Assembly: GCA_050950505.1 (NCBI GenBank)
Contig: JBMNHS010000001.1
Coordinates: 672,001-736,000, forward strand
Reading direction: 5' to 3'
Source of the DNA: Candidatus Methanomethylophilaceae archaeon
Lineage (GTDB): Archaea; Thermoplasmatota; Thermoplasmata; Methanomassiliicoccales; Methanomethylophilaceae
DNA: 64,000 nt
The notes below the pieces were generated by a model that made no database searches, was not told the DNA's origin, and saw only the letters and a program-made list of their open reading frames with translations. The position numbers and the translations under genes are program-made. Position 1 is the stretch's first letter, and each line of letters opens with the position of its first letter. Below are positions 1 through 64,000 of this stretch, piece after piece.

Positions 1-272
1 ACGGTTTCCTTGTCCATCTCGCGGCCGGTGCCTTCTTCGGGACAGTATTCGCTGATCACGCCCAGGAAGTAACTTCCGAACTCGGTTATGAAAAGCTCAT
101 CCAGGCCCTTGATTGAACTGAGATGCTCCTTCCGTGTCGGCATGTACAGCGACATTTCCGTCAAAGCTTCGTCGGAGCATATTTCCAGAGGTCTTCCTGC
201 TTTGTCTGTGTTGTCCTTTCTCAGTTTCTCCCTGAGTTCGTGGAGTTCCGAGTACAATCTGTTCGAGCCCAT
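1..272 (-). CDS. Partial gene (runs off window start) with N-terminal HRDC-like domain, possibly helicase/nuclease-associated
   Basis: Manual translation from ATG at 272 (GGTAGGTG upstream): MGSNRLYSELHELREKLRK...PLEICSDEALTEMSLYMPTRKEHLSSIKGLDELFITEFGSYFLGVI, which fits the HRDC pattern; not in the ORF track. Confidence 0.6.
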   Translation of the reverse strand, partial: MGSNRLYSELHELREKLRKDNTDKAGRPLEICSDEALTEMSLYMPTRKEHLSSIKGLDELFITEFGSYFLGVISEYCPEEGTGREMDKET

Positions 273-361
273 CACCTACCTGATGCATGAGTGACAATTA
301 AAACCTATAGGGTTATGGGCGGTCGGGTGTAAATCTGAACGACAGTTTCGGAAGACTTATA

Positions 362-736
362 TTGGGGACCAGAGGAGAGATTACCGAGACGGTGACGGAA
401 GAAATGACGGCCATCGCCGTGGGCAGCGGAACCCTGCAGGTGTTCGGCACTCCCGCCGTTGCGGCACTGATGGAAAAAACCGCGTACACTTCGGTAATCG
501 ATCAGTTGGAACCCGGTACGAACAGCGTCGGCGCAAAAACGGAAATGGATCATCTGGCTCCGACGCCTTTGGGTTCGGAAGTGACCTGCGTCACAGAATT
601 GACGGACATCGACCGGAGAGTCCTGACTTTTGAATTCTCGGTCAGGGACGCCGTTGGTGAAATTGCCAAAGGCAGGCACACAAGAGTAATCGTCGACACG
701 GCAAAGTTCCTGGACAAAGCGTCAAAACGCGTTTGA
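362..736 (+). CDS. Fluoroacetyl-CoA thioesterase (FlK)-like hotdog thioesterase
   Basis: VGSG-LQVFGTPAVAALME, SVG, HLAPTPLG, G-HTR motifs; TTG start. Confidence 0.85.
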   Translation: MGTRGEITETVTEEMTAIAVGSGTLQVFGTPAVAALMEKTAYTSVIDQLEPGTNSVGAKTEMDHLAPTPLGSEVTCVTELTDIDRRVLTFEFSVRDAVGEIAKGRHTRVIVDTAKFLDKASKRV

Positions 737-2005
737 TCAGAACAGACCGCCGATTATCACGGGCAACAGCAGACATCCCGTGAGAGGTATCCGGCTCATG
801 CCGGACTGTTGCGGAACGAGTCCGATCAATGCAGCCACGGCAAGGACCGTGAATCCGCCGATTCCCGTCATGAGAACGACCAATGACGTCACCGCAACCA
901 ACGCGGCCGCGCTCATGGCCCTGGGATTTATTTTATCCGCGATGCCGGACATCACCCGCCCGGAAAATATCATAAGAACATATCCTATCGTCGCGGCGAT
1001 GCACATGGTAAGCAACAGCAGAATGAAGGATTCCGAACAGAATCCTTTCAGTTCATCGCCGATTATTTCTTTGATTACCGCCGAAGTTCCGGATCTTCCG
1101 CTCCCCGTCACGGACAGAGTGACCAGTGAAAACACCGACGTCACTGTGCCTATGGAAGCAACCAGGGATATGAACGCTTCCGGCCTCTCTTCTTTTTGAA
1201 TGCCTGCGGAAAGGGCGGCGCCGGCGGTCGCGGTTATGCCGGGAAACCATCCGGCCACGGACCCTGTCAGAACACCCTTCAATCCCGGCAGGGGACCGAC
1301 AGGGTCGGTTCCGTAATCGAACTGTTCCGGCAATTCCGTGTTGCCGACGGTGTTCAGCAAAGTGGGTATGCCGAACAATCCGGTCAGAAGGGGAAACAGC
1401 AAAGTCCCGTTTTTGAAAAATCCTTCCGATGGCAGTTCCCCCGTGCCGCAGGCAATTCCCAGCAAACCGGAGGCTATGAACAGGACCAAAGCAAAAAATC
1501 TCCCCTTCAGCCCTTCGGCGGAGAATATGACAACCGCGGCGACAAAGACGACCACATACACCGTCATTCTGTCCATGATCCCGGCGGCACCGTTCAGCAT
1601 GACATACTGAACCGGAACCGAAAGGACGACGGCGCTCAACGCACCCACCGCGCTTCCCGCGGCGGCGGCTCTTACGGCAACCATGCCTTTGCCCTCCGTA
1701 AGCAACCGATGTCCGGGCAACATGGTCAGAGCCTCGTCGGCATCCGGAGCCCCGATGAAAACAGAAGGGATGAAGTCCATGAAGGAATGAACCACGGAAG
1801 CGGACAGTATGCAGGACGAAACAAGTAAGGGCACGGCTTCCGGCTCAGCAAACGCCGATATCGCAGAGAACAGGGAAGTGTAGGACGCCAGCATGACGGC
1901 TGCCAGAGTGTTCACGTGTATCCCGGGGACCAGGCCCGTGAAAGCACCCAACGTCGATCCGACGATACTCGTGGCGAGTATGAGCAGAAGGACTTCCGTG
2001 CCCAT
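737..2005 (-). CDS. Tripartite tricarboxylate transporter TctA family (DUF112) membrane protein
   Basis: GAFTGLVPGIHVNT, HSFMDFIPSVFIGAPD, LPGH motifs; many TM segments. Confidence 0.85.
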   Translation of the reverse strand: MGTEVLLLILATSIVGSTLGAFTGLVPGIHVNTLAAVMLASYTSLFSAISAFAEPEAVPLLVSSCILSASVVHSFMDFIPSVFIGAPDADEALTMLPGHRLLTEGKGMVAVRAAAAGSAVGALSAVVLSVPVQYVMLNGAAGIMDRMTVYVVVFVAAVVIFSAEGLKGRFFALVLFIASGLLGIACGTGELPSEGFFKNGTLLFPLLTGLFGIPTLLNTVGNTELPEQFDYGTDPVGPLPGLKGVLTGSVAGWFPGITATAGAALSAGIQKEERPEAFISLVASIGTVTSVFSLVTLSVTGSGRSGTSAVIKEIIGDELKGFCSESFILLLLTMCIAATIGYVLMIFSGRVMSGIADKINPRAMSAAALVAVTSLVVLMTGIGGFTVLAVAALIGLVPQQSGMSRIPLTGCLLLPVIIGGLF

Positions 2006-2050
2006 TGGACACAATCCTACTCAGGCGATGATAAACGTGTAGAGTTACAG

Positions 2051-2602
2051 TTAGTACTCCAAGCAAGGTTTGCCGTTTTCGATCTTCACGTTGAGAAGAG
2101 CCTTGATTTCAATCCCCTCAAGTATTCCCGAAAGACCCCCGGCTTTGTTGAACACGATGCCCACTTCGGAAACCTCGGCACCGTGTTCGGACAGGGCGGA
2201 AACAACGGCTTTGAGGGTGCCGCCGGTGCTGAGGGTATCATCGACGATAGCAACCCGATCCCCTTTTTTAACGCCGTTTATATACAATTTTTCAGAAGAA
2301 TACCCTGTGTTGCGGGTCACGGCGATTTCGCCCGGAAGTCCGTATTTCCGTTTTCGGATGACTCCGAAAGGTATTCCGGTGCGGAGGGAAAGCACGGCGG
2401 CCAAAGGAATGCCCATCGCTTCGGGGGCCAATATCAAATCGCAATCGAATTCACAAACGTCCATAAGTCCGTCGATGACTTCTTCGAGAAGGTCGGAATC
2501 GACGGGAGGAACCCCGTCGCTCACCGGATTTACGTAATAAGGGTACCCGTTCCGGTCCACCACGGGCCCGGACAGAAAGCTCTTTTTGAGAAGATCGTAC
2601 AC
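2051..2602 (-). CDS. hpt: Archaeal hypoxanthine/guanine (purine) phosphoribosyltransferase
   Basis: YYVNPVSDGVP, EAMGIP, IRKRKYGL and PRPP-binding IVDDTLSTGGT. Confidence 0.85.
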   Translation of the reverse strand: MYDLLKKSFLSGPVVDRNGYPYYVNPVSDGVPPVDSDLLEEVIDGLMDVCEFDCDLILAPEAMGIPLAAVLSLRTGIPFGVIRKRKYGLPGEIAVTRNTGYSSEKLYINGVKKGDRVAIVDDTLSTGGTLKAVVSALSEHGAEVSEVGIVFNKAGGLSGILEGIEIKALLNVKIENGKPCLEY

Positions 2603-2685
2603 GGGCAGGGAATGCTAATGCGAGCATATTAACCTGTTCCGGACGAGATGTATTTAAATGAAGTCCCGATAACAATCTCGATAAA

Positions 2686-3750
2686 ATGGATGTCGCCGAA
2701 AGGTATGACCTGATAATGCGAAACGTGGAAGAAGTCGTCACGGACGATGAGCTCAGAGAACTTATTGAAACCAAGGAAAATCCCACGGCGTACATAGGAT
2801 TCGAGCCCTCGGGATTGGTCCATATGGGTTGGGTCATGGTGGCTTCCAAAATAATAGATCTTACGGATGCGGGCTTCAAAGTCACGGTTCTTTGGGCGGA
2901 TTGGCACGCTTACATCAACGACAAACTGGGCGGAAATCTGGAAAACATAAGAACCTGCGCCAGATACATGGAAGATTGTTTCTCCGCTCTCGGCGTACCC
3001 GAAGATAAAGTGAAATACGTATATGCCAGCGACCTGGTGAGCGACGTGGAATACTGGGAAAATGTAATCAAAGTCGCAAAAGTCACCTCCCTGAACAGAG
3101 TCAAAAGGGCCATGACCATCATGGGCCGTTCCGAAGACGAAGCGGACGTGGACACGTCGAAGATATTCTATCCGATTCTTCAGGCCACCGACATATTCTG
3201 CATGGACGTGGATTTGGCATATGCGGGAATGGACCAGAGAAGGGCACACATGCTCGCGAGAGACGCCGCGGATAAACTGGGATGGAGAAAGCCCGTCGCT
3301 CTGCACACCCCGCTGATACCCGGCCTCGCCGGGGGAAACAGAATGGATCCCGTGGAATCAAAAATGTCCAAAAGCAAACCTGAAAGAAACATTTCGATTC
3401 ATGACACTCCCGATGAAATCAAAAAGAAGATGAAAAAGGCCTTCTGCCCCACGGACCGGGAGTCCGAGGACACCAACCCGGTGTTGATGCTCTGCCGTTA
3501 CATCATCTTCCCGAGATTGGGAAAGTTCGAAATAGACCGTCCGGAGAAATTCGGAGGTCCGGTTTCCTACGCCGATTACGAAGAACTCACCGAAGCTTAT
3601 TTCGGGGAACGGCTGTTCCCGTTGGATCTCAAGAACGGCGTGGCCGACGCAATATCGGAGATTCTCAGACCTGTCGGGGAAAAGTTCGAAAAGGAACCCG
3701 GAAATTACGAAGCTCTCAAAGAAGTGCTGGTCGGATTAGGAAGACTCTGA
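2686..3750 (+). CDS. tyrS: Tyrosyl-tRNA synthetase (archaeal type)
   Basis: AYIGFEPSG-HMG, ADWHA, YPILQATD, GMDQR, KMSKS. Confidence 0.97.
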   Translation: MDVAERYDLIMRNVEEVVTDDELRELIETKENPTAYIGFEPSGLVHMGWVMVASKIIDLTDAGFKVTVLWADWHAYINDKLGGNLENIRTCARYMEDCFSALGVPEDKVKYVYASDLVSDVEYWENVIKVAKVTSLNRVKRAMTIMGRSEDEADVDTSKIFYPILQATDIFCMDVDLAYAGMDQRRAHMLARDAADKLGWRKPVALHTPLIPGLAGGNRMDPVESKMSKSKPERNISIHDTPDEIKKKMKKAFCPTDRESEDTNPVLMLCRYIIFPRLGKFEIDRPEKFGGPVSYADYEELTEAYFGERLFPLDLKNGVADAISEILRPVGEKFEKEPGNYEALKEVLVGLGRL

Positions 3751-4707
3751 TTCCTGCATTTCATTTCTGATGTTGCGGAATACGTCCATGACCTGAGTTA
3801 CGCACATTCCCAGCAAGGCTTCCACATCGCCGGTTCCGGACAGTCCGGCGGCGCCGAGATGTCCGCCTCCGTCACAGTCCGTGTCGGTACCCACGGTCTT
3901 CAGTATATCGCCGAGATTGATTCCCCGCCTCACGATTTCCTGTGTGGCCCGGGAGCTGATTCTGAATTTCTCATCCCGTTGTGTTCCGACGAACACAACA
4001 TCGGCTCCGGAGTTCATGATCGCTCTGCAGGCGGAAGCCTCAAAACTGTTTCCGATGGCCGAGGCGACAATCATGTCGGCCACCCTTTCGAATTTCACGC
4101 GGCCGATGGTTTTCATCACCGCGACACGTTCGGACATACGCACTTCGGCGGATATGGTGGACATGGCTTCATCCATGGCCACTCCGCTCTCCTCCATTAT
4201 TTCCGCAAAATTTCTTAATGTGATTTCTTTCGCAAATTGGAAATGGCCGCTGTCGGTCAGAATCCCGCCCAAAAGAGCCAACCCCACATTCCTGTTTATG
4301 GGATATCCCGCCTCGCGTATGATTTCGGCAATCACTTCGCAGCAGGAAATACTTTCGCAGTCACAGAAGAATCTGACGTTTTCCCATTTTCCCGTGGGGA
4401 TGTGGTGGTCTATCACAATGCTTCCTTCGGGAACTTTCGCATCCAAAAGTTCGGGTGACGAAGTGTCAACAACCACGGTCAGATCGTAATCTTCCGGGTC
4501 ATAGGTCTCAGAATATTCGATTCCGATGTTTTCGATGAAAGTGTTCGCGACGTAATCGGTTCCGCCGCAGGCACATACGGTGCAGTCGGGAAATGATTCG
4601 CACAAGGCGTAGGCGGACCCCATCGCATCCACGTCAGCGTTGTTGTGCACCAATATTGCTTTCTTGCCTTCACGCAGCGCATCCGCCGCTTCCTTGAACT
4701 TTCCCAT
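3736..4707 (-). CDS. DHH/DHHA1 family phosphoesterase
   Basis: HNNADVDAMGS, VVVDTS, IDHH, GILTDSG, GGGH motifs. Confidence 0.9.
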   Translation of the reverse strand: MGKFKEAADALREGKKAILVHNNADVDAMGSAYALCESFPDCTVCACGGTDYVANTFIENIGIEYSETYDPEDYDLTVVVDTSSPELLDAKVPEGSIVIDHHIPTGKWENVRFFCDCESISCCEVIAEIIREAGYPINRNVGLALLGGILTDSGHFQFAKEITLRNFAEIMEESGVAMDEAMSTISAEVRMSERVAVMKTIGRVKFERVADMIVASAIGNSFEASACRAIMNSGADVVFVGTQRDEKFRISSRATQEIVRRGINLGDILKTVGTDTDCDGGGHLGAAGLSGTGDVEALLGMCVTQVMDVFRNIRNEMQESESS

Positions 4708-4719
4708 AGGCCCCAATGC

Positions 4720-6051
4720 TCACTCCGTCTTTTTGAACTTTGCCAAGAGTTTGCCGATCTTTGTGGATCCCAAACCGACAAGCAGGATGTCGGAATTGTA
4801 AAGTCTCACGGTAATCAGTATGGTGACCACGGCGAATATCACGCAGTACACCAAACCCGAAACGACCAACAACACATTTCCGAACAACAGGTTCTGCATG
4901 ATCATCATCGGGTGCGAGAAAGGTATTGCGAACATTATTGCACGCATCACGGGGCCCAAGGAATTCCAGTCCGAAAGAAGGAATATGAACATGGGAATCA
5001 TGGCAAGAACCGATATCGGCAGAGTCATGGTCTGAGCTCCTTTGTAACTCTTGACGAAAGCTCCCAGAATCATACACAATCCCAAAGCGCACATTATGGA
5101 GAGGAACACGACCAACATCGTAATCGCCCACTCAAAGGGACCCAAAACCAACCCTATTTCGGACAGGTCGGTTCCCCCTATGCTCGTGGTCATGCTTCCG
5201 ATGTAAGCATACATTCCTATCATGTATGCTCCGCCGTAAATCAATCCCATCAGGGCGGAAGCAAGAATTTTTCCGCTGACGATGGTCGTTCTTTTGACGG
5301 GCAAAGTAAGCAGAGTCTCGAGAGTTTTGTTCTCTTTTTCGTTGCCCATGGATGATATGACAATGCTTCCCACCACCATGATGACTATCATGATAACAAT
5401 GGGAATCATCAACGTCTGGGTCATCAACGCGTTACTGATGTCCATGGGAGTCGTTCCCGCCACGAACCTGCCGTTGATGTATGTGTAAGAACCTTCAGAG
5501 TCTATTTTGACGGGATTGGTTTTGAATTCGTAATCTTCTCCGATGATGCTTTCGGATATGACGGCTCTGACGGAGTTCACATAAATCTGCAGAATTTCGG
5601 AACCGAGCCCGCTCATCATACCGGTGCCTTCCGCAATGTAATACGCCCGGACGGTTCCCTGTTTATCGTTTTTTATGTTAAGGGTGAAATTCTCGTCTAT
5701 CACCAACGCGCTGTTGAGGCCCAATTCATTCATCTTTTCGATTAGCCATTCTCCGTCTTCGACGGTTCCTTCGGCAGGAATTATCACGACGTGACGCTCG
5801 ATTTCTTCTTCGCTCATGCCTCCGTAGAAGCTCTTTATGACGGCTATGGCCAAATCCGAATATTCGGTATCGCCCCCGTCGTCGAAATTAAGCAATCCGA
5901 AGACCGGAGGTTCGGAAGCGCTTTCCGTCTGCTGACCGATCATGAATCCCAATCCGACGAATATCATAACAACGATGATTATGGACATCAGGGATTCCAG
6001 ATTCAAAAGTTCCCGCAATTCCTTTTTTATGACGTTCAGAAGTTTATTCAA
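4720..6051 (-). CDS. ABC-2 type exporter permease (NatB-like)
   Basis: KKELRE N-terminus, EKENKTLETLLTLPV-R motif, TM helices flanking a large extracellular loop. Confidence 0.85.
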   Translation of the reverse strand: MNKLLNVIKKELRELLNLESLMSIIIVVMIFVGLGFMIGQQTESASEPPVFGLLNFDDGGDTEYSDLAIAVIKSFYGGMSEEEIERHVVIIPAEGTVEDGEWLIEKMNELGLNSALVIDENFTLNIKNDKQGTVRAYYIAEGTGMMSGLGSEILQIYVNSVRAVISESIIGEDYEFKTNPVKIDSEGSYTYINGRFVAGTTPMDISNALMTQTLMIPIVIMIVIMVVGSIVISSMGNEKENKTLETLLTLPVKRTTIVSGKILASALMGLIYGGAYMIGMYAYIGSMTTSIGGTDLSEIGLVLGPFEWAITMLVVFLSIMCALGLCMILGAFVKSYKGAQTMTLPISVLAMIPMFIFLLSDWNSLGPVMRAIMFAIPFSHPMMIMQNLLFGNVLLVVSGLVYCVIFAVVTILITVRLYNSDILLVGLGSTKIGKLLAKFKKTE

Positions 6052-6769
6052 CGGACTTCACCCCTTTGACGAACACTTCCTCCAGATTCAACGCATCATA
6101 TTTTTCCAGCAGTTCGGCGGGGGTTCCCTGCATGATGATTCTCCCTTTGTTGATCATCGCCACCCTGTCACACAGGTATTCAACTTCGTGCATGTTGTGG
6201 GACGACAGAAGAACTGTGACTCCGGAATCCGCGATTTCCCGGATGAGGCCGCGGATGTCATGGGCGTTGATAACGTCCAATCCCGAGGTCACTTCATCCA
6301 TGATTGCAAGTTCCGGTCGGGTCATCATCGCCCGGGCAATCAGCAACCGCCGCATCATCCCTTTGCTGTAAGTGCCGACTTTGCTGTCTATTCTGTCGCC
6401 GAGATTGGCGATTTTTATGCCCTCTTCAAGCATCTGCCCTTTCTTTCCGCCTTCGCTGAAGAAACCGGATATGAACTGCAGATATCTGCGTCCGGTCATT
6501 TCTTTGTAAGCTCCCGCGTCTTCCGGGAGATAACTGATACATTTGCGGACCTTATCGCCTTCGGAAGCCACGTCGTGCCCGCAAACGGTTATCGAACCGG
6601 AAGTTATGGTAATGAGGGTGGAAATCATTCTCAGCGCCGTGGTTTTTCCGGCGCCGTTGGGACCGATCAGTCCGAAGATTTCTCCTTTCTTCACTGAGAA
6701 ATTTATTCCTTTGACCGCTTCCACACCGCCGTAGGATTTGCAAACATCGTTTACACGCAGGGCATCCAT
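6044..6769 (-). CDS. ABC exporter ATP-binding protein (NatA-like)
   Basis: GPNGAGKTT, YSKGM signature, IMDEVTSGLD, SSH. Confidence 0.92.
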   Translation of the reverse strand: MDALRVNDVCKSYGGVEAVKGINFSVKKGEIFGLIGPNGAGKTTALRMISTLITITSGSITVCGHDVASEGDKVRKCISYLPEDAGAYKEMTGRRYLQFISGFFSEGGKKGQMLEEGIKIANLGDRIDSKVGTYSKGMMRRLLIARAMMTRPELAIMDEVTSGLDVINAHDIRGLIREIADSGVTVLLSSHNMHEVEYLCDRVAMINKGRIIMQGTPAELLEKYDALNLEEVFVKGVKSVE

Positions 6770-6833
6770 GGACGGTTGACGTGTAATAAACTTAAAAAGA
6801 TATGTGACGGAGGATTAAGAAAATAGGTAAAGA

Positions 6834-6846
6834 GGGCCAAAGGCCC
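6834..6846 (-). terminator. Hairpin after pfdB
   Basis: GGGCC-N3-GGCCC followed by TCTTT on the minus strand, just downstream of the pfdB stop. Confidence 0.45.
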
Positions 6847-6856
6847 CGAAACCGGT

Positions 6857-7219
6857 TTAAGCGTCTTCCTGTGCGGGAGCGACGTTGCCGAGAGCCTTGT
6901 TGATGGTTTCCTGGAGTGTCTGGTATTTCTCCTGGAGGTTTTTGGCCTGGCGGTCCAAACCGTTGACGCGGATCTCAAGGGTTTCGATGGATTCCTCGAG
7001 GTCATTTTTGATGCCGTCTTTGTCGTCGACCTTAATCAGAAGGGAACCGACGTTTTTGAAAACGTCACCGGTCGCTTTGGCAAGTTCGTCCACAGTGCGT
7101 CTGAGTTCCCTGAGCTGAATCTCCATCTGAGCCTTCTGGGTGTTGACGTTCTGCAACTGCTGCTGAATCTGCTGGAACTGGGTTATCTGATTTTGGAGCT
7201 GGGGGCTTAATTCGTTCAT
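6857..7219 (-). CDS. pfdB: Prefoldin beta subunit
   Basis: Q-rich coiled coil, VFKNVGSLLI hairpin; conserved operon position. Confidence 0.95.
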   Translation of the reverse strand: MNELSPQLQNQITQFQQIQQQLQNVNTQKAQMEIQLRELRRTVDELAKATGDVFKNVGSLLIKVDDKDGIKNDLEESIETLEIRVNGLDRQAKNLQEKYQTLQETINKALGNVAPAQEDA

Positions 7220-7452
7220 TTTTTCACCTTTATGATATTTTCTATGTCTTCCGTTATCGTTATGCTTTCAAGGTATGAATTGACGGCGGCCCTCATTGCG
7301 GAAGCGTCGGTTGCGATAATTTCGATTATCGCAACCCCTTCCTCGGAACGTACCGAAACGCCGGTACGGGGCAGATCCTCGGTCTCCGGTCCCACCGAAG
7401 CGATAACGCTTTCGGCATCGGAGGATCCGATTCTGAGGGTCGCGGTCAGCAT
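7216..7452 (-). CDS. pcc1: KEOPS complex subunit Pcc1
   Basis: SV-PE, LPRT, IIATD-SAMRAAVNSYL motif; lies before pfdB. Confidence 0.88.
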   Translation of the reverse strand: MLTATLRIGSSDAESVIASVGPETEDLPRTGVSVRSEEGVAIIEIIATDASAMRAAVNSYLESITITEDIENIIKVKK

Positions 7453-7456
7453 ACGA

Positions 7457-7594
7457 TCAGTCCGACTTCAGGACCTTCTTTATGTTGGGTCTTTCCTTGA
7501 AGAAAATCCTGGAACCGCACTTTTCGCACTGGAAACCCAAGGTTGCTATGTTCCTCAGGTGCTCGTTGCACTTGGCGCATCTGTAGTCGGACAT
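7457..7594 (-). CDS. rpoP: RNA polymerase subunit Rpo12 (P)
   Basis: MSDYRCAKC...CEKCGSRIFFKERP, 45-aa zinc ribbon; true ATG at 7594 inside a longer track ORF. Confidence 0.93.
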   Translation of the reverse strand: MSDYRCAKCNEHLRNIATLGFQCEKCGSRIFFKERPNIKKVLKSD

Positions 7595-7596
7595 CT

Positions 7597-7848
7597 TTAC
7601 TGCTCCGACACCTTGGAAATTTCCCTTCTGGTTTTGGGAGTGTACGCACCGGCAGCGAACTTGGCGTCGCAGCGGCGGCATTCCCAAATTCCGGAGGATA
7701 CTCTTTTCACGGAGTGGTGGTAGCAAACGGGACATTCATGTCTCTGCTTCTGTTGGGCCTCAATGGTTTTGACCCTGTTGCGGACAATGACACCGTATCT
7801 TGCACCGAACCTTCCCGCGGTACCGGCTTTCTTGGTTCTTTTCGCCAT
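7597..7848 (-). CDS. rpl37ae: 50S ribosomal protein L37Ae (eL43)
   Basis: MAKRTKKAG-AGRFGARYG, CPVC, GIWEC, AGAYTP. Confidence 0.97.
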   Translation of the reverse strand: MAKRTKKAGTAGRFGARYGVIVRNRVKTIEAQQKQRHECPVCYHHSVKRVSSGIWECRRCDAKFAAGAYTPKTRREISKVSEQ

Positions 7849-7853
7849 ATTAA

Positions 7854-8627
7854 TCACTCAATCTTTTTTCTTATTTCTATGCCGGTTTCGACAGCCATGT
7901 CCAAACAGGCACTGAGTTCGTCAAGGCTGATGGATCCCTGACCGCCCTTTTGCATCGCCCTGAAGTTTCCTTCGTCGTCAGTCGTGACGGTGAGACGGGC
8001 CGAAGCAATGTGCTCTTCGTCAAAATTTGGGTCTATTATTAAATCTTTTCCTATTTTGGCAAAGGTTACCGAAATGGGGGTGCAGGTAACGGGCAGAGGT
8101 TTATCCTCGCCCTTTCCGTATCTTTCCCCGGGAATGATTGCATTCTTGATTGCCAACACGGCGGCCAGGTTGCAGGCGTCGAACAGGTTGCCGCAATAAT
8201 CGATTACGTAGATGTCCACGTAGCACATCCAGACTTCTTCCCCGGCGACGATGCAGAGTTTGTCCACATCTATCATTCCGGATTCGCGGATTCCGCGGTC
8301 GACCACACGGGCGAGCTCGATGGAATCTTCTCCGGGCGGGCCGGATTCGAAGGAAGAATGGGCAAGAGGAATGAATTCCGCCCCGGTGGTCAGGACTCCG
8401 CTGTTCGGTTTGTCCGAGAACGGGGTTCCGGGTATGATCTTCACGCCGGCAATCACGGTGGTGTCCCCGAGCGTTACTTTGGCGGAACCGTCGGCGGTTC
8501 CGATCAAACTGATTTCATATTCGATGTTGCGGACGTCCTTGACGCCGCGCCCGTCGGTTCTTTTTCCCTCTTTTAATTGATTCACGATGTAATCGCGTCT
8601 GATTTCTGAAATGATTTTACTGCTCAT
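7854..8627 (-). CDS. rrp42: Exosome complex subunit Rrp42
   Basis: [39 protein letters not shown]; start refined to MSSK at 8627. Confidence 0.96.
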
Positions 8628-9372
8628 CGGATTCATCCTCCTCTTCTTCGTCATCCACGTCCGCACTGTAGCGTCTCTTCAGAGCATCCTTCTGCATCTC
8701 GTAGACCCGTCCGCAGCCTTCGACGCCCAGTTCTATGGCGCGGTCGAATTCTTCGCGGGTCATGTTTCCGTCCATCTGCAGGAGCACGATTTCTCCTGTG
8801 GTGGGAACAATCGCCATGGGAACGTCGGCTTCTCCGAAGTTGTCTTCCTCTTTGTTGAGATCCAAGAGGACGTGACCGTCGGCTTTGCCGGCGGCGATGG
8901 ATGCGACGATGTCCTTCATGGGTATTCCCGCATCGGCAAGCGCAACGGATGCGGCGGTAAGCCCGGCACACCTGGTGCCTGCGTTGGCCTGCAGAATTTC
9001 GATGTAAACGTCAATGGACGCACGGGGGTAGAGTCCGGTGAGCACGACGTTTTCCAGGGCTTCCGAGATAATCTTGGAAATTTCTACGGATCTTCTGTCC
9101 GTGCCCGGTCTCTTTCTGTCATCCACGGAATAGGCCTGCATGTTGTATTTGCACTGAATAATGGCTTTCGTCGGATCCTGAAGGTGTCTGGGGTGACATT
9201 CCCTGGGGCCGTACACTGCGGCCAGTACTTTGTTTTTACCCAATTCCACATATGCGGATCCGTCCGCATTCTTCAGGACTCCGGCCTCAATTTTAAGGTC
9301 CCGGGGTTCTTCGGCGGTTCTGCCGTCGATCCTTATGCCTTTATCATCAACTAATATCATATCTTCACTCAT
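8617..9372 (-). CDS. rrp41: Exosome complex exonuclease Rrp41
   Basis: [39 protein letters not shown]. Confidence 0.97.
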
Positions 9373-9374
9373 GA

Positions 9375-10088
9375 TTACTCATCTCCCTCATCTTCTTCAT
9401 CCTCATTCTGAGGGACTGCACTTTTCAAAAATTCTTTTACACGTTCGGTAAGATTCGCACTTACACTCTCTTCGTCAATCATTTTGATTGCTTCCACGGC
9501 GGCATCGGCATTTGTTCCTTCGCCGTCAATCCAAATCACACCGTTCTGTCCGATGAAAATTCTGCAATCGGTGATGTTCTTGATCATCTGTATCATAGAA
9601 CCGCTTTTCCCGATGACACGGGATACTTTGGTGTGTGAAATGTTGACGATCCTTCCTCCTTCGAGTTTCCGGAGTCCGGAATCTTTCATGGTCATCGAGA
9701 TTTTGTTGCTCTCGTCGACCATGAGTATCTTCAGCATGACGACATCGCCAACGCTGAGGTATTTGGAAGTGTCTCCGAAAGCCACCTTCCAGGGGACCTC
9801 GCTCACATGCAAAGGTGCGGGATAGGGGGCTCCGATGTCGACCATCCATATGGAAGATCCGACATCTTCGATGACTCCGATGACGGTATCTTTCGTCATC
9901 GGCATGTAACGTCCTCCGAGGGGAATCACGCTGACGGTGTTCTGGCGTATTCTTTTCACGCCGAGTATGCCTGCACGGATTTCGCCGCCAAGGAGGTATG
10001 TGTTTTCTCCCGCTCTCATGTTTCCGCCGTCCAATACATCTCCGGGGACGACCACCTCGCGGGGGCTTCTTCTGCTTTTATCACTCAT
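9375..10088 (-). CDS. rrp4: Exosome RNA-binding cap protein Rrp4
   Basis: VVPGD, S1 domain, [18 protein letters not shown]. Confidence 0.96.
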
Positions 10089-10107
10089 TATAAATCACGT
10101 CTTGAAA

Positions 10108-10803
10108 TCAATCCAACATCTTCACCGATGCGGATCCTTTTGTTTTCTGTTTGAGTTTTTCCGAAAACTCTATGGTCAGACCCGCAGGGATTTCCATAAT
10201 GGCCATCCACGAGCCGTCGTTGCCCCATTCTTCCCTGTCGACCGAACCGTAATGCATTATGTCTTCATAGCACCGGGCATATTCGTTGCCGCTCAGTTTT
10301 ACGGCAACTTTGACTTTTTCGAACCTGATGGGAAGCAGAGGCCGAAGAAGCTTCATTGCTTCATCGATCTCCCGTTCCATGGGTTTGAACAGGTCGGGGC
10401 GGAATCTGGCTTCTTCCAACGCCAGTTCTATTCTCTGTGCAGGGTGAGGGAGTTTTGTCTGGGGGTTTATCGCGTTGGCGGAAATATATGTTATAATCCG
10501 TCTGCGTTTGGCCTCCAACATCTCTCTTCTCTGCTCGGTCGTTATCTGAACCTCGCCTTTTTCGATGATTCTCTCGGCAATTTCCAAAGGATCGGTGGTT
10601 CCGAACGCCTCCATCATTTTTTCTTCGGGAGGGCGGAGTCCTTTCTTTGCATCCTTGAACACGTCTTCGACGGCAAGGTACTTTGACAGATCCACTTCTT
10701 TGCCCTGTTTAATCAAATCCATGGCGGCGGGATCCAGCAGAATCTCGAATGTTTCGCCGTGGCTGTCCAATCGGGCAATTATGGCGTTGTCGAGGTCGAC
10801 CAT
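10108..10803 (-). CDS. sdo1: Ribosome assembly factor SBDS/Sdo1
   Basis: GETFEIL-DP, KGEVQITTEQRR, NPQTKLPHP. Confidence 0.96.
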   Translation of the reverse strand: MVDLDNAIIARLDSHGETFEILLDPAAMDLIKQGKEVDLSKYLAVEDVFKDAKKGLRPPEEKMMEAFGTTDPLEIAERIIEKGEVQITTEQRREMLEAKRRRIITYISANAINPQTKLPHPAQRIELALEEARFRPDLFKPMEREIDEAMKLLRPLLPIRFEKVKVAVKLSGNEYARCYEDIMHYGSVDREEWGNDGSWMAIMEIPAGLTIEFSEKLKQKTKGSASVKMLD

Positions 10804-10810
10804 CGTAACT

Positions 10811-11518
10811 TCACTCTTTCAGCAATTCCGAAATCTCTTCGGTGGAGAGTCTGCGGAAACGTTTTCCTTTCTCCACCACTCCGATTTCGATATTTTCGGC
10901 GGCAGGTTTTTCATCGACGCCGGATTCAAGACCCTTTATTCCGAGTCTGAGGGCATCAAAACATTCCATGCCGTCTTCGTACTCCCTTTCGAAAAGATCC
11001 ATCACCGCGGCGCGTCCGCATCCGATGCAGGTGGCCTTGTAAGACACCAGAGCGCCGGACGGGTCGGTTTCAAACAGGTTGAGTCCCGATTCGTCGACTC
11101 CCGCCAAGAGCATGGCGGTTCCGAAAGGACGGGCTCCGCCGAACTGAGTGTAATTTTGTTTGAAATCGCATATTTTCTTGACCAACATCTGAACGGATAT
11201 GCTTTCGCCGTAAGTTATCTTGTGAATCTGGGCGCTCTTTCTTGCCTCGTCCACCAAAATTCTTGCGTCGGCGACCAAACCTGATGTAGCGCATCCGATG
11301 TGGTCGTCGATATCGTAAATTTTCTCTATGGAAGCGGGTTCCACCAACTTGCTGGATACCCTTTTATCAACAATGAGGGCCACTCCATCCTTATACTTCA
11401 GACCGATAGTCGTCGTACCTTTTTTCACCGCTTCACGGGCGTACTCGACTTGAAAAAGCCTTCCGTCGGGGGAGAAGACAGTAATTCCCCTGTCATAAGC
11501 CATTTGTCCTGGTTGCAT
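10811..11518 (-). CDS. psmA: Proteasome alpha subunit
   Basis: YDRGITVFSPDGRLFQVEYAREAV signature. Confidence 0.98.
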   Translation of the reverse strand: MQPGQMAYDRGITVFSPDGRLFQVEYAREAVKKGTTTIGLKYKDGVALIVDKRVSSKLVEPASIEKIYDIDDHIGCATSGLVADARILVDEARKSAQIHKITYGESISVQMLVKKICDFKQNYTQFGGARPFGTAMLLAGVDESGLNLFETDPSGALVSYKATCIGCGRAAVMDLFEREYEDGMECFDALRLGIKGLESGVDEKPAAENIEIGVVEKGKRFRRLSTEEISELLKE

Positions 11519-11567
11519 TATCTAATCTCCTTGTACTCTCGAGTATGACGTAAGACACAGTATATTA

Positions 11568-11894
11568 TTATTTCATCCCTTGCGTCCGGTTCTCATCTCC
11601 GGATTTTTTCCCTTTTCCCAAGGGCCCGTATGTTTCCCTCAGAGTCTTGAGGGTGCCGGAGGTTTTCAGTGATTCTGACCCCGGATATCCGCAAACGATT
11701 CGGGTTATGACTTCTTCCTTATCGGCGGGAGAACATCTCACGACGGCCATCCCTTCATCACAATATATTATTCTGATTTGAGGCAAATCCGAAAGAAGGC
11801 GATCGAGTCCCCGTCTGTCGGTTTCTTCCGGAACGTTGAACACGATGTACCTGCGCCTGCCCCGCATACTCTTGACAGTCACGTCGGAAACCAT
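11568..11894 (-). CDS. rnp2: RNase P protein Pop5/Rpp14 family
   Basis: RGRRRYIVF, AVVRC, TSGTLK motifs; conserved position upstream of psmA. Confidence 0.8.
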   Translation of the reverse strand: MVSDVTVKSMRGRRRYIVFNVPEETDRRGLDRLLSDLPQIRIIYCDEGMAVVRCSPADKEEVITRIVCGYPGSESLKTSGTLKTLRETYGPLGKGKKSGDENRTQGMK

Positions 11895-12490
11895 CAGTTC
11901 TTTGTTTTTATCTTTATCCGTTGGGAAGGTTGCCTAAGACGGCCGGATTCGTAGATGTTGCCGCACCGGTCGCAAACTCCGAGGTGACTTTGAAAGGAGT
12001 TTCCGCAGGAACAGATTATCGATCCGTCATCCCCAGGATAAACCGTTCCGCATCCGCAAACTCCGTCACCCGGATTCTTTCCGCATACCGGACAAGGAGT
12101 CGTTTTCGCCGGTCTGACCGTGGAATCATCGAAAGGTGCGTTACAATAAGGACAACCGCCTATGGAAAACGCACAGTCTTTATGGGATATTCTGCCGCAA
12201 CTGCATATCGCAATCTCGTTGTTTCCGATGCGCCCCAAGCAGACTGAGCAGGGTTTTTCCGATCCCGAATCATCCAGAAAATGGGTAGGTCTTTCGGAAA
12301 AATGGAGATTTCTGCAGTCTCTTTCATCGATATTGCGGAACCCATTCAACCGTTTGATGGATATAATTACCACCGACACAAAAATTATACCCAGTAGGAT
12401 TATCAATATGACCAGGCTCATACTCATTATAGATAAACGTTTCCTATTTAACACATCCGATAATGGAATACCGATCCTGAAATAATGCAT
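11894..12490 (-). CDS. Membrane-anchored RING-finger (C4HC3) and double zinc-ribbon protein; start may be near 12428
   Basis: One hydrophobic helix, then C-x2-C-x11-C-x-C-x4-H-x2-C-x6-C-x2-C, then CPVC..CGC and CSC..CDRC; TGATG overlap with rnp2. Confidence 0.75.
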   Translation of the reverse strand: MHYFRIGIPLSDVLNRKRLSIMSMSLVILIILLGIIFVSVVIISIKRLNGFRNIDERDCRNLHFSERPTHFLDDSGSEKPCSVCLGRIGNNEIAICSCGRISHKDCAFSIGGCPYCNAPFDDSTVRPAKTTPCPVCGKNPGDGVCGCGTVYPGDDGSIICSCGNSFQSHLGVCDRCGNIYESGRLRQPSQRIKIKTKN

Positions 12491-12756
12491 ACAATGTAAA
12501 AATTTGTGTTACTCACTTTACAATAAATATAGTAGTATTAACTTATAAGATAACATAGAATTTGAGTTAAATTTTAGATACTGGCTCATATGCAAAACGG
12601 CATTAACTAATTTTCTTTACGGAAGCATGAAAATCAAAAAACAGAAATTCTATATTAAATACGTTCATCATTTAAAGATATTGCGTAGAAGGGTTAATAT
12701 CAATATCCCCGTATTTCAGATTCGTTAAAAACCACTTAAACAACGGAGGCAATGAT

Positions 12757-15700
12757 TTGACCAAATCAGCATTAGTAATTGGAGGAGGAATCGCAGGCAT
12801 TCAAGCTTCGTTGGATCTTGCGGACAGGGGCGTTCACGTCTACCTGGTGGAAAAAGATGCCACCATCGGTGGGGCGATGTCCCGTCTGGACAAGACTTTC
12901 CCGACGAACGATTGTTCTGCTTGTATCCTGTCTCCCAAAATGGCAGACTGTGCGGGTCACCCGAACATTTCGCTTCTCACCTATCATGAAGTAATGAAGG
13001 TGGACGGAACGGCAGGGGACTTCAAAGTCACAGTAAAGAAAAAGGCCAGATATGTCATCGCAGAGGAGTGTACCGGCTGTGCTGACTGTGTGGCAAAGTG
13101 TCCTTCCAGGAATATTCCCGATGAATACGAATTCGGTCTTTCCTCAAGAAGGGCGATTCACATACCCCACGCCCAGGCAGTTCCCAGAGTTGCCATCATC
13201 GATCCTGACAACTGCAGGATGATTCAGAGCGGCAAGTGCGGTGTGTGCGCCAAAGTCTGTCAGAAGGGAGCTATTAACTACGAAGACAAAGACGAAGAAA
13301 TTGTCATCAACGTCGGATCCATAATAGCAGCCACAGGTTTCGCCGTGTGGGATGCTAACATAGCGTCCGAATACGGATACGGCAGATTCGACAACGTCAT
13401 AACTTCGATGGAATTCGAAAGATACATGTGTGCATCCGGATGTACCGGCGGTCACATAACGATGCCTTCTTCCGGCGAAGAGCCCAAGAAGATAGCCTTC
13501 GTTCAGTGCTGCGGATCCAGATCCCAGAAAGACGGTTGGAAGAAATACTGTTCTTCCATCTGCTGTATGCAGGCAACCAAGGAAGCAATGCTCACCAAAG
13601 AGCACATAGCCGAAGTTCAGGAAGATATCTACTTCATGGACATCAGATCCTACGGAAAAGAGTTCGAAGACTACATCCACAGGGCTGAAAACCAGTACGG
13701 TATCGGAATGCACAGAGGGGCCCGTGTTTCACACCTCGAAGAGGACCCTGAAACCAAGCAAATTATACTGAATTACACCGATGAAGAAAACAACGGAAAA
13801 TCCGAAGTGTACGATCTCGTCGTACTTTCGGTTGCGCTTGCACCGCCGGAGGGCGTCAAAGAATTCGCCGACACGCTCGGTATCGAACTCAACGACCACG
13901 GATTCTGCAAGACCACCGTTTTCGATCCTCTTGCAACTTCAAGAGAAGGTGTCTTTGTTACCGGTGCTTTCGCCGCGCCCAAGGACATTCCCACATCGGT
14001 TGCCGAAGCCAGCGGTGCATCCGCCAAGGCCGCCAAATACATCGTCGGAGAGGGATTCGTACCCGCAGCCCCCAAAGAATATCCTGCTGAAAAGGATGTT
14101 TCCGGCCTGGAGCCCCGTGTCGGTGTTTGGGTCTGCCACTGCGGAACCAACATTGCCGGAACCATCGATGTGAAAGCCGTTGCCGAATACGCATCCAAAC
14201 TGCCCGGTGTCGCTTACGCCACCGACGTGGTATACGCATGCGCACAGGACGCACTTGCCGAAATATCCGAATCCATCAAAGAGCACGACCTCAACAGAGT
14301 CGTCGTCGCATCATGCACGCCCAGGACTCATGAACCCCTGTTCAGAGAGTCCGCCCGCGACGGAGGACTCAACCCGTACCTCGTCAACATGGCGAACATA
14401 CGCGACCAGTGCTCCTGGATTCACATGCAGGCCGCCGATGCAGCCACTGAAAAATCCAAAGATCTTATCAGAATGGCAATCGCCAAGGCCAAGTTGCTCG
14501 AACCCCTTCAGGGTGCCGACGTCCCTGTCATTCAGACAGCCGCCGTCGTCGGTGGAGGAATCACCGGTATGACCGCTGCCCTCGACCTTGCAGCTCAGGG
14601 ATTCACAACGTACTTGATTGAAAAGGAGAAGGAGCTCGGAGGTTTCGCACGCAACTTCAAACACAAGGAAGACGGAGTATCCGTATCGGACTTCCTCCAG
14701 AAGACCATCGATGCCGTCAACAGCAACGATCTCATCAAAGTCTACACCGGAGTGTCCGTGACGGACATACCCGGTTACGTCGGAAACTTTAAACTTAAAC
14801 TTTCCAACGGAGCCGAGATCGAAACCGGAGCGGTTCTGCTTGCAATCGGTGCCGAACAGTATCAGCCCACCGAATTCAACTACGGAAAGGACCCCAAGGT
14901 CATGACCATCATTGAAGCGGAAAACAAGATTGACGAAGGCGCTTTCAACGGCCAGAACGTAGCATTCATAAGCTGCGTCGGATCCAGAAACGACGATGTC
15001 GCATACTGTTCCCGCGTATGTTGTTCCGGTTCGCTGCGCAACGCAATCCAGATAAAGATGAAGAACCCGATGGCAAACGTCACGTACTTCCACAAAGACG
15101 TCAGGACTTACGGATTCCGCGAGGATCTCTACTTCCTGGCATCTCAGCTCGGAATCAACTTCGTCAGATACCCCGTCGGAAACGACCTTCCGTCCTATGA
15201 CGGAAACGTCGTCAAGGCATTCGACAGCACTCTCGGTGTAGAAATCGAAGTGCCGGTCGACGCCGTTGTGCTGGCGGCGGGAATCGCGCCTAACCCCGAA
15301 TCCCAGAGCATCGCACAGATGGTCAAGGTCCCCATAAGCAAGGATGGCTTCTTCTTCGAGGCTCACCAGAAGCTCAGACCGGTGGACTTCGCTACCGAAG
15401 GTGTGTATGTCGCGGGTACCGCGCACTGGCCCAAATTCATGGACGAGTGCATGGCTCAGGCGTCGGGTGCGGCTTCCAGAATGGTTACGATCATTTCCAA
15501 GCCGAACCGTGTTTCCGAAGGTATCGTGGCTTCCGTCAACCCCAACAGGTGTGACGGCTGCGGTGTCTGTGAAGGATGCTGTGATTACAATGCGATTAAG
15601 ATTGTAGACTGCGGAAACGGAAAATACAAGAGTGACGTGAACCCCGCCCTGTGCAAGGGCTGCGGAAGCTGCGTCGCATCTTGTCCGTCCGGAGCGATGG

Positions 15701-15771
15701 AGCAGGCAGGATTCAAGACCTCTCAAATCGTCGCTGAAATAGATGCATATCTTGATTCTGTAGGAGAGTGA
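12757..15771 (+). CDS. hdrA: Heterodisulfide reductase subunit A, long internally duplicated form (1004 aa)
   Basis: GGGIAG FAD motif, LDKTFPTNDCSACIL, CGSR..YCS-ICC, GV-VCHCG-NI, CTPRTHE, second GGGITG module, C-terminal 2x[4Fe-4S]; TTG start after GGAGG. Confidence 0.95.
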   Translation: MTKSALVIGGGIAGIQASLDLADRGVHVYLVEKDATIGGAMSRLDKTFPTNDCSACILSPKMADCAGHPNISLLTYHEVMKVDGTAGDFKVTVKKKARYVIAEECTGCADCVAKCPSRNIPDEYEFGLSSRRAIHIPHAQAVPRVAIIDPDNCRMIQSGKCGVCAKVCQKGAINYEDKDEEIVINVGSIIAATGFAVWDANIASEYGYGRFDNVITSMEFERYMCASGCTGGHITMPSSGEEPKKIAFVQCCGSRSQKDGWKKYCSSICCMQATKEAMLTKEHIAEVQEDIYFMDIRSYGKEFEDYIHRAENQYGIGMHRGARVSHLEEDPETKQIILNYTDEENNGKSEVYDLVVLSVALAPPEGVKEFADTLGIELNDHGFCKTTVFDPLATSREGVFVTGAFAAPKDIPTSVAEASGASAKAAKYIVGEGFVPAAPKEYPAEKDVSGLEPRVGVWVCHCGTNIAGTIDVKAVAEYASKLPGVAYATDVVYACAQDALAEISESIKEHDLNRVVVASCTPRTHEPLFRESARDGGLNPYLVNMANIRDQCSWIHMQAADAATEKSKDLIRMAIAKAKLLEPLQGADVPVIQTAAVVGGGITGMTAALDLAAQGFTTYLIEKEKELGGFARNFKHKEDGVSVSDFLQKTIDAVNSNDLIKVYTGVSVTDIPGYVGNFKLKLSNGAEIETGAVLLAIGAEQYQPTEFNYGKDPKVMTIIEAENKIDEGAFNGQNVAFISCVGSRNDDVAYCSRVCCSGSLRNAIQIKMKNPMANVTYFHKDVRTYGFREDLYFLASQLGINFVRYPVGNDLPSYDGNVVKAFDSTLGVEIEVPVDAVVLAAGIAPNPESQSIAQMVKVPISKDGFFFEAHQKLRPVDFATEGVYVAGTAHWPKFMDECMAQASGAASRMVTIISKPNRVSEGIVASVNPNRCDGCGVCEGCCDYNAIKIVDCGNGKYKSDVNPALCKGCGSCVASCPSGAMEQAGFKTSQIVAEIDAYLDSVGE

Positions 15772-15776
15772 ATAAA

Positions 15777-16220
15777 ATGGCAGATTTTGAACCAAAAGTA
15801 GTAGCGTTCTGCTGTAACTGGTGCTCGTACGCGGGCGCCGACGGAGCAGGCGTAGCAAGGCTTCAGATGCCTACAAACTTCCGTATCATCCGGACAATGT
15901 GCTCGGCCAGAATCGACCCTGAGTTCATACTCAGGGCGTTCTCCAAAGGCGCAGACGGTGTGATGATCCTCGGTTGTCACCCTGCGGACTGCCACTATAT
16001 CGGCGGTAACTACAGGGCCAGAAGAAGGATCTCGCTCCTCAGGATAGTGCTCGAACAGTACGGATTCGACCCCAAAAGGCTCAAGCTCGAATGGGTCTCC
16101 GCGTCCGAGTCCTCAAAGTTCCAGGAAACTGTTACGGATTTCGTAGATACAATCGCAAAACTCGGCCCCACGCCTTTGGTTAAGGTCGAGTTGCCTGTTA
16201 AGGCTAAGGAGGCTGAGTAA
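15777..16220 (+). CDS. mvhD: F420-non-reducing hydrogenase iron-sulfur subunit D
   Basis: FCCNWCSYAGADGAG, MCSARID, GCHPADCHY, WVSASE. Confidence 0.97.
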   Translation: MADFEPKVVAFCCNWCSYAGADGAGVARLQMPTNFRIIRTMCSARIDPEFILRAFSKGADGVMILGCHPADCHYIGGNYRARRRISLLRIVLEQYGFDPKRLKLEWVSASESSKFQETVTDFVDTIAKLGPTPLVKVELPVKAKEAE

Positions 16221-16221
16221 A

Positions 16222-17466
16222 TTGTCGTTAAAAGGTTGGTGGGCAGAAAGGAAGAAGAAGAGAGATGAAGCCAAGGCTCAGAAAGAGTCTAAGGCACCCG
16301 CATCCTCTTCCGCCGCCCCCGTAAAGAAAGAAACCGCGGCCGCGTCCGCATCCGACTCCACAGTCTGCGCTTTGGATACCGAACCCATCGGACTCGAAGC
16401 CGCGGATCTCGGGCCTTTGATGCCCGGAGCGCCCGAAGGAGGCAAGATCAACCTTGCCGTCTATTGGGCATCCGCCTGCGGTGGATGCGACGTGTCCTTG
16501 CTGGACATCGCCGACAGGATTCTCACGGTAAAGGACATGGCGAACATCGTCATGTGGCCCATTGCCGTGGATGGTAAAGAAAAAGACATTCAAGCTCTGG
16601 ACGACGGAGAAATCACCGTCTGCATGATAAACGGAGCTATCAGGAATGAAGAGAACGAACACATGGCAAAACTGCTCAGACAGAAGTCTCAGATCGTAGT
16701 TGCCTACGGTTCATGTGCTACCTGCGGAGGTACACCCGCTCTTGCAAACCTTGTGCCCGGCGGTATCAATGAGATTATGGACTACGTCCACAACGAGGTA
16801 CCCAGCACAAAGGACTTCCAGGAGACATACCACAAGGATAATTACGTACACCCCCAGACCTCCACTGAGGTCCCTGAGGGAACGCTTACCCTGCCGGTAT
16901 TGTACGATACCGTCTACGCACTCGACCAGGTCATTGATGTGGACTACTATCTCCCGGGATGCCCTCCTCTCCAGGAGTCGATTTCCCACCTTTTGAAGAT
17001 AGTCGTGGACTTCGTGTACAGCGGAGTCCCGCTTCCCCCCAAGGGAACCGTCGCCGGTGTCACATCCAAGACACTCTGCGAGGAATGCCCCAGGGAAAAG
17101 AAGTTCGAGAGAATCACCGAAGTCAAAGAACCTTACGAGGTCGACACGAACAACGACAAGTGCCTCATGGATTTGGGAATCATCTGTCTCGGACCGTCCA
17201 CCATGGGCGGATGCGGTGCGGCATGTACCCGCGTGGGACAGCCTTGCCGCGGTTGTTACGGACCTTCGCCGGATGTTCAGGAACTCGGATCGAGCGCATT
17301 CACTGCAATCGCTTCACTGTTCCCCATTTCGGATGAAGAGTCTCAGATGAGCGAGGATGATATTGACAACATAATGAGGCAGATAAAGGACCCCCTCGGG
17401 TACTTCTACGCTTTCTCTATGTCCAAGTCCTTGATTATGAGAGCAGTTGATGAAGGAGGTCAGTGA
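16222..17466 (+). CDS. mvhG: F420-non-reducing [NiFe] hydrogenase small subunit, with ~74-aa N-terminal extension
   Basis: ACGGCDVS, GSCA-CGG, PGCPP, C-EC, CL...GIICLGP, PCRGCYG. Confidence 0.93.
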   Translation: MSLKGWWAERKKKRDEAKAQKESKAPASSSAAPVKKETAAASASDSTVCALDTEPIGLEAADLGPLMPGAPEGGKINLAVYWASACGGCDVSLLDIADRILTVKDMANIVMWPIAVDGKEKDIQALDDGEITVCMINGAIRNEENEHMAKLLRQKSQIVVAYGSCATCGGTPALANLVPGGINEIMDYVHNEVPSTKDFQETYHKDNYVHPQTSTEVPEGTLTLPVLYDTVYALDQVIDVDYYLPGCPPLQESISHLLKIVVDFVYSGVPLPPKGTVAGVTSKTLCEECPREKKFERITEVKEPYEVDTNNDKCLMDLGIICLGPSTMGGCGAACTRVGQPCRGCYGPSPDVQELGSSAFTAIASLFPISDEESQMSEDDIDNIMRQIKDPLGYFYAFSMSKSLIMRAVDEGGQ

Positions 17467-17467
17467 A

Positions 17468-18985
17468 ATGACCGGACCTATAATTTGGGATGAAAAGAAG
17501 AAAACAGACAAAAAGAGGATTTTGATCGATCCCATTACCCGTCTTGAGGGTCACGGAAAGATTGAAATCTTCCTTGATGACGACGGAAACGTGAAGAACG
17601 CATACTGGCAGATTCCGGAACTGAGAGGTTTCGAGAGATTCTGCATCGGCAGGCGTGTCACCGAGATGAACCAGATTACCGCAAGACTCTGCGGTGTCTG
17701 TCCCGGCGCCCACCACATGGCTGCGTCCAAAGCGGCGGACGGATGTTACAACACCGAGCCCACCGAAGGCGCATTGGCCATCAGGGATGCATTCTTCCAC
17801 GCACACTACGTACACAGCCACACGGCGCACTTTTACGCATTGGCTTCCGCCGACTTTGTCTGCGGACCCGGAGCTCCCGTCGCCGAGAGAAACGTTCTCG
17901 GTGTCATTGACCGTGTAGGACTCGAGCTCGGAGGCGCAGTACTTACGTCCCGTGCCAAAGCTCAGAAGATCCAGGCGATCATCGGAGGAAAGGCCACCCA
18001 CCCCGTTATGTCAGTACCGGGCGGTGTAACCAAACCCATCAACAGGGAAGAGCAGAAAGAAATACTGGGCTACGCAGAAGATCTGGTGGAGTTCGGTAAA
18101 ACAACCATGCAGGTGTTCAAGGACGTTGTTCTTGCCAACAAAGACTACGTTGACATCATAACCAACACGGACCTCTACTACAACGAGACGTATCACATGG
18201 GGATGGTCAACGACAAGAATGAGTTGGAGTTCCACAACGGACCCATCAGAGTCATTGCGCAGGACGGCAGCGAATTCGCAAGATTCGACCAGTACGACCA
18301 CCTTGACCACGTATCCGAGGCCGTTGAGGAATGGAGCTACGAGAAGTTCCCCTACCTCAAAAATGTCGGATACAAGGGAATGGTTGCCGGACCCGAAAGC
18401 GGTCTTTACCGCGCGGCCCCTCTGGCAAGATTCAACGCTGCGGACAGCATCCGCACCCCGCTTGCCCAGGAAGAGTTCGCCTATGCGAAGGGATTCTTCA
18501 AGGATCTCGGCATCACCGGACCCGTGCAGCACACCCTGGTCGCTCACTGGGCAAGAGTCATCGAATTGCTCTACGCCGCTGAGAAGTGCAAGATGATGGT
18601 CGAAGACGACAGGTTCCTCGACCCCAATGTCAAACAGCACGACCTCCAGCCCGGCGGACGCGGTGTGGGTGTGGTTGAGGCACCGAGAGGTACTCTCTTC
18701 CACGACTACGAGTGCGATGAGGACGGTCTTGTCACCAAGTGCAACCTGATTGTCGGAACCACCAACAACAACGGCCCCATCAACTGCGATGTTGCCAAGG
18801 TTGCGAAAGGCCTGATCAAGAACTTCGAAGTATCCCCCGGTTTGCTGAACATGGTGGAGATGGCGTTCAGGGCATACGACCCCTGCAACTCCTGCGCCAC
18901 TCACAGCCTGCCCGGTCAGATGCCCATGACGGCAGAGATCAGGCGCGCCGACGGATCGATTTTCGACGTAGTCAGCCGCGGATGA
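17468..18985 (+). CDS. mvhA: F420-non-reducing [NiFe] hydrogenase large subunit (group 3c)
   Basis: IDPITRLEGH, RGFE, RLCGVC (L1), EAPRG, RAYDPCNSCATH (L2) plus cleavable tail; Cys, not Sec. Confidence 0.97.
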   Translation: MTGPIIWDEKKKTDKKRILIDPITRLEGHGKIEIFLDDDGNVKNAYWQIPELRGFERFCIGRRVTEMNQITARLCGVCPGAHHMAASKAADGCYNTEPTEGALAIRDAFFHAHYVHSHTAHFYALASADFVCGPGAPVAERNVLGVIDRVGLELGGAVLTSRAKAQKIQAIIGGKATHPVMSVPGGVTKPINREEQKEILGYAEDLVEFGKTTMQVFKDVVLANKDYVDIITNTDLYYNETYHMGMVNDKNELEFHNGPIRVIAQDGSEFARFDQYDHLDHVSEAVEEWSYEKFPYLKNVGYKGMVAGPESGLYRAAPLARFNAADSIRTPLAQEEFAYAKGFFKDLGITGPVQHTLVAHWARVIELLYAAEKCKMMVEDDRFLDPNVKQHDLQPGGRGVGVVEAPRGTLFHDYECDEDGLVTKCNLIVGTTNNNGPINCDVAKVAKGLIKNFEVSPGLLNMVEMAFRAYDPCNSCATHSLPGQMPMTAEIRRADGSIFDVVSRG

Positions 18986-18992
18986 ACAAAAC

Positions 18993-19058
18993 AGGAGGGC
19001 AATGCCCTCCTTTCAAACATTTTCTTCCAATCAAAAGGGGGTTCGCCCCCTTATTTTT
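18993..19058 (+). terminator. Tandem hairpins after mvhA
   Basis: AGGAGGGC-AAT-GCCCTCCT-TT and AAGGGGG-TTCG-CCCCCTT-ATTTTT. Confidence 0.65.
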
Positions 19059-19133
19059 ACCATATATCGTATATTTTGATGAAGTCGGTGCCCTCATCGG
19101 TTTGAACAAGCCTATCGAAGACGTAATTCGGGC

Positions 19134-19388
19134 TTATACGGTTTTCTCTTTGTGTCCGCCGACACATTCAATGATCGCAAAAACCGGTCCGAAACCCAAT
19201 TTGTCAATATATTCTTTCACGAAACCGACGGTTCCGACAGAAAATAATATATTTTTGTTTGCTTTTGTAAGCCCTGTCCTCCGTTCGGTTAATACTGTAT
19301 ACACAAAACTGTATTTGAACGAGGACACTTTTTTTTCGGCAGTCTTCAAAAATACATCACATTCTATCAATCAAGCGTCAAGGTCAGG
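19134..19388 (-). mobile_element. Degraded IS remnant, probably IS1634 family (left end plus transposase N-terminal fragment)
   Basis: Peptide NKNILFSVGTVGFVKEYIDKLGFGPVF resembles, from recall, the N-termini of methanogen IS1634 transposases; possible terminal IR CCTGACCTTGAC at 19388-19377; AT-rich, no DDE core. Confidence 0.45.
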
Positions 19389-19405
19389 GAACAAACGCAT
19401 TTGAT

Positions 19406-20614
19406 TCAGAGGACAGAGCTCAGGAATTCGGTCAGAGAACAGCATATTATTCCGGTATCCGTTGTACCCTCGTAAACTCCCGGATCCATCATCACCACAT
19501 ATTTCGGGAAATTATCCCTTATCGATTCAAGATTGCCGAACTCGCGTTCCATGGTCTCTTCCGATTGAATCGTCTGACATGCCTGTATGTAGATTCTCTT
19601 ATCCCCCTTCTCTGCGACGAAGTCTATCTCCTTTCCGTCGGAGGATCCGATGTAAACACCGTAACCTCTTCCCAGAAGCTCCGTGAATATCATGTTCTCG
19701 ATGTGTCCGGGTGTATCCTCCGGACGATATCCCAACAGGGCGTGTTTGATTCCAAGGTCGGTTACATAATATTTGTATTTGGCCGTGAGAACTCTCTTTC
19801 CCTTTATGTCGAAGGTCTTTGCGCGTATTATGATGTTCGCGGATTCCAGATATCTGAGGTATTCATAAACGGTGTCCGCCGAAACCCTGATGCCTGTCGA
19901 CCTCATCGTGTTATAGAGATTGTTGGCTGAAACGTAGTTTCCGATGGTTGAAAGCGTGTATCTCAGAAGGTTCTTCAACAACTGTTTGTTCTTGATGCCG
20001 AACCTCTCTTCGATGTCATTCGCGATGGATACATCGACAATATCGCGGACCGTCTGCATGTCGGATTGGATATCGGCCGGATTACGCCATAATATGGGAA
20101 ACCCTCCTGCGCGTACGAACGTATGAAAAACATCATCCGCGCCCCCGAACATCTTTTGGAACTCCAGGCATTCCGTGTACGACAGAGGCAACATATGTAT
20201 CGTGTTGAATCTGCCGCCGAGATGGGTTGCATATTCGGAAGACAGCAGATCGGAGTTGGATCCGGTGAGATACACATCGTATAGCTCCCTTGCAATTATG
20301 TCTCTTATTGCCAATTCCCATTCTTTGACGTTCTGTACTTCATCTATGAACAAAACATTCTTTCTTGTTGCATCGACTGCGGATTCCACCTTTCCGAGAA
20401 GCGATCTCCAATCCCTCAGATTATAGTTCTCGGCCAGTTCCATGTTCAGATATACCACGTTATGATCTGTGAATGATCTTGAGAATAATCTCATGACGGA
20501 GGATTTGCCGCATCTTCTTATGCCGGTTATGATTTTGGCATTACCGTTGCCGATGAACGGTCTGATCCTTTCTGTATATCTCGGTCTGTCGACGAGACCG
20601 GCGATGGTATTCAT
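19406..20614 (-). CDS. AAA_14 ATPase with DUF4143 / C-terminal PD-(D/E)xK-like domain (COG1373)
   Basis: GIRRCGKS, LFIDEVQ, LTGSNS, GGFP, KYY-TDLG, EIDFV...YIQ. Confidence 0.9.
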   Translation of the reverse strand: MNTIAGLVDRPRYTERIRPFIGNGNAKIITGIRRCGKSSVMRLFSRSFTDHNVVYLNMELAENYNLRDWRSLLGKVESAVDATRKNVLFIDEVQNVKEWELAIRDIIARELYDVYLTGSNSDLLSSEYATHLGGRFNTIHMLPLSYTECLEFQKMFGGADDVFHTFVRAGGFPILWRNPADIQSDMQTVRDIVDVSIANDIEERFGIKNKQLLKNLLRYTLSTIGNYVSANNLYNTMRSTGIRVSADTVYEYLRYLESANIIIRAKTFDIKGKRVLTAKYKYYVTDLGIKHALLGYRPEDTPGHIENMIFTELLGRGYGVYIGSSDGKEIDFVAEKGDKRIYIQACQTIQSEETMEREFGNLESIRDNFPKYVVMMDPGVYEGTTDTGIICCSLTEFLSSVL

Positions 20615-20983
20615 ACCGCATACATCGATTGAAAGGTATTTAAGATTATCAATAGTTTCGATTAAAGAAGGAAACTATACAGTTATTATAGCATAAGTTT
20701 CATTTTACAGTCTAAACCTTTTCCGATAAGCCGAAGGGCACTCCCGCAATCGGACATCTCTATTCGACTGCCATGGATTACGGGCTCATGACTCTATATT
20801 TTAGTTTTTGGTCGTTTTCCGCACCCTTTCACAGAAAGTTCGGGTAATCGATAAGGAATTGAGGAATACGCCGATATCAAAACCTGCATTCATGTTAATA
20901 TGCAGTGTAATCAATCAAAACGATCTAATACAGTCCGTTAAAATAATTTGATACGGTCTGTCAATTATTTGTAATTCAGACGG

Positions 20984-21763
20984 TCACTTCTTATCTTTTC
21001 TTATCCAGCGTGAATTGTTACGTCCTTTGATCATGAGGTCGGAACGTTTTCCCAGATTAACGCCGTCAAGTAAGTAAATCTGTGCGTTGTCAATATCCAT
21101 AAGTTCGCTGTTAAGCAACGGCCCCAGCAGATCTTCTTTTTCAACATTCACGGGAGATCCGCCCAGCATACGGTTGAAAGCGGGAATGACAATGAATTTC
21201 TCGGGCAGGAGAGAATATCTTTCCGATTCCGTATTCAAAAATTTACCCCGCATCCAACAGGGCTCTGTTGTTATTTTTCCGACGCCATCTTTGAACATTA
21301 CCGCAGGGTGATTATGGGCCATAATCAGTATTTCGCAGTTCATCACGTCTTCAGAAGGCCAGGTATGTCCGTGAACATAACCGACCCGTCCGATTTTCAA
21401 ACCCGTAGCGGGACGGAACCCGACCCCCCGGGGAAGAAACTCTTCCAAATTGGTATCGTGATTTCCTCTCACCACATCCACTTCGCTGAAAATATCCAGT
21501 AAATTATCGAAGAATTCGGGTATTTCCCGATATTCCTGTTTGGAGGTTCCGGGTACGGAGTCTTTGACATCTCCGATGATAATTATTCTGTCGCAGTCTT
21601 CCGATATTTCGATGATGGTATTCAGCATTTCTTTGGTTCTGGATACCAGGTGAAACCCCTTGGCTCCAAGGTGGGATTCAACACCTATGTGCAAATCTCC
21701 AATCACCAGTATGTTCCCGTTACGCAATGCAGGTATGCCGATGACGGGCTGAATGTCAATCAT
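20984..21763 (-). CDS. Calcineurin-like metallophosphoesterase (COG1407-like)
   Basis: GDLHIG, GDVKD, RGNHD, HGH, AHNHP, PAFN. Confidence 0.88.
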   Translation of the reverse strand: MIDIQPVIGIPALRNGNILVIGDLHIGVESHLGAKGFHLVSRTKEMLNTIIEISEDCDRIIIIGDVKDSVPGTSKQEYREIPEFFDNLLDIFSEVDVVRGNHDTNLEEFLPRGVGFRPATGLKIGRVGYVHGHTWPSEDVMNCEILIMAHNHPAVMFKDGVGKITTEPCWMRGKFLNTESERYSLLPEKFIVIPAFNRMLGGSPVNVEKEDLLGPLLNSELMDIDNAQIYLLDGVNLGKRSDLMIKGRNNSRWIRKDKK

Positions 21764-23184
21764 CGTTTCGACAATCCTTCTTTCAGAACGTTAGGAATTT
21801 CATCGATAACATCCGTTGCAATCATTCCGTAACTACGTGATTCAAATCCCCGATCTCCCGCTTTGCCACAAATATATGCGCCGAGGCATGCGGCATCGAA
21901 TGCGGACAAACCTTTTGAAAGAAGTCCCGCCACAATTCCGGCCAGCACATCCCCGGTTCCGGCAACTGTCATTGCCGGATTACCGGTACGATTCATCCTT
22001 GTGTGTTTTCCGTCGGAGATTATATCCTCTTTTCCCTTCAGCAGTATGACGGCATTCAGCGATTTTGCGATATCGGCAACATCATCGGCATTTCTGAATT
22101 TCTTTCCGAGCCTTTCGAATTCTCTTTTGTGGGGCGTGAAAACAATCGGAACCGATGCTTCGAAACCCGATTCAACGGCAGTGATTCCGTCGGCATCGAT
22201 GACCATGGGAACACCGCATCCGGAAACAAACATTCTGACCGCCGAAAGAGTATCTTCGTCCGTACCGAGACCGGGTCCGATCAGCACCGTATCGTAATCA
22301 ACGGAAAATTTCAGAAGTTCGGGTACATGAGACGGAAGCAGAATATTACGGGAGTTGCCATCTTCATCTGCAAGGGGGTGAAATGTGAACACCGGTGAGA
22401 ACGATGCCACGCTGCCGGCAATTCCCTCCGGGGTTGCGATATTTACTATATCCGCCCCGACTCTCAGGGCCGACAGTCCGGACATGGCAGGAGCTCCGAT
22501 GTAAGGCCCTCCGCCCACAATCATAACCCGCCCGTTGCATCCTTTGTGACTGTCGGATTTGGGAACGGGGTATCTCAGCATGTCGCCGGGTCCGACTATC
22601 CTTAATGCGTCTTCGGGAATTCCGATGTCGGCTACAACGATTTCGCCGGAGTTTTCTTCCGTCATACCGGTTTTCGGATACTGAAAAGAAACCGTTATGT
22701 CCGGTTTGACCTGCATGTCGCACCCTAATCCGGTGGGTATGTCGGCGGAGATTATCGTATCTTTGAAGTTTTTGGATATTTTTATGAAATTATCGTAAGG
22801 CGATTTAATCGACCCCTTGGTTCCTGTGCCCAAACCGCAGTCGACAAGCACGTCGAAGTCGTTAGGGACGAGGTCATCGAACATAATAACAGGACAATTC
22901 AAAGCAGAAAAGTATTTTCTGGAGATATCGGAGCGTATCGACGTCTCGGGCTTCATCAGACAAACAGTAACGTCTTCGTCTTTCATCAAACCGGCGGCGG
23001 CGAATCCGTCGCCTCCGTTGTTGCCCGTACCGCAAACAAACAGGAATTTCTTACCTGAATACCGTTTAAGAACCTTAACCAGAGCGTTTCCCGCATTTCC
23101 CATAAGCGTATAGAGATCCGTGCCCAAAGCTTCGGCATTGGCGTCCAATATACGGGTTTCCGATGCAGGCAACATCTCAATCAC
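21760..23184 (-). CDS. nnr: Bifunctional NAD(P)H-hydrate epimerase/dehydratase
   Basis: LM-NAG, GNNGGDG, DIPTG, SHKG-NG, GPGLG, DADG, TPH-REF, GTGDVLAG. Confidence 0.95.
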   Translation of the reverse strand: MIEMLPASETRILDANAEALGTDLYTLMGNAGNALVKVLKRYSGKKFLFVCGTGNNGGDGFAAAGLMKDEDVTVCLMKPETSIRSDISRKYFSALNCPVIMFDDLVPNDFDVLVDCGLGTGTKGSIKSPYDNFIKISKNFKDTIISADIPTGLGCDMQVKPDITVSFQYPKTGMTEENSGEIVVADIGIPEDALRIVGPGDMLRYPVPKSDSHKGCNGRVMIVGGGPYIGAPAMSGLSALRVGADIVNIATPEGIAGSVASFSPVFTFHPLADEDGNSRNILLPSHVPELLKFSVDYDTVLIGPGLGTDEDTLSAVRMFVSGCGVPMVIDADGITAVESGFEASVPIVFTPHKREFERLGKKFRNADDVADIAKSLNAVILLKGKEDIISDGKHTRMNRTGNPAMTVAGTGDVLAGIVAGLLSKGLSAFDAACLGAYICGKAGDRGFESRSYGMIATDVIDEIPNVLKEGLSKR

Positions 23185-23474
23185 TTTTGATTTTTGACCA
23201 ATATTTCACCGATGCGGGGCAATATTTCAGTTTTAGTCATTTTTCCCCTTTCAACGCGTATGCAACCGTTTTTGGCAAGAGCATTGCCGGGGTAAGACAT
23301 GTTTTCGAATATTTTGTATTCCAGGTCGAGAATCATGGCCCCTTTGGCAATGATGTCCAAATCGGGATCTTTGACGCACAGTGATTTGGGCAGTCTGCGT
23401 CCTTCGGAACGGGTGCGTCCGATGTCAAAATATTCCGGCCATATCGTGATGGCCGTATCCTCATCATATGCCAT
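23181..23474 (-). CDS. srp19: Signal recognition particle protein Srp19
   Basis: IWPEYFD-R-RSEGRRLPK-L-V-DP, YP motifs. Confidence 0.93.
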   Translation of the reverse strand: MAYDEDTAITIWPEYFDIGRTRSEGRRLPKSLCVKDPDLDIIAKGAMILDLEYKIFENMSYPGNALAKNGCIRVERGKMTKTEILPRIGEILVKNQK

Positions 23475-23524
23475 AATGAACACGTATCATGTGAAAAGAA
23501 TTAAAACTGATTGGAAAAATAAAG

Positions 23525-23557
23525 GCAGGCGGGCCGTTGCCTGAGACGGCAACCTGT
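23525..23557 (-). terminator. Hairpin after rps8e
   Basis: GCAGG..GCCGTT-GCCTGA-GACGGC..CCTGT, with T-rich sequence downstream on the minus strand. Confidence 0.4.
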
Positions 23558-23570
23558 GTATGAATCGGTA

Positions 23571-23950
23571 TCAGAGCAGAACAGCGTTGATGACCCCATC
23601 CTGACCGGGCCTGGAAGTGACGACAGCGTCACCGGCTTCGGTGGATGATGGTAGCGCCCCTGTTCATGATGTTGCGCTGTACGTAGTTAGGGTCGGCCGG
23701 GTTGGTTTTGACGGTTATGATCTTTACCTTTTTGGTGGTGTTGTTGCTTCTTATCGACAACGTTGGCATATTCTGCCATGAGAACGCCGGTCTTCACGTT
23801 ACCGCCCATTCCGCGGTAAGCCTTGGAAGACTGACGGCCTATTCTTGTGAACTGTTTCTCTCTGCCGATTTCGAATTTTCTTTTACCAGCGCACAGGACA
23901 CGCCTGCCGCCGGTGGACTTTCTTCTTGATTTACCCTGCCAAAGTGCCAT
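23571..23950 (-). CDS. rps8e: 30S ribosomal protein S8e, interrupted by two apparent +1 frameshifts (probably sequencing errors)
   Basis: MALWQGKSRRKSTGGR..KRKFEIGRE; shifted frames continue TNPADPNYVQRNIMNRGA and TEAGDAVVTSRPGQDGVINAVLL*; 380 nt = 126 codons + 2 extra bases. Confidence 0.93.
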
Positions 23951-24003
23951 ACTAATCGAATCCACTTTACATAAGATACGTATAAAAAGGTTTGTGATAC
24001 AAG

Positions 24004-24654
24004 TTACAGCCCCTCGAGGCCCAACAGAACAGAGCTTCGGGCTTTACCGTTCTTTGATATCCACTAATGCGCCGTAACCGTCCTCTTGCGGGGCCGGGAT
24101 TCACAAACACGGTGCCGTCCTGTTCCACAATGCCCCGGGCTTCATGCACATGTCCGGACAGAGCAAGGATGGGCTCGAATTCGTCGACAATTCTTTTAAC
24201 TGCTTTGCTGCCCACGCTCTGCCCGGAGGGAATCTGATCCAATATCCCGTACGGCGGTACGTGAGTCATAAGCACCATTCCCTTTTTTGATATCTGTTTC
24301 AGACCCTGATAAAGTTCGTTTTCCGTAAGTTCGAAAGGAGTTCCGAAGATGGTTATGTTGGATCCCCCCAATCCGGCAAAATGTATTCCGTCGATTTCAG
24401 TGCTTTTGCCGTGCATATCGTGGGCAACATCGGAAATCTTCCGAGGCATGTCTCTGGGATCGCAGTTTCCGGGTATAACGTACACCTCGGAATTGATGTC
24501 CTGTATGATTCCGATTGCGTCTTCCCCCGTTCCCATGTCCGTGACGTCCCCCAGGAAAAGGGTGAACTCCGGAGCGTACTCCTCGAATCATGGAGTTAAT
24601 CGATTCCAACATGGATCGCTTCTGATGAAAGTCCGTAATCACCAAAAATCTCAT
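24004..24654 (-). CDS. Icc-like metallophosphoesterase (COG2129), with several apparent frameshifts
   Basis: MRFLVITDFH, then shifted LFLGDVTD, IPGNCD, GLGGS, THVPPYG, GHVHEARG, VNPGP; extra bases near 24587 and 24020-24085. Confidence 0.8.
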
Positions 24655-24784
24655 GGTTGATGATGGCAAGGCAGGTTAATACTCCTTTTGTTGTCGGTAT
24701 TGAATATCATCGCATAATATAAGGAACGGAAGCCATAAGTGTGACCGTAAGATATTTCTTTCCGATAATGGTGGCAAAATGTGA

Positions 24785-24872
24785 TGGCGTGGAGGGCGAG
24801 ATTCGAACTCGCGAGTCCTTGTGGGACAATAGATTAGCAGTCTATCGCCTTGCCAGGCTGGGCTACCTCCAC
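24785..24872 (-). tRNA. tRNA-Ser(GCT), CCA encoded
   Basis: GTGGAGG acceptor, anticodon arm ATAGA-CTGCTAA-TCTAT, long variable arm, GTTCGAATC T-loop. Confidence 0.96.
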
Positions 24873-25011
24873 TTATTTGAGGTGTATGTGGTTACGGTAT
24901 TAAACTTTTGGATGTTCGATCGCTTCCGTGCAGAAGTACATATACCATGAGATTCATTATTATTTATTCGAAAATACATCAATTGTGTTCTCGAATATCA
25001 CGGATGAGTAG

Positions 25012-25022
25012 TATTTTATATG
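25012..25022 (+). promoter_or_regulatory. Probable TATA box of the 16S rRNA transcript
   Basis: TTTTATAT ~320 nt upstream of 16S, followed by a hairpin-rich leader. Confidence 0.45.
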
Positions 25023-25337
25023 AATTCGTGATTGTACAATTCCCTGTGACATGTGGGGTACGGCGGCATCAAAACCGTTATATACTCCACAGCGTTACGA
25101 GGAGTTGCGAGAAAGAACCCGACGTGTATCCACGTCTGTTTTTCTTCGCAAATATGGAGAGTCAAGATCCCCGCCTCCGTGCGTGATCTCTTGAACTCTG
25201 ACGTTCGATGCTACGAATGTTCTGTTAGACGGAACATTCGATTGAGTGTGCCGTTTGACAGGACAGCGGTGAAACATGGTAAAACTGCCAGTTTCTTTTC
25301 ATCCATCCAAGACGATACAATATGTCATTAGGATTTG

Positions 25338-26807
<1,470 letters not shown>

Positions 26808-26811
26808 AAGC

Positions 26812-26834
26812 AGGGTGGGGTTTTACCCCACCCT
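26812..26834 (+). terminator. Strong hairpin immediately 3' of 16S
   Basis: AGGGTGGGGT-TTT-ACCCCACCCT, 10-bp perfect stem 4 nt after the mature end. Confidence 0.65.
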
Positions 26835-27157
26835 CAACCAAAACTATGTGTGTATCAAAACGAAAATAAAGCAAGGAAATCAATGATTTCCCGCGATTCC
26901 TCGGCAGCTTTACCATGCACTAAACGTAGCATCGAACGTCCATCCATTCTTTTTTTTCTATACTGTCTGTATAACTTTCAGTATCTTCAGAAAGTCGAAT
27001 ACGTCATGAGATTAGGTGAAAACTGCGAAATGCAAATCATGATTCGATTGCATTTTCCGTTCAGAATATAAAAGTGTAAAAAGTTTGGTTCGGAGATCCT
27101 TTCCGGCTGACGCAATTCCCCGGGGCTCTCCATTCGGTGCTCCGTTTGATTCGAAAC

Positions 27158-28348
27158 TCACCCCAGCAAAGCCTTGACGATTTCTTCGGCGGATCCGAGA
27201 TCTTCGGCACTGGGTTTCCACATGGAACGGATTCCTGTGTCGGTAACTTGGAACCCTGCATCCGCAAGCTCCTTTTTCAGTATATCGACACTCTCGCCGC
27301 TCCACCCGTAGCATCCGAACGCAGCCGCCCTTTTGTTCTTGAACTTCAGGGATTTCATGAATCTTATCGCGGTGCTCACGCCCATCATTATGTCGCGGCT
27401 GATTGTCGGGGATCCGACGGCAATCGCTTTGGATCTGAACACTTCCGTCATCATTTCGCTCATGTCCGATTTGGAACAGTTGAACATTCTTACCATGGTG
27501 TTCGGACTGACTTCGGATGTGACTCTGGATATTTCCTGGGCTATGGCGGCGGTGCCTTCCCACATGGTATCATACAGAATCGTGAGCTGATCTTCCTGGT
27601 AATTGTCTGCCCATTCCACATACTTCTCGATAATCTGCATGGGTTTGTCCCTCCAGATGACTCCGTGACTTGTGGCAATCAAATCTATCGGAATGTTCAG
27701 CGCTTTGATCTCAGCAATCTTCTTGGTTACCAAAGCGGAGAACGGTGACAGAATATTGGCGTAATATTTCATTGCCTCATATTCGAGCTTGCACTGATCT
27801 GCGGTGTCGTTGAACAATCCGCCCACGGCATAGTGCTGTCCGAAGGCATCGTTGGAGAACAGGATGTTGTCCCCCGTCAGATAAGTGGCCATACTGTCCG
27901 GCCAGTGAAGCATCGTCATCTCAACGAAAATCAATTTCTTTCCGTTTCCCACATCCACGGAATCTCCGGTCTTCACAACTCTGAAATCCCAGTTGTTTCT
28001 GCCATACTGTCCCTCTATGCTTTTTACGGCGTTGGCGGTACAGTAAATCGGGGTTTCCGGAATCTCTTTCATAAGGGCGGGAAGGGCGCCGGAGTGGTCC
28101 GCTTCACCATGATTCATGATTATGAAATCAATGTTTTCCAACCCCACTTCTTTCTTCAGATTATCGACGAACCCGTCGCCGTGAGGCGTCCATACAGTGT
28201 CTATCAACACAGTCTTTTCTTCTTCGATGAGATATGCGTTTTGACTTGAACCATCAGTGATGGTGTAGTCTTCGCCGTGGAATTTTTTAAGTTCCCAGTC
28301 CAGGTAGCCTACCCAGCTGACATTGTTTTTGATTGTACGTTTCATCAT
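27158..28348 (-). CDS. fprA: Flavodiiron protein (FprA; O2/NO reductase)
   Basis: HGEADHSG, HWPDSM, SNDAFGQH, YYANI, flavodoxin YDTMWEGT, GSPT, FGCYGWSGE. Confidence 0.95.
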   Translation of the reverse strand: MMKRTIKNNVSWVGYLDWELKKFHGEDYTITDGSSQNAYLIEEEKTVLIDTVWTPHGDGFVDNLKKEVGLENIDFIIMNHGEADHSGALPALMKEIPETPIYCTANAVKSIEGQYGRNNWDFRVVKTGDSVDVGNGKKLIFVEMTMLHWPDSMATYLTGDNILFSNDAFGQHYAVGGLFNDTADQCKLEYEAMKYYANILSPFSALVTKKIAEIKALNIPIDLIATSHGVIWRDKPMQIIEKYVEWADNYQEDQLTILYDTMWEGTAAIAQEISRVTSEVSPNTMVRMFNCSKSDMSEMMTEVFRSKAIAVGSPTISRDIMMGVSTAIRFMKSLKFKNKRAAAFGCYGWSGESVDILKKELADAGFQVTDTGIRSMWKPSAEDLGSAEEIVKALLG

Positions 28349-28507
28349 AATTCCTCTGATTCCGCAATCGGACTAGGATATTAAAATACGGTGCGTCAGG
28401 ATTATAACCCCCGGACGAAAATTCCATGAATGTATCGGATTCCGACGTTCGTCTTTACAATCCCCGTTATTAACAGAATATATCTATTTTCAGAACATCC
28501 CCCGGGT

Positions 28508-29062
28508 ATGGACGTCAGAATCAAATCGGCAGTACCGGGAGCGATTCTTTGGATGGTGTTCATAGTGCCCGCCGCGTACATGATTCATGTATCCGACTTC
28601 AGCGGAACCGAATCCTTTCTCGTGTTGTTGTTTGCCGCTTTCTCGGGAACCATAGCCACGGAGGGATATCACGAAATCGCGGGCCACCGGCCTTTGGGAA
28701 CACTCAAAGAATTCTCGGCCATGACCCGTGAAGAACTTTCCATGTTCAACGGACACAGAATATCTCTGTTCAACGGGATTCTCCACCTGATTTCCGCCGT
28801 GATTGTAAGTGCTCCGACTTATCTGCGGGCGTATTTGTACGAAGATTACATTCTGGTTATTTTCTTCAGTCTGCTGATACCCATGGCTGTCATGTTGGCC
28901 GTCGGCAGTTATTTGGTCAATTACGGCAGACTGTTCAAAACGCCAGATGGACGAAAGGCGGGCAGACTCAGAGACCCGGGAGCCGCCGCCAGAACCACGT
29001 TTTCATTGTTGATCGCGATAGGGGCATGTTACGGATTGGCGACCTTGTTTTCAATAGTATGA
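28508..29062 (+). CDS. Hypothetical membrane protein (~5 TM); start could be 28430
   Basis: Hydrophobic ORF filling the gap between fprA and tRNA-Gln; no family recognised. Confidence 0.65.
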   Translation: MDVRIKSAVPGAILWMVFIVPAAYMIHVSDFSGTESFLVLLFAAFSGTIATEGYHEIAGHRPLGTLKEFSAMTREELSMFNGHRISLFNGILHLISAVIVSAPTYLRAYLYEDYILVIFFSLLIPMAVMLAVGSYLVNYGRLFKTPDGRKAGRLRDPGAAARTTFSLLIAIGACYGLATLFSIV

Positions 29063-29118
29063 AGAAGCTTCCGAAATGAAATTCCGTCCCGATTCGACGG
29101 AATACAAGAGTGTGATTA

Positions 29119-29194
29119 TGGTAGTCCTGCCCGGGTTCGAACCGGGGTCGCTGGCTCCAAAGGCCAACATGATTGACCACTACACTACAGGACT
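29119..29194 (-). tRNA. tRNA-Gln(TTG), CCA encoded
   Basis: AGTCCTG acceptor, TTGGC-CTTTGGA-GCCAG anticodon arm, GGTTCGAACC. Confidence 0.96.
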
Positions 29195-29212
29195 TTGAAT
29201 GAGTTATCGGTT

Positions 29213-30451
29213 TCAGTTATTTAACGTTCTTCCGACAAAATATGTGGACGAACAACCTGTGATTTCCACGTCCAGGAATTTTCCCAACGGAAGGTCTTCC
29301 ATAATGCCCACGGGTCTGTAATTGTCCGTTCTGGCTATGACGGTTCCCGGTTTGCCCTTTTCAGTGACAAGAACCCTAACGGTTTTTCCGATCATCGCTT
29401 CGTTGTTCGCCAGTTCGATTTCGCTTCTGACGTCGGTGAGTTCGGTCGACCGTTCCTTCAGAATCCTGCCGTTGATCGGTTTCATTTTCGCGGCCTTTGT
29501 GCCGGGACGCGAAGAGAAACGTGTGATGTTAACAGTATCCGCTTTCAGTCTTCTGAGCAGGTCAACACTCATCCGGTGATCTTCATCAGTTTCTCCGGGA
29601 AATCCCGCAATCATATCCGTCGCAATGCTCATATCGGGATATCTGGCTCTGATCAAATCGACGAGAGCGAAAAACTCCTCCACGGAATACATCCGCTTCA
29701 TGCCATCAAGGATTCGGTTGCTGCCGCTCTGTACGGGAATATGTATGAACCTGTATAGACGCGGGTCTTTGAAAACATCAAGCAACTCATCCGCTATGGG
29801 CATCAACCAGTCGGGATTCATCATACCGATCCGTATTCGGTAATCTCCCGGAGTTTTCAGCATCAGGCGCAGAAGTTCGGGCAAACCTAAACCCGTGTCT
29901 CTGCCGTAGCAGGCGGTATCCTGCGCTGTAATCAATATTTCCTTGGCTCCCCCCGCAATCCTTTTGCGGAATTCCGCCAAAAGTTCGTCGACGGGATAAC
30001 TGATCAGTTTTCCCCTGGCGAATCTGGTTATGCAATACGAACATGCTCCGAGACAGCCTTGTGCGATGGGAATGATGGCCGAAGTGCTCGTATCTTTGTG
30101 GTCCAAAGGATTCCAGCATCCGTATTTCGTTCCGACTCTGTCGGAGAATTCCGAATAGTTCTGAGGAGATATGATAAGGGAATCGGGAAGTCTGACGGAA
30201 ATTCTTCCGGGCTGAACTTCGGCCATGCACCCGGTCACTATGACCTCTTTGCCCATGCTCCGAAGATCGGTCATCCGTTTGACCATCTTCTTTTCGGTGG
30301 TATCAACCACGGTGCAGGTGTTGAGTATGACGATGTCCGCATCTTCGACCGAAGAGGTTTCTTCGTAACCCATGCCCGTCATCCTTTCGGCGAGTTGTTC
30401 ACCCTCGCCGTAGTTCATGGTGCAGCCGTATGATTCTACGAAATATCTCAT
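29213..30451 (-). CDS. mtaB: tRNA t6A37 methylthiotransferase (MiaB-like, archaeal MtaB/CDKAL1 type)
   Basis: ESYGCTMN, NTCTV, VTGCM, GCLGACSYC radical SAM, RIGMMNP, C-terminal TRAM. Confidence 0.9.
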   Translation of the reverse strand: MRYFVESYGCTMNYGEGEQLAERMTGMGYEETSSVEDADIVILNTCTVVDTTEKKMVKRMTDLRSMGKEVIVTGCMAEVQPGRISVRLPDSLIISPQNYSEFSDRVGTKYGCWNPLDHKDTSTSAIIPIAQGCLGACSYCITRFARGKLISYPVDELLAEFRKRIAGGAKEILITAQDTACYGRDTGLGLPELLRLMLKTPGDYRIRIGMMNPDWLMPIADELLDVFKDPRLYRFIHIPVQSGSNRILDGMKRMYSVEEFFALVDLIRARYPDMSIATDMIAGFPGETDEDHRMSVDLLRRLKADTVNITRFSSRPGTKAAKMKPINGRILKERSTELTDVRSEIELANNEAMIGKTVRVLVTEKGKPGTVIARTDNYRPVGIMEDLPLGKFLDVEITGCSSTYFVGRTLNN

Positions 30452-30460
30452 ATGAAACGT

Positions 30461-31093
30461 TTAACGGGTCGCGGCTTCGTTGGTCACCTGACCGAACGCA
30501 GTTTTGTTCGAAATGTTTGTGATTTTGACACGCGCACGCGCGCCTTTGGCGGTGCCCGGCACGATAACGATCATGTCATCATGTTTGCCGATTCCGTCAC
30601 CCTTCTTTCCCACATCATTGATGACAATTTCGATAATGTCCCCGGCCTTGAGTTCGGCGGGGCCCGCTCTGACGGTCTTGCGCACGGAGATGGGTCTGCT
30701 GGCACCGCAGGCTTCACACTCGAGAAGTATGGTTCTGTCGTGTTTCACGAGCTTGGTGTCGGGACGGGAACATTCGGCACAGATCACATAGGTGTCTGTG
30801 TATTGCTGGAGTCTTTCGTTGAGAACGTTCATGGATATTTTCGCTTTGAAAATAGCCCGTCTGTTGTCAATTTCGCCGGGAGTTCCCAATTCTCTCAAGA
30901 GGAAGTGGAGCAGATGCTGAGGTTCCCTGCGGACCCTGTCTGCGATGTCCATAAAATTCCTGAGGATGGTGGTCTTACCTTCCTGCATGATATCCAGTTC
31001 CGGAAGTTCGAATCTCTCGTGAGCTTCTATCGTTTCCGGAAGATTCAGTTTGGCTCTGTTGAGCAATGCCATGTAATCTTCATCATTCCCCAT
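30461..31093 (-). CDS. eif2b: Translation initiation factor aIF2 beta with C-terminal TRAM domain
   Basis: ERFELPE, T-LRNF, RELGTPG, CAECSRPDT, CEACGA, TRAM GKKGDGIG. Confidence 0.95.
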   Translation of the reverse strand: MGNDEDYMALLNRAKLNLPETIEAHERFELPELDIMQEGKTTILRNFMDIADRVRREPQHLLHFLLRELGTPGEIDNRRAIFKAKISMNVLNERLQQYTDTYVICAECSRPDTKLVKHDRTILLECEACGASRPISVRKTVRAGPAELKAGDIIEIVINDVGKKGDGIGKHDDMIVIVPGTAKGARARVKITNISNKTAFGQVTNEAATR

Positions 31094-31382
31094 AGTATCT
31101 CCGATTCAGGCTAGGCAGAAGAGGATTTAAACGTTATGCATTCATACACGGTCACGGAAAATGGATTTCCGCCACGGCAAATATGAAACGCATATGCCGG
31201 AAATGCGGGCTTTTTTTATACAGACAGACTGAAGCGGCCATATTATGTATGCGGCCGTCACGTCGTAAAAGGTCTTATATAGAGGGTTATAATAGCAATG
31301 TTCTACGCATGACCCGTGTTATACGTGGTCTTTAAATACACAATCATATCGTGTGATAAAAAATTCAATGAGGTGAAGAAAT

Positions 31383-31811
31383 TTGGGAAATGGTCTAAAC
31401 ACCGCAAGAAAAATGAGAGTCGACAGGCAGAGGACCCGTTGGCTCGACAGAGGATACAAAAAGAGAGTGCTCAAGCTCAGGGAGAAATCGGATCCTTTGG
31501 AGGGATCCTCCCAGGCAAAGGGCATCGTGCTGGAGAAAGTCGGTATTGAAGCAAAGCAGCCCAACTCCGCCATACGCAAGTGCGTCAAGGTCCAGCTCAT
31601 AAAGAACGGACGTCAGGTCACCGCTTTTGCCGTCGGAGACGGCGCAATCAACTTCATCGACGAACATGATGAAGTTCTGATCGAAGGTATCGGCGGAAGG
31701 ATGGGTCGTTCTTACGGAGATATCCCCGGTGTCCGTTTCAAAGTAATCAAGGTTAACGATGTCTCCCTTGACGAGATGGTCAGGGGCAGAGCTGACAAGC
31801 CTGTGAGGTGA
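31383..31811 (+). CDS. rps12: 30S ribosomal protein S12 (uS12)
   Basis: [22 protein letters not shown]; TTG start after GAGGTGA. Confidence 0.98.
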
Positions 31812-31816
31812 TTTTG

Positions 31817-32446
31817 ATGACAGGTGAAGAGAACACAGAAATTAAAGAAACGGTCGAAACGACCGAAGAGGCACCCGTAATGCCAAAACCCCTCATGTTC
31901 GGAAAATACGATTCTTCCGAGGTTGTGGTGGAGGACGTCGGTCTGGCAAAATATATGGACCTTACACCCACGAACATTCCCCATTCCGGGGGAAAACATG
32001 CGAACAGGTGGTTCGGCAAATCCAATTTAAGCATTGTCGAGAGACTCATCAACGATATTATGAGGACCGAGAAGTTCACCGGCAAGAAGATGAAGGCATA
32101 CAAGACCGTTTCCCAGGCCTTCGACATCGTTGCCGAGAAGACCAACGAAAACCCGATACAGATTCTTGTGTCAGGTCTTGAGAGAGCGGCCCCCAGGGAA
32201 GAGATCACAAGACTTCAGTACGGAGGAATCTCAGTTCCCAAAGCAGTGGACATCGCCCCTCAGAGAAGGCTCGACATCGCATTGCGCAATCTGAGCAACG
32301 GAGTCGTTGAAATCTCGTCCAAGAGCAAGAAGTCCATCTCCCAGTGTCTCGCTGACGAAATGATGTTGGCGGCAAAGGGCGACATGCAGTCCTTCTCTGT
32401 CTCCAAGAAAGAAGAAATTGAAAGAGTGGCCCAGGCCGCCAGGTGA
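31817..32446 (+). CDS. rps7: 30S ribosomal protein S7 (uS7)
   Basis: PHSGG, IVERLIN, NPIQIL, APREE, AVD-APQRR, KKEEIERVA. Confidence 0.98.
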   Translation: MTGEENTEIKETVETTEEAPVMPKPLMFGKYDSSEVVVEDVGLAKYMDLTPTNIPHSGGKHANRWFGKSNLSIVERLINDIMRTEKFTGKKMKAYKTVSQAFDIVAEKTNENPIQILVSGLERAAPREEITRLQYGGISVPKAVDIAPQRRLDIALRNLSNGVVEISSKSKKSISQCLADEMMLAAKGDMQSFSVSKKEEIERVAQAAR

Positions 32447-32470
32447 TTTTTACCGGTAGTGTGAGATAAA

Positions 32471-34678
32471 ATGGGAAGGAAAAGGGAAAACGTACGCAAA
32501 GCCACAGAAATAATGGACACTCCTGAGTACATCAGGAACATCGGTACGGCCGCGCACATCGATCACGGCAAGACCACATTCTCCGACAACCTGATAGCGG
32601 GTGCGGGAATGATGTCTTCCGAACTAGCCGGAGAACAGCGGGTTCTGGACTTCGACGATCAGGAAGCCGAAAGAGGCATCACGATTAACGCCGCAAGCGC
32701 ATCGATGGTTCACAGCTACGAAGGCAAGGACTATCTTGTCAACCTCATCGATACCCCGGGTCACGTTGACTTCGGAGGGGACGTTACCAGAGCCATGAGA
32801 TCTCTGGACGGTGTTTTCATTCTTTGCTGTGCCGTCGAAGGCATCATGCCTCAGACGGAAACAGTCATCAAACAGGCTCTCAAAGAGCGCGTCAGGCCCA
32901 TGTTGTTCATCAACAAGGTCGACAGGATGATTGTCGAACAGCAGGTCACCCGCGAAATGATGATTGATAAATTCTCCAGACTCATCGCGGAATTCAACCA
33001 GAAGATCGCCGCAAGTCTGCCCGCCCCCTTGAACAAGGAATGGCAGGTCAGCATCCAGGACGGAAACGTAGGATTCGGTTCCGCTTACAACAACTGGGCA
33101 ATATCTGCGCCTGCGATGAAGAAATACAACATGACTTTCACGGATATTTTCGAATACTGCAGCCGCGAAGGCGGTCAGCAGGAATTGGCCAAGAAGATTC
33201 CCCTTCATGAAGTGGCTCTTGCCATGGCCATTCAGCACGTCCCCAATCCGGTGGACGCGCAGAAATACCGTATCCCCATGATTTGGAAGGGTGACAAAGA
33301 GTCCGCCATCGGAAAGGCCATGATGAACTGTGACCCCAAAGGTCCCGCTTCGTTGATGGTCACCAAAATTATCATGGATCCCCATGCGGGAGAAGTCGCA
33401 TTCGGCAGACTGTTCTCGGGTACCGTGAAGAAGGGAGACACCCTCTACATTTCCGGAATGCCCAGCCCCCAAAGGGTTCAGACCGTCGCACTGATGGTCG
33501 GAGGGGACAGGATAGCGATAGACGAATGCGAGGCCGGCAACATTGTGGCCATCACAGGTCTCAGAGACGCCATTGCGGGTTCCACTTTGACTTCCATCAA
33601 AGACGCGGAACCCTTTGAAAGAATGGCCCACTACTCCGAGCCCGTTGTGACGAAGGCAATCGAAGCGAAAAACACCAAAGATCTTCCGAAACTCGTGGAA
33701 GTTCTCAGGTCCATCGCAAAAGCCGATCCGTCACTCAACATCGAAATCAACAACGATACCGGCGAACACCTGATTTCCGGTATGGGCGAACTCCACTTGG
33801 AAATCACCGAGTACAGAATCATCAACGAACAGAAGATCGACATCATTTCCTCTCAGCCCATCGTGGTTTACAGGGAAAGCGTGAAAGGTCCGAGTCCGAA
33901 AGACTTCGAAGGGAGATCTCCCAACAAGCACAACAGGTTCTTCTTCACGGTTGAACCTTTGGAAGATTCCGTCGTGGAAGCAATTCTCGGGGGAGACATC
34001 GACCCTGCGGCAAAAATCAGAGATCCCAAAGTACTTTCCGCTCATCTCGAAGAACTCGGAATGGAACGGGAAGAGGCAAAAAACGTTGTCACATTCAAGA
34101 ACACCAACGTTCTACTGGACATGACAAAAGGTATCCAGTACCTCCATGAAACCATGGAACTCATCAAGCAGTCCTTCGATGAGGCCATGGACAGGGGTCC
34201 ATTGGCCGCGGAAAAAGTTTCCGGCGTCAAAGTGAAACTCATGGATGCAAAACTCCACGAAGACACAATCCACAGAGGTCCCGCGCAGGTCATACCCGCG
34301 GTCAGGGACGGTATTTACGGTTCCATGTGTCAGGCGGGAAGAGTTCTGCTCGAACCCATGCAGAAGTTGTACATCAGCGTACCTCCGGATTACATGGGAG
34401 GCGCGGTGAACATGATCACCCAGCGCCGCGGCACGGTCACGGACATGGGCCAGGACGGAGCCGATTCTTCTGTAAGTGCAATCGCCCCTGTCGCAGACAT
34501 GTTCGGATTCGCTTCCGATATACGCAGCGCAACACAGGGCCGTGCTCTTTGGTCCACTGAGAATGCAGGATTCCAGAGAGCTCCCAACGAACTTCAGAAG
34601 AAGATCGTGGAAGAAGTCAGAGTCAGGAAAGGACTTAATCCCGAACCTTACGACGACAAATACTACGCCGGAGTGTAA
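32471..34678 (+). CDS. fusA: Elongation factor 2 (aEF-2)
   Basis: AHIDHGKTT, RGITI, DTPGHVDF, NKVD, diphthamide site LHEDTIHRG. Confidence 0.99.
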   Translation: MGRKRENVRKATEIMDTPEYIRNIGTAAHIDHGKTTFSDNLIAGAGMMSSELAGEQRVLDFDDQEAERGITINAASASMVHSYEGKDYLVNLIDTPGHVDFGGDVTRAMRSLDGVFILCCAVEGIMPQTETVIKQALKERVRPMLFINKVDRMIVEQQVTREMMIDKFSRLIAEFNQKIAASLPAPLNKEWQVSIQDGNVGFGSAYNNWAISAPAMKKYNMTFTDIFEYCSREGGQQELAKKIPLHEVALAMAIQHVPNPVDAQKYRIPMIWKGDKESAIGKAMMNCDPKGPASLMVTKIIMDPHAGEVAFGRLFSGTVKKGDTLYISGMPSPQRVQTVALMVGGDRIAIDECEAGNIVAITGLRDAIAGSTLTSIKDAEPFERMAHYSEPVVTKAIEAKNTKDLPKLVEVLRSIAKADPSLNIEINNDTGEHLISGMGELHLEITEYRIINEQKIDIISSQPIVVYRESVKGPSPKDFEGRSPNKHNRFFFTVEPLEDSVVEAILGGDIDPAAKIRDPKVLSAHLEELGMEREEAKNVVTFKNTNVLLDMTKGIQYLHETMELIKQSFDEAMDRGPLAAEKVSGVKVKLMDAKLHEDTIHRGPAQVIPAVRDGIYGSMCQAGRVLLEPMQKLYISVPPDYMGGAVNMITQRRGTVTDMGQDGADSSVSAIAPVADMFGFASDIRSATQGRALWSTENAGFQRAPNELQKKIVEEVRVRKGLNPEPYDDKYYAGV

Positions 34679-34748
34679 ACATTAAATAATAAACATATTA
34701 TGGACAATCAGTTTAAGTAAAAATTATATAAATAAGGAGTGAAAAAAT

Positions 34749-36008
34749 ATGGCTAAAGAGCACATGAATCTGGTCATCATAGGTCACGTCGACCACGGGA
34801 AGTCGACCCTTACGGGAAGACTCCTCCTCGACGCGAATGCTATCGAGCCTCACTTGGTTGAAAAATACAAAAAAGAAGCCGAAGAGAAAGGTAAAGGTAC
34901 CTTCTATTTCGCATGGGTCATGGACGGCCTTAAGGAAGAGAGGGAAAGAGGAGTCACTATCGATATCGCGCACAAAAAGTTCGAGACCGAAAAGTACAAC
35001 TACACCGTCATCGACGCCCCCGGTCACCGTGACTTCGTCAAGAACATGATCACCGGTACTTCCCAGGCAGATGCCGCAATCATCACCTGCTCCGCTATCG
35101 AAGGTCCCCAGGCACAGACCAAGGAACACGTCTTCCTCGCAGTCACCTTGGGTATCAAGCAGATCATCGTCGTCATCAACAAGATGGACGCCGTCGACTA
35201 CAGCGAAGAAAAGTTCAACGATGCAGCCAACGAAATGATCAAACTGATGAAATCCGTCGGCTCGACCCCCAAGGAAGTCATTCCGATTTCCGCGTACATG
35301 GGCGACAACATCAAGACCAAATCCGACAAGACCCCTTACTACAAGGGTGCAACCCTGTTCGAGGCTCTTGACAACTTCGAGGTTCCCGCCAAACACACCG
35401 AGAAACCCCTCAGGCTTCCGGTTCAGGACGTATACACGATTACCGGTATCGGAACCGTTCCCGTCGGCCGTGTCGAAACCGGAATCCTCAAGCCCAACAT
35501 GGCTGTCATGTTTGAACCTTCTCACATCAAGGGAGAAGTCAAATCCATTGAGGCACACCACGAGGTTCTTCCCCAGGCATTGCCCGGTGACAACGTCGGA
35601 TTCAACGTCCGCGGTGTGGCAAAGAACGACATCAAGAGAGGAGACGTCGCAGGTCCTGTTGACAACCCCCCCACCGTTGCAAAATCCTTTGTCGCGCAGA
35701 TTGTTGTCTTGAACCACCCCTCGGTGATCACAGTCGGATACACCCCCGTGTTCCACTGCCACACCACGCAGACCGCGTGCAGAATCACCGAACTGATCAA
35801 GACCCTCGATCCCAAGAGCGGTGCAGTCAAGGAAGAAAACCCTGACTACCTGAAGACCGGAGACATTGCCTTCGTAAGGTGCGTACCCACCAAACCCATG
35901 GCAATCGAAACTGCAAAGGAATACCCGCCCCTCGGAAGGTTCGCCATCCGTGATATGGGTCAGACCGTCGCAGCCGGCCAGTGCATTGAGATCGAGAGAG
36001 CCAACTGA
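34749..36008 (+). CDS. tuf: Elongation factor 1-alpha
   Basis: [39 protein letters not shown]. Confidence 0.99.
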
Positions 36009-36037
36009 GGCTCTCTTGCAAATCAAAAGGGATTAAG

Positions 36038-36352
36038 ATGTCACAGCGTGCAAGGATTTCCTTAAGCGGAACCGACCCGTTGAAGGTCGATAACGTATGC
36101 GGTCAAATCAAGGCCATATCTCAGAGGACCGGAGTGCCCATACGCGGCCCCGTTCCCCTTCCCACCAAGAAACTCAGGGTCCCCTGCAGGAAAAGCCCTG
36201 ACGGAGAGGGAAGTGAAACCTGGGATCACTGGGAGATGCGCATCCACAAGAGGCTCATCTACCTTGATGCCGATGAGCGTGCACTCAGGCAGCTCATGAG
36301 GATCGATGTCCCCGACGGTGTGAACATCGAAATGCGCCTTCACAGCAACTGA
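36038..36352 (+). CDS. rps10: 30S ribosomal protein S10 (uS10)
   Basis: [27 protein letters not shown]. Confidence 0.98.
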
Positions 36353-36368
36353 AACCATTTCAATTAAA

Positions 36369-36408
36369 GGGGCATGGTCAATCCATGCCCCCAACCCCAC
36401 CCTTTTTA
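36369..36408 (+). terminator. Hairpin after rps10
   Basis: GGGGCATGG-TCAAT-CCATGCCCC then C/T-rich tract. Confidence 0.55.
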
Positions 36409-36458
36409 ATTCAGTTAATTTTATACGCTATTCCTCAATAGTCCACTAAGGTAGTGCA

Positions 36459-38105
36459 ATGAGGAGCGACGCTGTCAAAAAAGGCATAGACAAGGCACCG
36501 GCAAGAAGTCTGCTGAGGGCCGACGGACTTACCGACGAAGATTTTGAAAAACCCTTCATCGGAATAGCCAATTCCTGGAACGAAGTGGTTCCCGGACATA
36601 TACATTTGAACGAACTGGTCGATGCGGTCAAGGAAGGAATAATCGAAGCGGGAGGAAAGCCCTTCGTTTTCGGCGTTCCCGCTTTGTGCGACGGAATCGC
36701 CATGGGCCACAACGGAATGAGATTTTCCCTGATTTCCCGGGAAGTTATTTCCGATTGTTGCGAAGTCATGGTGGAAGGTCACGCTTTCGACGCTTGGGTC
36801 GGAGTCACCAACTGTGACAAAGTAACCCCCGGCATGCTTATGGCCGCGGGAAGAATGAACGTCCCCGCCATCATGCTGACCGGCGGCGCCATGGAAGTCG
36901 GAAAAGACGGTGACGAGGACCTCGATCTTCAATCTGTTTTCGAGGCTCTCGGAGAATATTCCGCAGGCAAAGTCGATGAAGAATACGTCAGGAACATTGA
37001 ATGCAAAGCCTGTCCCGGCAGAGGAAGCTGTTCCGGTCTGTTCACCGCGAACACAATGGCCTGTCTCACCGAAACTCTCGGTCTGAGTCTAACCGGATGT
37101 GCCACTTCCATAGCCACCGACAAAAAGAAATTGCAAATAGCCAAAGACACCGGACGCAAAATTGTGGAACTTGCGAAGAAGAAAATCAAACCCCGCGATA
37201 TTGTGAATGAAGCATCCTTCAGAAACGTCATCAGAGTGGACATGGCCATCGGAGGCTCCACCAATACCGCGCTGCACATACCCGCGATATCCAAAGATTT
37301 CGGAGTCCCTGTGACTCTTGACGATTTCGATGAAATATCCCGTCAGGTCCCCCACATCACAAGCCTTAGGCCCGCCGGACCTTACAGCATTGCGGATCTG
37401 GATGCCGCCGGAGGCATTCCCGCGGTTCTCAGAAGACTTTCGGAAGTTTTGGAAAACGCACCGACGGTCAACGGAACGGACATAAAGGAAATCGCCGAAT
37501 CCGCCGAAGTTTTCGATGAAGAGATAATCCGTTCATCCGGCAATCCGTTCCACAAACAGGGCGGAATCGCCGTATTGAAAGGGAATCTGGCACCGGAAGG
37601 TTCTGTCATAAAACAGGCCGCGGTCAGCAAAGAAATGATGAAATTCTCTGGCACTGCCAAAGTTTTTGACGGTGAAGACAAGGCCACCGAAGCCATAGTG
37701 TCCGGTGCAATCGTTCCGGGGGATGTTGTGATCATCAGATACGAAGGTCCCAAAGGGGCACCGGGCATGCCCGAAATGCTTTCCCCCACCAGCCTCATCA
37801 TAGGCAGGGGACTCGGAGACTCCGTTGCTTTGATCACGGACGGAAGATTTTCCGGAGCTTCCAGAGGAGGCGCGATAGGTCACGTTTCTCCCGAAGCATA
37901 CGAAGGCGGCCCCATAGCCGCCGTGCGTGACGGAGACATTATCGACATAGACATTTCCGCAAGAACTCTCAATGTGAGACTGGCCGATGAGGAAATCAAA
38001 GAACGTCTCGCAACCGTCAAGAAAGTGGAAAGAGAAGTGACCGGAGTCCAGAAAAAATACCGGAAACTTGTTTCCAACGGAGCCAACGGTGCGTATTTGG
38101 AGTAA
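36459..38105 (+). CDS. ilvD: Dihydroxy-acid dehydratase
   Basis: [53 protein letters not shown]. Confidence 0.98.
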
Positions 38106-38111
38106 ACGGGA

Positions 38112-38621
38112 GTGAGCGATTTCAAGGTTGACGAAACCGGCAAAACCCGCGACGGGTATTACACATTGCCGAAAAAATCGATGGGTTCAATGTATGTGAG
38201 AAGCATCATTCTTCTTGCGGTACTGGCAATCGTGGCGGTCGCATCAGATTATTTCTTGGTCTCTGAAGAAATCACGGGATTTCCGGTGACGGCTCTGATG
38301 TCAGTCTACGTCCTTATGACGATTTATCTTCTGATATGGCCCGCGGTATATTACGCACGTTACAGGTACCGCATCAACGAAGACAGGATTGACATCCGCA
38401 GAGGGGTTTTCGTGATAAAGCATACGGTGGTGCCCACCGAAAGAGTTCATCAGTTGGAAGTCGCCCGGGGTCCCATAAACAACCTTTTCGGATTGGCCGA
38501 TGTGACGATAACCACGGCCGGCGGCATTGCCGCCATACAGTATTTGGATCGGGAAACCGCGGCGGAAATCGCTGACAGCCTTAACGAATACATCACGGAC
38601 ATCATCAGGAGCAGGGAATGA
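38112..38621 (+). CDS. bPH_2 domain membrane protein (YdbS-like)
   Basis: 2 TM then RYRI..IRRG....VP-ERV..V-RGPI-NLFGLA-V-I-TAGG. Confidence 0.85.
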   Translation: MSDFKVDETGKTRDGYYTLPKKSMGSMYVRSIILLAVLAIVAVASDYFLVSEEITGFPVTALMSVYVLMTIYLLIWPAVYYARYRYRINEDRIDIRRGVFVIKHTVVPTERVHQLEVARGPINNLFGLADVTITTAGGIAAIQYLDRETAAEIADSLNEYITDIIRSRE

Positions 38622-40168
38622 CCGGTGGCAGAAACATCGTCATGGATCCGCCGGTCCGCCAGGACGGAATCGGTTCCGACGAAGAATTTCGGCAACACCC
38701 CATAAAGGTTGTCGAAGAAGTTTTCACCGTGACAACCCTAGCGTTTTTTACCATACTCATATTGCCGGTTTTCATTTCGGAAACCGAGTCCGGAATAGCA
38801 AACTATGCCGTTCCGATATCCGCCGGAATTTTTCTGGCAATAGTTGCTTCGGGGTTATGGGTATCATACTGGCGTTGGAGAAATACCGTAATCAGATTCA
38901 AAGAAACGGAAGTAACGGTGTTCCGGGACACGGTGTTCAAAAGAGAAGTTCGGATAGCATACACGAAAATAGCGTCCACGAACGTCAACAGAGGAATAAT
39001 CAACCGTTTGACCGGCACGTCAAAACTGATGATAAACATAAACAGCAGCGTCAACGCAATTGTGCCGGAATTGACACTGACTTTTGATGCGTATCTGACT
39101 GACAGAATACGCAAAGATCTGGCGACGAAGATGCAGAACACGGAGTTCGTCACCGATTCGGAGATGCCTTCTTTACTGAGGGTCACCGACAAGGACATCA
39201 TCATCCACAGTCTTCTTTCACAGCCGACCGCGTCTTCCATTTTCGGAATCATGATGTTTTTGACGGCCGTCAGTGAAATCATTCTGTATTCCGAAAGCTC
39301 CGTGATGGGAATAACCGCGTTGTTGATGTTTCTGATGACTTATCTGATGCCCGTCGTCACGATGATGGTCCACTACTACAATTACAGGATTTACAAATCC
39401 GGCGATACGATATACATCAGTCACGGACTGATAAGGACATACAACAAATCTTTTAAAATCACAAGAATAAACGCCGTGCGTTTGAGAAGTCCGCTGATAC
39501 CCAGATTGTTTGGGAGATACATGATTGATGCGGAAGTCGTGGGTCTGGTTGCCGGAGACGAAGGAAGCAATCCCAATACCGCCCCGTTGCTTTGTCCCAT
39601 GAAGGATAAGGAAACGATTGAAAACATGTTGAACATTCTCGTCCCTGATTTTGTTTCGGACGATGAAAAAATACTGCAACCGAAAGAAGCAAAAATACCC
39701 ATATTCGCCCGTGCGGCGGCATACTCCGCTGTAACCGCGGCAATAATGTACGTCATTTATGACTCAATCCAATCATTTTACGTTCAGTCAGGTATTGCTC
39801 CGGGCAATCTTTCTCTTTGGTTTGCCGCAATAACCGTATTGATTGCAATCGGTTTCTTTGTTAACGGAATCTGGTCGCTCAGAGTGGTGACTTTCGGCAA
39901 AAGCGGGGAAGTGTTCACCTTCGTCACGGGAACCGTGGACCGTAAAGAGATTATGGTGAAATATGATAAAGTTCAGATTGCCACGACTTCGGAAGGCCCT
40001 CTGTCAAAACCCTTCGGTCTGGCAAGGGAAAACGTAAATCTGCTGTCTTCCCTGGGTTCTCAGAACATAGGTTCCGGATACTTCCGTTCAGACGACATGA
40101 AAGGAATTTCGGAAGAAACCATTGCCAGAATCAACGACCGGCGGTACGATTACAGAAAATACCTGTGA
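38618..40168 (+). CDS. Multi-bPH_2 domain membrane protein (YdbT-like)
   Basis: Three repeats of TM pair plus bPH domain; overlaps the ydbS-like stop. Confidence 0.8.
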   Translation: MTGGRNIVMDPPVRQDGIGSDEEFRQHPIKVVEEVFTVTTLAFFTILILPVFISETESGIANYAVPISAGIFLAIVASGLWVSYWRWRNTVIRFKETEVTVFRDTVFKREVRIAYTKIASTNVNRGIINRLTGTSKLMININSSVNAIVPELTLTFDAYLTDRIRKDLATKMQNTEFVTDSEMPSLLRVTDKDIIIHSLLSQPTASSIFGIMMFLTAVSEIILYSESSVMGITALLMFLMTYLMPVVTMMVHYYNYRIYKSGDTIYISHGLIRTYNKSFKITRINAVRLRSPLIPRLFGRYMIDAEVVGLVAGDEGSNPNTAPLLCPMKDKETIENMLNILVPDFVSDDEKILQPKEAKIPIFARAAAYSAVTAAIMYVIYDSIQSFYVQSGIAPGNLSLWFAAITVLIAIGFFVNGIWSLRVVTFGKSGEVFTFVTGTVDRKEIMVKYDKVQIATTSEGPLSKPFGLARENVNLLSSLGSQNIGSGYFRSDDMKGISEETIARINDRRYDYRKYL

Positions 40169-40429
40169 TCATTCCTGTATTTTTTTGGACCAGGTCATCA
40201 GCAACACGGCAAGTTCTTCGGCCGCATCCGGGTCGATTCCCTCTTCTTCGGCGAAATTTCTGTATCTGGAGATGACGGCGTCTTCCACTTCTTTATTCAA
40301 AACCGGCGTGCCGGATTCTTTTTTGACCTTCCCTATTTCGGATGCTATATGCAATCTCTCGGAAACCAGTGTCAATATTTTTTCATCGGTGAACGCTATT
40401 TTTTTTCTCAATTCCGCAAGATTCATCAA
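40169..40429 (-). CDS. Chorismate mutase (AroQ)
   Basis: L-ELR-KI---DE-IL-LV-ER--IA-EIG--K, with terminal S--IQ. Confidence 0.88.
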   Translation of the reverse strand: MMNLAELRKKIAFTDEKILTLVSERLHIASEIGKVKKESGTPVLNKEVEDAVISRYRNFAEEEGIDPDAAEELAVLLMTWSKKIQE

Positions 40430-41478
40430 TATCGCCTCATGATTTGATCCGCAAGCACCAATGCAGTCATCGATTCCACGACGACGGCAACCCTCGGAAC
40501 AATACAGGGATCGTGTCTTCCGGTTATGCGTATGTCAACGGTTTCGTCGGTTCTCAAATCCACGGTGCTTTGTATTCTCGATATGGACGGCGTGGGTTTG
40601 AAAGCGCATCTGAACACCAGGGGAGAGCCGTTGCTCATGCCCCCCACAAGCCCTCCGAGATTGTTCGTTATTGTTTTCACTCCGTTTTTGTAGTGATATT
40701 GATCGTTGCTTTCGGAACCTTTCATCTCCGTAAGGGCGAAACCCTTTCCGAATTCGATTCCCTTGCAGGCGGGGATGCCGAACATCGCTCTCGCGATTTC
40801 GGAATCGAGGGATTCAAACCGTATCCCCCCGAACCCTATGGGCAATCCGGTCACGATGCATTCCGTCACGCCTCCGACACTGTCACCCATTTCTGCCGCA
40901 CCTTCGATTTCTTTTCTCATGTCAGCGTCAAGAAAAGAACTGCAGGATCTCGTGGCATGCATTTCGGAAGCCACGGAATCCGATATGGTGCGTTCTTTGA
41001 CGTCTTTCACGGAACCGATGGATCTGGTAAAAGCAGAAATTTCAATTCCTTTTTGTCTAACGAACTGTCTGGCGACGCTTCCGCCGGCGACAACCGCCGC
41101 AGTAAGTCTTCCCGAAAAAGGACCTCCGCCGGTTATGTCTATTCCCTTTGCTATGGCGGGAAGGTCCGCATGACCGGGACGGGGCTTGTAACCGTATTCG
41201 GAATAATCCTTGCTGCGGATGTTTTTATTTGCGATTCTGATGTCAATCGGCATTCCGTCCGTAACTCCGTCTCTCAGTCCGGACACGAATTCGGGAACGT
41301 CATCTTCTTTCCGACCGGTCCCTATGCCGGATTGTGGTTTTCTCAATGACATGTATTTGGACACGGACTCCGGATTGACTTCCATGCCTGCCGGCAATCC
41401 TTCCAATATACAACCCACGAAAGGCCCGTGACTGCTGCCGTACAGCGTAAATTTTATTTTTTTACCCATTTGATACAT
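40426..41478 (-). CDS. aroC: Chorismate synthase
   Basis: G-SHG, PRPGHAD, GDSVGG, IPA-KGIEFG, FKPTPSI, GRHDPCI. Confidence 0.97.
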   Translation of the reverse strand: MYQMGKKIKFTLYGSSHGPFVGCILEGLPAGMEVNPESVSKYMSLRKPQSGIGTGRKEDDVPEFVSGLRDGVTDGMPIDIRIANKNIRSKDYSEYGYKPRPGHADLPAIAKGIDITGGGPFSGRLTAAVVAGGSVARQFVRQKGIEISAFTRSIGSVKDVKERTISDSVASEMHATRSCSSFLDADMRKEIEGAAEMGDSVGGVTECIVTGLPIGFGGIRFESLDSEIARAMFGIPACKGIEFGKGFALTEMKGSESNDQYHYKNGVKTITNNLGGLVGGMSNGSPLVFRCAFKPTPSISRIQSTVDLRTDETVDIRITGRHDPCIVPRVAVVVESMTALVLADQIMRRY

Positions 41479-41503
41479 AACCGTCCATCACTCCTGTCAT
41501 CAA

Positions 41504-42346
41504 TCACTGCTTCATGAGACTGCGTGTTTTTGTGATTATTATATTTTTCAATCCGGTATTTCCGACAAATTCTTTCCCCTTTCCCTCTTCAGTCACTATT
41601 GCGGTGGCGGGACCGGATCCGGTTATGCCCGCGGCCAAAGCCCCTGCCTTCAAAGCATCTTCCGCAACGGAATTGTCCAAATCCGAAGCCTCGGCAATCA
41701 GACGTCCGTTTTCGGTCAACGCGCCCAGAGGATCGGTTTCTGACAGTTTTATCACGCCTCTTTGTCTGTCGGCAACCGCCGCAAGGGAATCCATGTCGAG
41801 GCCGCTCTTGCGGATTTTTACATCCGGGATATGAAGAATCACATCGTAAACGGGGAAATCTTCCATGAGAATCACCTCGTTGTCCGTATTGTTCGTTATT
41901 GTGAATCCTCCGAAATGACATCCGCAGGCGTCGTCGAAGGAACCGGTTTTCGTGACTCCCGCACGTTTTGCGCAATCCACGCCCAGCCTGATCATTCTCA
42001 TGGAGTCCACTGAATGCCCGAGTTCATCGAAAACGGCGGACAGTATGGAATTGGCGGCGGAACTGGAACTCTTCAATCCGCGGGAAGGGGGTATTTCCGA
42101 CGTGGTTTTCAGACGCCATCCCTCCGGTTCGTCAATTTTCAATTCGGCATAAGCCGCCGAAACGCAAAGTTCCGCGAGAAGCGTGGGTTCCGAAGGGTCG
42201 TTCGTTATCTCAACCGTTCTTTTCCGTCCTTCCGGAATGAATTCGGAACGTGTGGTCAGTTCGGTGCCTATCACCGCGCCTATTCCGCACGGCATCGCAT
42301 TTATGACCGATATGGCCCCCCAGGATATTCCCATGCCCACCTTCAT
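41504..42346 (-). CDS. aroK: Archaeal shikimate kinase (GHMP family)
   Basis: GAISVINA, SEIP-SRGLKSSS, TGSFDDA, GITGSGPA. Confidence 0.93.
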   Translation of the reverse strand: MKVGMGISWGAISVINAMPCGIGAVIGTELTTRSEFIPEGRKRTVEITNDPSEPTLLAELCVSAAYAELKIDEPEGWRLKTTSEIPPSRGLKSSSSAANSILSAVFDELGHSVDSMRMIRLGVDCAKRAGVTKTGSFDDACGCHFGGFTITNNTDNEVILMEDFPVYDVILHIPDVKIRKSGLDMDSLAAVADRQRGVIKLSETDPLGALTENGRLIAEASDLDNSVAEDALKAGALAAGITGSGPATAIVTEEGKGKEFVGNTGLKNIIITKTRSLMKQ

Positions 42347-42439
42347 ACCTCCTTTTCTTTGATACGGAGAAAGTCAACGCTCCATATGACGATGTAAGAC
42401 GAAAGATATATAATATTTAGCAAGATAGCATTCTTTATT

Positions 42440-42516
42440 GGGCTGGTAGATCAGTTCGGCAGATCGCTTGCTTTGCAAGCAAGAAGTCGCGAGTTCAAAT
42501 CTCGTCCAGTCCACCA
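42440..42516 (+). tRNA. tRNA-Ala(TGC), CCA encoded
   Basis: GGGCTGG acceptor with G3:U70, CTTGC-TTTGCAA-GCAAG anticodon arm, GTTCAAATC; AT-rich TATA-like box ~30 nt upstream. Confidence 0.96.
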
Positions 42517-42886
42517 ATATCCTTCTCACGGTATATTGATACCGTGCGTTTTATGCAGGCATTGTCCAATGAAGTTTCCGAGTACCGTATCCTTACGGAT
42601 AACTTTTGGAATATACAATTCAGAATATGGCATAAGACCGGTGATTCGGAAACCGTTCCGAGTGCATAACATATATGTCTTCATCCGGAAAATGATTTTT
42701 TAACGGCATTAAAGAGTCTACTCAACATTTGGTTGCAAAGTGTATAATAGGTATACTGAACTACGGATAAAAGATGGATATAAACTGTCCGTTGATACCG
42801 GCTCGATGCGGTTCCGCATGCGGAATTTAGGTGGGAAATCGAATCCGGCGTTCATCCAAACCTATTTCGAACAAAGGAGATAGAAT

Positions 42887-43837
42887 ATGGTTAATTCGCT
42901 GGACGTAACGTCACTTACGAAATCATTTGGGAATTTCGTTGCCGTAAATGACGTGTCCATCACTGTCGGGAAGGGGGAGTTCATGGGACTCCTCGGTCCG
43001 AACGGTGCAGGCAAGAGTACGATTTTAAAAGTAATAACGGGGATGATAAGCCCAACTTCCGGAAGCGTCATGGTTCATGGCATCGATTGCAAAAATCACC
43101 GAAAAGCCATGGAGAGGGTCGGCTGTGTGATAGAGACTCCGGAATCTTATCCCAATTTTACCCCCACTGAAATGCTGAATTACATCGGAAGAGTACGCGG
43201 CATAGGCAGGCAGGACCTGCCCGTTCGCATACGCGAAGTGCTTGAAGAAGTCAGAATGTGGGAATGGAGGGACAAGAAAATAGGAACTTTCTCCAAAGGT
43301 ATGAAACAAAGAGTTTCGATTGCGCAGGCCCTCTTGCCCGATCCGGACCTTTTGCTTCTGGACGAACCCACCTCGGGATTGGATCCGAGAGGAATGATGG
43401 AAGTCAGGGAAGTGCTCCTGGGACTGAAAGGCGGAGGACGGTCTCTCATGGTGTCGACGCATATGCTTAACGAAGTGTCCGAACTCTGTGATTCGGTCAC
43501 GGTCATACGGAGAGGAAGCAAAGTCATGGGAGGCAAGGTCCGGGAACTTCTGAGGAGCGAGCAGGACGGTGTGGTCCTGGAGGTGGAAGTTCGAAACACC
43601 CTTACTTCCGAATTCATGAGCAATCTCGGAGGCCTTGCCGGAGTCACCGAGGCCGAGAAAGTGGATGATTACTGTTTCGAAGTGAGTTTTTCAAACAACG
43701 GAGGAAACAGAGAGGATTTGGTGGATCTGATCAGAAACCACCGTTTGGGTTTTATGACGTTAAATCAAAAAGGTTCCGATTTGGAATCATTGTACATGAG
43801 TCTAACCGGGGAGGATGACAAAGATGACATCAGATGA
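42887..43837 (+). CDS. ABC-2 exporter ATP-binding protein
   Basis: GPNGAGKST, FSKGMKQR, LDEPTSGLD, STH. Confidence 0.93.
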   Translation: MVNSLDVTSLTKSFGNFVAVNDVSITVGKGEFMGLLGPNGAGKSTILKVITGMISPTSGSVMVHGIDCKNHRKAMERVGCVIETPESYPNFTPTEMLNYIGRVRGIGRQDLPVRIREVLEEVRMWEWRDKKIGTFSKGMKQRVSIAQALLPDPDLLLLDEPTSGLDPRGMMEVREVLLGLKGGGRSLMVSTHMLNEVSELCDSVTVIRRGSKVMGGKVRELLRSEQDGVVLEVEVRNTLTSEFMSNLGGLAGVTEAEKVDDYCFEVSFSNNGGNREDLVDLIRNHRLGFMTLNQKGSDLESLYMSLTGEDDKDDIR

Positions 43838-44759
43838 CAGACTCACATTGACGGAGTCGGAAATCTGTACCATGAACGAAGATTTCCAAGAATCCTGCGA
43901 ATGTGAAATTAGTGCACCGGAGGCGGAAATCCATGAAACCGGACAGGAGCGGACAAAACACCGTCTCCCTTCCCAGTTAAGTCAGATGGGATCGGTCTTC
44001 AGTGTGCAGATGAGATTGTTTTTTAAAAGCAAAATTGTCTACGTATTCCTTATTCTCGCACTGCTCATACCTGTGATAGCTTACTATGATATTTTAGGCA
44101 GGCTGTACGGAAACAACGATACGATAGCAGGTCTCCTGATGGCGCTCCCCATAATGATGGCGATAATATCCCCTATGCTGTCCGGACGGATATTGTCCTC
44201 GGAGTTCAGGAACAAGACCGCATTTATGATGTTCCCGTTGCCTGTGTCCCGATCTGCATTCTATTTTGGAAAATTCCTTGCATCCCTGGTGCTTTCATTG
44301 AGCATATTCAGTCTGGCTTACGGTTTGGCGATACTGTCCGGCATGGATTCGGGCATATCGGCGTTCCCTTCCGATTTCATAGGTTCGTACATAATGGCCG
44401 TGGCGGGAGTTTTTGCCGTATCTGCGACTGCGTACGGACTCGGCACGATGTTCCGCAGGGGGTCGGTACCCGTAACAGTGGTAATCACCTTAGGAATACC
44501 GTTTTTGTACGCGGCAATCATGGCGTTATATTCGACGCAGATACCCTCTGCCATACAGGATTATTTGAAACTGCTTCCTCAGTTTGACGGGTACCAGGCA
44601 CTGTTGACGATGGATGCGGCATTCACCTTTGTCGGTCAGCCGCTCGATTCTTACCTCATGTCGGATCTGTCGTCCTATCTGTACATAGGCGTGGCCTTTA
44701 CATGGGGTGTCCTGTTCCTCGCGCTGGGCCTTTTGAAAATTATTAAAAAGGAGTTGTGA
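43815..44759 (+). CDS. ABC-2 exporter permease (start may be 43824)
   Basis: SSEFRNKT....PLPVSR....GK motif, ~6 TM. Confidence 0.85.
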   Translation: MTKMTSDDRLTLTESEICTMNEDFQESCECEISAPEAEIHETGQERTKHRLPSQLSQMGSVFSVQMRLFFKSKIVYVFLILALLIPVIAYYDILGRLYGNNDTIAGLLMALPIMMAIISPMLSGRILSSEFRNKTAFMMFPLPVSRSAFYFGKFLASLVLSLSIFSLAYGLAILSGMDSGISAFPSDFIGSYIMAVAGVFAVSATAYGLGTMFRRGSVPVTVVITLGIPFLYAAIMALYSTQIPSAIQDYLKLLPQFDGYQALLTMDAAFTFVGQPLDSYLMSDLSSYLYIGVAFTWGVLFLALGLLKIIKKEL

Positions 44760-45565
44760 AAATGAAAAAAATCGCAATACTCATGACGCCTCTGCTTCTG
44801 TTCACGCCGATTATGTTCATAGACTTCGCACCCGAGGACGACGGAACAATAGTCAAGACGGTGGAAGACACGTTGATGTACGAGGTCTATAAGATAGACG
44901 TATCGTCCGCATTGAGTATATCATCATATTCGGACACATTGGTCCATATGATCTTCTTTTATGCTGACGATTCGGACGAGAAAGAAGAGTTTGAAGAAGC
45001 TCTGAGAAACCGGGAACCGTTGCCGCCGGGCCGTGAAATAGAATGGGCGGAAAACATAGGGTGGTACGAGGACGATTGGAATGAGGTGTCCAGGTATGAT
45101 CTGACGGTATACATTTTCGGATATCCCGTGGAAGTACGGTACGATTACAGTAATATGTACGTCAGTATAGCCGAATGGAAAAGTGACGGATACGAATACG
45201 CATCCCGTTATATCATGGACAAAGACAGGTTGAAAATCGATTCTCCAAGCACGAATCTCATCGCCGGTCAGGATGTGAAAATCACGATTTCTGATGCCCC
45301 TGAAGATGTGTCGCTGATTCTGTATTCTTCGGCTCAACGTTCGGATTTGGGGAGCGGTGCGAATTTCGTTGAAATCGAGAAGAGAGGAGATTTTATCGTA
45401 ACCGGGGAGAATTGGGCGGGTTCGTCGCCCTATATATCGTATACGATAGAATATGAAGGCCTTTCTCCGAAAACAACCACTTATGGATTTGGGTTTCTTG
45501 CCGTGGGGATATTGTTCTTCGGCATTATGATATTCTTCGCAAGGCCGCAGAAAATAAAGGATTAA
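44756..45565 (+). CDS. Hypothetical cell-surface protein (N-terminal signal, acidic ectodomain, C-terminal TM anchor)
   Basis: MKKIAIL signal-like start; terminal FGFLAVGILFFGIMIFFA then RPQKIKD; overlaps the permease stop. Confidence 0.75.
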   Translation: MKMKKIAILMTPLLLFTPIMFIDFAPEDDGTIVKTVEDTLMYEVYKIDVSSALSISSYSDTLVHMIFFYADDSDEKEEFEEALRNREPLPPGREIEWAENIGWYEDDWNEVSRYDLTVYIFGYPVEVRYDYSNMYVSIAEWKSDGYEYASRYIMDKDRLKIDSPSTNLIAGQDVKITISDAPEDVSLILYSSAQRSDLGSGANFVEIEKRGDFIVTGENWAGSSPYISYTIEYEGLSPKTTTYGFGFLAVGILFFGIMIFFARPQKIKD

Positions 45566-45580
45566 ACTATTTTTCAATTG

Positions 45581-45612
45581 AAAGGGGGATTGCCCCCTTT
45601 CTTTTTATTTTA
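45581..45612 (+). terminator. Hairpin plus U-tract
   Basis: AAAGGGGG-ATTG-CCCCCTTT-CTTTTTATTTT. Confidence 0.7.
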
Positions 45613-45796
45613 GACGGTCATTTCAAAAAATCCAGAAACCGGCGATGCAGGTAATTTTTAAGCGTAATGTTTTGAGACAACCACACGGCAAATCGTGTAT
45701 TTTTATATCATTACTATAAAATTCACTATATCGGTTTCTTCAATGTGTTTATTTTTAATATATGTAGAATTACTACATGTCGGGAGGTGAAACCGC

Positions 45797-46018
45797 ATGG
45801 AAGTAAAGAAAACGCTCATGGATATTCTGTATACGCTTGTTTCCATCTTGATAACGATTGTATTGGCGATTGTATTTTTCATCATCATATTGTTCATTAT
45901 CAAGTTTGCAGCCGAGACTGTGTTCTCCGCCGATGCACTCAGCGCCAACTATGCAGTGTTGTCCGCAGTGATATTGACGGCAGTCAGTATGCTGGGCGGG
46001 GCAAAATACGCATACTGA
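45797..46018 (+). CDS. Small two-TM hypothetical protein
   Basis: Strong SD GGAGGTGA, upstream TTTAATATA, own terminator; two hydrophobic helices. Confidence 0.8.
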   Translation: MEVKKTLMDILYTLVSILITIVLAIVFFIIILFIIKFAAETVFSADALSANYAVLSAVILTAVSMLGGAKYAY

Positions 46019-46030
46019 TCAAACCCATTC

Positions 46031-46056
46031 AAAGGGGCGCACCGCCCCTTTTTTTC
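46031..46056 (+). terminator. Hairpin plus U-tract
   Basis: AAAGGGGCG-CAC-CGCCCCTTTTTTT. Confidence 0.7.
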
Positions 46057-46117
46057 ATAATAAAATAAGAAATTTTAAGAAGTTTGCCGGCAAAACAGAT
46101 GCCGGCAGGTAATATGT

Positions 46118-47629
46118 TTATTCGGCCGTGGCCTTTTTGAGTTCGGCGTGGCTCAGTTTAGAAAGCTCTTTCACCTTTGCGAAATCCAATTTCAGGGCTT
46201 CGGAAATCCGCTCCCCGTATTTCGGATCCGCGAGGAAACAATGCGCGGCGTGTCTGTACCTCACGTTGTCGGTAACGCAGGACATGTCCGCGGCGGTGTT
46301 CTTTATCAGAAGTGCTTTCTTGTCTTCTTCCATCAGTCTCCAAAGATCTCCGCCCTGTTTGAAGCAGTCGTCCTCGGGGAAATCTTTGGGATCGTAATGG
46401 TCCATGTCACCGTCGATTTTCATCGGAGGTTCGCGGAATTCTCTCTGGGACTCCCATTCTCCGAAGGAATTGGGCTGATATCCTTTGGTCGAACCGTAGT
46501 TGTCGTCGACTCTCATCAGTCCGTCACGGTGGAACGCATGGACTTCTGTTTTGGCACGGTTCACGGGAATCAGGTGATGGTTGACTCCGAGGCGGTATCT
46601 CTGAGCATCACCGTAAGAGAACAATCTTCCCTGGAGAAGTTTGTCCGGGGAGAAACCGATTCCGGGTACCACGTGGGCGGGATTGAAAGCTGATTGTTCC
46701 ACATCCGCGAAATAATTGTCGGGATTGCGGTTCAGTTCCAGAACGCCCACTTCCATGAGGGGGTATTCGCCTTTCTTCCAAACCGTCGTAATGTCAAAGG
46801 GATTGACCTTGCTGTTTCTCGCCTGTTCCTCCGTCATGATCTGGAAGTACATGGTCCACTTGGGATAATCTCCTCTTTCGATGGAATCGTACAAATCCCT
46901 CTGGTGGCTTTCCCTGTCGGTGGCGATCACTTTCTGAGCTTCCTCATCGGTGAGGTTTTTGATTCCCTGCTGGGTCCTCATATGGATTTTTACCCAGACC
47001 CTTTCATTTTTCTCATTGTACAGGCTGAACGTGTGGCTGCCGAAACCGTGCATGTGCCGGTATGTCGCAGGTATTCCGCGGTCAGACATGACTATGGTTA
47101 TTTGATGGAAAGCTTCCGGGAGCGACGTCCAGAAATCCCAGTAGTTCTGCGGAGAACGCATGTTCGTTCTGGGATCTCTTTTGACGGCATGGTTGAGATC
47201 GGGGAAATCCAGAGGATCCCTCAGGAAGAACACCGGGGTGTTGTTTCCCACCAGATTCCAGTTTCCTTCCTCGGTGTAGAATTTGACGGCAAATCCGCGG
47301 ATATCGCGTTCCGCATCTGCGGCGCCTCTTTCACCGGCAACGGTGGAGAATCTCATGAAAATATCGGTTTTCTTTCCCTTCTCGAACACTTTTGCCTTGG
47401 TATATTTAGATACGTCATGTGTTGCCGTGAAAGTACCGAAAGCTCCGCTGCCTTTGGCGTGCATCCTTCGTTCAGGAATCACTTCTCTGTTGAAGTGACC
47501 CATTTTTTCAACCAGCCATGCATCCTGCATCATGATCGGACCGCGGGGTCCGGCCGTAAGAGAATGTTCATTGTCGGAGACAGGTGCACCGACTTCGTTT
47601 GTCAACTTTTTTTGGTCTTTGTCTGTCAA
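46118..47629 (-). CDS. katA: Monofunctional heme catalase (small-subunit type)
   Basis: [47 protein letters not shown]; likely TTG start at 47629. Confidence 0.97.
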
Positions 47630-47829
47630 CAGAATCACATCCTTGTTGCATCTTAAAAATGATGTAACAATAGATAACACTATGGATTCACAGGACTACG
47701 GCATATAGTGTAACCATATGCTGGATATCCCTGATTGTCTTAAATATTCCATAGTCATAGCACGGGCGCCGGGTACGTGAAAGAACCTAAATCAAGGATC
47801 TCTGAATTTCCCGGTTTGCATTCGGAGCA

Positions 47830-49068
47830 GTGATCCCTATGGAGAAAAATTCGAAACTGAAGTACGCGTGGTTGATGTTCGGAATTCTTCTGGCAGCATA
47901 TTTCTTTGTATATTTTCACAGAATTTCCGTGGCCGTCGTGGGCCCCGACATAGTAAACGATGTCGGCGGAAACATAGGATATCTCAGTTCGGTTTATTTC
48001 TGGACTTACGCTGCCATGCAGATTCCCTGCGGAATGCTGGTGGACCGTTTCGGACCGAGAAAGGTCGCTTCCATATTTTTGACGATTGCCGCCATAGGTT
48101 CTCTGATGACCGCCATGGGTGAATCGTTCACTGCCGTCGCATTCGGAAAAGTGATGATTGCCGCCGGAATGGCTGCGGTTTACATACCCTTGATGAAAGT
48201 CGTTTCCATATGGTTTCCCCAACACTATTTCCCTCAGTTGAACGGCATAATCATCGCCGTCGGGAACATAGGTGCCTTCGCCGCAACTTATCCGTTGCAG
48301 GCAATCGTCGATGTTCTGGGCTGGAGGGATACTTTCATGGCGCTCATGACCGTCACCTTGGTTTTGGCGATTCTTTGTTTGCTGTTCATCAAGGAACTCC
48401 CGTCGAAGGAAGTCCGCACCGAAAGCGGGATGGGAATGCTGACGGGTCTGAAATCGGTGTTTTCCGGCGGCAGAAAATTCTGGCCCATGGCCATTGCGTA
48501 TTTCCTGGTTTACGGATCTATCATGGTGTTTCAGGGAACTTACGCCAAAGTGTACTTCACCACGTTCTATTCCTTTGCCGGACTGATGATATGGATTGTC
48601 GCCATGATCAGCATAGGAAAAACTCTCAGCATAGCGGTATCGGGAATACTGTCCGGGCGCGGTGTGATCAAATCCAAACGCAAGGCAATGCTTCTGGGCA
48701 CCATGGGATATGCAGCGGTTTGGCTGGCAATGTGGTTGTTTGTGGGTGAAATCGAAAGTGTTTGGTTCTGGGGAATCGTGACATCTCTGTTTGGATTCTT
48801 CGGAGGTTTCATGTCTTTGTCTTTCACACAGGTGAAGGAATGGCATCCCACGTCATTGTCGGCAACAGCCGTCGGGTCCTTGAACATATTCGTGTTTCTG
48901 GGAGCTTCCGTCGCGACAACCGTGGCGGGTTACATCATCGGTGAGGCGCCTTACGCTCTGAGCAACTTCTCCCTTCTGTGGGGACTGATGTTCCTGTCTT
49001 CCGTGATTGCGGTGTTGGCGATATACCTGTCTAAGGAGAATATCACTGCTTCCCGACAACGGCCCTGA
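47830..49068 (+). CDS. MFS transporter
   Basis: YFHR, QIP-GMLVDRFGPRK motif A, ~12 TM. Confidence 0.9.
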   Translation: MIPMEKNSKLKYAWLMFGILLAAYFFVYFHRISVAVVGPDIVNDVGGNIGYLSSVYFWTYAAMQIPCGMLVDRFGPRKVASIFLTIAAIGSLMTAMGESFTAVAFGKVMIAAGMAAVYIPLMKVVSIWFPQHYFPQLNGIIIAVGNIGAFAATYPLQAIVDVLGWRDTFMALMTVTLVLAILCLLFIKELPSKEVRTESGMGMLTGLKSVFSGGRKFWPMAIAYFLVYGSIMVFQGTYAKVYFTTFYSFAGLMIWIVAMISIGKTLSIAVSGILSGRGVIKSKRKAMLLGTMGYAAVWLAMWLFVGEIESVWFWGIVTSLFGFFGGFMSLSFTQVKEWHPTSLSATAVGSLNIFVFLGASVATTVAGYIIGEAPYALSNFSLLWGLMFLSSVIAVLAIYLSKENITASRQRP

Positions 49069-50809
49069 TACGTCTCACGCCGGCGGCGGAAGACTCTTCC
49101 TTTTTTATTTTGAAGCCTTCCAGTTCGCCGGTTCTTTTGACATGGGGGCCGCCGCAGAGTTCGCATGAAACATCTCCGATTGAATAAACCAAAACCCTCT
49201 CTCCGTATTTGTCCTGGAAAACTCCGATGGCGTCACGTTCCTGAGCCTCTTCATAAGTCATTTCCTCACAAACGACGGGAAGATCCCTTTCAATGATGTC
49301 GTTAACGTAATCCTCGATTTCTTTGATTTCTTCGGGAGTGACTTTCCGGTCCAGGTTGAAATCGAATCTGAGTCTTTTGGCGGTGATGTTGCTGCCTCTC
49401 TGTGTTATCGAGGAATCCACGATTTTTCTCAGGGCGGAGTGAAGAAGATGTGTCGCGGTATGCAACTTGGTGGTTTCTTCGCTGTCATCGGCCAACCCCC
49501 CTTTGAAGTTTTGCTCCGCTCCGGCACGGGAGGCTTCCTGATGTTCCTTGAATCTTCTGTCGAAGTCTTCGGTATCCACCACGAATCCCTTCTCTTCCGC
49601 CAATTCCTTGGTGAGTTCGACCGGAAATCCGAAGGTGTCGAAAAGTCTGAAAACATGTTCGCCGTCCAATACGTCCCCTTCTTTGCAGTCAGCGACCATT
49701 TCGTCGAATCTGCGAAGACCTCTTTTCAGAGTGGAGTGGAATCTCTGTTCTTCGGATTCCATATTGGTGAGAATCTGTTCCCGGTTCCTTCCGAGTTCAG
49801 GGTAAGAATCCTTGTATTCATCGATAATCACTTCACAGATTCCGGCCATGACCACGTCGTCGACCCCCAGATTGGAAAGGTATCTGCTGGCCCTCCTGAT
49901 CAGTCTTCTGAGAATGTATCCCTGACCGATTCTGGCCGGAAGCACCCCGTCGCCCATTATGAAAGTGGCCGCACGGACGTGATCGGCAACAATCCTGAAA
50001 GCTCTGGGATTTTCCGAATATTCCTTGCCGGTGATTTCTTCGGTTTTTGCGATGATTCCGGCGAAAAGTTCGGTATCGAATACGGTTTCTTTTCCGTTCA
50101 TTATTCTGAGAACGCGTTCGAGACCCATTCCGGTATCCACGTTTTTGTTCTCCAGAGGCGTGAAGTTGCCCTCCGCGTCCTTGAAGTATTCCATGAATAC
50201 GTTGTTCCAGATCTCGGTATATTTTCCGCAGTTGCAGGCCGGACCGCAATCAGGACCGCATTTCGGACGTCCGTCATCGAAGAAAATCTCGGTGTCCGGG
50301 CCGCAGGGACCGGTCTGTCCCGCGGGGCCCCACCAGTTTTCCGCCCTTCCGTAAAAGAATATGCGGTCTTCGGGTACACCCAAACTTTTCCAGATTTCGG
50401 CGGTTTCGTCGTCACGGGGAATACTTCCTTCCCCTTCGAAAGCGGTGAACGCCAATTGATCGTGGGTCAGTTTCAGCACTTCGGTCAGAAACCCGTGGCT
50501 GAAAGTTATGGATTCTTTCTTGAAATAATCGCCCAGCGACCAGTTTCCGAGCATTTCAAAGAATGTGAGGTGCCCTTCATCGCCCACTTCGTCTATGTCT
50601 CCCGTCCGTATGCATTTCTGGTAGTTCACCAGACGGGTTCCTTCCGGATGTTTCTGTCCCAACAGGTACGGCACCAGAGGGTGCATTCCCGCAGTGGTGA
50701 AGAGTACGGTGGGGTCGTTCTCGGGGACCAGGGATGCGGATCTTATGAACGCATGCCCTCTTTCTTTGAAAAATTCAACATATGCTTCTCTGAGATCCTG
50801 GGCCTTCAT
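49043..50809 (-). CDS. alaS: Alanyl-tRNA synthetase, short bacterial-like form lacking C-Ala
   Basis: DPTVLFTTAGM, QKCIR, HLTFFEMLGN, GPCGP, DTGMGLER, editing HTATH and ELCGGPH; ends after GVRRI; start MKAQ at 50809. Confidence 0.95.
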   Translation of the reverse strand: MKAQDLREAYVEFFKERGHAFIRSASLVPENDPTVLFTTAGMHPLVPYLLGQKHPEGTRLVNYQKCIRTGDIDEVGDEGHLTFFEMLGNWSLGDYFKKESITFSHGFLTEVLKLTHDQLAFTAFEGEGSIPRDDETAEIWKSLGVPEDRIFFYGRAENWWGPAGQTGPCGPDTEIFFDDGRPKCGPDCGPACNCGKYTEIWNNVFMEYFKDAEGNFTPLENKNVDTGMGLERVLRIMNGKETVFDTELFAGIIAKTEEITGKEYSENPRAFRIVADHVRAATFIMGDGVLPARIGQGYILRRLIRRASRYLSNLGVDDVVMAGICEVIIDEYKDSYPELGRNREQILTNMESEEQRFHSTLKRGLRRFDEMVADCKEGDVLDGEHVFRLFDTFGFPVELTKELAEEKGFVVDTEDFDRRFKEHQEASRAGAEQNFKGGLADDSEETTKLHTATHLLHSALRKIVDSSITQRGSNITAKRLRFDFNLDRKVTPEEIKEIEDYVNDIIERDLPVVCEEMTYEEAQERDAIGVFQDKYGERVLVYSIGDVSCELCGGPHVKRTGELEGFKIKKEESSAAGVRRIRAVVGKQ

Positions 50810-50885
50810 GTTACAAATACGCCTGATGCTCCATCTGTTTAAAAAATATGGCATAGCAGTGTTGAAAGAAGGATGGGGAACGGAA

Positions 50886-51935
50886 TCATACTTTCAGATA
50901 TTCTTTCCCTTCCAGCATGAGTTCTTCGAAGGCTTTCGCATCATCCGACGCTGCCGCTTCGCTAACTTGTCTGATGCCCTCGTCGAGTTCATGAAGCATT
51001 CTGTCCCTGTTCATGTTCAGATTCTGTATTTCGTAGTACAGGCCCGGGTCCTCCAAAGCCACTGACATGAACGTATCTGTCATTTTATCGAAAGTGGTCG
51101 ATGACAGAGACCGGAATTCCTCAAAGGGTATGCCGCTGTTTCTCAGAACCGTGAAGAATACTATGTTTACTATATGGCTGAGACCGAGCACGTAGGACAT
51201 GTATTCGTCGTGCTTATCCACGGGAATAATTTTTATTTCCGCGCCTCTGCCGTCAAAAAGACCTTTTGCCTGATTTACCGCAGCTTCGGAACCACAATCG
51301 CAGACAATCAGATTTCTTCCGTGTATCGATCTGACTGAGGGTCCGAACATGGGGTGCACGGAACATACCTTTCTGCGTTTTGCCAACTTCTTCAAATTTT
51401 CAACAAAAGGCGTTTTCAGAGAAGATATGTCAAAAATCAACGTATCTTCACGGCACACCGTATCCAATTCTTCAAGAATCTTCGATACCGAAGATATGGG
51501 AACGGCAATGGCGACGGCATCGGAATCTTTGGCATCTTCCGTTGTCAGACCGTTGCCCGCCGCAGGGTCAATCACCGTGACTTCGTGACCCATCTCCCTG
51601 AACAATCTTACGATTGCCTTGCCCATTTGGCCGCTTCCCCCCACAACGGCAATGTTCTTTTTTGTCTGTTCTTTGTGTTTTGACAGCGATTCTGCCGCCG
51701 ATGACTGTTCGGTGATTATTCTGCACAGTTCTTCCGCGGCGGTCCGGTTCATTCCGACCATGTCACCCAGTGCCCGGAATCTTTCAAGAACAGAAAATCC
51801 CGTATCCGGACATTCCCCCCCAATCAGTCCGATTTCGGAGGAAATTCTCAGTCTTTCCCCGACCAAAGACATTATTTTATCATCGATTCTGCGCATTTCC
51901 GACAGAAGTCTGCCGGTTGTCTCTTCATTGTCCAT
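50886..51935 (-). CDS. tyrA: Chorismate mutase-prephenate dehydrogenase fusion
   Basis: AroQ-like N-terminus (R-IDDKI--LV-ER), GGSGQMG, DISSLK, SVHPMFGP, HDE-M. Confidence 0.88.
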   Translation of the reverse strand: MDNEETTGRLLSEMRRIDDKIMSLVGERLRISSEIGLIGGECPDTGFSVLERFRALGDMVGMNRTAAEELCRIITEQSSAAESLSKHKEQTKKNIAVVGGSGQMGKAIVRLFREMGHEVTVIDPAAGNGLTTEDAKDSDAVAIAVPISSVSKILEELDTVCREDTLIFDISSLKTPFVENLKKLAKRRKVCSVHPMFGPSVRSIHGRNLIVCDCGSEAAVNQAKGLFDGRGAEIKIIPVDKHDEYMSYVLGLSHIVNIVFFTVLRNSGIPFEEFRSLSSTTFDKMTDTFMSVALEDPGLYYEIQNLNMNRDRMLHELDEGIRQVSEAAASDDAKAFEELMLEGKEYLKV

Positions 51936-51936
51936 A

Positions 51937-52734
51937 TCAAAGCCCCCTTAGATTCAGCATGGCTTCTTCCACTTCCGCTTTTCTTATGACTATGTCCGTA
52001 ATGGCGCGGGTCATTCCCTCCGGGTTTTTGTGCTGGAAGATGTTTCTGCCGATGGAAACCCCTTTTCCGCCCACGTCTATCGAATCCTTGACCATGTTCA
52101 GCATTTCGAAATCCGACGAAACCTTGGGTCCGCCGGCTATGACTACGGGAATCAACGCCCCTTTAACCACGTCCTTGAACGTATCCGGATCTCCGGTGTA
52201 ATTGCATTTTACGATGTCCGCCCCCAGTTCCGCGGCGACTCTCGCACTGTGGGCCACGAGTTCCGGATTGAAGGGATCTGTGATTCCCGGCCCTCTGGCG
52301 TAAGCCATGACCAAAAGGGGGACGCCCCATTCCGCGCAGTCACGGGAAACACACCCCACGTCTCTCAGCATGTCCGGTTCGGTTTCCGCTCCGACATTTA
52401 TGTGCACGGATACGGCGTCAGCCCCCAGTTTCAGAGCTTCCGTCACTTCGGTCACCAGAACTTTGCTGTTGTTGGTGGATCCCATGTCCGTGGACGCGGA
52501 AAGATGAACCATCAGCCCTATGTCGTGACCTCCGGCGCGGTATCCGTGACGGACGATTCCCTTATGCATCAAAACTGCCGTCGCACCTCCGCCGGCTACC
52601 GCATCAACCGTGCGTTTCATGTCGGTCAGACCTTCTACGGGACCGATGGAAACGCCATGGTCAAGAGGAACGATTACGCAATTCCCCGTCCTGCGGTCCG
52701 TGATTCTCTCCATTCTGATATTTTTTCCGAACAT
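51937..52734 (-). CDS. aroA': 2-amino-3,7-dideoxy-D-threo-hept-6-ulosonate (ADH) synthase, class I DhnA-type aldolase
   Basis: [43 protein letters not shown]; next to tyrA. Confidence 0.85.
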
Positions 52735-52813
52735 ATTATCCGTGTCCCGTGCTAACATGTAGCACGATGTATAAAACATTTCTCATGTCGGTATTTTTCT
52801 TGATTGTACGGAA

Positions 52814-54073
52814 TCAGCTCAGAGCGGCGGAGGCCGCTTCCATTGCAGCAATGTCCGAATCCGAATCGGTGATGACCACGGCTATGCCCTTCGCCAACAG
52901 CATCTTTTCAGGCATATGGCCGATTTCCGAAACCGCAACCGCCTTTACGCCGCCGAGCATATCGATGATGGTTCTGATTCTTTTGCTGTGCTCTTCGCCG
53001 GCGACCGGAGTCCCTTTGGGCGATTCCACGTCTTTGATGAATCTCACGGTTTTTCCGTCTGAGGCGTAAACTCTGAAAATCTTGGCATTTCCGAAACCGC
53101 TGTCGGTTTTGGCTCCGTCAGAACTTGCGACCGCAACAAGCATCTCTTCCTCGTCAGGGTGTTCCTCGAAAACGACGTTGGGCCCTCCGGATTTAGATCC
53201 GCAGACGGAACCGCATCCGTCGGAAAGAATGAATTCCGAAGATCTGTCATCGGCCAGCAGACCGATTGCATCTGCACGGCACTGTTTGCAGTGCCTCATC
53301 ATCCTGGCATCCTGTTCGCAGAGATCCATCATAGCCTTTCTCTCTTCAGGGGTCGGAGCCCTGAGATGTTCGAATTTTGTCCCCGCAACGGGAATCAACG
53401 GCAATATGTTGATGATATAAGCGCCTAAATCTTTGACTTTCTTGACGATGTCGGGTATGTGCCCGTCATTGATGTCCGGAATCATCACTATATTGATTTT
53501 CACCAACATCCCGAGCTCTATGCATTTGCGGATGCCTTCCAATTGATTCTCAATAAGTCGTTCTGCCGCCTCTCTTCCCCTCAGTTTTTCTCCGTCCTGA
53601 AGGACCAGACTGTAAATCTTCTCGCCGATTTCGGCATCGACGGAGTTCATGGTGACGGTCATGAACCTGACTCCCAGGTCGTAAAGTTCCTCCGCCCGTT
53701 CCGGGAGGGCCAAACCGTTGGTGGAAAGACAGGCGGTAAGCTCGGGATATTTCCCTTTGATCAGCCTCAGGGTTTCAAATGTCTCTTCGTTTGCCAAAGG
53801 ATCCCCCGGCCCGGCAATTCCCAAAACCTTCAGATAAGGGATTTTTTCCAGAACCATGCCGATTTTGTCCACGGCCTGTTCCGGAGTCAGAACTTTGCTT
53901 GTGACCCCGGGGCGGGATTCATTAACGCAATCATAACGTCTGTTGCAGTAATTGCATTGAATATTGCATTTGGGGGCGACGGGAAGATGCATTCTTGCAA
54001 ATTCATGATGCGCTTCTTCGTTGTAACACGGATGCGTCGCGAGGGCCGCCTTGATTTTTTCTTCCCTGTCCAT
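52814..54073 (-). CDS. nifB: NifB radical-SAM protein with C-terminal NifX-like domain
   Basis: HPC, CNIQCNYC, ESRP, AGPG, TVTMN, CKQCRADAIG; C-terminal VAVAS-DG...FG-A. Confidence 0.92.
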   Translation of the reverse strand: MDREEKIKAALATHPCYNEEAHHEFARMHLPVAPKCNIQCNYCNRRYDCVNESRPGVTSKVLTPEQAVDKIGMVLEKIPYLKVLGIAGPGDPLANEETFETLRLIKGKYPELTACLSTNGLALPERAEELYDLGVRFMTVTMNSVDAEIGEKIYSLVLQDGEKLRGREAAERLIENQLEGIRKCIELGMLVKINIVMIPDINDGHIPDIVKKVKDLGAYIINILPLIPVAGTKFEHLRAPTPEERKAMMDLCEQDARMMRHCKQCRADAIGLLADDRSSEFILSDGCGSVCGSKSGGPNVVFEEHPDEEEMLVAVASSDGAKTDSGFGNAKIFRVYASDGKTVRFIKDVESPKGTPVAGEEHSKRIRTIIDMLGGVKAVAVSEIGHMPEKMLLAKGIAVVITDSDSDIAAMEAASAALS

Positions 54074-54125
54074 GAGCACCCATATCTATCTCTTATTATT
54101 ATATTATAATGAACATAGGAAGCTC

Positions 54126-54512
54126 ATGAAGGAAATCGGATACGTCAAGGCGGTATTGGGCGATGCGAATTCCGGAATTCCTGTGACCCGCCGCACCCTT
54201 ATCGAACATATGGACAGCGGCGATTTTACATACAGAACCCGAAAAGGGGACGAATTTCAGATGAATCGGGAAGAGGTCGAGTCTCTGGCCGGACTCTGCA
54301 CAGAGATGGAAAAGATCCGACTTAGGTTACCGATCATTATCAGTACGGACAAAGATTCCTGGAAAGTCGAAGGAACCGTAGAGACCTCGGTGGTATCCAA
54401 GATGCTGAACAAGAAATCATACAGGGCCGATTTTCTGAGATTTTACAATCCGCATCTTGCCGAACTGCGGAGAAAATACCCCACAACAGTGACAATAGCA
54501 TTCATTCCCTGA
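54126..54512 (+). CDS. DUF61/UPF0216 family protein
   Basis: N---P--RRTL, R-G, LRLPII, LRRKYPT motifs. Confidence 0.7.
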   Translation: MKEIGYVKAVLGDANSGIPVTRRTLIEHMDSGDFTYRTRKGDEFQMNREEVESLAGLCTEMEKIRLRLPIIISTDKDSWKVEGTVETSVVSKMLNKKSYRADFLRFYNPHLAELRRKYPTTVTIAFIP

Positions 54513-54528
54513 TTCAAATTCCCAAACC

Positions 54529-54539
54529 TTAAATATACC
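54529..54539 (+). promoter_or_regulatory. Probable TATA box of the 23S rRNA transcript
   Basis: AAACC-TTAAATA ~310 nt upstream of 23S, followed by a hairpin-rich leader. Confidence 0.5.
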
Positions 54540-54845
54540 TTGAATATAGAGGAGTCTGCTCGATTCTAAAGCATCGAGTGTCCTGTGTTTGACGGTCGTG
54601 GACGGTAACTGTCCCGTCTGTCAAACCTGGATATGAATGGCCGTGCTGGGAGGTATTATATACTTCCTAAGACTACGGACATTTTGCTGCGTTTTTTTGA
54701 AAAACGCGTTCAAGCTAAATGACATGCACCCGGAGAGAGATCCTCTTTTGGGGAAGAGATGTGAGGGTCCCGTAATGGAGGATGAGATCGGATTAACCCT
54801 ATGATCATCGATCATACGCAACCTGGACGTGTGCTAGATCATACG

Positions 54846-57760
<2,915 letters not shown>

Positions 57761-57917
57761 GGTGTGATCTAGCAGTCAAACAGGTTGCGTATGAAAAATT
57801 CTCATCCTCCAAACACCATTTTTATTTATTGTCCGGGTTGTATTATTCTCATCCAGACGTCATTCGTTTTATTTTATCATGTTAAACGTTAAATAGGTCC
57901 ATCAATTTTGATTTTTA

Positions 57918-58550
57918 ATGACTGTACAGCAGATAGGTTCGTTCGTTCCGTATGATTCCAACATGTTCTTGCTGATCGGTGAGAAAACATTGCTCATCGA
58001 CACCGGATCCGGCACGGTATCCGCACCTATTATCGGGCACATCGGCGACATTCTGAACGGCCGTAAATTGGATTCCATTGTACTGACCCATTACCATTAC
58101 GATCACATCGGCGGACTGAAGGATTTCATTCCCGCATTCGGACCGGAGATTTTTGCCGGCTCGGGAGACATAGATAAAATCAGAAAAGGCGGCCATGACG
58201 GTATATTCGGAGTCGACATCCCACCGTGCCCCAACATAAAGGAACTCTCTGAAGGGATGAAAATCGATTTGGGGGAACATCTCCTGGAAGTCATAGAGAC
58301 GCCCGGCCACACCCCGGGCGGCATCTGCCTTTACGATCACAAGACGCGTTCTCTGTTCTCCGGCGACACGGTATTCGCTGACGGAATCGGCAGAACGGAC
58401 TTTGAAGGGGGAGACATGAGACAGCTCAGAGAGTCCCTTCACAAACTGAAAAAATACGATATTCTGAACCTCTATTCCGGCCACGGGCCTGTTATAGAAG
58501 GAAGGGGTAACGATTCTATAATTAGGGGATTGAGATACATAGGTGAGTGA
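57918..58550 (+). CDS. MBL-fold metallo-hydrolase (glyoxalase II-like)
   Basis: IDTG, THYHYDHIGG, TPGHTPG, SGDTVF, GRTD, GHG. Confidence 0.92.
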   Translation: MTVQQIGSFVPYDSNMFLLIGEKTLLIDTGSGTVSAPIIGHIGDILNGRKLDSIVLTHYHYDHIGGLKDFIPAFGPEIFAGSGDIDKIRKGGHDGIFGVDIPPCPNIKELSEGMKIDLGEHLLEVIETPGHTPGGICLYDHKTRSLFSGDTVFADGIGRTDFEGGDMRQLRESLHKLKKYDILNLYSGHGPVIEGRGNDSIIRGLRYIGE

Positions 58551-58551
58551 A

Positions 58552-59184
58552 ATGCAAATACTGAAGTGCAACACAGATATGGATGAGACCACAATGGAGG
58601 CCATTTCCTATGCGGCCGAAGAAATCGCATCAGGAAACCTCGTTGTGTATCCGACGGAAACGGTTTACGGGATCGGAGCGGACGTTTACAATCAAAAGGC
58701 CGTGAAGAAAGTATTCATGGTGAAAAACAGACCCTTCGACATGGCTCTTTCCGTGGCTGTCACCGACAAAAAGATGATTGAGGACATAGCCGAGATAAAC
58801 GAGATTGCGGACAGGCTGATTGATGCCTTCCTTCCCGGCCCGCTCACCATCATCATAAAAAAGAATCCTTTGGTTTCCGATTTGGTCACTTCCGGTTCCC
58901 AAAAGGTGGGCATACGCATGCCAGACAACCCGATTGCCTTGGAACTTGTCAAAAGATGCGGCCCCATCGTGGCCACTTCAGCAAACATTCACTCTCACAA
59001 AGATGCGACATCCGTAGAGATGGCGTACAATGAACTCGGTGACAGCATTTCCACCTACCTCGATTCGGGAAGTTCGAATCTCGGAAAACCCTCGACCATA
59101 GTCTGGCTCAACGGAAACGAAGTAGAAATAATCCGTCAGGGTGCAATTTCCATCAAACAGATTTTGGAGGTCGTCGATTGTTGA
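58552..59184 (+). CDS. sua5: Threonylcarbamoyl-AMP synthase, single-domain TsaC/YrdC type
   Basis: YPTETVYG, K-RP, PGPLT, GIRMP, TSAN, PSTIV, IRQGAI; no C-terminal SUA5 domain. Confidence 0.93.
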   Translation: MQILKCNTDMDETTMEAISYAAEEIASGNLVVYPTETVYGIGADVYNQKAVKKVFMVKNRPFDMALSVAVTDKKMIEDIAEINEIADRLIDAFLPGPLTIIIKKNPLVSDLVTSGSQKVGIRMPDNPIALELVKRCGPIVATSANIHSHKDATSVEMAYNELGDSISTYLDSGSSNLGKPSTIVWLNGNEVEIIRQGAISIKQILEVVDC

Positions 59185-60068
59185 ACGACGATCAACTGTC
59201 CAAGTTGAGAAAAGCAGGCAAGGTTGCGGGCGAGGCCAGGGAAATCGGTTTGTCCATGATTGAACCCGGGGTAAAACTCTTTGACGTCGCCGAAGAAGTC
59301 GAAGCGCACATCCGCGGAAAAGGTTGCGGTCTGGCATTCCCGTGTAACGTCAGCGTGAACGAAATCGCCGCTCATTATACTCCGAGTGTCAACGACAAAA
59401 CCGTAATCAAAACCGGTGACGTAATCAAAGTCGATTGCGGGGCCGAATTGGACGGGTGGGTCGGTGACACCGCAGGCACCGCCGAGGCGGGCACCGGGAA
59501 ATACACGAGACTGATTCAGGCATCCAAACAGGCAAGGGACGCCATCGCTGATTTCGTCGGCGACGGATTTCCTCTGAGCGAAATCGGCGGAATCGTCGAA
59601 GCAAACATCCGACAGTACGGGTTCACTCCCGTACGGAATCTGTGCGGTCACCAAATCACTCAGTACAATCTTCATTCGGGACTGTCCGTTCCCAATTACG
59701 ATGACGGCAGTTCGACCAGAGCCAAAAAAGGGATGATATTGGCGATTGAACCCTTTGCAACCGACGGAAGGGGTGAAGTCGTCAACGGCAGACCGGGAAA
59801 CATTGTCAGAATAATCCGTGAACGTGAAATCGAAGAACCGGACATCAAAGAATTCTTCGACTATGTCAAAGAGGAATTCAAAACATTCCCGTTCTGCGCA
59901 AGGAGCTGTGATTTCCGCGATGCGGAAAAATATGTCAACTATTTGACAAGAAGAGGAATTCTTTCCAGCTATGCTCAGTTGGTTGAAGTGAAAAGAGGCA
60001 TTGTTTCTCAGCACGAACATACTTTTTACGTATCAGGGGACAGGGCAGAAATCCTTACTGAACCGTGA
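59178..60068 (+). CDS. map: Methionine aminopeptidase type II
   Basis: AFPCNVS-NE-AAHYTP, KVD-G, DTA, NL-GH, AIEPFAT, SQHEHT. Confidence 0.96.
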   Translation: MLNDDQLSKLRKAGKVAGEAREIGLSMIEPGVKLFDVAEEVEAHIRGKGCGLAFPCNVSVNEIAAHYTPSVNDKTVIKTGDVIKVDCGAELDGWVGDTAGTAEAGTGKYTRLIQASKQARDAIADFVGDGFPLSEIGGIVEANIRQYGFTPVRNLCGHQITQYNLHSGLSVPNYDDGSSTRAKKGMILAIEPFATDGRGEVVNGRPGNIVRIIREREIEEPDIKEFFDYVKEEFKTFPFCARSCDFRDAEKYVNYLTRRGILSSYAQLVEVKRGIVSQHEHTFYVSGDRAEILTEP

Positions 60069-60104
60069 GGTTTATTTACATCCGTACAGTACCTCACGCA
60101 AACA

Positions 60105-60192
60105 GCCGAAGTTGCCAAGCCAGGTCAAAGGCGGCAGACTCAAGATCTGTTCTCGTAGGAGTTCACCGGTTCGAATCCGGTCTTCGGCACCA
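60105..60192 (+). tRNA. tRNA-Leu(CAA), CCA encoded
   Basis: GCCGAAG/CTTCGGC acceptor, GCAGA-CTCAAGA-TCTGT anticodon arm, long variable arm, GGTTCGAATCC. Confidence 0.96.
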
Positions 60193-60221
60193 TTAATATA
60201 ATTCACTTTGATTCACAGGCC

Positions 60222-60743
60222 ATGGCAGAGCCTCAACAAATAGCGACCGCGTCTGTTCTGACTTTAATTGCCGGCTTAATCGTGTCAATGTTTTCGTTGG
60301 CATTTCCCCTCGTCATGATCGGAAATCTTTCAGTGACTCTGATAGCGGGACTGCTGGTCATGCTGTTCTCCGCAATACTGTTTGTCATGCAGGCTCTTCC
60401 CATGGAAATCACTTTCACTTCCGATAATTCATCCTTCAGGATAAAAGGCCCCTATTACGCCCGCACCATAGATTATTCCGAAGTGTCTTCCGTGGAATGC
60501 AGAAAGTTCCCCTTGGGAACTCCGTTGATGGCTCTGAATTCCGGGGATGGCGTTCTCGGCGGGCAGTTCAAATCTCCGGAGGCGGGAATGTGCCACGCAG
60601 TGGGCCATAATCGGGGGGAGGACACCTGTTACATTGTGATGAAACTCACGGACGGAAAAACCGTCGCATTCAACCTGGAATCCGAAGAGGAAACCGAGAA
60701 AATTTACGGAACGATATGTTCAAAAGCATCCTGTCGTCCCTGA
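60222..60743 (+). CDS. Membrane-anchored bacterial-PH (bPH_5-like) domain protein
   Basis: 2 TM then I-Y-EV-SV, G-F-S---G, K-VAFN-ESEEET. Confidence 0.7.
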   Translation: MAEPQQIATASVLTLIAGLIVSMFSLAFPLVMIGNLSVTLIAGLLVMLFSAILFVMQALPMEITFTSDNSSFRIKGPYYARTIDYSEVSSVECRKFPLGTPLMALNSGDGVLGGQFKSPEAGMCHAVGHNRGEDTCYIVMKLTDGKTVAFNLESEEETEKIYGTICSKASCRP

Positions 60744-60778
60744 AGATATTATTTTATATCACGCACTAATTCAAATCC

Positions 60779-61951
60779 GTGTCCAAAGCTCAGAAACTGA
60801 CGGCATTGGGAATATTGTTGATGTTTATCGAAACGGCGGCGATTCTGATTGTTGCCCTGCTGTCTTTCAGTGAAACATTCATCTGGATACTGATGGTTTC
60901 GATGGTGCCCACAACGGCACTGTTTCTTGTGCCGATGTTTCCGCTGAATCCGGTTTTTACTCCGGAGATATCGTCTTTCCGAATCAAAGGACCGTATCTC
61001 GACAGGACCGTTGAGTATTCGGACATAGTGTCAATGAGATACGACGGCGTCGAACTCGGAATGCGGATGATGGGTATTTACACGGGACGCGGCAGTTTCG
61101 GGGGAACCTTCAGAAACAAAGAGTTCGGCGGTTACGGCATTGTCGGCAAAAACAGAGGTCCTGGCACCAGGTACATAATACTGAAACTGAAAGATGACAA
61201 AGTTGTCGCATTCAACCTCAAAACCGAAGAAGACACGCTACTGGCATTCGAACAGATCAGGGGGTACACAGGGTTGCACGAATCCGCAGATGCCGAGTCC
61301 CGCAAAACCGTAATTCAGAATCCGAAAACCGGGGAACTTTATGAAAAAGCGAAAAAGATCTCCCGAATCACGATGATTCTGTCCGCGGCAATCGGTATTC
61401 TGATTCCTCTGGGAATCCTGATTCTGTACAGAGGCGATGCAATCAGGTCAATATTGGTTCCGACATCGCTCTCGGCCATTGTCCCAATTGCGGCCATTGT
61501 CGTTTACCATAACCGGTTCAAAGAAACGGGGTTGCCGAAATCCGATCGATCGGGTACACTGACGGCACTCGGATCTCAGCTGGCGATTGTTCCCATACTG
61601 TTTGCTGTCATAGGGTTCATAACGGTTCCCGCAATGATAAATGTGGAAATCTCCGAGGATTATTTTTCGGTAAGCTCAACAATGCTGGATGTTAAAATTT
61701 ATTACGAGGACATAACCGAACTTGATACCACCGAAGAGAAATTCAGAAGGGATTGGGGTTACGGCGGATCCAACATAGGCACCGGGAATTTCAGTAATTC
61801 CAACTTCGGAAAAGTGAAGTACGCCGCTTACAACAACGTGCAAACCAAGATTGTCGTGAAACACGAACACGGCACTTTCGTGTTCAACCAAAGCACCGAG
61901 GAATCGACATTGGTCATGCTGAATCTGTTGAAAGATAAAACCGGGTTGTGA
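60779..61951 (+). CDS. Membrane protein with two bPH-like domains
   Basis: N-half paralogous to the upstream gene; C-half I-YEDI, R-WG-G, TGNF-N--FG, VFN. Confidence 0.7.
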   Translation: MSKAQKLTALGILLMFIETAAILIVALLSFSETFIWILMVSMVPTTALFLVPMFPLNPVFTPEISSFRIKGPYLDRTVEYSDIVSMRYDGVELGMRMMGIYTGRGSFGGTFRNKEFGGYGIVGKNRGPGTRYIILKLKDDKVVAFNLKTEEDTLLAFEQIRGYTGLHESADAESRKTVIQNPKTGELYEKAKKISRITMILSAAIGILIPLGILILYRGDAIRSILVPTSLSAIVPIAAIVVYHNRFKETGLPKSDRSGTLTALGSQLAIVPILFAVIGFITVPAMINVEISEDYFSVSSTMLDVKIYYEDITELDTTEEKFRRDWGYGGSNIGTGNFSNSNFGKVKYAAYNNVQTKIVVKHEHGTFVFNQSTEESTLVMLNLLKDKTGL

Positions 61952-61981
61952 TTCCTCTTTATACGCGCGTGTACGCGTTGA

Positions 61982-61989
61982 TTTATATA
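61982..61989 (+). promoter_or_regulatory. TATA box of the rps13 operon
   Basis: TTTATATA ~20 nt upstream of the structured leader. Confidence 0.6.
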
Positions 61990-62008
61990 CAAAGAGTACA
62001 TGGTTCGC

Positions 62009-62105
62009 TTTACGCAAACTCGGGACCCGCACAGCGAATACCGAGAGCTCCGTCATACCATGACCGGGCTTGAACAATCCCGCGAGGGACATTTGCGGAG
62101 GTAAA
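62009..62105 (+). ncRNA. Candidate structured 5' leader (four-way junction) of the rps13-rps4-rps11-rpoD operon
   Basis: Four nested helices readable by eye, one with a GCGA tetraloop; the closing stem overlaps the GGAGG SD. Confidence 0.55.
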
Positions 62106-62109
62106 CAAA

Positions 62110-62577
62110 ATGGTTAGTAAAAAGAACACGAAGGCCGAAGATGAGGATTTCAACTTCATCGTACGCATCGCCAACACCGACATAGACGGTCAGAAGAGGG
62201 CGATCATCGGTCTGCAGGGCATCAAAGGTGTCGGTGCAAGAACCGCACACACAATTGTAAAGAGGGCCAAAGTCGATGAGACGGTAAAATTGGGTTCCCT
62301 CGAAGAAGATAAAATCAAAGAACTCGAAGAGCTCGTGACCACTTTCGTGGAATACGCCCCCAACTGGGCTGTCAACAGGCAGATGGATTATGAAACCGGA
62401 GCCGACATGCACCTCATCGGAATGGATCTGAACATGATTCAGGAAGAGGACGTAAACAGGCTCAAGATGATTCGCAGCTACCGCGGCATCAGACACGAGA
62501 CGTTCAAGAAAGTCAGAGGCCAGAGGACCAGGACCAACGGAAGAAAAGGTCTTACCCTCGGAGTCACCAGAAGGTAA
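62110..62577 (+). CDS. rps13: 30S ribosomal protein S13 (uS13)
   Basis: IVRIANTDIDG, IKGVG, NRQ-DYETG, YRGIRH, VRGQRTR. Confidence 0.98.
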   Translation: MVSKKNTKAEDEDFNFIVRIANTDIDGQKRAIIGLQGIKGVGARTAHTIVKRAKVDETVKLGSLEEDKIKELEELVTTFVEYAPNWAVNRQMDYETGADMHLIGMDLNMIQEEDVNRLKMIRSYRGIRHETFKKVRGQRTRTNGRKGLTLGVTRR

Positions 62578-62586
62578 GGTGTCTGA

Positions 62587-63237
62587 ATGGGAGATCCTAA
62601 ATTTCCGCGCAGATCCTACGACGCACCGTCCCACCCCTGGGAAGGCGAGAGGATAAAATCCGAACAGCTCGTTGTCAACGAGTTCGGTCTCAAGAACAAA
62701 TCCGAAGTATGGAAGGCACAGTCGGTTCTCAGGAACTACAGAAAACAGTCCAGAGAACTTCAGGCCCGCCTCAGGGGAAACGACCCTCAGGCTAAGGTCG
62801 AAGCCGACAACCTTCTTGAAAAGTGCACCCGCATGGGACTTTTGCCCATGGCCGGCGGTGACCTGAACGACATTCTGGTTCTCAGTGAAAGCGACATTCT
62901 TTCCAGGAGACTTCAGACCATCGTTTACGAAAAGGGTTTGGCCAACACGATAAAACAGGCCAGGCAGATGATCAATCACGGTCACATCTTCCTTAACGGC
63001 CACAGGGTAACCGTTCCCGGTTATATCGTTCTCAGGAGCGAAGAACCCACAATTCAATACGCACCCAGCTCGGCGTTCACGGACGACATGCATCCCATGA
63101 GGATGTCCCCTGAAGAACTTGCGGCGAAACTCGAAGCGGATGCCGCAAGAGCCGAGGCAGAGGCAAAGAAGCTGGCGGAAACCGCAAAGAAAGATGCGGA
63201 AGAAGCAGGCATAACACCGGAGGATGGTGAGAACTGA
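62587..63237 (+). CDS. rps4: 30S ribosomal protein S4 (uS4), with Ala/Glu-rich C-terminal tail
   Basis: MGDPKF, P-HPW, FGLKNK-E, RRLQT, QARQ-I-HGH. Confidence 0.98.
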
Positions 63238-63623
63238 TGGCAGACAAATGGGCTATAGCCAATATATTCGCCACTTACAACAATATCATGATTACCCTCA
63301 CCGACATCACCGGTGCGGAAACCATCGGTAAGGTTACCGGCGGAATGGTCGTGAAGCAGGCGAAAGATCAGGCTTCTCCCTATGCCGCACAGAGAGCGGC
63401 GGAGAAGATTGCGGAAATTGCAAGGGAAAAGGACGTTGTGGGCATCCACGTCAAAGTACGTGCCCACGGCGGAAACAAAGCCACTTCCCCCGGTCCCGGA
63501 GCACAGGCGGCCATCCGTGCCCTCGCAAGAGCCGGCATAAGAATCGGACGCATCGAAGATGTGACCCCGATACCTCATGACGGTACCAAGAAGAAGGGCG
63601 GACGCAGAGGACGCAGGGTCTGA
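63237..63623 (+). CDS. rps11: 30S ribosomal protein S11 (uS11)
   Basis: [46 protein letters not shown]. Confidence 0.98.
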
Positions 63624-63633
63624 GGTCAATCTC

Positions 63634-64000
63634 ATGGAAATAGAAATCATCGAAATGGCCGAGAGGAAGGCCAAGTTCATATTAAAGAACTCCTCGCCCG
63701 CCATGGCAAACGCACTCAGAAGGACCATGATGTCCGACATTCCGAAAATGGCCATTGATACCGTCGAGTTCCACCTCGGAACCATCGAAATCAACGATAA
63801 GGAATACGAGAGTGCCACGCCCCTGTTCGACGAAATCATCGCCCACAGACTGGGAATGATTCCGGTCCCCACGGACCTGGAACTTTTCACTTTCAAAGAC
63901 CAGTGCGTATGTGAGGGTGAGGGATGCCCCAACTGTACTATTATGTACAGCATCAACGAACACGGCCCCGGTACGGTAATGTCCGGAAACATGGTGCCGC
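63634..64000 (+). CDS. rpoD: RNA polymerase subunit Rpo3 (D), partial (runs off window end)
   Basis: Manual translation MEIEII...ANALRRTMMSDIPKMAID...LFDEIIAHRLGMIP...CVCEGEGCPNC. Confidence 0.95.
   Translation, partial: MEIEIIEMAERKAKFILKNSSPAMANALRRTMMSDIPKMAIDTVEFHLGTIEINDKEYESATPLFDEIIAHRLGMIPVPTDLELFTFKDQCVCEGEGCPNCTIMYSINEHGPGTVMSGNMVP

Follow-up and report, generated by a model that had tools for sequence, protein, structure and literature searches.

Feedback on ribosomal-protein synthesis through mRNA leaders is a textbook mechanism in bacteria, and the leaders involved (r-leaders) are typically present in single copy and restricted to particular lineages. They frequently mimic the rRNA site of the protein that they bind, although such mimicry is not obligatory. 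To our knowledge, only a handful of archaeal candidates exist. In the accessible text of an r-leader survey (PMC7247131), the bacterial alpha operon is described as regulated by S4, which in E. coli binds the Alpha_RBS pseudoknot, and S4 r-leaders are reported from Firmicutes, Clostridia, Fusobacteriales, Bacteroidia and Flavobacteria, with structures that are unrelated between lineages. The same text gives four archaeal motifs, two of them for S15 (Halobacteria, Methanomicrobia), one for eL15 (Euryarchaeota) and one for L4 (Archaeoglobi), and none for the S13-S4-S11-RpoD operon.

The operon studied here lies on the + strand of a 64,000-nt stretch of a Candidatus Methanomethylophilaceae genome (hereafter the window). 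It comprises rps13 (uS13; 62110-62577; Pfam Ribosomal_S13, E 2.2e-40), beginning with an ATG at 62110, rps4 (uS4; 62587-63237; Pfam S4 domain, E 2.4e-16, together with the Ribosomal_S4 N-terminal domain), rps11 (uS11; 63237-63623; Pfam Ribosomal_S11, E 2.2e-39) and rpoD, encoding the Rpb3-like RNA polymerase subunit D (from 63634 to 64000 and past the window end; RNA_pol_L, E 2.5e-8, and RNA_pol_A_bac). Successive genes lie close together, with 9 nt between rps13 and rps4, a 1-nt overlap of rps4 and rps11 (TGATG) and 10 nt between rps11 and rpoD. With such tight spacing, control exerted at the first start codon could spread downstream. The structured leader in front of rps13 is, judging from its conservation in relatives, a real cis-acting RNA. 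We propose, at a probability of about 0.55, that it is an uncatalogued ribosomal-protein autoregulatory leader, or feedback operator, restricted to one family of the Methanomassiliicoccales.

The leader (5' UTR; 62012-62109, +) combines a four-way junction with the ribosome-binding site, as delimited by fold, covariation and the match of a covariance model of the window's leader (R1; 100 positions, 24 pairs), which covers 62012-62111 with 92.2 bits (E 2.5e-21). All its parts read on the + strand. Helix P1 joins CGCAAA (62013-62018) to TTTGCG (62092-62097) through six pairs, and the final G of its 3' strand is also the first G of the Shine-Dalgarno sequence GGAGG (62097-62101), whose complement, CCTCC, occurs at the 3' end of the 16S rRNA of this genome. 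The P2 hairpin (62019-62045) has an outer stem of CTCGG (62019-62023) with CCGAG (62041-62045), an internal loop in which GACC (62024-62027) faces AATA (62037-62040), and an inner stem CGC/GCG closed by an ACA loop. The P3 hairpin (62046-62070) is followed by the linker TGAACAA (62071-62077), by the P4 hairpin TCCC-GCGA-GGGA (62078-62089) and by the dinucleotide CA (62090-62091) leading back to P1. The positions that an earlier, sequence-only reading had assigned to the TATA box, P1 to P4, GGAGG and the ATG at 62110 were each found to be exact.

When the RNA of 62005-62115 was folded, all four helices appeared in both the minimum free energy (MFE) and the centroid structure. The energy was -35.5 kcal/mol, compared with -27.2 +/- 3.35 kcal/mol for shuffled sequences (z -2.49; 5 of 200 shuffles folded as well), while the opposite strand gave a z of -0.93 and was equalled by 33 of 200 shuffles. 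The four-helix junction proposed from the letters was thus reproduced by the MFE fold, and it is kept in relatives with compensatory changes. The single-sequence z-score is modest; in our view, it is the covariation among relatives that gives the leader structure its decisive support.

To assemble these relatives, rps13 loci were gathered with the uS13 protein as query, the gene being found in 40 of 41 related genomes. The window's family within the Methanomassiliicoccales is referred to as f1 and the six sister families of the order as f2 to f7. Upstream regions from 23 f1 loci were aligned with MAFFT without regard to structure (alignment A1), a 24th locus, L005, lying at a contig edge without upstream DNA. 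RNAalifold recovered P1 to P4 from A1, in which 94.6% of cells were paired as against 24.3-46.9% when the 3' partners were slid by one to three columns; 11 of the 24 pairs had changed on both sides, and the covariation score was reached by none of 500 shuffles. A second, model-based alignment of 40 copies (39 distinct) is biased towards the structure of the model, hence the priority given to A1. It had 96.0% of cells paired versus 21.8-43.5% after sliding, and both-side changes in 13 of 24 pairs (101 cells), with compensatory change in at least two pairs of each helix. Covariation, which the sequence-only reading had singled out as the check to make, was therefore clear in the blind and the model-based alignment alike.

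The changes were distributed over the whole junction. P1 (f1 consensus CGYAAA/UUURCG) had 99.6% of the cells of its six pairs paired, with a C-G/U-A exchange (14 versus 24 rows) and a single A-U to G-C change. Its placement against the ribosome-binding site, also noticed at the outset, held up: in 38 of 39 distinct rows the G that opens GGAGG takes part in the last P1 pair, the Shine-Dalgarno being GGAGG in 38 of the 39 distinct relatives and AGAGG in the other. P2 follows P1 without a spacer, and its outer stem (CUCRG/CYGAG) was paired in 99.0% of cells, with an A-U/G-C exchange in 26 versus 13 rows; since this exchange occurs both inside the window's genus and in other genera, it does not trace back to one inherited event. 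The 4x4 internal loop, GACC/AANA, is nearly invariant, the inner stem covaries (both-side changes in all four pairs) and the terminal loop is variable. P3, again without a spacer, has an invariant AGC/GCU base and a distal part of about 15 to more than 50 nt that differs between copies in both length and sequence and includes both-side pair changes. A linker of 7-8 nt beginning with UGR leads to P4 (UYCC/GGRA), where U-A/A-U and U-A/C-G exchanges were present, followed by the invariant CA and the 3' strand of P1. The G-U intermediates are compatible with the + strand only. The GNRA tetraloop initially read in P4 is indeed there in the window, but it is particular to the window's genome, as the P4 loops of relatives vary in sequence and length. 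Conserved nucleotides are thus concentrated in two places, the core of the junction and the internal loop of P2, and the tips of the helices vary freely, which is the pattern that would be expected of a site recognised by a macromolecule or a ligand.

The position of the leader is equally constant. All 40 copies examined end at the start of rps13 and have rps4 as the next gene, with rps11 downstream in 39 (the remaining locus is cut by a contig end), and from the Shine-Dalgarno the ATG is reached within about 6-10 nt. In some genera (loci L008 and L023, also L050, L053 and L058), 41-77 nt separate the ATG adjoining the leader from the conserved uS13 core downstream, implying an N-terminal extension of uS13 of about 14-25 residues that was confirmed to be in frame for L008 and L023 only.

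The operon promoter has a TATA box, TTTATATA (61982-61989, +), that is kept in relatives: in 38 of 40, a TATA-like box ends 19-24 nt upstream of where the element begins. The usual archaeal spacing between TATA box and start puts the start of transcription at or next to A62012, which is 22 nt past the box in the window. We infer that transcription starts at about 62012, so that P1 would begin with the second base of the RNA. One public RNA-library contig spans 61964-62360, beginning before the TATA box, and others cover the upstream gene; these data are assembled contigs only, labelled metatranscriptomic, and may hold DNA. Directly upstream of the TATA box, at 61963-61978, we observed an inverted repeat (ACGCG...CGCGT) of alternating purines and pyrimidines, which could be a transcription-factor site or a feature of the BRE region. 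A pattern search returned its arrangement with the TATA box once in the genome, and CG/TG-rich tracts upstream of the TATA box occur in many relatives, though not in all.

We then examined how widely the leader is distributed. R1 matched 59 of the 63 other f1 genomes, exactly once in each, and the leader was present in 12 f1 genera when these genomes and the loci found with the uS13 query were combined. Among the four f1 genomes without a match, one (93% complete) also lacked an rps13 match with the uS13 query. Outside the family, no match was obtained in 87 genomes of the six sister families, nor, at the level of the class, in 135 genomes from 28 other families, where 15 of 15 f1 genomes were matched; both counts refer to genome samples searched with strict filters. 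Three f1 genera keep the operon and have other leaders before rps13 in place of the junction, which is therefore dispensable. In two of these genera the leader is a short hairpin, and in the third it is about 150 nt long, ends and starts like the window's leader and has no R1 match.

Public contigs were also scanned with a 16-base consensus, which returned mostly chance matches; 20 of the 80 loci listed were true R1 matches. Among the matches listed, the records of true carriers were titled Methanomethylophilaceae, Methanomethylophilus, Methanoplasma, Methanomassiliicoccales or Thermoplasmata archaeon and, by these titles, are host-associated and digester methanogens. Two true matches, L138 and L139, lie on contigs with bacterial titles, a 3.5-kb contig of a Ruminococcus bin and a 63-kb contig of an Eggerthellaceae bin, which are probably archaeal DNA binned with the wrong genome. 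A weak R1 match between rps4 and rps11 at locus L062 (16.2 bits) was rejected, as it falls in a 12-nt tandem repeat of the coding tail of rps4. In the genus concerned (L062, 2580-2680), the C-terminal tail of uS4 is made of about nine such 12-nt units and reads as a Pro-Val-Asp-Val repeat.

The claim that the leader is new agrees with the searches of catalogued RNAs. A cmscan of 61800-62300 against Rfam 15, with E up to 10, gave only a miRNA model on the opposite strand (E 1.9); neither the Alpha_RBS, S4, S15, eL15 and L4 leader families nor the riboswitch families matched the leader at that threshold. A scan of the whole window at the Rfam 15 gathering thresholds returned the rRNAs and four tRNAs and nothing at the leader. 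The leader is likewise absent from the accessible text of the archaeal r-leader survey (PMC7247131), and literature searches naming Methanomethylophilaceae or Methanomassiliicoccales listed no paper that contains the taxon name.

The sequence-only reading had further suggested that the element might derive from a tRNA, given that many archaea have a tRNA-Ser at this position. A related reading takes the element for an independent small RNA, or for a degenerate tRNA-like one, placed before rps13 by chance; it is encouraged by the four arms, with their cloverleaf-like shape, and by the tRNA genes found near the operon in relatives. ARAGORN and the Rfam tRNA model were, however, silent on the element, and no tRNA-Ser was found within about 1.5 kb upstream of rps13 at 12 loci of the order, where the only tRNA near rps13 was a tRNA-Leu(CAA) at varying distance. 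In the window this tRNA-Leu(CAA) is a separate, intact gene (60105-60192), the only tRNA reported by ARAGORN in 58000-64000. Moreover, in every copy P1 and the Shine-Dalgarno have a base in common, through the 3' strand of the helix and 8 nt before the ATG, which makes the RNA physically part of the messenger; there is also no second TATA-like (A/T-rich) box between the element and the ATG in the window sequence. Taken together, these results make a chance neighbour of this kind hardly credible. The distance from the tRNA-Leu(CAA) to the leader downstream of it is 1.9 kb in the window and about 80 nt in the relative L019. Between this tRNA and the window's leader are two membrane-protein-like open reading frames (60222-60743 and 60779-61951), the second with a weak match to a bacterial PH domain.

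We next looked for mimicry of rRNA. One 8-mer and a few 7-mers are common to the leader and the 16S rRNA of its genome, where chance alone was estimated to give about 2 and about 8, respectively. With filters off, R1 found only itself in the whole window, the next hit (11.3 bits, E 0.72) lying inside an open reading frame. A model of P2 only (R3) was based on 36 distinct P2 segments, the atypical L015, L016 and L022 of the 39 being dropped, and R1 and R3 together gave nothing in the 16S and 23S genes at E up to 10 except one 8.6-bit row in the 23S. Mimicry was accordingly rejected as far as k-mers, R1 and R3 could detect it in these genes. The 16S (25338-26807) and 23S (54846-57760) genes are on the same strand about 28 kb apart and are therefore not in one operon; separated 16S and 23S genes are a known trait of Thermoplasmata. 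A scan of 25001-31500, which includes the 16S and excludes the 23S, for patterns like the P2 internal loop gave eight rows in the 16S gene. One of them, at 26525/26564, which we take to be h41, resembles by eye a real helix with a P2-like loop, and R3 does not detect it. The h41 region is contacted by uS13/uS19 according to the accessible text of PMC13246957, and we treat the likeness of P2 to this helix as a lead only.

A conserved core could also serve a ligand of another kind. The junction might sense a small molecule, subunit D or a general RNA-binding protein such as L7Ae, and so co-regulate the ribosomal proteins with subunit D. The conserved unpaired nucleotides (the GACC/AANA loop and the UGR and CA linkers) could form a pocket for such a ligand, and the operon mixes genes of translation with a gene of transcription. 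Against this, no riboswitch family matched at E up to 10, and the gene context is the classic one for ribosomal-protein feedback. A kink-turn, the site of L7Ae, consists of a 3-nt bulge followed by tandem sheared G-A pairs between two helices, and no helix junction in the 40-row alignment fitted this pattern on inspection by hand. We thus regard a sensor of this type as distinctly unlikely.

The other families of the order were found to carry different RNAs at the same place. In f3, an RNA of about 130-170 nt lies directly 5' of rps13, with five hairpins inside an enclosing helix (loci L185-L214, at about 1501-1670 in each, and L025-L027 and L030). A covariance model of this leader built from four sequences (R2) had one copy in each of 32 of 47 f3 genomes, from five genera, and none in 63 f1 genomes or in 40 genomes of other families; conversely, R1 had no match in the 47 f3 genomes. 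In 30 aligned copies, 96.5% of cells were paired versus 37.7-47.6% after sliding, 26 of 47 pairs had changed on both sides, and one hairpin was almost invariant; no Rfam match was obtained for this leader. It resembles the leader of the window in its place, its multi-helix build, its single copy and its strong covariation, and differs from it in its length and in the lack of any cross-match between R1 and R2. By eye, its invariant hairpin resembles P2, with a GGAC bulge facing an A-rich bulge. A protein-binding module common to both was nevertheless rejected, as R3 had no match on this hairpin at any of 11 f3 loci with E up to 10. The remaining families were compared at loci L028, L029 and L215-L224. 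In f2, f4, f5 and f6 the rps13 leader is a common one, only about 70 nt long, and contains a small hairpin whose 5' arm is G-rich and whose 3' arm contains CUCC and could also pair with the Shine-Dalgarno, and f7 has yet another rps13 leader with a different hairpin.

Unrelated, lineage-specific leaders at one operon are also what is seen among bacterial r-leaders, and this adds indirect weight to the reading of the junction as an operator. The same diversity could be cast differently: a riboswitch-like sensor of growth state, responding to a small molecule, subunit D or another non-ribosomal factor, would set the joint output of small-subunit proteins and the polymerase subunit, with the leaders of the sister families as alternative solutions. 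We mention this as a speculation and hold it to be very improbable.

Accessibility of the ribosome-binding site was then considered by folding the 39 distinct leaders with 30 nt of coding sequence attached. The median predicted unpaired probability was 0.73 for the GAGG of the Shine-Dalgarno. Being mostly unpaired, this GAGG would need a bound factor to be controlled, rather than intrinsic sequestration. With one missing pair allowed, P1 and P4 were each present in 27 of the 39 MFE structures, P3 in 30, and P2 in 37, its inner stem in 35. P1 was missing in 12; in these, part of the alternative fold pairs the 5' strand of P4 with the Shine-Dalgarno, which is not general. The longer P1 of the sequence-only reading, in which TTTA/TAAA pairs extend the helix around a bulged GAGG, was not borne out by the relatives, as all four pairs were found in 4 of 39, with 0-7 of 39 in slid controls. 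Another extension, GCUUU/GAGGU, seen in the single-sequence MFE structure, was complete in 3 of 39 (0-1 in slid controls), and both extensions lie upstream of the inferred start. Sequestration of the Shine-Dalgarno through an extended P1 was not supported, neither extension being conserved.

The junction might also be no feedback operator. It could instead be a structured 5' end that protects the mRNA from 5'-end-dependent decay, guides its processing or, by presenting the Shine-Dalgarno, enhances translation constitutively. Such a role would suit a P1 that starts one base in from the inferred 5' end and a Shine-Dalgarno predicted to be open in the free RNA; it would also be at ease with the negative search for rRNA mimicry and with the three f1 genera that do without the junction. 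A protective stem, on the other hand, needs no invariant core, 4x4 loop and fixed linkers maintained over 12 genera while the tips drift, and a conserved leader of its own was found at the rps13 operon in each family of the order that was sampled, which suggests specific recognition. On balance, we consider a purely structural 5' end unlikely.

The leader shows what is usually asked of an r-leader: it forms the 5' UTR of a ribosomal-protein operon, has a covarying structure and abuts or overlaps the ribosome-binding site. If it is a feedback operator, the following model can be drawn. Transcription would begin at about 62012, and the RNA, starting with P1, would fold into the four-way junction of P1 to P4. 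In the free RNA the Shine-Dalgarno would be mostly single-stranded and translation would go on. A small-subunit protein made from the operon, once in excess over free 16S rRNA, would bind the junction and lock P1, so that the 30S subunit would be sterically blocked or trapped at the start of rps13. Repression would then be passed on to the later genes, which follow closely or overlap. As the putative protein ligand we favour uS4, purely on precedent: it controls the homologous alpha operon of bacteria and, unlike uS13 and uS11, is a primary rRNA binder in the assembly map. The data themselves are equally compatible with uS13 and uS11.

With its strong covariation, single copy and compact fold, the leader is a candidate suited to binding and structural work, and it provides a specific marker of the window's family. 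The differing rps13 leaders of the order form a natural series in which the origin and replacement of archaeal ribosomal-protein operators could be followed. Compared with the archaeal S15, eL15 and L4 candidates, as given in the accessible text of PMC7247131, it is alike in being a 5' leader of ribosomal-protein genes known from single lineages and supported by covariation only, and unlike in its operon, its fold and its lineage, here the Methanomassiliicoccales. Three of the four archaeal motifs published there have rRNA-like nucleotides, whereas none were found in the window's leader. The bacterial alpha-operon leader, again as that text presents it, likewise precedes the homologous cluster (S13, S11, S4 and the polymerase alpha or D subunit) and is a lineage-restricted, structured RNA at the rps13 ribosome-binding site. 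In contrast to the bacterial leaders, the RNA of the window is a four-way junction and not a nested pseudoknot or hairpin, it has no Rfam match, its host is archaeal, the gene order is S13-S4-S11 and the protein ligand is putative. Should this ligand be uS4, S4 feedback would have been gained independently by the same operon in Bacteria and in Archaea.
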